Shown piece by piece: positions 1 to 64,000 of a DNA stretch of 64,000 nt. Under the pieces are notes generated by a model that saw only the letters and a program-made list of their open reading frames with translations, was not told where the DNA came from and made no database searches. The stretch covers positions 40,548,001 through 40,612,000 of the forward strand of contig OX597839.1 in assembly GCA_951406725.2 (NCBI GenBank), read 5' to 3'. Each line of letters begins with the position of its first letter. The stretch's first letter is position 1. Source of the DNA: Octopus vulgaris (lineage: Eukaryota). A program made the translations under genes and the position numbers.

Positions 1-15054: not shown

Positions 15055-15153
15055 ATCACCGGAAATCTATCTGAATCAGATCCATGTAGATGCGATGGGA
15101 CATGCCAACGAACCAATCCTGGCTTAATAGAATTCAGACTTCCAGAAGGTTCA
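15055..15153 (+). CDS. Candidate internal coding exon (99 nt, phase 0-0) of an unidentified host gene
   Basis: Pyrimidine tract, two CTAAT branch-like motifs and TAG acceptor; open frame ITGNLSESDPCRCDGTCQRTNPGLIEFRLPEGS; donor TCA|GTAAGT; unique sequence between microsatellites. Confidence 0.55.
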
Positions 15154-15211
15154 GTAAGTTCTACTCTTTACCAATAATCGCATCGATCTGATTCTTCGAA
15201 AACGAATGCAC

Positions 15212-15281
<70 letters not shown>

Positions 15282-15309
15282 GCATATATATATGTATGTA
15301 TGTATATAT

Positions 15310-15343
<34 letters not shown>

Positions 15344-15471
15344 ATGTATATATTTATATATATATATATGTATGCATGTACATATGCATATATATATATA
15401 TATACAAATATGTTTGTTTGCATGTATGTATGCATGTGTGTATATGTATGTATACTCACTCATAACACATC

Positions 15472-15520
<49 letters not shown>

Positions 15521-15949
15521 GTATATATATACGCACATGTGTGTAAATATACATACATATTGCTGCATATATATTTACGTATTCATTTAATCATACATAT
15601 ATATATACGTATTTATAAATGTTTTGGCGCGTATAAATTTCGTAGATGTCTCTAACTATCTGTGCACACACACACACACACACACACAACACGCACAAAT
15701 GCTTAGGTTGCACATTGTGAAGATATACAATGGATATCTCAGACGTTGGTAAATATTACAATGGTTATTTTCTTTGTTTTATTCGTGCATCTTGTAGTCG
15801 TTTATTTCTCTGAAAGAGATACATGAAGCTTTTTATGGGAATTGCTGTTGGACAGTTCTGGTGATGGGGATAAAGTATGGTCTTTTGCAGAAGTAAGTTG
15901 TATTGTGGATGAGGTCTGATCATGGGCTGAGAGCTAAAGGGCTGTGGGT

Positions 15950-16800
15950 AAGATTTAGTGACCCTTAGGCAGTGATACAGTGGGCAGTTGGTGAGAACGA
16001 TTGACCTTGACCAGCAGTAAAATGGGCATCAAATAAGATCTAGTAGTACTGGATACTGGCATTGTGAGGAGTACGTGAATGTTAGTGACCCTGGTCCGTA
16101 GCACAGCTGTTAGTAAGTACGAGCTAGTGGATCTGGACAGGGGCACAGTGGCCAGAGAATAAAAATTTCTGACACTGGCATGGTCATAGAGGGCGGCGGA
16201 TGGCAGTTATTGCATTTGAGCAGTATACCGTGGACAATAGTTGAGAACTGTTATATTGGACAGTGGCACATTGAGCAGTTATAGTGGCACATTAAGCAGA
16301 TAGTGGCACATTGAGCAGAACTAGTTTTACTGGACATAGTGATCAGTGGTTAAGAGGTTTTGACCCTCGACAGCGTCACAAGAAGCAACGGATGAGAGTT
16401 AATGAACCTGGGCAATAGAAGAGAATTTGTTCTTCACATTGGCACATTGAGCGTAGGAGAGAGCTAGTGGTATCAGACAGAAATGCTTTCAGCAGGGAAT
16501 AAGAGACTGTGATCAGAGACAGTGTCATAATGGGCAGTGGATGATAGTCAACCAGCTTACACAATGATACAGTGGACAATAGATGAGAACTAATGGTAAT
16601 GGTCATTGGCATATTAGTGGTTAGCGGAGTGTTAGTGATGATGGACGGAGGCACTGTGGACAGGCAATAAGAATTTGTGACACATGCCAGTGTCGAAGTT
16701 AGCAAGGGATGAGATTTAGTGAAATTTGGTAGAAGTTGGGAACTTGTAGAACGTATTGGTCGGTAGAAGAGGGACAGAGGTACATGACAGTGGCAAAAAT
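15950..16800. repeat. Cryptic, highly diverged 42-bp-period tandem repeat
   Basis: Consecutive 42-mers from about 15968 fit an approximate consensus GACAGTGGCACAGTGGRCAGTAGATGAGAACTAGTGRTACTG. Confidence 0.7.
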
Positions 16801-17194
16801 TAGCTATATATTGAAGCTGCGTCGAGGACAGTAACAAAAGTTGCTGGGGCGGCCCCTAGATTGTGGTATCATCGGTTGCAATTTGTGAAATAACGCACTA
16901 AATTTGTACTTTTAGTTTCTATTTCGAAATCGTTTAATCTCCGACGGTTTGTCTCCTTCTCTCTTCTTCGCATCCCCCACTCACACACGCAGTACCAGAA
17001 GAACAATGCCAACAATAGAAACAACAATAACTTGAACGTCAACGGCAACAACAACAACAACTGCAAACGTAGCCACGGCAACACAGGTGACAGCGTAGAC
17101 ATCGACGATAGCGATGGAGACACAAGAAACAAAAGGAAACAAAGTAAAGGAAAATACTTATTACATACTTGAACACGCAGAAGTACGATGCCGT

Positions 17195-17210
17195 AATGAT
17201 GATGATGATG

Positions 17211-17247
<37 letters not shown>

Positions 17248-17264
17248 TAACAATAATACTAATT

Positions 17265-17295
<31 letters not shown>

Positions 17296-17348
17296 TAATA
17301 ATAATAACAATAATTATAACAATAATAATAATAATAACAATAATAATG

Positions 17349-17394
<46 letters not shown>

Positions 17395-17448
17395 TTATAT
17401 AATAATGACAATAATAATAATTATAACAATAATAATAATAATAATAAC

Positions 17449-17480
<32 letters not shown>

Positions 17481-17556
17481 CAATAATAATAATAATAATA
17501 ATGACAATAATAATAATAATAACAATAATAATAATACTAAAAACAACAACAACAAC

Positions 17557-17617
<61 letters not shown>

Positions 17618-17781
17618 TTGATAATAATAATCATGATAATAGTAATAATAATAAGAATGATGATGATGACGACAACGATGCTGATGTCGGTGGTGGTGGT
17701 GGTTGTGGAGAGGGTGTGATGGTGATGATGATGGGGATGATGGGGATAGGGAAGAGTATGACGTCGACAACGACGACGATG

Positions 17782-17873
<92 letters not shown>

Positions 17874-17964
17874 AATGATGATGATGATGATGATGATGAT
17901 AATAATAATAATAATAATGATAATAGTAATAATAAGAAGAATGATGATAATAATAATAATAGTG

Positions 17965-17995
<31 letters not shown>

Positions 17996-18237
17996 TAATA
18001 GTAATAATAAGAAGAATGATGATATTGATAACGATAATGACGACGATGATGATGACGATGATGATGGTGGTGGTGGTGGTGGTTGTGGGGGTGTGATCAT
18101 GATGATGATGATGATGGAGATTATGAGGATAGAGAAGTGTATGACGTCGACAACGACGATGATGATGGTGATAATTATGATGATTAATAATAATAATGAT
18201 AATGATGATGATGACGACAATAATAATAATAATAATG

Positions 18238-18318
<81 letters not shown>

Positions 18319-18345
18319 TTAATAATAATATAATGAATGACCATG
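17195..18345. repeat. (AAT)n/(GAT)n compound microsatellite containing a duplicated GGT-rich block
   Basis: GGTGGTGGTTGTGG...GTATGACGTCGACAACGACGA occurs at about 17690-17780 and 18067-18160. Confidence 0.9.
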
Positions 18346-18755
18346 ATGAGGAAATGCTCATCTAATTTCGGCTACAGCGTGTCTTATTTATTATCGTCCA
18401 CCAAATATATATACATATACCATATATATATATATATATATTCTCGTATGTACGTATGTGTATATACCTCAAAATATAAATCATTTTTTCAAAAATGCGG
18501 ACCAGTGAAACATTGAATCAAGGTTTTCGTAATTAAATATGAATCTTCTTGGCAGTAAAATAAAACCCGATATATTTTCTATGCCATTTGGTATGTAGTT
18601 TTTCGAGATTTCCAATTATATCGAAATAATTTGCTCTTTATATTATTTTAGATTTAAAGAGAAGGAAATAAGTTGGCCAGTTGCCAGGAAGCTTCAAAGA
18701 AAATTGAAAATCTCATTCGATGGAGAAAAGATTCATTCGCTCTCATTTTCTTTAT

Positions 18756-18849
<94 letters not shown>

Positions 18850-19244
18850 TTTTTTATTATACTTTTGGATTGTTTTGTTACTTTGTTTTTAGTCTGTTCG
18901 TCTGTTTTTCCAAAATATCTTATTTTAGATAATAATAGCGCTTGGATATTAATAATACAATTAATAGGTTGCGAATGTAGCTGAAGCAGTGGCTGTTGCC
19001 TGAAACAGATTTAGATGTGAAATCGTAGAAGCGGTTTCAATTCCTGATTGAAGTTTTTTTTACCTTTTATGTTTATTTTTGTCTTTTTTTTTTGCATAAT
19101 TTAAAGGTTTTTTTCTGAAATTTCTTCAAACATATGTGTGTATATGTGTGTGAATGAACATCTGCCTCTCTCTCTCTCTCCCTCTCTCTCGCTACAAATG
19201 TATCTATATGCACAAATATATATTGATATATATACAAGGGTAAA

Positions 19245-19473
19245 GCGGCGAGCTGGCAGAATCGTTAGCACGCCGGGCGAAATGCTTAGCCGTATTTCGT
19301 TTGTCGTTACCTTCTGAGTTCAAATTCCGCCGAGGTAGACTTTGCTTTTCATCCTTTCGGGATCGATAAATTAAGTACCAGTTATGCACTGGGGACGATG
19401 TAATCGACTTAATCCGTTTGTCTGTCCTTGTTTGTCCCCTCTGTGTTTAGCCCCTTGTGGGCAGTAAAGAAAT
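19245..19473 (+). mobile_element. tRNA-derived SINE, family A, full length (central domain resembles the MetaSINE domain)
   Basis: Head GCGGCGAGCTGGCAGAATCGTTAGC, B-box GAGTTCAAATTCC, domain TTTCATCCTTTCGGGATCGATAAATTAAGTACC, tail AGCCCCTTGTGGGCAGTAAAGAAATA. Confidence 0.9.
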
Positions 19474-19739
19474 ATATATATTGATATATATACGAGGGTA
19501 AGGCGGCGATCTGGCAGAATCGTTAGCACGCCGGGCGAAATAGTAATGATTTCATTTATTTGTCAGAAGAGCGAAGGACGAGTGGGAGAACACAAAGCCA
19601 GACATAAATTGTGGGGGTTTAGGTGTAATAAAATGATGAAAATAAAGAAAAAAGAAAGAAACTAAGTATACACATCATACACTGAAAAGTACCAAATTGC
19701 CGAAGTTATTCTTGTTGCTTATTTTGAAAAATAATCTAC

Positions 19740-19897
19740 GAGTGGTTGTGTGGTAAGTAGCTTGCTAACCAACCACATGGTTCCGGGTTCAGTCCCACTG
19801 CGAGGCATCTTGGGCAAGTGTCTTCTGCTGTAGCCCCGGGCCGACCAATACCTTATGAGTGGATTTGGTAGACGGAAACTGAAAGAAGCCTGTCGTA

Positions 19898-19961
<64 letters not shown>

Positions 19962-20187
19962 TGTGTGTATATATGTTTGTGTGTGTGTGTGTTTGTCCCC
20001 CTAGCATTGCTTGACAACCGATGCTGGTGTGTTTACGTCCCCGTCACTTAGCGGTTCGGCAAAAAGAGACCGATAGAATAAGTACTGGGCTTACAAAAGA
20101 ATAAGTCCCGGGGTGGATTCGCTCGACTAAAAGCGGTGCTCCAGAATGGCCGCAGTCAAATGACTGAAACAAGTAAAAGAGAGAGAG
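19740..20187 (+). mobile_element. tRNA-derived SINE, family C (internal TA/TG microsatellite, CR1-like tail)
   Basis: A-box TGGTTGTGTGG, B-box GGTTCAGTCCC, CTTGGGCAAGTG core-like motif, tail GGCCGCAGTCAAATGACTGAAACAAGTAAAAGAG. Confidence 0.9.
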
Positions 20188-20469
20188 ACACTCAGCACGG
20201 CATCAAAACTCTAACCCATCATCTCTAACCGCCATGTATTCTTCTGTATCTCTTTTTTTTATTTTTATCTCACTTTATCTTTATGTTCACCTTTTTATTT
20301 TTTATTTTTTTTATTTTTCGTCTTTATTTTTCGCTTTTTATTTTATTTATTTTTTTTTTTACTTTTTATTTTATCTTTTACCCTTTATTTCTTGTACCTT
20401 TTACACTTTCACAATACATTTCTAGAATTTATGACCCTATAAGTGACGCCCTTTGTATCTTAATATTTT

Positions 20470-21290
20470 AATTTTTAAAAAATTTTTATCTAGTTTCAGC
20501 TCACAAGCTGTGGCCATGCTGGGGCACCGCCATTTAGTGTTGCTATATGATTTTACTTCACGAATGTTTTTTTAGCAATTGCCATTTGGTGCATGAGAGA
20601 GTTCGATGCAGCTGCCCTCATCTGCACCTCCTGCCGTGAAGTTGGTTCATCTGGGACACCTGACAAGAAGAGATCCAGTTTTATTTTAAAGACATCTGCA
20701 TCCACCCCATGCAGGTCTCTTAGGTTCTTCGGGAGGATATTGAAGAGCTGTGGGCCTCGGAAGCCCAGGCTATCACAGTATCTTGTCCTACATCTTGATG
20801 GCAAATTTGGAGTCCTTGGCACTATGCAGTGGCGCCCAGTTCTAGTATTTGTGTAACTCTCGATGCCAAAGTTTAGAACAAGTCCTTCCAGCATCTTCCA
20901 GATGTATATTATGGCATATCTTTCTCGCCTACGCTCTAAGGAATAGAGTCTCAATCTCTTGAGTCTTTCCCAATAGCTTATATGCTGCACAGAGGCTATC
21001 TTCTTCGTGTAGCTTCGTTGGATCGCCTCAAGTTCTGTGATTAACTTGACACTGGATGGTGACCATAGCTGAGAGCAATAGTCAAAGTGGCTTAGGACAA
21101 GTGTCCTCCAGAGGACCATCATGGTTTCCTGGTCTCTTGTTCTAAAGGTTCTAAGAATCCATCCGGTCAGCCGCCTACATTTCATTGCCAATTTAGCAAC
21201 ATGCACATGAAAGGTTGCATCATCACTCATGTAAATACCCAGGTCTCGCACTGACTGTGCCTCTGGGATTGCAATCCCTCCGGGTCCAAT
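20470..21290 (-). mobile_element. 5'-truncated CR1-group LINE (ORF2 C-terminus, ORF 20553-21251, short 3' UTR)
   Basis: RDLGIYMS...DYCSQLWSP...LEAIQR...SYWERLKRLRLYSLERRRER...FNILP...FKIKLD is the CR1/L2-group post-RT motif series; stem-loop 3' tail. Confidence 0.92.
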
Positions 21291-21851
21291 GTTACTTATT
21301 TTTTTTTACATCTTTACTTTTTTATTATATTTTATATTTATTATTATCCTTTATAATTATGTTTAAATTTATATATATTTTTTTTTCTTTTTTGTGATCC
21401 CGACTTCATTAAAGTTTCACCCCCTTCCCTTCCTTTCCTCTTTCTCTCAACATCCAATTCCTTCCCTTATATGAAGTAATCTACCCAGTATTCATTCTTT
21501 ACCGAGTGAAGAAACGGTATGGACGATTTGTTTTGGAGTCTCACAATACCATGTACGCCTATGAGGATTTACTTTCCCAATGAAACCCGGTTTTTTCCAA
21601 AACTTTTTCTCAAACCTGCTATAATGTGATACATGTCTTTGGTGTGGTAATTGTACGCGGCTGAAGAAGGCCTTTGATCTACCTGTTGTATCAATTATGC
21701 ATTGATATAAGTTGTTCAATAAAGCCCGAAACATATGTACCGCAAAATCCTTTGCGTCCTGATTTTCTTTTGATACATATATCCTATCACCTATACCACT
21801 AGCTGGCATATACAGGTGCTTACATTTATCAAGTATTCACTGAATTTATTG

Positions 21852-21926
<75 letters not shown>

Positions 21927-22011
21927 ATGTATGTATGTATGTATGTATGTATTTGTTTATGTATATATATTAGAAGGTCTGGAGATGATGTACAGGTATG
22001 ATAAATTAGAA

Positions 22012-22478
22012 GAAATGAGGTACTCAGAAATCTGGATGGTTTTATATTTACAGATATTTATTAGTATGTTACATGTTTTTATAAATCATATATCATATAT
22101 TAGAGCTTTCGTCCACTCTAGTGGAGTCTTCAAATTGAACTAGGTTCTTGTAGGAATTTTGACTCTTTTTATAGTATTATTGAGTGTATAGGGGTGGGGG
22201 AGATATAAGATTGTGCAAGAGGGTGAGGAATGGGGAGAAAGTGAGAGAGAGCGTTCCCCATTCCTCACCCTCTTGTACAATCTTATATCTCTTCCCACCC
22301 CTACACACTCAACAATACTATAAAAAAAGTAAAAATTCCTGCAAAAGTTCAATTTGAAAACTCCACCAGAGTGGAAAAAAGTGCTAATATATGATATATG
22401 ACTTATAAAAACTTGTAACATACTAATAAATATATGTCTTCAAAAAAAAACCATCCAGGTTTCTGAGTATCTCATTTC
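22012..22478. repeat. Imperfect inverted repeat (arms about 225 bp, 18-nt spacer) between (TA)n tracts
   Basis: GAAATGAGGTACTCAGAAA...GAGGGTGAGGAATGGGGA is mirrored by TCCCCATTCCTCACCCTC...TTTCTGAGTATCTCATTTC. Confidence 0.9.
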
Positions 22479-22480
22479 CC

Positions 22481-22674
<194 letters not shown>

Positions 22675-22835
22675 ACAAAACTTCAAAGTCGTTGTCAGTA
22701 GTCTTGTCAAAGAAAACAAAAATTTGTATTCTTCAAAAAAGTGTTGACTAACAAAATTGTTTTACCATATCTTAACAGAAAAACAAGCATTCACATGTTT
22801 CCACAAATATATATATATACATATATGTATGTATG

Positions 22836-22889
<54 letters not shown>

Positions 22890-23213
22890 TAAATATAAAT
22901 GTATATGCGTCCTTGTGTATGTGAGTGCGTCCACGATGTCTGCATTTGTGAGTGAATGTGACTTGCGTGCGGTCCCTTGCCAAAGCGTATGTAGCACCGT
23001 TTGGACAGGTTTAAAATATTTTCGACGACAATCTTTATGGAAAGCGCCAAAGTGTTTCTCACATCTCGGATATAGCCAAACCATCCCCACCAACACGAAC
23101 AGCAACACCATAAACACTGTTGCTAAAGATTTCTTTTGATGAAGTTTATTGAAATATGAACACTTACAGATTTAATGAAGGCACTCTGCCCACAAGCAGA
23201 GTATGCGTGTACG

Positions 23214-23254
<41 letters not shown>

Positions 23255-23760
23255 GTATATATATATATATACACAGATATGTACATATACGTTTCTGATT
23301 GGGTATTTGTCTATATCTTTGTATATATGTATATATGTATATATATATATATATGTAAGTATAAATGTATATGTTTTTACGTTGCATATGCGTGTGTATA
23401 CATATACAAATGTGTGTGTGTATATATATATATATGTATATATAAACATACATACAAATATGTACATCTCTATATACGCCTATATATTGATACACTTGTT
23501 TACACGCATATACATTAGTAAGTATGTATATTTGTGAGTGTGTACATATATTTGTATGTATCTACGTATGAATACATACATATATATATATATAAATAAA
23601 TACATGCATGTATGTTTGTATCTATGCATTTATGTATAATTGGTAGCGCATAACTCATAATTGCACGATAAATCCACTACACTGAATTTCGACGACTTCA
23701 AAAGAAAATTACGTTAAATCACATTCAGAATTGATGCATATATATACACAAAATTACATC

Positions 23761-23798
<38 letters not shown>

Positions 23799-24449
23799 CA
23801 TGCGCGGATATTACGCGTTGACCAACGCGCACTCATGCCTCCATATTATTCATACTTAGAAGGTATGTATATGTGTATGTGCTTGCATGTATATGTATGT
23901 ATGTATATATGTATGTATGTATATATGTATGTATGTATGTATGTATTTTTGTATATATTGGTTTGTATGTAGAAATGTTAATAGTCGTATTCCACACGTA
24001 ATTATATTTGTAAATACGATCATGTATATGTACATAAAATTATATTCATATGTATGTGCGTCGTGCGTGTACATGTAAGCAAGTAATAAATATGAGTGTA
24101 TATGAGTGTGTGTGTATGTTTGTGTGTCCTTGTGTTTGTGTGTTTGTGTGTGTGTGTGTGTATGTTTGTGTGTCTGTGTACACCTCGGTTTCTTTTGCTC
24201 GCTAACTCTTCTGTGTCTACTCTGTCGCTTCACACAAATATATACCGCCTTCTAAAACTGTTTAAACTTTCAACACGAAGAAATGTATATATATGTGTGT
24301 GTATATATTTGTATGAAGGTGTGTGTATGTGTGTGTGTGTGTGTATGTGTGTATGTATGCATACATGTTTATGTGTGGACATATTCAACGGCATGTGTAT
24401 AGATGTTTGTATGTTTACAAAGACATAGATAAAAAGATAGATAGCCAGA

Positions 24450-24933
24450 CAGACAAACAAACATATACATTCACACATACATACACATACACACATACAC
24501 ACATACATACATACATACATACATACATTCATACATACATGCATACATACATACATACATACATACATACAATCAAACATACATACAGACAGACATACAT
24601 ACATACATACATGCATACATACAAACATACATACATACATACATACATACACACACATACATACACACATACATACATACATACATACATACATACATAC
24701 ATACACACATACATACATACTTACATACATACATACATACAGACAGACAGACATACATACATACACACATACATACACACATACATACACACATACATAC
24801 ATACATACATACTTACATACATACATGCATACATACATACAGACAGACATACATACACACATACATACACACATACATACACACATACATACATACATAC
24901 ATACATACATACATACATACATACATGCATACA

Positions 24934-24967
<34 letters not shown>

Positions 24968-24980
24968 CATACATACATAT
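24450..24980. repeat. (TACA)n microsatellite
   Basis: Visible directly. Confidence 0.95.
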
Positions 24981-25315
24981 TTACAAACACAGCCGAAGAA
25001 AAGGAGAGGAAATTATGGAATATATAGAGAGCAACAACAGACCAAAAGCAGAGCAAAACAGTTAAGCAATGCAGAGGAGAGAGCAGTCATTTTGTGCGGA
25101 GGATTTAGTATGTGTTATAGTGTTAGGTCGTTTGAAGCCTGTTCGCTTCGTTGGAGATGCTCACTCGTATTGATGAATCTATAGAAAAGCTGTAAAAATC
25201 AATGAATTAGTTGATAGATTATTAGTATCTATCCAACTGGAAAAATGGGTTAGTTTATTTATTTGACTTTCACCCTTTTCCATAACTGAGAAAATACGCA
25301 GACCGACTTGATACG

Positions 25316-25347
<32 letters not shown>

Positions 25348-25368
25348 TGTATGTATGCATGTATGTGT

Positions 25369-25442
<74 letters not shown>

Positions 25443-25485
25443 ATACATATACATACATATATATATATATACATATTTATATATG

Positions 25486-25542
<57 letters not shown>

Positions 25543-25785
25543 TGTGTATATGATATGTATATGTATGAGTGTATAAATATGTATCTATATATATATTGAG
25601 ATATCTTAAAGCCTCACATCCACACAATCGCCCATAGATTCATATTCAACACACACATGTATATATGAATATACATATATACATACATATATATGTATAT
25701 AGTATGTACATATGTATATGTATCATATTTAATATATATACATATATATATATATATGTGTGGATATATATATATATATATATCG

Positions 25786-25851
<66 letters not shown>

Positions 25852-26394
25852 ATATATGGTGAATATGTGTTACTGTATGACTGTGATGAGAAAGTTGTAC
25901 TTTGTTCGGTTTTTCTAATTTAACATATGTAGAAGGATGTGTTCAGTTTTGTAGACTCGGGGGAGGGTTTGCGAGGCCAATTGTAGCCTGATAGATGTCA
26001 CTAACAGTTCATTTATTTATCAGATTGTCAGTCAATCCTGCCTGTTTGTCTGTCCGTCTGTAAGTCTGTTCGTCTGTAAGTCTGTTCGTCTGCGTGTGTG
26101 TGTTTATTTACATGGTCTTGTAGTGTTCTTTTTATATATATGTGCATGTGTGTGTGTGTGTGAGTTTCTTTGCATGTGTATACAAAGAAAAGAGATAGAT
26201 AAAAGGAGATAAAGAGATATTGCGAGAGAATGACAGAAAGACACTAGACCGACCGATAGATAGATAGATTGATAGAGAGATAGATAAACAGACAGACTAA
26301 TATATATATATAGAGATATATATATATATATACATACATATATATATCTGTCGTCTATCTGTCTATATGTATAGATAGATATCTATATATATAG

Positions 26395-26527
26395 AATGGC
26401 AACGGGGAACTCAGAGTAACAGGTTTTGTTGTATTTTCTGCTGCTTTAAATAAAGCATATTACTCTACCACTGGTATTTGAGTACTCTTTTTTCCACCTT
26501 GTTTCACATTTATGTGTTTACTCCGGT
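26395..26527 (+). mobile_element. Second copy of the 12306-12470 element family
   Basis: Shares AACTCAGAGTAACAGGTTTTGTTG...CTGCTTTAAATAAAGCATATTACTCTACCACTGG...TTTACTCCGGTA; TA flanks. Confidence 0.8.
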
Positions 26528-26563
26528 ATCTATATATATATATATATATGTGTGTGTGTATGT

Positions 26564-26622
<59 letters not shown>

Positions 26623-27077
26623 TTTATTCTTTTATTCACCGTCTTTTTAGTGGAATAAATCGAATTCTTTTGCCGCACCACTAAGTTCCAGGGACATAAA
26701 TGAACCGACATTGGTTGTCAAACGATGGTGCGGGACAAACACAGACACACAAACATAAATATACATACGACGTGCTACTTTCAGCTTCCGTCTACCAAAT
26801 TCACTCACAGGGTTTGAATTAGCCTTAGGCCATTTGGTTGAGAAGCAGGCTACTTACCACAAAGCCACGTGACGAACCAGGCTATTAGAAGTTGTTACAC
26901 ATCGTTAGTCACAATGCATTTTCGGCATTGTTTTAGCGGTGATATGACACCATCCCACTAGTTAGGCGTGTAGATCACTCTCAGGCCGAAAGAGGGCCTG
27001 AAACAATATGAAATGAAATTTTCTGCTCAAAAGCACAAGATTCCTCCTTATTTCAACTGAAATTATAGTAGAAGCAC

Positions 27078-27287
27078 TCTTTTTACTCTTTTACTCTTTT
27101 ACTTGTTTCAGTCATTTGACTGCGGCCATGCTGGAGCACCGCCTTTAATCGAGCAACTCGACTCCGGGACTTATTCTTTTGTAAGCCCAGTACTTATTCT
27201 ATCGGTCTCTTTTGCCAAACCGCTAAGTGACGCGGACATAAACACACCAGCATCGGTTTTCAAGCAATGCTAGGGGGACAAACACAG

Positions 27288-27357
<70 letters not shown>

Positions 27358-27517
27358 GACGGGCTTCTTTCAGTTTCCGTCTACCAAATCTACTCACAAG
27401 GCTTTGGTCGGCCCGAGGCTATAGTAGAAGACATTTACCCAAGGTGCCACGCAGTGGGACTGAACCTGGAACCATGTGGTTGGTAAACAAGCTACTCACC
27501 TCACAATCACTCCTGCA
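27078..27517 (-). mobile_element. SINE family C
   Basis: Reverse complement of 19740-20187 with (GTAAAAGA)n tail. Confidence 0.9.
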
Positions 27518-27930
27518 CTGTAAATGTTTTTGCTCCATGGATTTTAAACTATGTTAATTCATTCTGAATGTCAATTTATTTTGAAGTTTATGAATTCATC
27601 TGACGAAAACAGTTTCCTTACAATGATGTGAGGTTTTCCTTAATGAATTACAGGAGTCATTAGTGTTTGCCGTAATTGATTAACACCTATATCTCTACTG
27701 TTACTCATTTATAATTTCTCTCATTCTTTCTTTCTTTCTTTCTTTTATTTGCTTCAGTCATTTGACTGCGACCATGCTGGAGTACCGCGTTTAGTCGAGC
27801 AAATCGAACCCAGGACTTATTCTTTGTAAGCATAGTACTTATTCTATCGGTCTCTCTTGCCGAACCGCTGTCTCATTCTGCCTCACTCGCAATGCATTGG
27901 TGAGCCTGGGGACATAGTAGAGAACGCTTA

Positions 27931-28160
27931 AGGCGGTGAGCTGGCAGAAACGTTAGCATGCCGGGCGAAATGCTTAGCGGTATTTCGTGTGCGTTACGTT
28001 GTTAGTTCAAATTCCGTCGAAGTCGATTTTGCCTAAAATTCTTTCGGGGTCGATAAATTAAGTACCAGTTACGCACTGGTATCGATGTAATCGACTTAAT
28101 ACCTATGTCTGTCCTTCTTTGTCCCCTCTGTGTTTAGCCCCTTGTGGTTAATAAAGAAAT
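27931..28160 (+). mobile_element. SINE family A
   Basis: Homologous to 19245-19473. Confidence 0.9.
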
Positions 28161-28544
28161 AGGTATCGCTCATTAGCACTGAACCTGAAAGCACGTGGTT
28201 GCCAATATAGCTTCTTGAGCACACAGTCGTGCCTGCGCCGAAAAGAAATAAAACAGGAAGAGAGAAATAATGAATGCAAACCAGAAAACGTTACAAAATG
28301 AAGGGAAGAAATGAAGAAAGAAGGAAGGAAGGAAAGAAAGAACGAAAGAAAGGAAAGAAAGAAGGAGAGAAAGGAAATGTAAGAGCTATTAGACTTTTTT
28401 AATAACACCTCTATAACTACAAAATGCCTAACCGGGTCTGAACTAGATGTCCGAGAAGAATGGATCTTATTTAAGACGAGCAATGGCGGCTTTACGTGAC
28501 ACGGTTCAGTGAATAGATCTGATACATACACACGCACACAAACA

Positions 28545-29011
28545 CGCACATATATATATACGTACAGCCACATAAGCATATACACACACACACACACTCA
28601 CATACACGCACACATATATACGTACAGACACATAAGCATGTACACACACACACACACTCACATACACGCACACATATATACGTACAGACACAAAGGCATA
28701 TACACACACACACACTCACATACACGCACACATATATACGTACAGACACATAAGCATATATACACACACACACACACTCACATACACGCACACATATATA
28801 CGTACAGACACATAAGCATATACACACACACACACACACACTCACATACACGCACACATATATACGTACAGACACATAAGCATATACACACACACACACA
28901 AACACTCACATACACGCACACATATATACGTATAGACACATAAGCATATACACACACACACACACTCACATACACGCACACATATATACGTACAGACACA
29001 TAAGCATATAT

Positions 29012-42435: not shown

Positions 42436-42875
42436 AAATATATATATAATTATATATATATGTGTGTTTATACCTATATATGTATATAATATGTGTGTAT
42501 GTCTTTGTGTCATTGTTTGTCCTCTATATCGCTTGACAACCGGCGTTTGTGTTTTTACGCCCCCTTAACCAAGCGGTTTGGCAAAAAGAGAGGGCGAGAA
42601 TAAGAACCAGTCTCGAAAACAAAAAAATAGTGAGGGTAATTCATTCTACTAAAAATCCTTCCAGGGGTGGCCCAAATATGGCTGTAGAGACCAATGAGTG
42701 AAACAAGTAAAAGATAAAATACGCGTGTAGGGGAGTTTTTGTGTTCTCAGTGCGTGTGTGTCTGTGTATGCGTGTGTGTGCGCGTGCACATGCACTCTCA
42801 CGCTCTACCTCACTATCTTTCCGTCACTTTCTCTGTCTGTCTGTCTGTCTGTCTGTCTATGTCTGTCTCTCTCTT

Positions 42876-43225
42876 ACGTTCTGAGTTCAAATTCCGCGGA
42901 GGTCGACTTTGCCTTTCATCCTTTTGGGGTCGATAAATTAAGTACCAGTTACGCACTGGGGTCGATATAATCGACTTGATCCTTTTATCTGTCATTGTTT
43001 GTCCTCTCTGTGTTTAGCCCCTTGTGGGTAATAAAGAAATAGGTATTTCGTCTGCCGTTACGTTCTAAGTTCAAATTCCGCGGAGGTCGACTTTGCCTTT
43101 CATCCTTTCGGGGTCGATAAATTAAGTACCAGTTACACACTGGGGTCGATATAATCGACTTAATCCGTTTGTCTGTCCTTGTTTGTCCCCTCTGTGTTTA
43201 GCCTCTTGTGGGTAGTAAAGAAATA
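42876..43225 (+). mobile_element. SINE family A dimer
   Basis: Junction AAAGAAATAG|GTATTTCG at 43043. Confidence 0.88.
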
Positions 43226-43354
43226 TATGTCTGTCTCTCTCTCTCTTTCTCTGTCTCTCTCCATCTATCTATCAATCTATCTATCAATCTATCTATCTAT
43301 CTATCTATCGTACACTCACACATCATGCTTGTATTATAGCTTATCAATAAGCCA

Positions 43355-43801
43355 GCGAGCTGGCAGAATCGTCAGCACACCAGACGAAATGCTTAGCCGT
43401 ATTTCGTCTTCCCTTATTTTCTGAGTTCAAAACTCACCGAGGTCGACTTTACCTTTCATCCTTTCAGGGTCGTTAAATCAAATACCTCTGATACACTGGG
43501 GTCGATGTAATCGACTACTCCCCTCCCCACAAATTTCAGGCCTTGTGCCTATAGCAGAAAAGATTATAGCTTATCATTTCTATGTTATATATTTCTTTAC
43601 TGCCCACAAGGGGCTAAACATAGAGGGGACAAACAAGGACAGACATCGATCCCAGTGCTCAACTGGTACTTTATTTATCAACCCCGAAAGGATGAAAGGC
43701 AAAGTCGACCTCGGCGGGATTTGAACTCAGAACGTAATGGCAGACGAAATACGGATACGCACTTCGCCCGGCGTGCTAACGTTTCTGCCAGCTCACCGCC
43801 T
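43355..43801. mobile_element. Two convergent SINE family A copies (+ 43355-43565 with alternative tail; - 43595-43801)
   Basis: Family A head and central domain on both strands. Confidence 0.85.
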
Positions 43802-44211
43802 TCCACCAGTTGCGCATGGCTCGTGTGTATTTGTCTTCATGCTACGAAACTGTTGCACAAATCGACGCGTCATCTCGTCTGACACGGACAGCTTATCATA
43901 GTGCGTCGGGGTCCAAAGGCCTCGTTTTCCGTCACGATGTCGACAATGGCAGAGGCCATAATTTGAAGCTCAGAACGTAAACATTAAGAAGTCTTGCCAT
44001 AATACTTCTCGTCAGAAAACTCGTGTAAATTCTCCGGCCCACCACCCATGAATGGTAATGTGGTTATCGAATATGAAAAGATAAAAGGCAAGGCTGACCT
44101 CGGCAGGATTTGAACTCGGAACGCAGAGAGCTGGAACAAATAACGCAAAACATTTTATTCGACGCTCTGACGACTTTGACAATACGACGCCTTTTATCCC
44201 CAAAAACTCAA

Positions 44212-44244
<33 letters not shown>

Positions 44245-44568
44245 CATATACAGTCATATACATATATGTATATGTATATGTATGTGTGTGTGTGTAAACT
44301 CAATATGCAAATGTGTGTATTTAGACACACATTAATTTCTGCTTGACTACACGCGCGCAACTGTATAAGCCTGGATCCGTACATACATATGCATACATAT
44401 ATACATACATGCATGCATACATGCATATATACACGCATATATGTTCTTAAACAAACATGCATAAAACATATATAAAGAAACATAGAAATGTATATACATA
44501 CATAAGCACATACATTCGAACACATGGATATGAATATATACGTACATACACACATCCATAATTATATT

Positions 44569-44618
<50 letters not shown>

Positions 44619-44664
44619 ATCTATACATAAATACATATATACATATACACACGCACACACACAG

Positions 44665-44695
<31 letters not shown>

Positions 44696-45359
44696 TTTCG
44701 ACACATACACAACTGAATAATTTCGCCTCCTTTCTGAATAGATAAAAAGAAGAAAAAAAACAATGCACGAAAAAGACGAAGAAAGAAAGATAAAAAGAAA
44801 GAAAGCAAGAAAGAAAGAAAAAAAAGGAGCAAACAAACAAACAAGGAAATTAACGTAAAAATAGGATACAAACCCCAACAACAAACAAATGACAACAACA
44901 AAAATAAAATTTGATAAAATAAAATAAAATAAAGTGACTGTGAGCTTTGGTTGGGATGCGAAACCCCGACCCACACATTCATCATTATAACCTCAAAGTT
45001 ACCGAAACACCAATTTGCAGTGATTTGATTTCCAACAAGAATGTGCACTCCGTTGACCCCCGAAAATCTCATTAGTTTTGTCGATGGCAAATTGATTGCT
45101 AAATCGAAGCATACAGAGGAAAAAAATATAGAAATAAACATGATAATACTCTATAAACAATCCGACACACAGACACACACACATATAGACACAACATAAT
45201 CATACTATACAGATACATGTATATATTTGTGTGTGTGTTTGTGTATATGTATGTATATATATATATATTAATGTATATAATCATGCTCATAGTTCCACTG
45301 GCTTTACAACTGTCCTAAGAGTTATACGTTCTTGTCCATGTTGTATTTTTCTACATACC

Positions 45360-45427
<68 letters not shown>

Positions 45428-45752
45428 TATACATTTGTTCACACACACAGATATATATATATATATATAGATACATATGTATATTCTTATATATATATAT
45501 ATATATATAGGTATGTATGTATGTATATATATGTATATATATACATATATATATATATATACATATACATACATGTATATATATATATATATATACATAT
45601 ATATACATCAACACACGTTTGTATATCTGTGTACACATATGTATTTATATATCTATATATAGACATAGATGTAGATTTACATATATATATATCTTATGTC
45701 TATATACATATATACTCAGGTATACATATATATGTGTATCTATATCTATATC

Positions 45753-45790
<38 letters not shown>

Positions 45791-45797
45791 TACAGAC

Positions 45798-45842
<45 letters not shown>

Positions 45843-46305
45843 TGTGTGTGTGTGTGTGTACATATTTCTATACCTGAGTATGTGCGCGGATGAAGGACCA
45901 TATCTGTGTGCGTGTAAGGATGGAAGTGTGTAGAATGTTTGGGGTGGAGGTGCAATTGTGAGATGATTGAGTATATGATGCTCTGAGGGCAAACACACAC
46001 ACACACACTCACACAGATGTGTGTGTGTGTGTGTGATCGATTTTATATGTGTGTCCGTATGTAAGTGGGTGTATATGTGTTCGCGTGTTTACTAATAAAA
46101 ACAGTGTTGGCAACATTTTAATCTGAAATTAAGGATAATAGAACAAGAACATATAAAAATTCAATATATACACACATTTCCATACTCACACATATATTCA
46201 CACACACACACACGCACACACGCCTATACGTATTCATACATACACATTTATATGTGTACATATGTGTGTGTATGAGTGTGTGTGCGTGAGTACGTCAGCT
46301 TATAC

Positions 46306-46369
<64 letters not shown>

Positions 46370-46400
46370 ATGAACATACATTATACATATATATATAAAC

Positions 46401-46445
<45 letters not shown>

Positions 46446-46463
46446 AACATACATTATACATAC

Positions 46464-46524
<61 letters not shown>

Positions 46525-47210
46525 CATACATACATACATACAGAAATTAGTTAACTATATACTGAACGATCTATGTAAACACATTCGTCGAGGCTATCGC
46601 TCGCGACAATTAATTTGCAACGGATATATAACTTTAAAAATTTACGAATTAATTTTGAAAAATAATTCTTGTCAATAAAGAGAAACCTGGTGTCTGTTAG
46701 TGAGAGCAGCGAGAGCAACAGTCTGTTTCGACGTTACAGTGTATCGTCAGTGCTGCTTAGTCGGCACGAACATACGTAATCATAACTTAGGCTACGAAAT
46801 ATTTGCAACAAGAAGGCGGATAAAGGGTTCATTAACGCAACCAGTGTATCGTGTGATATTTGGTGATCTGATTAAGGGCTTTATTTACTTTATTAGCGAT
46901 CCGATGATCAGATCAAATAGGTTAGTGGCATTTTATTCTGCCGTCCCTAGGATGAGTGAAAATTTAAATTGCAGCATGGCTTCATGAGCTCATAACTATA
47001 AAGTGATGTCTAACGGAAAGTATTCCAAGCGTTATTGGTTTCGCCGCAAACCTAGTCTGACTGTCAGTCTGCCTTAAATAAGAGTTGCGTCTATCTTGTC
47101 AGAAGTAAAAATAAATGCAATAGTCCCTCGACTATCGCGGGTGGTAGGTTCCCCAACCCCACGCGCGATAAGTATAAATCCGCGAAGTAGAAACAGAAAT
47201 ATATTGTATA

Positions 47211-47955
47211 AGGCAGTGAGCTGGCAGAAACGTTAGCACGCCGGGCGAAATACTTAGCGGTATTTCGTCTGCCGTTATGTTCTGAGTTCAAATTCCGCCG
47301 AGGTCGACTTTGCCTTTCATCCTTTCGGGATCGATTAAATAAGTACCAGTTACGTACTGCGGTCGATATAATCGACTTAATCCGTTTGTCTGTCCTTGTT
47401 TGTCCTCTCTATGTTTAGCTCCTTGTGGGTAGTAAAGAAATAGGTATTTCGTCTGCCGTTATGTTCTGAGTTCAAATTCCGCCGAGGTCGACTTTGCCTT
47501 TCATCCTTTCGGGATCGATTAAATAAGTACCAGTTACGTACTGCGGTCGATATAATCGACTTAATCCGTTTGTCTGTCCTTAATTTATCGGATTAATAAC
47601 GGATTAAGTCGATTATATCGACCGCAGTACGTAACTGGTACTTATTTAATCGACCCCGAAAGGATGAAAGGCAAAGTCGACCTCGGCGGAATTTGAACTC
47701 AGAACATAACGGCAGACGAAATACCTATTTCTTTACTACCCACAAGGAGCTAAACATAGAGATGACAAACAAGGACAGACAAACGGATTAAGTCGATTAT
47801 ATCGACCGCAGTACGTAACTACTACCTTGTGTGTAGTAAAGAAATAGGTAATACGTCTGCCGTTACGTTCTGAGTTCAAATTCCGCCGAGGTCAACTTTG
47901 CCTTTCATCCTTTCGGGGTCGATTAAATAAGAACCAGTTACGCACTGGGGTCAAT
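47211..47955. mobile_element. SINE family A multimer with an internal inverted segment
   Basis: + 47211-47580, - 47598-47820, + 47826-47955. Confidence 0.9.
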
Positions 47956-48243
47956 GACAACACTGATAGAGACCATAATTTGAACTCAGAACGCAAACAT
48001 CAAAAGGTCTTGCCACAAGGGTTCTCGTCCGACATTCGAGCAAATTCTCCAGCTCACCACCCATAAATGGTAATGTAATTATCGACTCTAAAAGGATAAA
48101 ATGCAAAGTTGACCACGGCGTGATTTGAACTCAGAACGCAGAGAGCTGGAACAATTAACGTAAAGCATTTTATTTGACGCTCTGACGGGTTTGAAGATTC
48201 GACGTCTTTTCGCTTAGTTTTGCAAATGTTCATATTATGTATA

Positions 48244-48623
48244 TGGAGGCGCAATGGCCCAGTGGTTAGGGCAGCGGACTCGCGGTCATAGGATCGCGGA
48301 TTCCCAGACCGGGCGTTGTGAGTGTTTATTGAGCGAAAACACCTAAAGCTCCACGAGGCTCCGGCAGGGGATGATGGTGATCCCTGCTGTACTCTTTCAC
48401 CACAACTTTCTCTCACTCTTACTTCCTGTTTCTGTTGTACCTGTATTTCAAAGGGCCGGCCTTGTCACTCTCTGTGTCACGCTGAATATCCCCGAGAACT
48501 ACGTTAAGGGTACACGTGTCTGTGGAGTGCTCAGCCCTCTTACACGTTAATTTCACGAGCAGGCTGTTCCGTTGATTCGGATCAACCGGAACCCTCGTCG
48601 TCGTAACCGACGGAGTGCTTCCA
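48244..48623 (+). mobile_element. SINE family B
   Basis: Full length; TSD approximately ATTATGTATATG. Confidence 0.9.
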
Positions 48624-48816
48624 TTATGTATATGTGTGTTTGTGTCTGTCTGTGCGTGCGTGCGAGCATTTGTGTGTGTGTGCGTGCATGTGTGTGTGTT
48701 TATAGGAAATGTTAAGATGATTCATGTCATGTAGGTTAATTTATATCAACAAATTTAAGAAAATGCTTTGATATATTTCGCCAAACATGTTCTTTTTGTT
48801 TTCGTAATAAACATAT

Positions 48817-49203
48817 TATGTATGTATGTATGTATGTATGTATGTATATATGTATGTATGTATGATGTATGTATGTATGTATGGGTGTGTGTGTGTATGT
48901 ATGTATGTATGTATGTATGTATGTATGCATTTATGTATGTATGTATGTATGTATGTATGCATTTATGTATGTATTTATGTATGTATGTATGTATGTATGT
49001 ATGTATATAAGTATGTATGTATATATGTATGTATGTATGATGTATGTATGTATGTATGGGTGTGTGTGTGTATGTATGTATGTATGTATGCATGCATGTA
49101 TGTATGTATGTATGCATGTATGTATGTATGTATGTATGTATGTATGTATGTATGTATGTATGTATTTATGTATGTATGTATTTATGTATGTATGTATATA
49201 TGT
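48817..49203. repeat. (TATG)n microsatellite
   Basis: Visible directly. Confidence 0.95.
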
Positions 49204-49873
49204 AATGATTGAAACTATCGGCTGTTTGAATGTGCACTTAACCATCATAAAATTTCTATTAATTTATCTTGTGCTCGATTTGTTAACCTTTGTATTTTTC
49301 ACCTGTAGCTCCTAACTTAAGGCGCGCCTTTCTTCCTTTAGATAAATAACGCAATCTGCTCATACCCAAAGGAGTCTATTGATAATGGTGACGGGGAAGG
49401 CTTTGTTAGGAAATTACTGTTTGCTTATGCATTGAAGGTAGTAATAATAATAAGCGTTTTAAGTTAATCGCCGAAAAGTGACGGATGATGGTATATAAGG
49501 AAAACAAGTTACGGAACACTGTAGGGGTGGGGTTGGTTTTATATTGAAAGGAATTTCATATGGAAATAGAATGACATACATTTTGTATCAAATAAGGTCC
49601 CAAGAGGAGGACGTATAGTGATCAAAAATGCAGTATATTTTACGGCATCGTAAATGGAAATCCTCTCAGAAATTATCACGAGAAAGACAGATACGTATTT
49701 CGCTGTGATTGCAGCTTATCAGTGTAGCGTACTCATGTCATTTCCGAAAGAATATCAAATCTGTTAGCCTGAAATATATGCAGGTATTTTACGCGGATGA
49801 AAAAGCGCAGCATCTGATGTACAAACAACACACGTTAAGTATATCGTATCGATAATTTTGTTATTATTAATTA

Positions 49874-50165
49874 CTAGCAGTATCGCCCGGCGTTGCTCGG
49901 TTTTGTAAGGGAAATATCTATATAAGCATTTTTAGAGAGTTATAGACAAAAAATAGCAAAAAAATGCATTAAAATGGAAAAAATGATGGTAATTTTTTTT
50001 TTAATCGTAGACTCATCGTAGACGCGCGCTAATACCCAGAAGGGCTCGATATGAATCACGACTATAAGATACCCGGTTTTGGTTAAACTGCACCGCAAAA
50101 TGTGGGAGTAGTTAGGAATCTAAATCGTAGGAGACAGACACACAACTTCTCTTTTTATATAAAGA
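49874..50165 (-). mobile_element. Non-autonomous Helitron, 292 bp
   Basis: Minus strand reads A|TCTTTATATAAAAAG ... CCGAGCAACGCCGGG hairpin-like motif, short spacer, CTAG|T; no TSD. Confidence 0.85.
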
Positions 50166-50174
50166 TATAAATAA

Positions 50175-50625
50175 GGCAGCGAGCTGGAAAAACTCGGATG
50201 TAAAGGCGGACAAAATGGTCTACAGCATTTAGTCCTTCTTTACATTCTGAATTGAAATTTCACCGAGGTAACTTTTACCCATCTTCCTTACCAGGTCCAT
50301 GAAATAAATATCAGTTTTAGCACTGGGGTCGATGCAATTGACTAGCCCCCTCACCTCACCACACATAAATGTCTGGCCTTGTGCCAAAATTTAAAACTAT
50401 GTAAATGAGGGAGTCGACTGGCAAAATAGTTACTACACCGATAAACTGCTCAGCAGCATTTCGTCCGTCTTTACGCCCTCGCTTCTAATTACGCTGTTAC
50501 CAACTTTGTCTATATTCCCTCCGGGGTCGAGGAAATAGGTATCAGTTAGGTCCTGGGGCCACTGGGATCAACTAGCCACCCCACCTCTTCCCAAAATTTC
50601 AGGCTTTGTGCCTTTACTAGAAACC
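50175..50625 (+). mobile_element. Two old tandem SINE family A copies (alternative tail)
   Basis: Degenerate head, CACTGGGGTCGATG and GGCCTTGTGCC tail motifs. Confidence 0.7.
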
Positions 50626-50714
50626 ATGACTAGCTATGTCAATATTTCCTGCGTAATATTACACAAAATATTATTTCTAGTATTTCTTATTATAACAAAT
50701 CTTGTTACTAATAT

Positions 50715-50922
50715 ACTCTTTTACTCTTTTACTTGTTTCAGTCATTTGACTGCGGCCATGCTGGAGCACCGCCATTAGTCGAGCAAATCGACCCCGGGAC
50801 TTATTCTTTGTAAGCCCAGTACTTATTCTATCGGTCTCTTTTTGACGGGACGTAAACACACCAACATCGGTTGTCAAGCAATGCTAGGGGGACAAACACA
50901 GACACACAAACATACACACACA

Positions 50923-50964
<42 letters not shown>

Positions 50965-51129
50965 TACGATAGGCTTCTTTCAGTTTCCGTCTACCAAATC
51001 CACTCACAAGGCATTGGTCGGCCCGGGGCTATAGCAGAAGGCACTTGCCCAAGATGCCACGCAGTGGGACTGAACCCGTAACCATGTGGTTGGTTAGCAA
51101 GCTACTTACCACACAGCCACTCCTACGCC
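50715..51129 (-). mobile_element. SINE family C flanked by a 61-bp direct duplication
   Basis: 50654-50714 is repeated at 51130-51191. Confidence 0.9.
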
Positions 51130-51672
51130 TAATATTACACAAAAATATTATTTCTAGTATTTCTTATTATAACAAATCTTGTTACTAATATGGTGATGAT
51201 TTACATCATCATCATCATCATCATCATCATAATTATTGCCATCACCTCGACCACCCCCGCCATCAATCACCTTTACCAGCGCCTCATTCGTTAATTTCAC
51301 TCGTTTGTAGATAATGAGAGTTTTTACAACGCACCGAAGCCATCGTCGCCACCCCCACCAACAACAACAACGCCACCTGTCATTGTTGTTGTTGTTGTTG
51401 TTGTTAGCACAATTCCCATCATTGTCATCGTCGTCGTGGTCGTCGTCATCATCATCATCATGGTGGCGATAATAAATTGAGGGATTATTATTATGATTGT
51501 GAGGTGGTGCAGGAGAGGAGAAGGATGAGGAGGAGCATTATGATAATTCCTTGCATCTATAGAAAACCAACAAATATATATTATTATATACCCGACGCCT
51601 AAATTCCACTTCACTACACAATGGCATCCGCCTTAAATAGGTGTGTATAAATACTTGTCTCTATATCAATGC

Positions 51673-51709
<37 letters not shown>

Positions 51710-51759
51710 GCATGTATATATATATATACATATATATACATACATACACACATATGTAT

Positions 51760-51793
<34 letters not shown>

Positions 51794-51812
51794 ATATACA
51801 CACACACACACG

Positions 51813-51862
<50 letters not shown>

Positions 51863-51946
51863 TATATATATACAAATATATATACACATACACACACACA
51901 TATATATGTATAAACGTATATATATATACATATGAATAGATTTATG

Positions 51947-51987
<41 letters not shown>

Positions 51988-52320
51988 ATGTGCGTGTGTG
52001 TCTGTGTGATATCTTAAATACTGGGTGTGAAGGGGGTCTGTATATTTTTCTTAAGAGCGTTTACGTAAATAAACACAGAAATTCATACATTTTATCTGAA
52101 TATATTTACAGGACTATATATGCATATATATATATACGTGAGAAAGAATGTATGCGTATGTGTATATGTATTCATGTATGTATGAATGAATACATAGCTA
52201 TATATTCGTACAAGTGACAGTATTTGTATGTAAAGATTTGGGAAACTTTAAACAGAGAGTTATAGAATACAAAAGTTATAATACATACACATACACCCAC
52301 CCACTAACACACACAAACAT

Positions 52321-52354
<34 letters not shown>

Positions 52355-52553
52355 GCATACATATACACATTTATAATTATATTTATATATATATATATAT
52401 ATATAAAGATAGATAGACAGACAAACAGATAAATAGATCGATAGATAGGTAGACAAACAGATAGATACATACATACATACTTACATACATACACCAACAG
52501 ACAGATAGATACACAGATAGACAGACAGACAAAGGGATAGACAGACAGATAGA

Positions 52554-52721
<168 letters not shown>

Positions 52722-53097
52722 GAAATAATATTGAGCAGAAAAGAGTTATGGTATTTAAAGATTTGTAAAACATACACGCGTTTCAATAAAATGTCGAGAT
52801 AATTATATAACAATTAAAGAAGATTTATGCAGCCATGCACCTTAACTCATCAGTCCTGTAATAAATATACCTATTTAATGCGGAACACTAATAAGCTGGA
52901 ATACATAATGTTTCAACAGCAATTATGTAATTGTTTCGGCAGCTTGTTGAAACAGGTGTATGTCCTACAAAACACCATATCTGTTTGCTTGTTTGTTGAT
53001 GTCCGGTTTGTTCAAGATTGGATACTGGAGTGGAGTGAAGAACACACCACTGAGGCAGATATTTCGTTACGGGTCACATTTTACGTACACACATATG

Positions 53098-53483
53098 TGG
53101 AAGCACTCCGTCGGTTACGACGATGAGGGTTCCGGTTGATCCGATCAACGGAACAGCCTGCTCCTGAAATTAACGTGTAAGTGGCTGAGCACTCCACAGA
53201 CACGTGCACCCATAACGTAGTTCTCGGGGATATTCAGCGTGACACAGAGAGTGACAAGGCCGGCCCTTTGAAATACAAGGTACAACAGAAACAGGAAGTA
53301 AGAGTGAGAGAAAGTTGTGGTGAAAGAGTACAGCAGGGATCACCACCATCCCCTGCCGGAGCCTCGTGCAGCTTTTAGGTGTTTTCGCTCAATAAACACT
53401 CACAACGCCCGGTCTGGGAATCGAAACCGCGATCCTACGACCGCGAGTCCGCTGCCCTAACCACTGGGCCATTGCTCCTCCAC
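53098..53483 (-). mobile_element. SINE family B
   Basis: Full length; TSD GTACACACATAT. Confidence 0.9.
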
Positions 53484-53794
53484 TGTACACACATATATAC
53501 ATCGTATGTATATGTATTTATGCCTGTTCGTTACGATCCCTAGAATAAGTTCGGTGGTGAGTGTATGACTGCATGTCTGTGTGTCCGTGTTTGCATGTAA
53601 ATGTATATGCACATGCAGACATACATACGCACGTATATATATCTACTTATATCTATAAACAATTATATAGATACACACACACACACACACACACATATGA
53701 GTGTGTTTGTTGTGTGTTTGTTTTTTGTGATTGCACGTACTTACATATCGTTATATTTCTAAAGAGTTTTTCAAATTCCAAAGCGGATAATGTG

Positions 53795-56700
53795 TCATCA
53801 CCACATTGTCCGCCCGTGGTCGAGACAATGGAATTTACCATGCTACACCAGACTTCACGGTCCATCGTGGCATTACGGAGGTCCTGTTGCTGGATGCCTG
53901 TATCCCTGGAGATTACATCAGGGTAGGAGAGTGTGCGCCCTCTGGTATTGCGAGTAGATGGCTTCTAGTGGAGACGAGTAGATTTTACCTCTTTTTCAGC
54001 TCTACAACAATGTCCAGCAAACTGGACTCTCTTACCTTTCACAAGAGATGACACAGGTGCTAGTTTCCCATATATTTGCATTTTGGTTGGATGGCGCTTC
54101 CAGGAGAGATTTTGAGCTCTCATAAGGAGGTGAGTGTAGGTTCCTGTTGCTGGATGCCAGTATCCCTGGAGATTACATCAGGGTAGGAGAGTGTGCGCCC
54201 TCTGGTATTGCGAGTAGATGGCTTCCAGAGGAGAAGAGTAGAAATTACTTCTTTTTCAGCTCTGCAACAATGTCCAGCAAACTGGACTCTCCTACCTTTC
54301 ACAAGAGATGAAACAGGTGGTAGTTTCCGATATATTTGCATTTTGGTTGGATGACGCTTCCACGAGAGATTTTGAGCTCTCATAAGGAGGCGAGTGTAGG
54401 TTCCTGTTGCTGGATGCCAGTATCCCTGGAGATTACATCAGGGTAGGAGAGTGTGCGCCCTCTGGTATTGCGAGTAGATGGCTTCCAGAGGAGAAGAGTA
54501 GAAATTACCTCTTTTTCAGCTCTACAACAATGTCCAGCAAACTGGACTCTCCTACCTTTCACAAGAGATGAAACAGGTGGTAGTTTCCGATATATTTGCA
54601 TTTTGGTTGGATGACGCTTCCACGAGAGATTTTGAGCTCTCATAAGGAGGCGAGTGTAGGTTCCTGTTGCTGGATGCCTGTATCCCTGGAGATTACATCA
54701 GGGTAGGAGAGTGTGCGCCCTCTGGTATTGCGAGTAGATGGCTTCCAGTGGAGACGAGTAGATTTTACCTCTTTTTCAGCTCTACAACAATGTCCAGCAA
54801 ACTGGACTCTCCTACCTTTCACAAGAGATGACACAGGTGGTAGTTTCCCATATATTTGCATTTTGGTTGGATGGCGCTTCCACGAGAGATTTTGAGCTCT
54901 CATAAGGAGGTGAGTGTAGGTTCCTGTTGCTGGATGCCTGTATCCCTGGAGATTACATCAGGGTAGGAGAGTGTGCGCCCTCTGGTATTGCGAGTAGATG
55001 GCTTCCAGTGGAGACGAGTAGATTTTACCTCTTTTTCAGCTCTACAACAATGTCCAGCAAACTGGACTCTCCTACCTTTCACAAGAGATGACACAGGTGC
55101 TAGTTTCCCATATATTTGCATTTTGGTTGGATGGCGCTTCCAGGAGAGATTTTGAGCTCTCATAAGGAGGTGAGTGTAGGTTCCTGTTGCTGGATGCCAG
55201 TATCCCTGGAGATTACATCAGGGTAGGAGAGTGTGCGCCCTCTGGTATTGCGAGTAGATGGCTTCCAGAGGAGAAGAGTAGAAATTACTTCTTTTTCAGC
55301 TCTGCAACAATGTACAGCAAACTGGACTCTCCTACCTTTCACAAGAGATGAAACAGGTGGTAGTTTCCGATATATTTGCATTTTGGTTGGATGACGCTTC
55401 CACGAGAGATTTTGAGCTCTCATAAGGAGGCGAGTATAGGTTCCTGTTGCTGGATGCCTGTATCCCTGGAGATTACATCAGGGTAGGAGAGTGTGCGCCC
55501 TCTGGTATTGCGAGTAGATGGCTTCCAGTGGAGACGAGTAGATTTTATCTCTTTTTCAGCTCTACAACAATGTCCAGCAAACTGGACTCTCCTACCTTTC
55601 ACAAGAGATGACACAGGTGGTAGTTTCCCATATATTTGCATTTTGGTTGGATGGCGCTTCCACGAGAGATTTTGAGCTCTCATAAGGAGGTGAGTGTAGG
55701 TTCCTGTTGCTGGATGCCTGTATCCCTGGAGATTACATCAGGGTAGGAGAGTGTGCGCCCTCTGGTATTGCGAGTAGATGGCTTCCAGTGGAGACGAGTA
55801 GATTTTACCTCTTTTTCAGCTCTACAACAATGTCCAGCAAACTGGACTCTCCTACCTTTCACAAGAGATGACACAGGTGGTAGTTTCCCATATATTTGCA
55901 TTTTGGTTGGATGTCGCTTCCAGGAGAGATTTTGAGCTCTCATAAGGAGGCGAGTGTAGGTTCCTGTTGCTGGATGCCTGTATCCCTGGAGATTACATCA
56001 GGGTAGGAGAGTGTGCGCCCTCTGGTATTGCGAGTAGATGGCTTCCAGAGGAGAAGAGTAGAAATTACCTCTTTTTCAGCTCTACAACAATGTCCAGCAA
56101 ACTGGACTCTCCTACCTTTCACAAGAGATGAAACAGGTGGTAGTTTCCGATATATTTGCATTTTGGTTGGATGACGCTTCCACGAGAGATTTTGAGCTCT
56201 CATAAGGAGGCGAGTGTAGGTTCCTGTTGCTGGATGCCTGTATCCCTGGAGATTACATCAGGGTAGGAGAGTGTGCGCCCTCTGGTATTGCGAGTAGATG
56301 GCTTCCAGTGGAGACGAGTAGATTTTACCTCTTTTTCAGCTCTACAACAATGTCCAGCAAACTGGACTCTCCTACCTTTCACAAGAGATGACACAGGTGG
56401 TAGTTTCCCATATATTTGCATTTTGGTTGGATGGCGCTTCCACGAGAGATTTTGAGCTCTCATAAGGAGGTGAGTGTAGGTTCCTGTTGCTGGATGCCTG
56501 TATCCCTGGAGATTACATCAGGGTAGGAGAGTGTGCGCCCTCTGGTATTGCGAGTAGATGGCTTCCAGTGGAGACGAGTAGATTTTACCTCTTTTTCAGC
56601 TCTACAACAATGTCCAGCAAACTGGACTCTCCTACCTTTCACAAGAGATGACACAGGTGGTAGTTTCCCATATATTTGCATTTTGGTTGGATGTCGCTTC

Positions 56701-57570
56701 CAGGAGAGATTTTGAGCTCTCATAAGGAGGCGAGTGTAGGTTCCTGTTGCTGGATGCCTGTATCCCTGGAGATTACATCAGGGTAGGAGAGTGTGCGCCC
56801 TCTGGTATTGCGAGTAGATGGCTTCCAGAGGAGAAGAGTAGAAATTACCTCTTTTTCAGCTCTACAACAATGTCCAGCAAACTGGACTCTCCTACCTTTC
56901 ACAAGAGATGAAACAGGTGGTAGTTTCCGATATATTTGCATTTTGGTTGGATGACGCTTCCACGAGAGATTTTGAGCTCTCATAAGGAGGCGAGTGTAGG
57001 TTCCTGTTGCTGGATGCCTGTATCCCTGGAGATTACATCAGGGTAGGAGAGTGTGCGCCCTCTGGTATTGCGAGTAGATGGCTTCCAGTGGAGACGAGTA
57101 GATTTTACCTCTTTTTCAGCTCTACAACAATGTCCAGCAAACTGGACTCTCCTACCTTTCACAAGAGATGAAACAGGTGGTAGTTTCCCATATATTTGCA
57201 TTTTGGTTGGATGGCGCTTCCACGAGAGATTTTGAGCTCTCATAAGGAGGTGAGTGTAGGTTCCTGTTGCTGGATGCCTGTATCCCTGGAGATTACATCA
57301 GGGTAGGAGAGTGTGCGCCCTCTGGTATTGCGAGTAGATGGCTTCCAGTGGAGACGAGTAGATTTTACCTCTTTTTCAGCTCTACAACAATGTCCAGCAA
57401 ACTGGACTCTCCTACCTTTCACAAGAGATGACACAGGTGGTAGTTTCCCATATATTTGCATTTTGGTAGGATGGCGCTTCCACGAGAGATTTTGAGCTCT
57501 CTCTTGAGCTCTCATAAGGAGGCGAGTGTAGGTTCCATCCAAACGCCTCTCAAGCTTCAAGGATAATGTG
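53795..57570 (-). mobile_element. 5'-truncated RTE-like LINE 3' end with internal tandem amplification
   Basis: Collapsed reading TLSLKLERRLDGTYTRLLMRAQNLSWKRHPTK...RRVQFAGHCCR...LLLWKP...RGRTLSYPDVISRDTG...DREVW matches the RTE-type post-RT C-terminus. Confidence 0.88.
53882..57536. repeat. Tandem array of 14 x 260-bp units derived from LINE coding sequence
   Basis: TCCTGTTGCTGGATGCC recurs every 260 bp from 53882 to 57262; the last unit has a 12-bp duplication. Confidence 0.97.
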
Positions 57571-57914
57571 TAAAGACATAAACCTATAGAAACTCTGATG
57601 TAGCTATCAGGAGATGCACAAGAACTCTGCCCTGAGTGCACTGCTTTCTGTAACAGAAACAGATGTAAGTAAAAAATAGTTGAATACGTAATTGTTGTTC
57701 CATTGTTAGTTGTTTAATTAACTTCATATACTCATTCGAATGAATGTATATATGTGTGTATATGTATGTATGTATACATACATACAGACATATATAGGTA
57801 CACACACATATATAGAAAGGTAGATACTTACATATGTACATACATATATATATATATATATATATAAACATATATATATATAAACATATATATACATATA
57901 TAAACATATATATC

Positions 57915-58242
57915 ACCATCAAAATACAGGACTAGATACTGCAACAGCTTGGGTTTCAGAGGGCCACAGCTCTTTAACATCCTCCCTAAATTCCTGAGAG
58001 ACTTGCACGGTGTGGATATGGGTTTCTTTAAAACTAAACTGGATCTCTTCTTGTCGGGGATCCCAGATGAACCTACCTCACGACAGGAGACGCGGATGCG
58101 GGCAGCGGCATCGAACTCCCTTGTTGACCAAGTGCCACGTATCAGAGGTGGATTCACATATTAGTGTAGCTCATTCAGCGGTGGTGCCGTAGCATGGCCG
58201 CGGCCTTCGGGCTAAAACATTTTTAAGGATTTTAAGGATTTA
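57915..58242 (+). mobile_element. CR1-group LINE 3' end related to 20470-21290
   Basis: GFRGPQLFNILPKFLRDLHGVD...FKTKLDLFLSGIPDEPTSRQETRMRAAASNSL; (TTTTAAGGA)n tail. Confidence 0.9.
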
Positions 58243-58276
58243 TATATATATACACACATGTATACATACACACACA

Positions 58277-58332
<56 letters not shown>

Positions 58333-58521
58333 TGTTCAGACATGTATACATATCTATAATTTACACTATGTGAATATATGACAATATATTCATAAACACA
58401 CATAGATATACACGCACACACACACACAAAATATACAGAAATATATTTACAGACAGATAAATAGGCAATTATAGATTTATTATATATCATATATTATTAT
58501 ATAAACATGCATAACTTTACA

Positions 58522-58552
<31 letters not shown>

Positions 58553-58893
58553 TGTGTAAATCGTGTATATATATACGTATGTATGTGTGTGTTTCTATGT
58601 ATACCTTCCACGGATACACATATACTGGAAGTATTACAGTTAATCAAATACACACATGAATACAGACAAGTAATTTTGTATTTCCTTTTTTTTTTTTTTT
58701 TGAAACCCAACGGAAATAAGATTGTCCGCCTCATTAAACAACAGAATATATTGATTCAAACTAACCGGCTGAAATTATTGTAATATTTAGATAAACAGCC
58801 ACCAGTATAGGTACGTAAATACATATAGACACATACATTTTTACATACATAAGCAAATACATATATATATATACATATCCATGCATACATATA

Positions 58894-58944
<51 letters not shown>

Positions 58945-58980
58945 GTACATAATATCTATATATATATATGCATATATATA

Positions 58981-59028
<48 letters not shown>

Positions 59029-59105
59029 CATATCCATGCATACATATATTCATATATATATATATACACGTACATAATATCTATATATATATATGCATAT
59101 ATATA

Positions 59106-59168
<63 letters not shown>

Positions 59169-59201
59169 GTATATGTATGTATGTATGTATATATATGTAT
59201 A

Positions 59202-59252
<51 letters not shown>

Positions 59253-59862
59253 TTACATATATATATATATATATATATATATACTTACATACATATGTAG
59301 AAATCTCAATTTATAAACCGCTTAATTTCCGAGGTCGGTTGAGATCACTTATACCTCTTAATATACATCTCATTTACGCCTCTCCCTAATCATCTCCACC
59401 CACACACAATGTATAACGCCCACCTACTCAAACACACGCATCAGGCATTTCCTGCTACATTTAGCATTTCTGCTTTCCTGTCGCGGCCACGACGCCGGGT
59501 TTCCAGGATAGCTCATGTTCTTCCTACTCTACCATTCCTACCCCCGCATCCGTATGGGCTACCCGCACGTGTTACTATGTTTCCAAAGGTGAATTATCCA
59601 AATTCCAAAGAATTCCTCTCAACACATGGTCATGATGCTCCCCAAGTACCTCTGCTCATGATCGGAGATGCACATATCGTCAGCCATTAAGAGACATGCT
59701 CAGCTGGTTATGGTCAAACAACTGACAAGCAAATCTGTGGTATTGAGCAGAATATTTGCTGTAGCCCATCTTTTATACCAAGACAAAACAATGTACATGA
59801 TAACACTTCCAGTCAAATAAGATCAGAAACCATGAGAGCCATGCCTGGTACTGCATCAGGGC

Positions 59863-60062
<200 letters not shown>

Positions 60063-60574
60063 CTATTCGTTAGCACGCTGGACGATATGCTTAGCGAATT
60101 TTCGTTCGTCGGTTCGTTCCGAGTTCAAATTCCGTCGAGGGTGAAATTGACTTTGGTCCTTTCGGGGTCAACAAATTAAGTACCAGTTGCGTATTGGGGG
60201 GTCGATGTAATCGACATCGTGTTCTTTTTTTTTTTTTTTTCTTTTTTCCTTCTCTGAAACAGTTGTAGGAAAAACTTCGGAGAAAGATTTAGCTGCTACT
60301 ACTAGCATGTCGCGCAGCTACATAAACGCTCTCTCGGTGTCTTTTGATCGTGTGCGGTATATATTTCACATCTAAGTGGACTGATCCACAAAATAATAAA
60401 ACAAAGACATTTTTTTTTTTTTTTGCCGCAGACGAACAACAATGGCGGTTATCTATGTTTATAAGTGTCTTTGTCATGATCGCATTCACATTTTTACTTC
60501 TCTAAAACAGCGAGATTATAAATGATTCCCAATAACAGCTGAGACGACAAACAGTGTTGTCTGTTGAGAATTTT

Positions 60575-61040
<466 letters not shown>

Positions 61041-61300
61041 TTCTGTTTAAGAGTTTGAAGAACCGGTGAAGAATGGAATTTGAAAGAGAATTTTAATGGA
61101 CTTCAAAAACCAATGTAAATATCCTGGCTGTAATTTTCGAGTAACTATAAATAGGTAATTGTTGTGCTAGAAATCAATACATAACAAATAAATACCAATG
61201 AATAACGGTAAACAAACGGAAGGATAAGAAGACACGCTGTCAGTTCTTAGGAGACATACCAAGGAACACGAGATACCGTGGAGGAATATTCATTTAGGGG

Positions 61301-61694
61301 GTGGAGGCGCAATGGCCCAGTGGTTAGGGCAGCGGACCCGCGGTCGTAGGATCGCGGTTTCGATTCCCAGACCGGGCGTTGTGTGTGTTTATTGAGCAAA
61401 AACACCTAAAGATCCACGAGGCTCCGGCAGGGGATGGTGGTGATCCCTGCTGTACTCTTTCACCACAACTTTCTCTCACTCTTACTTCCTGTTTCTGTTG
61501 TACCTGTATTTCAAAGGGCCGGCCTTGTCACACTCTGTGTCACGCTGAATATCCCCGAGAACTACGTTAAATGTACACGTGTCTGTGGAGTGCTCAGCCA
61601 CTTACACGTTAATTTCAGGAGCAGGCTGTTCCGTTGATTCGGATTATCCAGAACCCTCGTCGTCGTAACCGACGGAGTGCTTCCATTCCATTCC
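61301..61694 (+). mobile_element. SINE family B
   Basis: Full length; (TTCCA)n tail; TSD ATTCATTTAGGGG. Confidence 0.92.
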
Positions 61695-62124
61695 ATTCAT
61701 TTAGGGGATTAGTTTTAAGATACATCTTTTGGATGCTTTGGGCTTCATCATCAATGACGTTTCTGATTTTTTTTATTCACCATAAAGGTTATACATAGAA
61801 TTGGACAGCACATTCGGGGAACTTAAAATAACAATAGCGAATGACAAGACAAGAAAAAAATAAAATTGATAATGAATTATGAATAAATAATTACAAATGA
61901 GGTGTAAATATCCACTCGATCCCCGGAATCGAGAGGTTACATTTTCGTCAGTTTTTTCCACAAAATATTTCACCGAATTTTTAAATACAAATATTTTTCA
62001 TAAAATTCCAACAAACATTCTACAGAATTTCAAAAATACCTTTCTCAACATTTCAAAATACATTTCGTCAATGAGGTATCTGATGTATTGAAGGGCATCA
62101 GAACATTCAATAACAGAGACCCCA

Positions 62125-62630
62125 TTCTTTGCGCATTTGACTCGGCTAGGGTTGATCAAGTTCCAGCTTGTATCTCAAAACCAGCAAACCAACTGTCTGC
62201 TCTCTCACTCTATCCAAAGGCATCTTGTAGTATTCTGTGCAACTTCAATTATGGAAATTATAACTCTCTTCTTTGCTGCACCAGGAACTCCAATCCCAGT
62301 CGGAGCTGTCCACAAAAGAACACCCCACAAAATTCTGCCAGCCCCGATTTTTGCACTGCTCTATCAGTTCCTGGTATTTAGCAAGTTCCCTCTCGTAAGC
62401 TTCCTCCATGTGTTTCTAGAGTCTCAGGTCTTTGAACATCAGATTCCACTCACCCAGTGTGTCTAACCGTGGTTCATTAATCTCCAGCTTGTCTCCCAAT
62501 AGCCGTATACCACTGGTCCGCCCCCACTGTCTCCAAAACCACCTAGTGGCCCTCTCTGCAGCTTGAGTGACGGAACTTATAGCCCTCCTCATTGCTGCGC
62601 CGGTTACTCCAACCCAGTCAGAGCTAGACG
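62125..62630 (-). mobile_element. Two tandem decayed 3' ends of a HERO-like (RLE-type) non-LTR retrotransposon
   Basis: VGVTGAAMRRAISSVTQAAERATRWFW plus UTR, then MEEAYERELAKYQELIEQCKNRGW...IGVPGAAKKRVIISIIEVAQNTTRCLWI plus a similar UTR (ACAAGCTGG...TGATCAACCC). Confidence 0.75.
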
Positions 62631-62777
62631 CAACACAAAAACAAACAGCGATATAAAACCACGAATGCGTATAACGAAAACGTTCAGTGACAGCTGTCAC
62701 AATGCTATCAGCAAAATTTCACAAGTAAATCTTATAAAACTAAATTCTTGTATTGTTTTCTAATATTCTTTACTAAT

Positions 62778-63050
62778 CTAGGCACAAGCCCTGTAATTTT
62801 GGGGGAGAGGTCCAAGCCGATTAGATCGACCCCAGTACGCAACTGATGCTTAATTTATCCACCCTGAAAGGATGAAAAGCAAAGTCGACCTCGGCAGAAT
62901 TTGAACTGAAAACGTAAAGACAGACGAAATGAATTGTTTTCTAATATTATCGTAGCTTAGAAGGCGACGAGCTGGCAGAATCGATAGCACGCCGGGCAAA
63001 ATGCTTAGTGGTGTTTCGCCTGTCTTTATGTTCTGAGTTCAAATTCTGTG
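62778..63050. mobile_element. Two SINE family A fragments (- 62778-62930; + 62962-63050)
   Basis: Family A motifs. Confidence 0.8.
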
Positions 63051-63145
63051 ACAGACCAGTGTTCCATCCAAAGGTTAGTAGGAAATATATACTCCATAGA
63101 CTCCAGGAAACTGGCTTTATGAGCCTATGGCTTAGGAAGGAACTG

Positions 63146-63392
63146 TGGAAGCATGTGGCTTAATGGTTAAGGTGTTGTACTCATGATTGTAAGATTGTGG
63201 TTTCGAATCCTGGACCGGGTGACGCGTTGTGTCCTTCAGCAAAACACTTCATTTCGCGTTGCCCCAGTCCATTCAGCTGGCAAAAATGAGTAATCCTGCA
63301 ACAGACCGGTGTTCCGTCTACGTGGGGAATTCAGACACCATGGAGACTGGGAAACCAGCCCTTAGGAGTCGGTATGACACGAGAAGGAAACT
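63146..63392 (+). mobile_element. SINE family D
   Basis: A-box TGGCTTAATGG, B-box GGTTTCGAATCC, TTGTGTCCTT.AGCAAAACACTT core-like motif; homologous to 11305-11519. Confidence 0.85.
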
Positions 63393-63720
63393 GTACCTTT
63401 GCCATTACCCTCCACCTACATCCAAGCCGTTATGACAACGTTAATCTTCAAAAATAAGAATGCATACAGAAACGCATCCAAATACAAAATATTCGGTGAC
63501 ACCTATCACGGTTATAAAGACAAAATTTGGCAAGTAATTCTAGGAAGTTCTTTTATTGAGATGTTTCATATTATATTCTTCTCTAATTTCATTTCTACCC
63601 TCAAACGGAGAAACGGTGAATGAATATTACAATAAAGAAGAGAGGATCGTTTGATCTCGGAATTGCTGCTTCTCAAGTGCTTACTTTCGTTTTCTAAGAC
63701 ATTTCCAAACACTCATATTC

Positions 63721-63772
<52 letters not shown>

Positions 63773-63961
63773 CTTGCGTATACGGTATTTATATGTAACA
63801 GAGTAAGCGGGTGTATACATATAATGTCTATTATATACGTACTATGTATGTGCATGTATATATACGCATATATGCCTGTATACATATATACATATAACTA
63901 TGTATATATGCATACATATATTTATATTTATGTATATATGTATATAGACACACACAAACAA

Positions 63962-64000
<39 letters not shown>

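What the first reader, a model, noticed from the sequence alone, without database searches (positions are those of the whole stretch)
53882..57536. LINE coding sequence converted in place into a 14 x 260-bp satellite
Both unique flanks continue the same RTE-like reading frame (…ERRLDG at the right, DL…DREVW at the left), so the array grew inside one truncated insertion. On the minus strand the junction joins CAACAGGA(CC) to GATGGAACC through a GGA microhomology. Units are nearly identical, so amplification is recent. It is a clear snapshot of satellite birth from a retroelement.
Basis: partly seen in the sequence, partly recalled or inferred. Interest (0 to 1): 0.7.

Follow-up and report, generated by a model that had tools for sequence, protein, structure and literature searches.

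The report
Satellite seeds hopping between neighbouring LINEs
This 14-unit repeat sits inside one dead jumping-gene copy, and its exact repeat joint also occurs in four other copies, all on the same chromosome; two other joints cluster the same way on other chromosomes, so such joints likely pass between nearby copies during DNA repair and seed new repeat arrays.

Summary
The array is real in the assembly: 14 units of 260 bp inside one 5'-truncated RTE-type LINE with an 11-bp target-site duplication, joined through GGA, with a 780-bp higher-order period. Growth to 14 units happened in place. But the junction is not unique: it occurs at four more loci with unrelated flanks, all on contig C26, while the family's 3,000+ ordinary copies are genome-wide. 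Two other junctions in this family repeat the pattern: 15 of 16 loci on C28; 29 of 45 on C30 plus 8 in one 5-Mb cluster on C27. Dimers are chimeras of different copies, lineage alleles sit within 12 bp of the junction, and flanks match local ordinary copies. Most likely, junctions are copied into nearby existing LINE copies by homology-directed repair (0.55); the rival is a template switch onto local RNA during retrotransposition (0.22). It works like Rsp-like spreading into 1.688 in Drosophila, with dispersed LINEs as the landing network.

The parts
53785..53795 (.). Target-site duplication, left copy (11 bp)
53796..53881 (-). 3' end of the LINE: decayed (GAT)n tail and last codons of the ORF (DLRNATMDREVW...)
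   Evidence: 95-96% identical to family copies
53882..57533 (-). Array of 14 units, each element nt about 2898-3160 of about 3250, downstream of the RT domain
54142..54144 (-). First of 13 junctions; 3-bp microhomology (GGA on the element strand), repeated every 260 bp
54662..57001 (-). Three 780-bp higher-order repeats (B-B-A, units 4-12); units 4=10, 8=11, 9=12 identical
57502..57513 (-). 12-bp local insertion (short duplication) in unit 14
57534..57558 (-). 25-bp non-repeated LINE remnant up to the 5' truncation point (ERRLDG codons)
57561..57571 (.). Target-site duplication, right copy (11 bp)

Best explanation
The array is an internal tandem repeat of a dead RTE-type LINE copy whose junction is shared with four other copies on the same chromosome, and it likely arose in three steps: a rare microhomology event made the junction once, homology-directed repair likely copied it into nearby pre-existing copies of the family, and unequal exchange likely expanded it here to 14 units. 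Shown: the anatomy, the shared junction, the confinement to one chromosome, the same pattern for two more junctions, chimeric dimers, in-place homogenisation. Inferred: single origin of each junction, donor-to-recipient transfer at the DNA level (strand invasion with template switch, or circle reintegration), nuclear proximity as the reason for the confinement, and that transfers happened while copies were still near-identical.
For: Junction 1: 18 exact matches, 13 here and 5 at 4 other loci, all on C26; same with one mismatch and by BLAST, 18 of 40 scored hits full-length, all C26. The 4 loci share no flank; 3 of 4 have their own tail, TSD (8, 9, 11 bp) and 5' end. C26 holds 3 of 124 and 3 of 80 family hits in untruncated lists, so 4 of 4 has p about 2e-6; 6e-4 if only C24-C30 were available. 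An SNP-defined sub-lineage is spread over C1-C10 in the first 100 of 180 hits. Replicates: junction 2 (234 bp) 45 loci, 29 on C30, 8 on C27, median nearest neighbour 0.11 Mb; junction 4 (271 bp) 15 of 16 loci on C28. Transfer of a patch, not of whole elements: lineage-wide alleles lie within 12 bp of the junction (J2 position 10: 31/45 after the junction, 2/27 in the 5'-most unit; J4: 13/15 and 14/15 before the junction), and no 3'-flank allele stands out against small-chromosome copies; 3'-flank haplotypes match ordinary small-chromosome copies (TGG 16/42 vs 7/17); monomer-equivalent lengths match too (median 404 vs 427, p 0.44); the two units of dimers differ by 3.6% and often disagree at subfamily sites (for example 10 of 19, 7 of 24); for J2, rare alleles next to the junction are shared within 1.5 Mb (14 of 41 pairs vs 4.7 expected, p 0.0009) but 3'-flank alleles are not (1 of 17 vs 1.9). 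Three junction fragments lack a 3' end (L033, L217, L220), so junction DNA also moves without normal retrotransposition. Precedent: PMC7403614 (passages).
Against: No orthologous monomer allele was seen, so acquisition after insertion is inferred. Local allele sharing was not found for junction 4 (1 local pair in each of 4 regions, as expected by chance), was only borderline on the 5' side of junction 2 (p 0.07; within C30 p 0.51), and junction-1 loci are no more alike near the junction than far from it (3.3% vs 2.5%). Pairs in these tests are not independent. Dimer units are still somewhat more alike within than between loci (3.6% vs 4.5%). All transfers look old, which also fits a link to reverse transcription. 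One junction-1 locus is 35-40 Mb from the others. Junction 3 (140 bp) is spread over at least eight contigs from C14 to C31 in the first 100 of 300 matches, and another duplication junction (L126) is single-copy, so confinement and spread are not universal.
Confidence: 0.55

Rival explanations
1. Template switch during retrotransposition: the RTE enzyme starts on an ordinary master RNA at a new site, switches onto a junction-bearing nascent transcript made nearby in the same chromosome territory, and so inserts a chimeric multimer in one step.
For: Predicts the same chimeras, own tails and TSDs (42 of 45 J2 loci and 16 of 16 J4 loci reach the element's 3' end), and explains why transfers date to the family's active period. 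An earlier unchecked note of this scan describes an RTE copying a neighbouring gene's unspliced RNA (e1-8670349; a lead only).
Against: Needs abundant, correctly oriented transcripts of dead copies (untested). No 5' or 3' transduced flank among 45 J2 loci. The length signal that first favoured it (0/30 vs 12/45 long 5' extensions, p 0.001) vanished with a matched comparator (0/30 vs 1/20, p 0.4). Tail-less fragments need a repair route anyway.
Confidence: 0.22
2. Mobile multimer: whole junction-bearing copies retrotranspose from a local source and land near it.
For: Complete insertion hallmarks around each multimer; clustering at the Mb scale.
Against: 3' flanks carry six haplotypes in local proportions and no lineage allele; dimer units disagree at subfamily sites; ordinary sub-lineages disperse genome-wide; no long junction-bearing copy among the 66 loci examined; for junction 1 the extra unit shifts the ORF frame.
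Confidence: 0.08
3. Linkage or introgression: each junction lineage was once genome-wide in another population, and only one chromosome block entered this genome.
For: Would give chromosome-wide confinement, including the C26 locus at the far end; small chromosomes have a different family haplotype mix from C1/C2 (TGG 7/17 vs 2/58).
Against: Needs a separate event for C26, C28 and C30/C27; does not explain chimeric dimers or Mb-scale allele sharing; loci are old enough for recombination to have broken linkage (inference).
Confidence: 0.05
4. One reading: independent in-situ duplication at this locus only (or repeated independent origins at a hot spot).
For: In-place growth is supported; internal duplications do arise singly in this family (L126).
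Against: Same junction at 4 more loci, none among 3,000+ copies on other chromosomes; units of dimers are not near-identical as a local duplication would leave them.
Confidence: 0.05
5. Assembly artefact (array inflated or junction fabricated).
For: No read-level confirmation was obtained.
Against: 10 distinct units with an ordered 3-unit period, private alleles, intact TSD, no N in the window, and the same junction in unrelated flanks.
Confidence: 0.03

Closest known systems
Rsp-like satellite spreading into 1.688 clusters on the Drosophila simulans/mauritiana X (PMC7403614; abstract and passages read)
   Same: A rare microhomology junction is shared by clusters along one chromosome; spread is into loci that already hold the homologous repeat; adjacent repeats are phylogenetically discordant; interlocus conversion or eccDNA proposed; local growth by unequal exchange with higher-order units.
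   Different: Here donor and recipient are dispersed single copies of a LINE, each with its own TSD, not satellite clusters; the unit is a piece of the recipient itself; at least three lineages each have their own chromosome; no synteny, Hi-C or eccDNA data here.
LINE-derived satellites: PROsat and Pvc20 (L1 ORF2), chicken HinfI (CR1), cetacean common satellite (L1 3' end) (as listed in review PMC9659126; passages read)
   Same: Tandem unit made from LINE sequence, including coding sequence.
   Different: Those are large arrays recognised by similarity; here arrays have 2 to about 30 units, still inside TSD-bounded insertions, and the parent family is RTE-type (the review has 0 occurrences of 'RTE').
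Templated insertions and internal duplications at L1 integration (10.1101/2024.08.27.596794; passages read)
   Same: Rearranged LINE insertions with duplicated segments or short templated pieces.
   Different: Those duplications accompany 5' inversions and are short (median 22 bp) and unique; here they are direct, 140-271 bp, and the same junction recurs at many loci.
RTE (RTE-BovB type) LINEs of cephalopods (PMC10294476, passages; PMC13282606, first third read)
   Same: About 3.2-kb element, one endonuclease + RT frame, short tandem-repeat tail.
   Different: Clade placement not tested with a tree of named references; the passages read do not mention internal tandem lineages.

Membership tests
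RTE-clade LINE (parent element) | Single ORF with apurinic-type endonuclease and RT, no ORF1 (definition recalled) | tested here: met
   Pfam PF03372/PF14529 and PF00078 in long copies; homologues are 950-1060-aa EN+RT proteins on mostly 3.1-4.7-kb contigs; copies examined have frameshifts
RTE-clade LINE (parent element) | Length about 3.2 kb | tested here: met
   About 3,250 bp in L116, L117, L141; 3.2 kb given for RTE-BovB in PMC10294476
RTE-clade LINE (parent element) | Short tandem-repeat 3' tail, 5' truncation, TSD (recalled) | tested here: met
   (GAT)n tails; TSDs of 9-13 bp in many ordinary copies
RTE-clade LINE (parent element) | RT groups with named RTE elements in a tree | not tested
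   No named RTE reference among the 120 listed homologues; Atlas look-up unavailable
TE-derived satellite DNA | Head-to-tail units homologous to a TE segment | tested here: met
TE-derived satellite DNA | Concerted evolution / higher-order repeats within the array | tested here: met
   Private type-B alleles in 9 of 14 units; lag-3 period p 0.00165
TE-derived satellite DNA | Long arrays (tens of kb or more), high abundance | tested here: not met
   3.65 kb; 18 junctions genome-wide. It is a seed-sized array.
Rsp-like/1.688-type homology-guided spread | Same microhomology junction at many loci of one chromosome | tested here: met
Rsp-like/1.688-type homology-guided spread | Sequence next to the junction discordant with the rest of the recipient | tested here: met
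   (junctions 2 and 4); for junction 1 is weaker
Rsp-like/1.688-type homology-guided spread | Recipient repeat present before the junction arrived (synteny across species) | not testable with these tools
   No related genomes held
Rsp-like/1.688-type homology-guided spread | 3D contact between loci or presence on eccDNA | not testable with these tools
   No Hi-C or circle data
Mobile multimeric retroelement | Daughters share the source haplotype outside the duplicated part | tested here: not met
Mobile multimeric retroelement | Genome-wide dispersal like the parent family | tested here: not met

The most novel reading that the evidence does not exclude
An RTE reverse transcriptase uses nascent transcripts of dead copies in its own chromosome territory as switch templates, so retrotransposition itself becomes chromosome-local and each small chromosome breeds its own LINE-derived satellite lineage.
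Probability: 0.22. Interest if true: 0.88.

Novelty: new variant of a known kind. Interest (0 to 1): 0.7.

Why it matters
How a new tandem unit gets from one locus to many is an open step in satellite evolution, and sequence exchange between dispersed dead transposon copies is hard to see because point variants recur. These junctions are near-unique tags on TSD-bounded insertions, with at least three independent lineages and 66 mapped loci. They allow a direct test of whether dead LINE copies form a proximity-limited exchange network that seeds satellites, and whether the carrier is DNA repair or reverse transcription. If exchange is this local, dating and subfamily trees of LINE copies on small chromosomes are biased too: 9 of 29 copies examined on C22-C30 were multi-unit against 0 of 60 on C1/C2 (multi-unit loci had more chances to be picked).

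Tried and rejected
Reads: one search listed no RNA holder. The two raw-read runs gave 0 and 7 reads, no test. No contig bridging the junction was among the listed pieces in four contig sets; contigs drop rare links, so this says nothing. One contig of run X6 covers 53705-53800 (flank, TSD and 4 tail bases, 2 differences), a hint that the insertion is shared with organism C; the junction there is unknown. A genome-wide search for tandem copies with a gapped pattern could not be run, so the list of junction lineages is incomplete: junctions 2-4 were found by chance through one allele. Segmental duplication rejected: no shared flanks. Back-splicing rejected by eye: the junction has one base more than an AG|GT join would give. 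Window array as donor of the other junction-1 loci after its private alleles arose: rejected. 151C as a lineage marker: rejected, it is the family majority. 5'-length argument for an RT origin: withdrawn after a matched control. TGG flank haplotype as a lineage marker: withdrawn. Same-chromosome sharing of rare alleles among ordinary copies: weak (38 of 92 pairs vs 32% expected; 9 of 75 within 1.5 Mb vs 3.4, p 0.04). C26 ends show no telomere array and no gap in 108 kb at the start and 10 kb at the end, so misplacement of the 52-kb locus is neither shown nor excluded. The unit RNA folds somewhat better than shuffles (z -2.7, 60 shuffles); not used. Literature: ten searches showed no listing on chromosome-confined tandem lineages of a LINE; three returned nothing; subscription papers and supplements were not seen. 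piRNA role: not tested.

Full report
1. Observation. The window is G000:C26:40548001-40612000 in a 2.8-Gb, microsatellite-rich animal genome, probably an octopus (inferred, not tested). Thirteen 260-bp units start at 53882 and a 14th of 272 bp ends at 57533; 18 columns vary among the first 13, mean identity 97.4%. Both flanks continue one minus-strand reading frame, and the junction uses a GGA overlap whose two sides lie 260 bp apart in natural long copies. The whole insertion (53796-57558) is bracketed by an 11-bp TSD. Units fall into type A (2, 3, 6, 9, 12; close to the family) and type B (derived), giving a 780-bp period (p 0.00165). The type-B signature occurs 9 times in the genome, all here, so homogenisation and most growth were local.

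2. Parent family. Long copies are about 3,250 bp with endonuclease and RT domains in one frame and a (GAT)n tail; homologues are about 1,040-aa EN+RT proteins. This is RTE-type architecture (definition recalled; 3.2 kb for RTE-BovB in PMC10294476, passages). The unit is nt 2898-3160, after the RT domain. Two alleles of one 24-mer give 2,696 and 458 exact hits genome-wide.

3. The junction is shared and confined. An exact 25-mer across the junction has 18 matches: 13 here and 5 at four other loci (C26: 0.053, 35.45, 35.72, 38.98 Mb). One-mismatch and BLAST searches add none elsewhere (the one C24 hit is a single-piece copy). The loci share no flank. Three are separate insertions with tail, TSD (8, 9, 11 bp) and own 5' end, holding 2.5, 2 and 2 units; the fourth is a 321-bp tail-less fragment with an 80-bp target duplication in an intron of an SF3B4-like gene. 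C26 holds 3 of 124 and 3 of 80 family hits in untruncated lists; an SNP-defined sub-lineage of 180 copies is dispersed (first 100 listed over C1-C10). Units at different loci are 3.2% apart against 2.8% for ordinary pairs: the spread is as old as the family's activity, not recent.

4. Replicates. Copies fetched for a rare allele revealed more junctions in the same part of the element. Junction 2 (234 bp): 92 matches at 45 loci, C30 29, C27 8 (30.2-35.3 Mb), C24 3, C8 2, C14, C19, C25 one each (the C19 and C25 hits are one-mismatch and could be independent); 42 of 45 have a neighbour within 3.5 Mb; 2 to 18 units; 42 of 45 reach the 3' end and 19 of 45 have an exact TSD of 8 bp or more by script, with no shuffle control. 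Junction 4 (271 bp): 16 loci, 15 on C28, all with 3' ends, 8 of 16 with such a TSD. Junction 3 (140 bp): 300 matches, the 100 listed all on C14-C31, clustered on C29 and C30 but not confined. A 600-bp duplication on C11 is single-copy. Multi-unit copies are concentrated on small chromosomes: 9 of 29 examined on C22-C30 (one of 30 hits not examined) against 0 of 60 on C1/C2 (biased upward by sampling).

5. What is transferred. Alleles that mark a lineage lie within 12 bp of the junction and fade at the same unit position on the far side; none stands out in the 3' flank once small-chromosome copies are the control. 3'-flank haplotypes and monomer-equivalent lengths match ordinary copies on small chromosomes. 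First and last units of dimers differ by 3.6% (4.5% between loci) and often disagree at subfamily sites; they share 6 of 72 rare alleles (24 dimers with enough overlap). For junction 2, rare alleles next to the junction are shared within 1.5 Mb (14 of 41 pairs, 4.7 expected), those of the 3' flank are not (1 of 17, 1.9 expected). Against this: junction 4 shows no such local excess, junction 1 no near-versus-far difference, and the tests use dependent pairs. No transduced flanks were found.

6. Mechanism. Shown: anatomy, sharing, confinement, chimerism, local growth. Inferred, 0.55: a junction forms once by microhomology; a break in another young copy is repaired on a junction-bearing neighbour, which adds a unit; mismatch intolerance (established knowledge, recalled) limits this to the time when copies were near-identical; unequal exchange then grows some loci. 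Tail-less junction fragments (3 of 66 loci; 270, 290 and 32 kb from another junction locus) point to a repair route. Rival, 0.22: template switch of the RTE enzyme onto a local nascent transcript, which predicts the same chimeras. Whole-element local hopping (0.08), introgression (0.05), origin here alone (0.05) and artefact (0.03) fit worse. This locus could be the founder of junction 1; its 3' flank is the most diverged of the four (4 of 78), a weak hint.

7. Known systems. It works like Rsp-like entering 1.688 clusters on the Drosophila X (PMC7403614, abstract and passages): two defining features met, two not testable. LINE-derived satellites are known (PMC9659126, PMC12628747, passages), but this array is seed-sized. 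It is not a mobile multimer by the two features tested. Ten searches listed no paper on chromosome-confined tandem lineages of a LINE; the library lacks most subscription papers, and PMC7004042 and 10.1101/2023.04.24.538079 were seen as listings only.

8. Verdict. Observation confirmed; interpretation partly supported. A LINE-derived array alone would be ordinary (about 0.35). The replicated, chromosome-confined spread of junctions between dispersed LINE copies is a new variant of a known process with a direct test at hand: interest 0.7. Everything rests on one assembly without read support.

Noticed in passing
L033:4826-5305 (G000:C26 about 35.717 Mb): The tail-less junction fragment duplicated 80 bp that include the splice acceptor and first 40 nt of an exon of an SF3B4-like gene (E 2.5e-38), leaving a decoy acceptor upstream.
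   Followed up: partly
L148:417-1654 (G000:C26 25.09 Mb): Four 3' ends of the LINE in tandem, separated by (TA)n and by two TTAGGG-type repeats, as if the enzyme jumped between templates.
   Followed up: no
L263 (C30 9.68 Mb), L192 (C27 31.75 Mb), L189 (C27 30.195 Mb): Larger arrays of the same kind: about 30 units of 140 bp, 5 x 234 bp followed by at least 11 x 140 bp, and 18 x 234 bp.
   Followed up: partly
L163 (C11 82.69 Mb), L261 (C29 13.05 Mb): Tandem arrays of whole 3' ends including the tail (303-bp x at least 7; three pieces with 438-bp repeats); genome-wide spread not tested.
   Followed up: no
L126 (C11), L127 (C12), L246 (C24), L262 (C30), L195 (C27): Further direct internal duplications with other junctions; only L126 was searched (single-copy).
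   Followed up: partly
L244-L268 vs L056-L115: Ordinary copies on small chromosomes have fewer long members (1 of 20 vs 12 of 45 over 612 bp) and a different haplotype mix (TGG 7/17 vs 2/58) than those on C1/C2.
   Followed up: partly
L121:3946-8387 (C11 about 4.39 Mb): A 67-bp x 66 array, 99% matches, abuts the 5' end of an ordinary copy; the unit is not LINE-derived.
   Followed up: no
L209 (C30 11.485 Mb): A junction-2 insertion with a long target duplication of about 45 bp with a few mismatches.
   Followed up: no
window 53093-53483, 48244-48623, 61301-61685: Copies of a young interspersed repeat of about 390 bp (SINE-like; 96-97% to a copy in L035).
   Followed up: no
window 20556-21305, 57910-58160, 30568-30983, 28524-29025: Fragments that read like another LINE's RT region and a Tc1-type transposase (motifs recalled), and a 60-bp x 8 minisatellite.
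   Followed up: no
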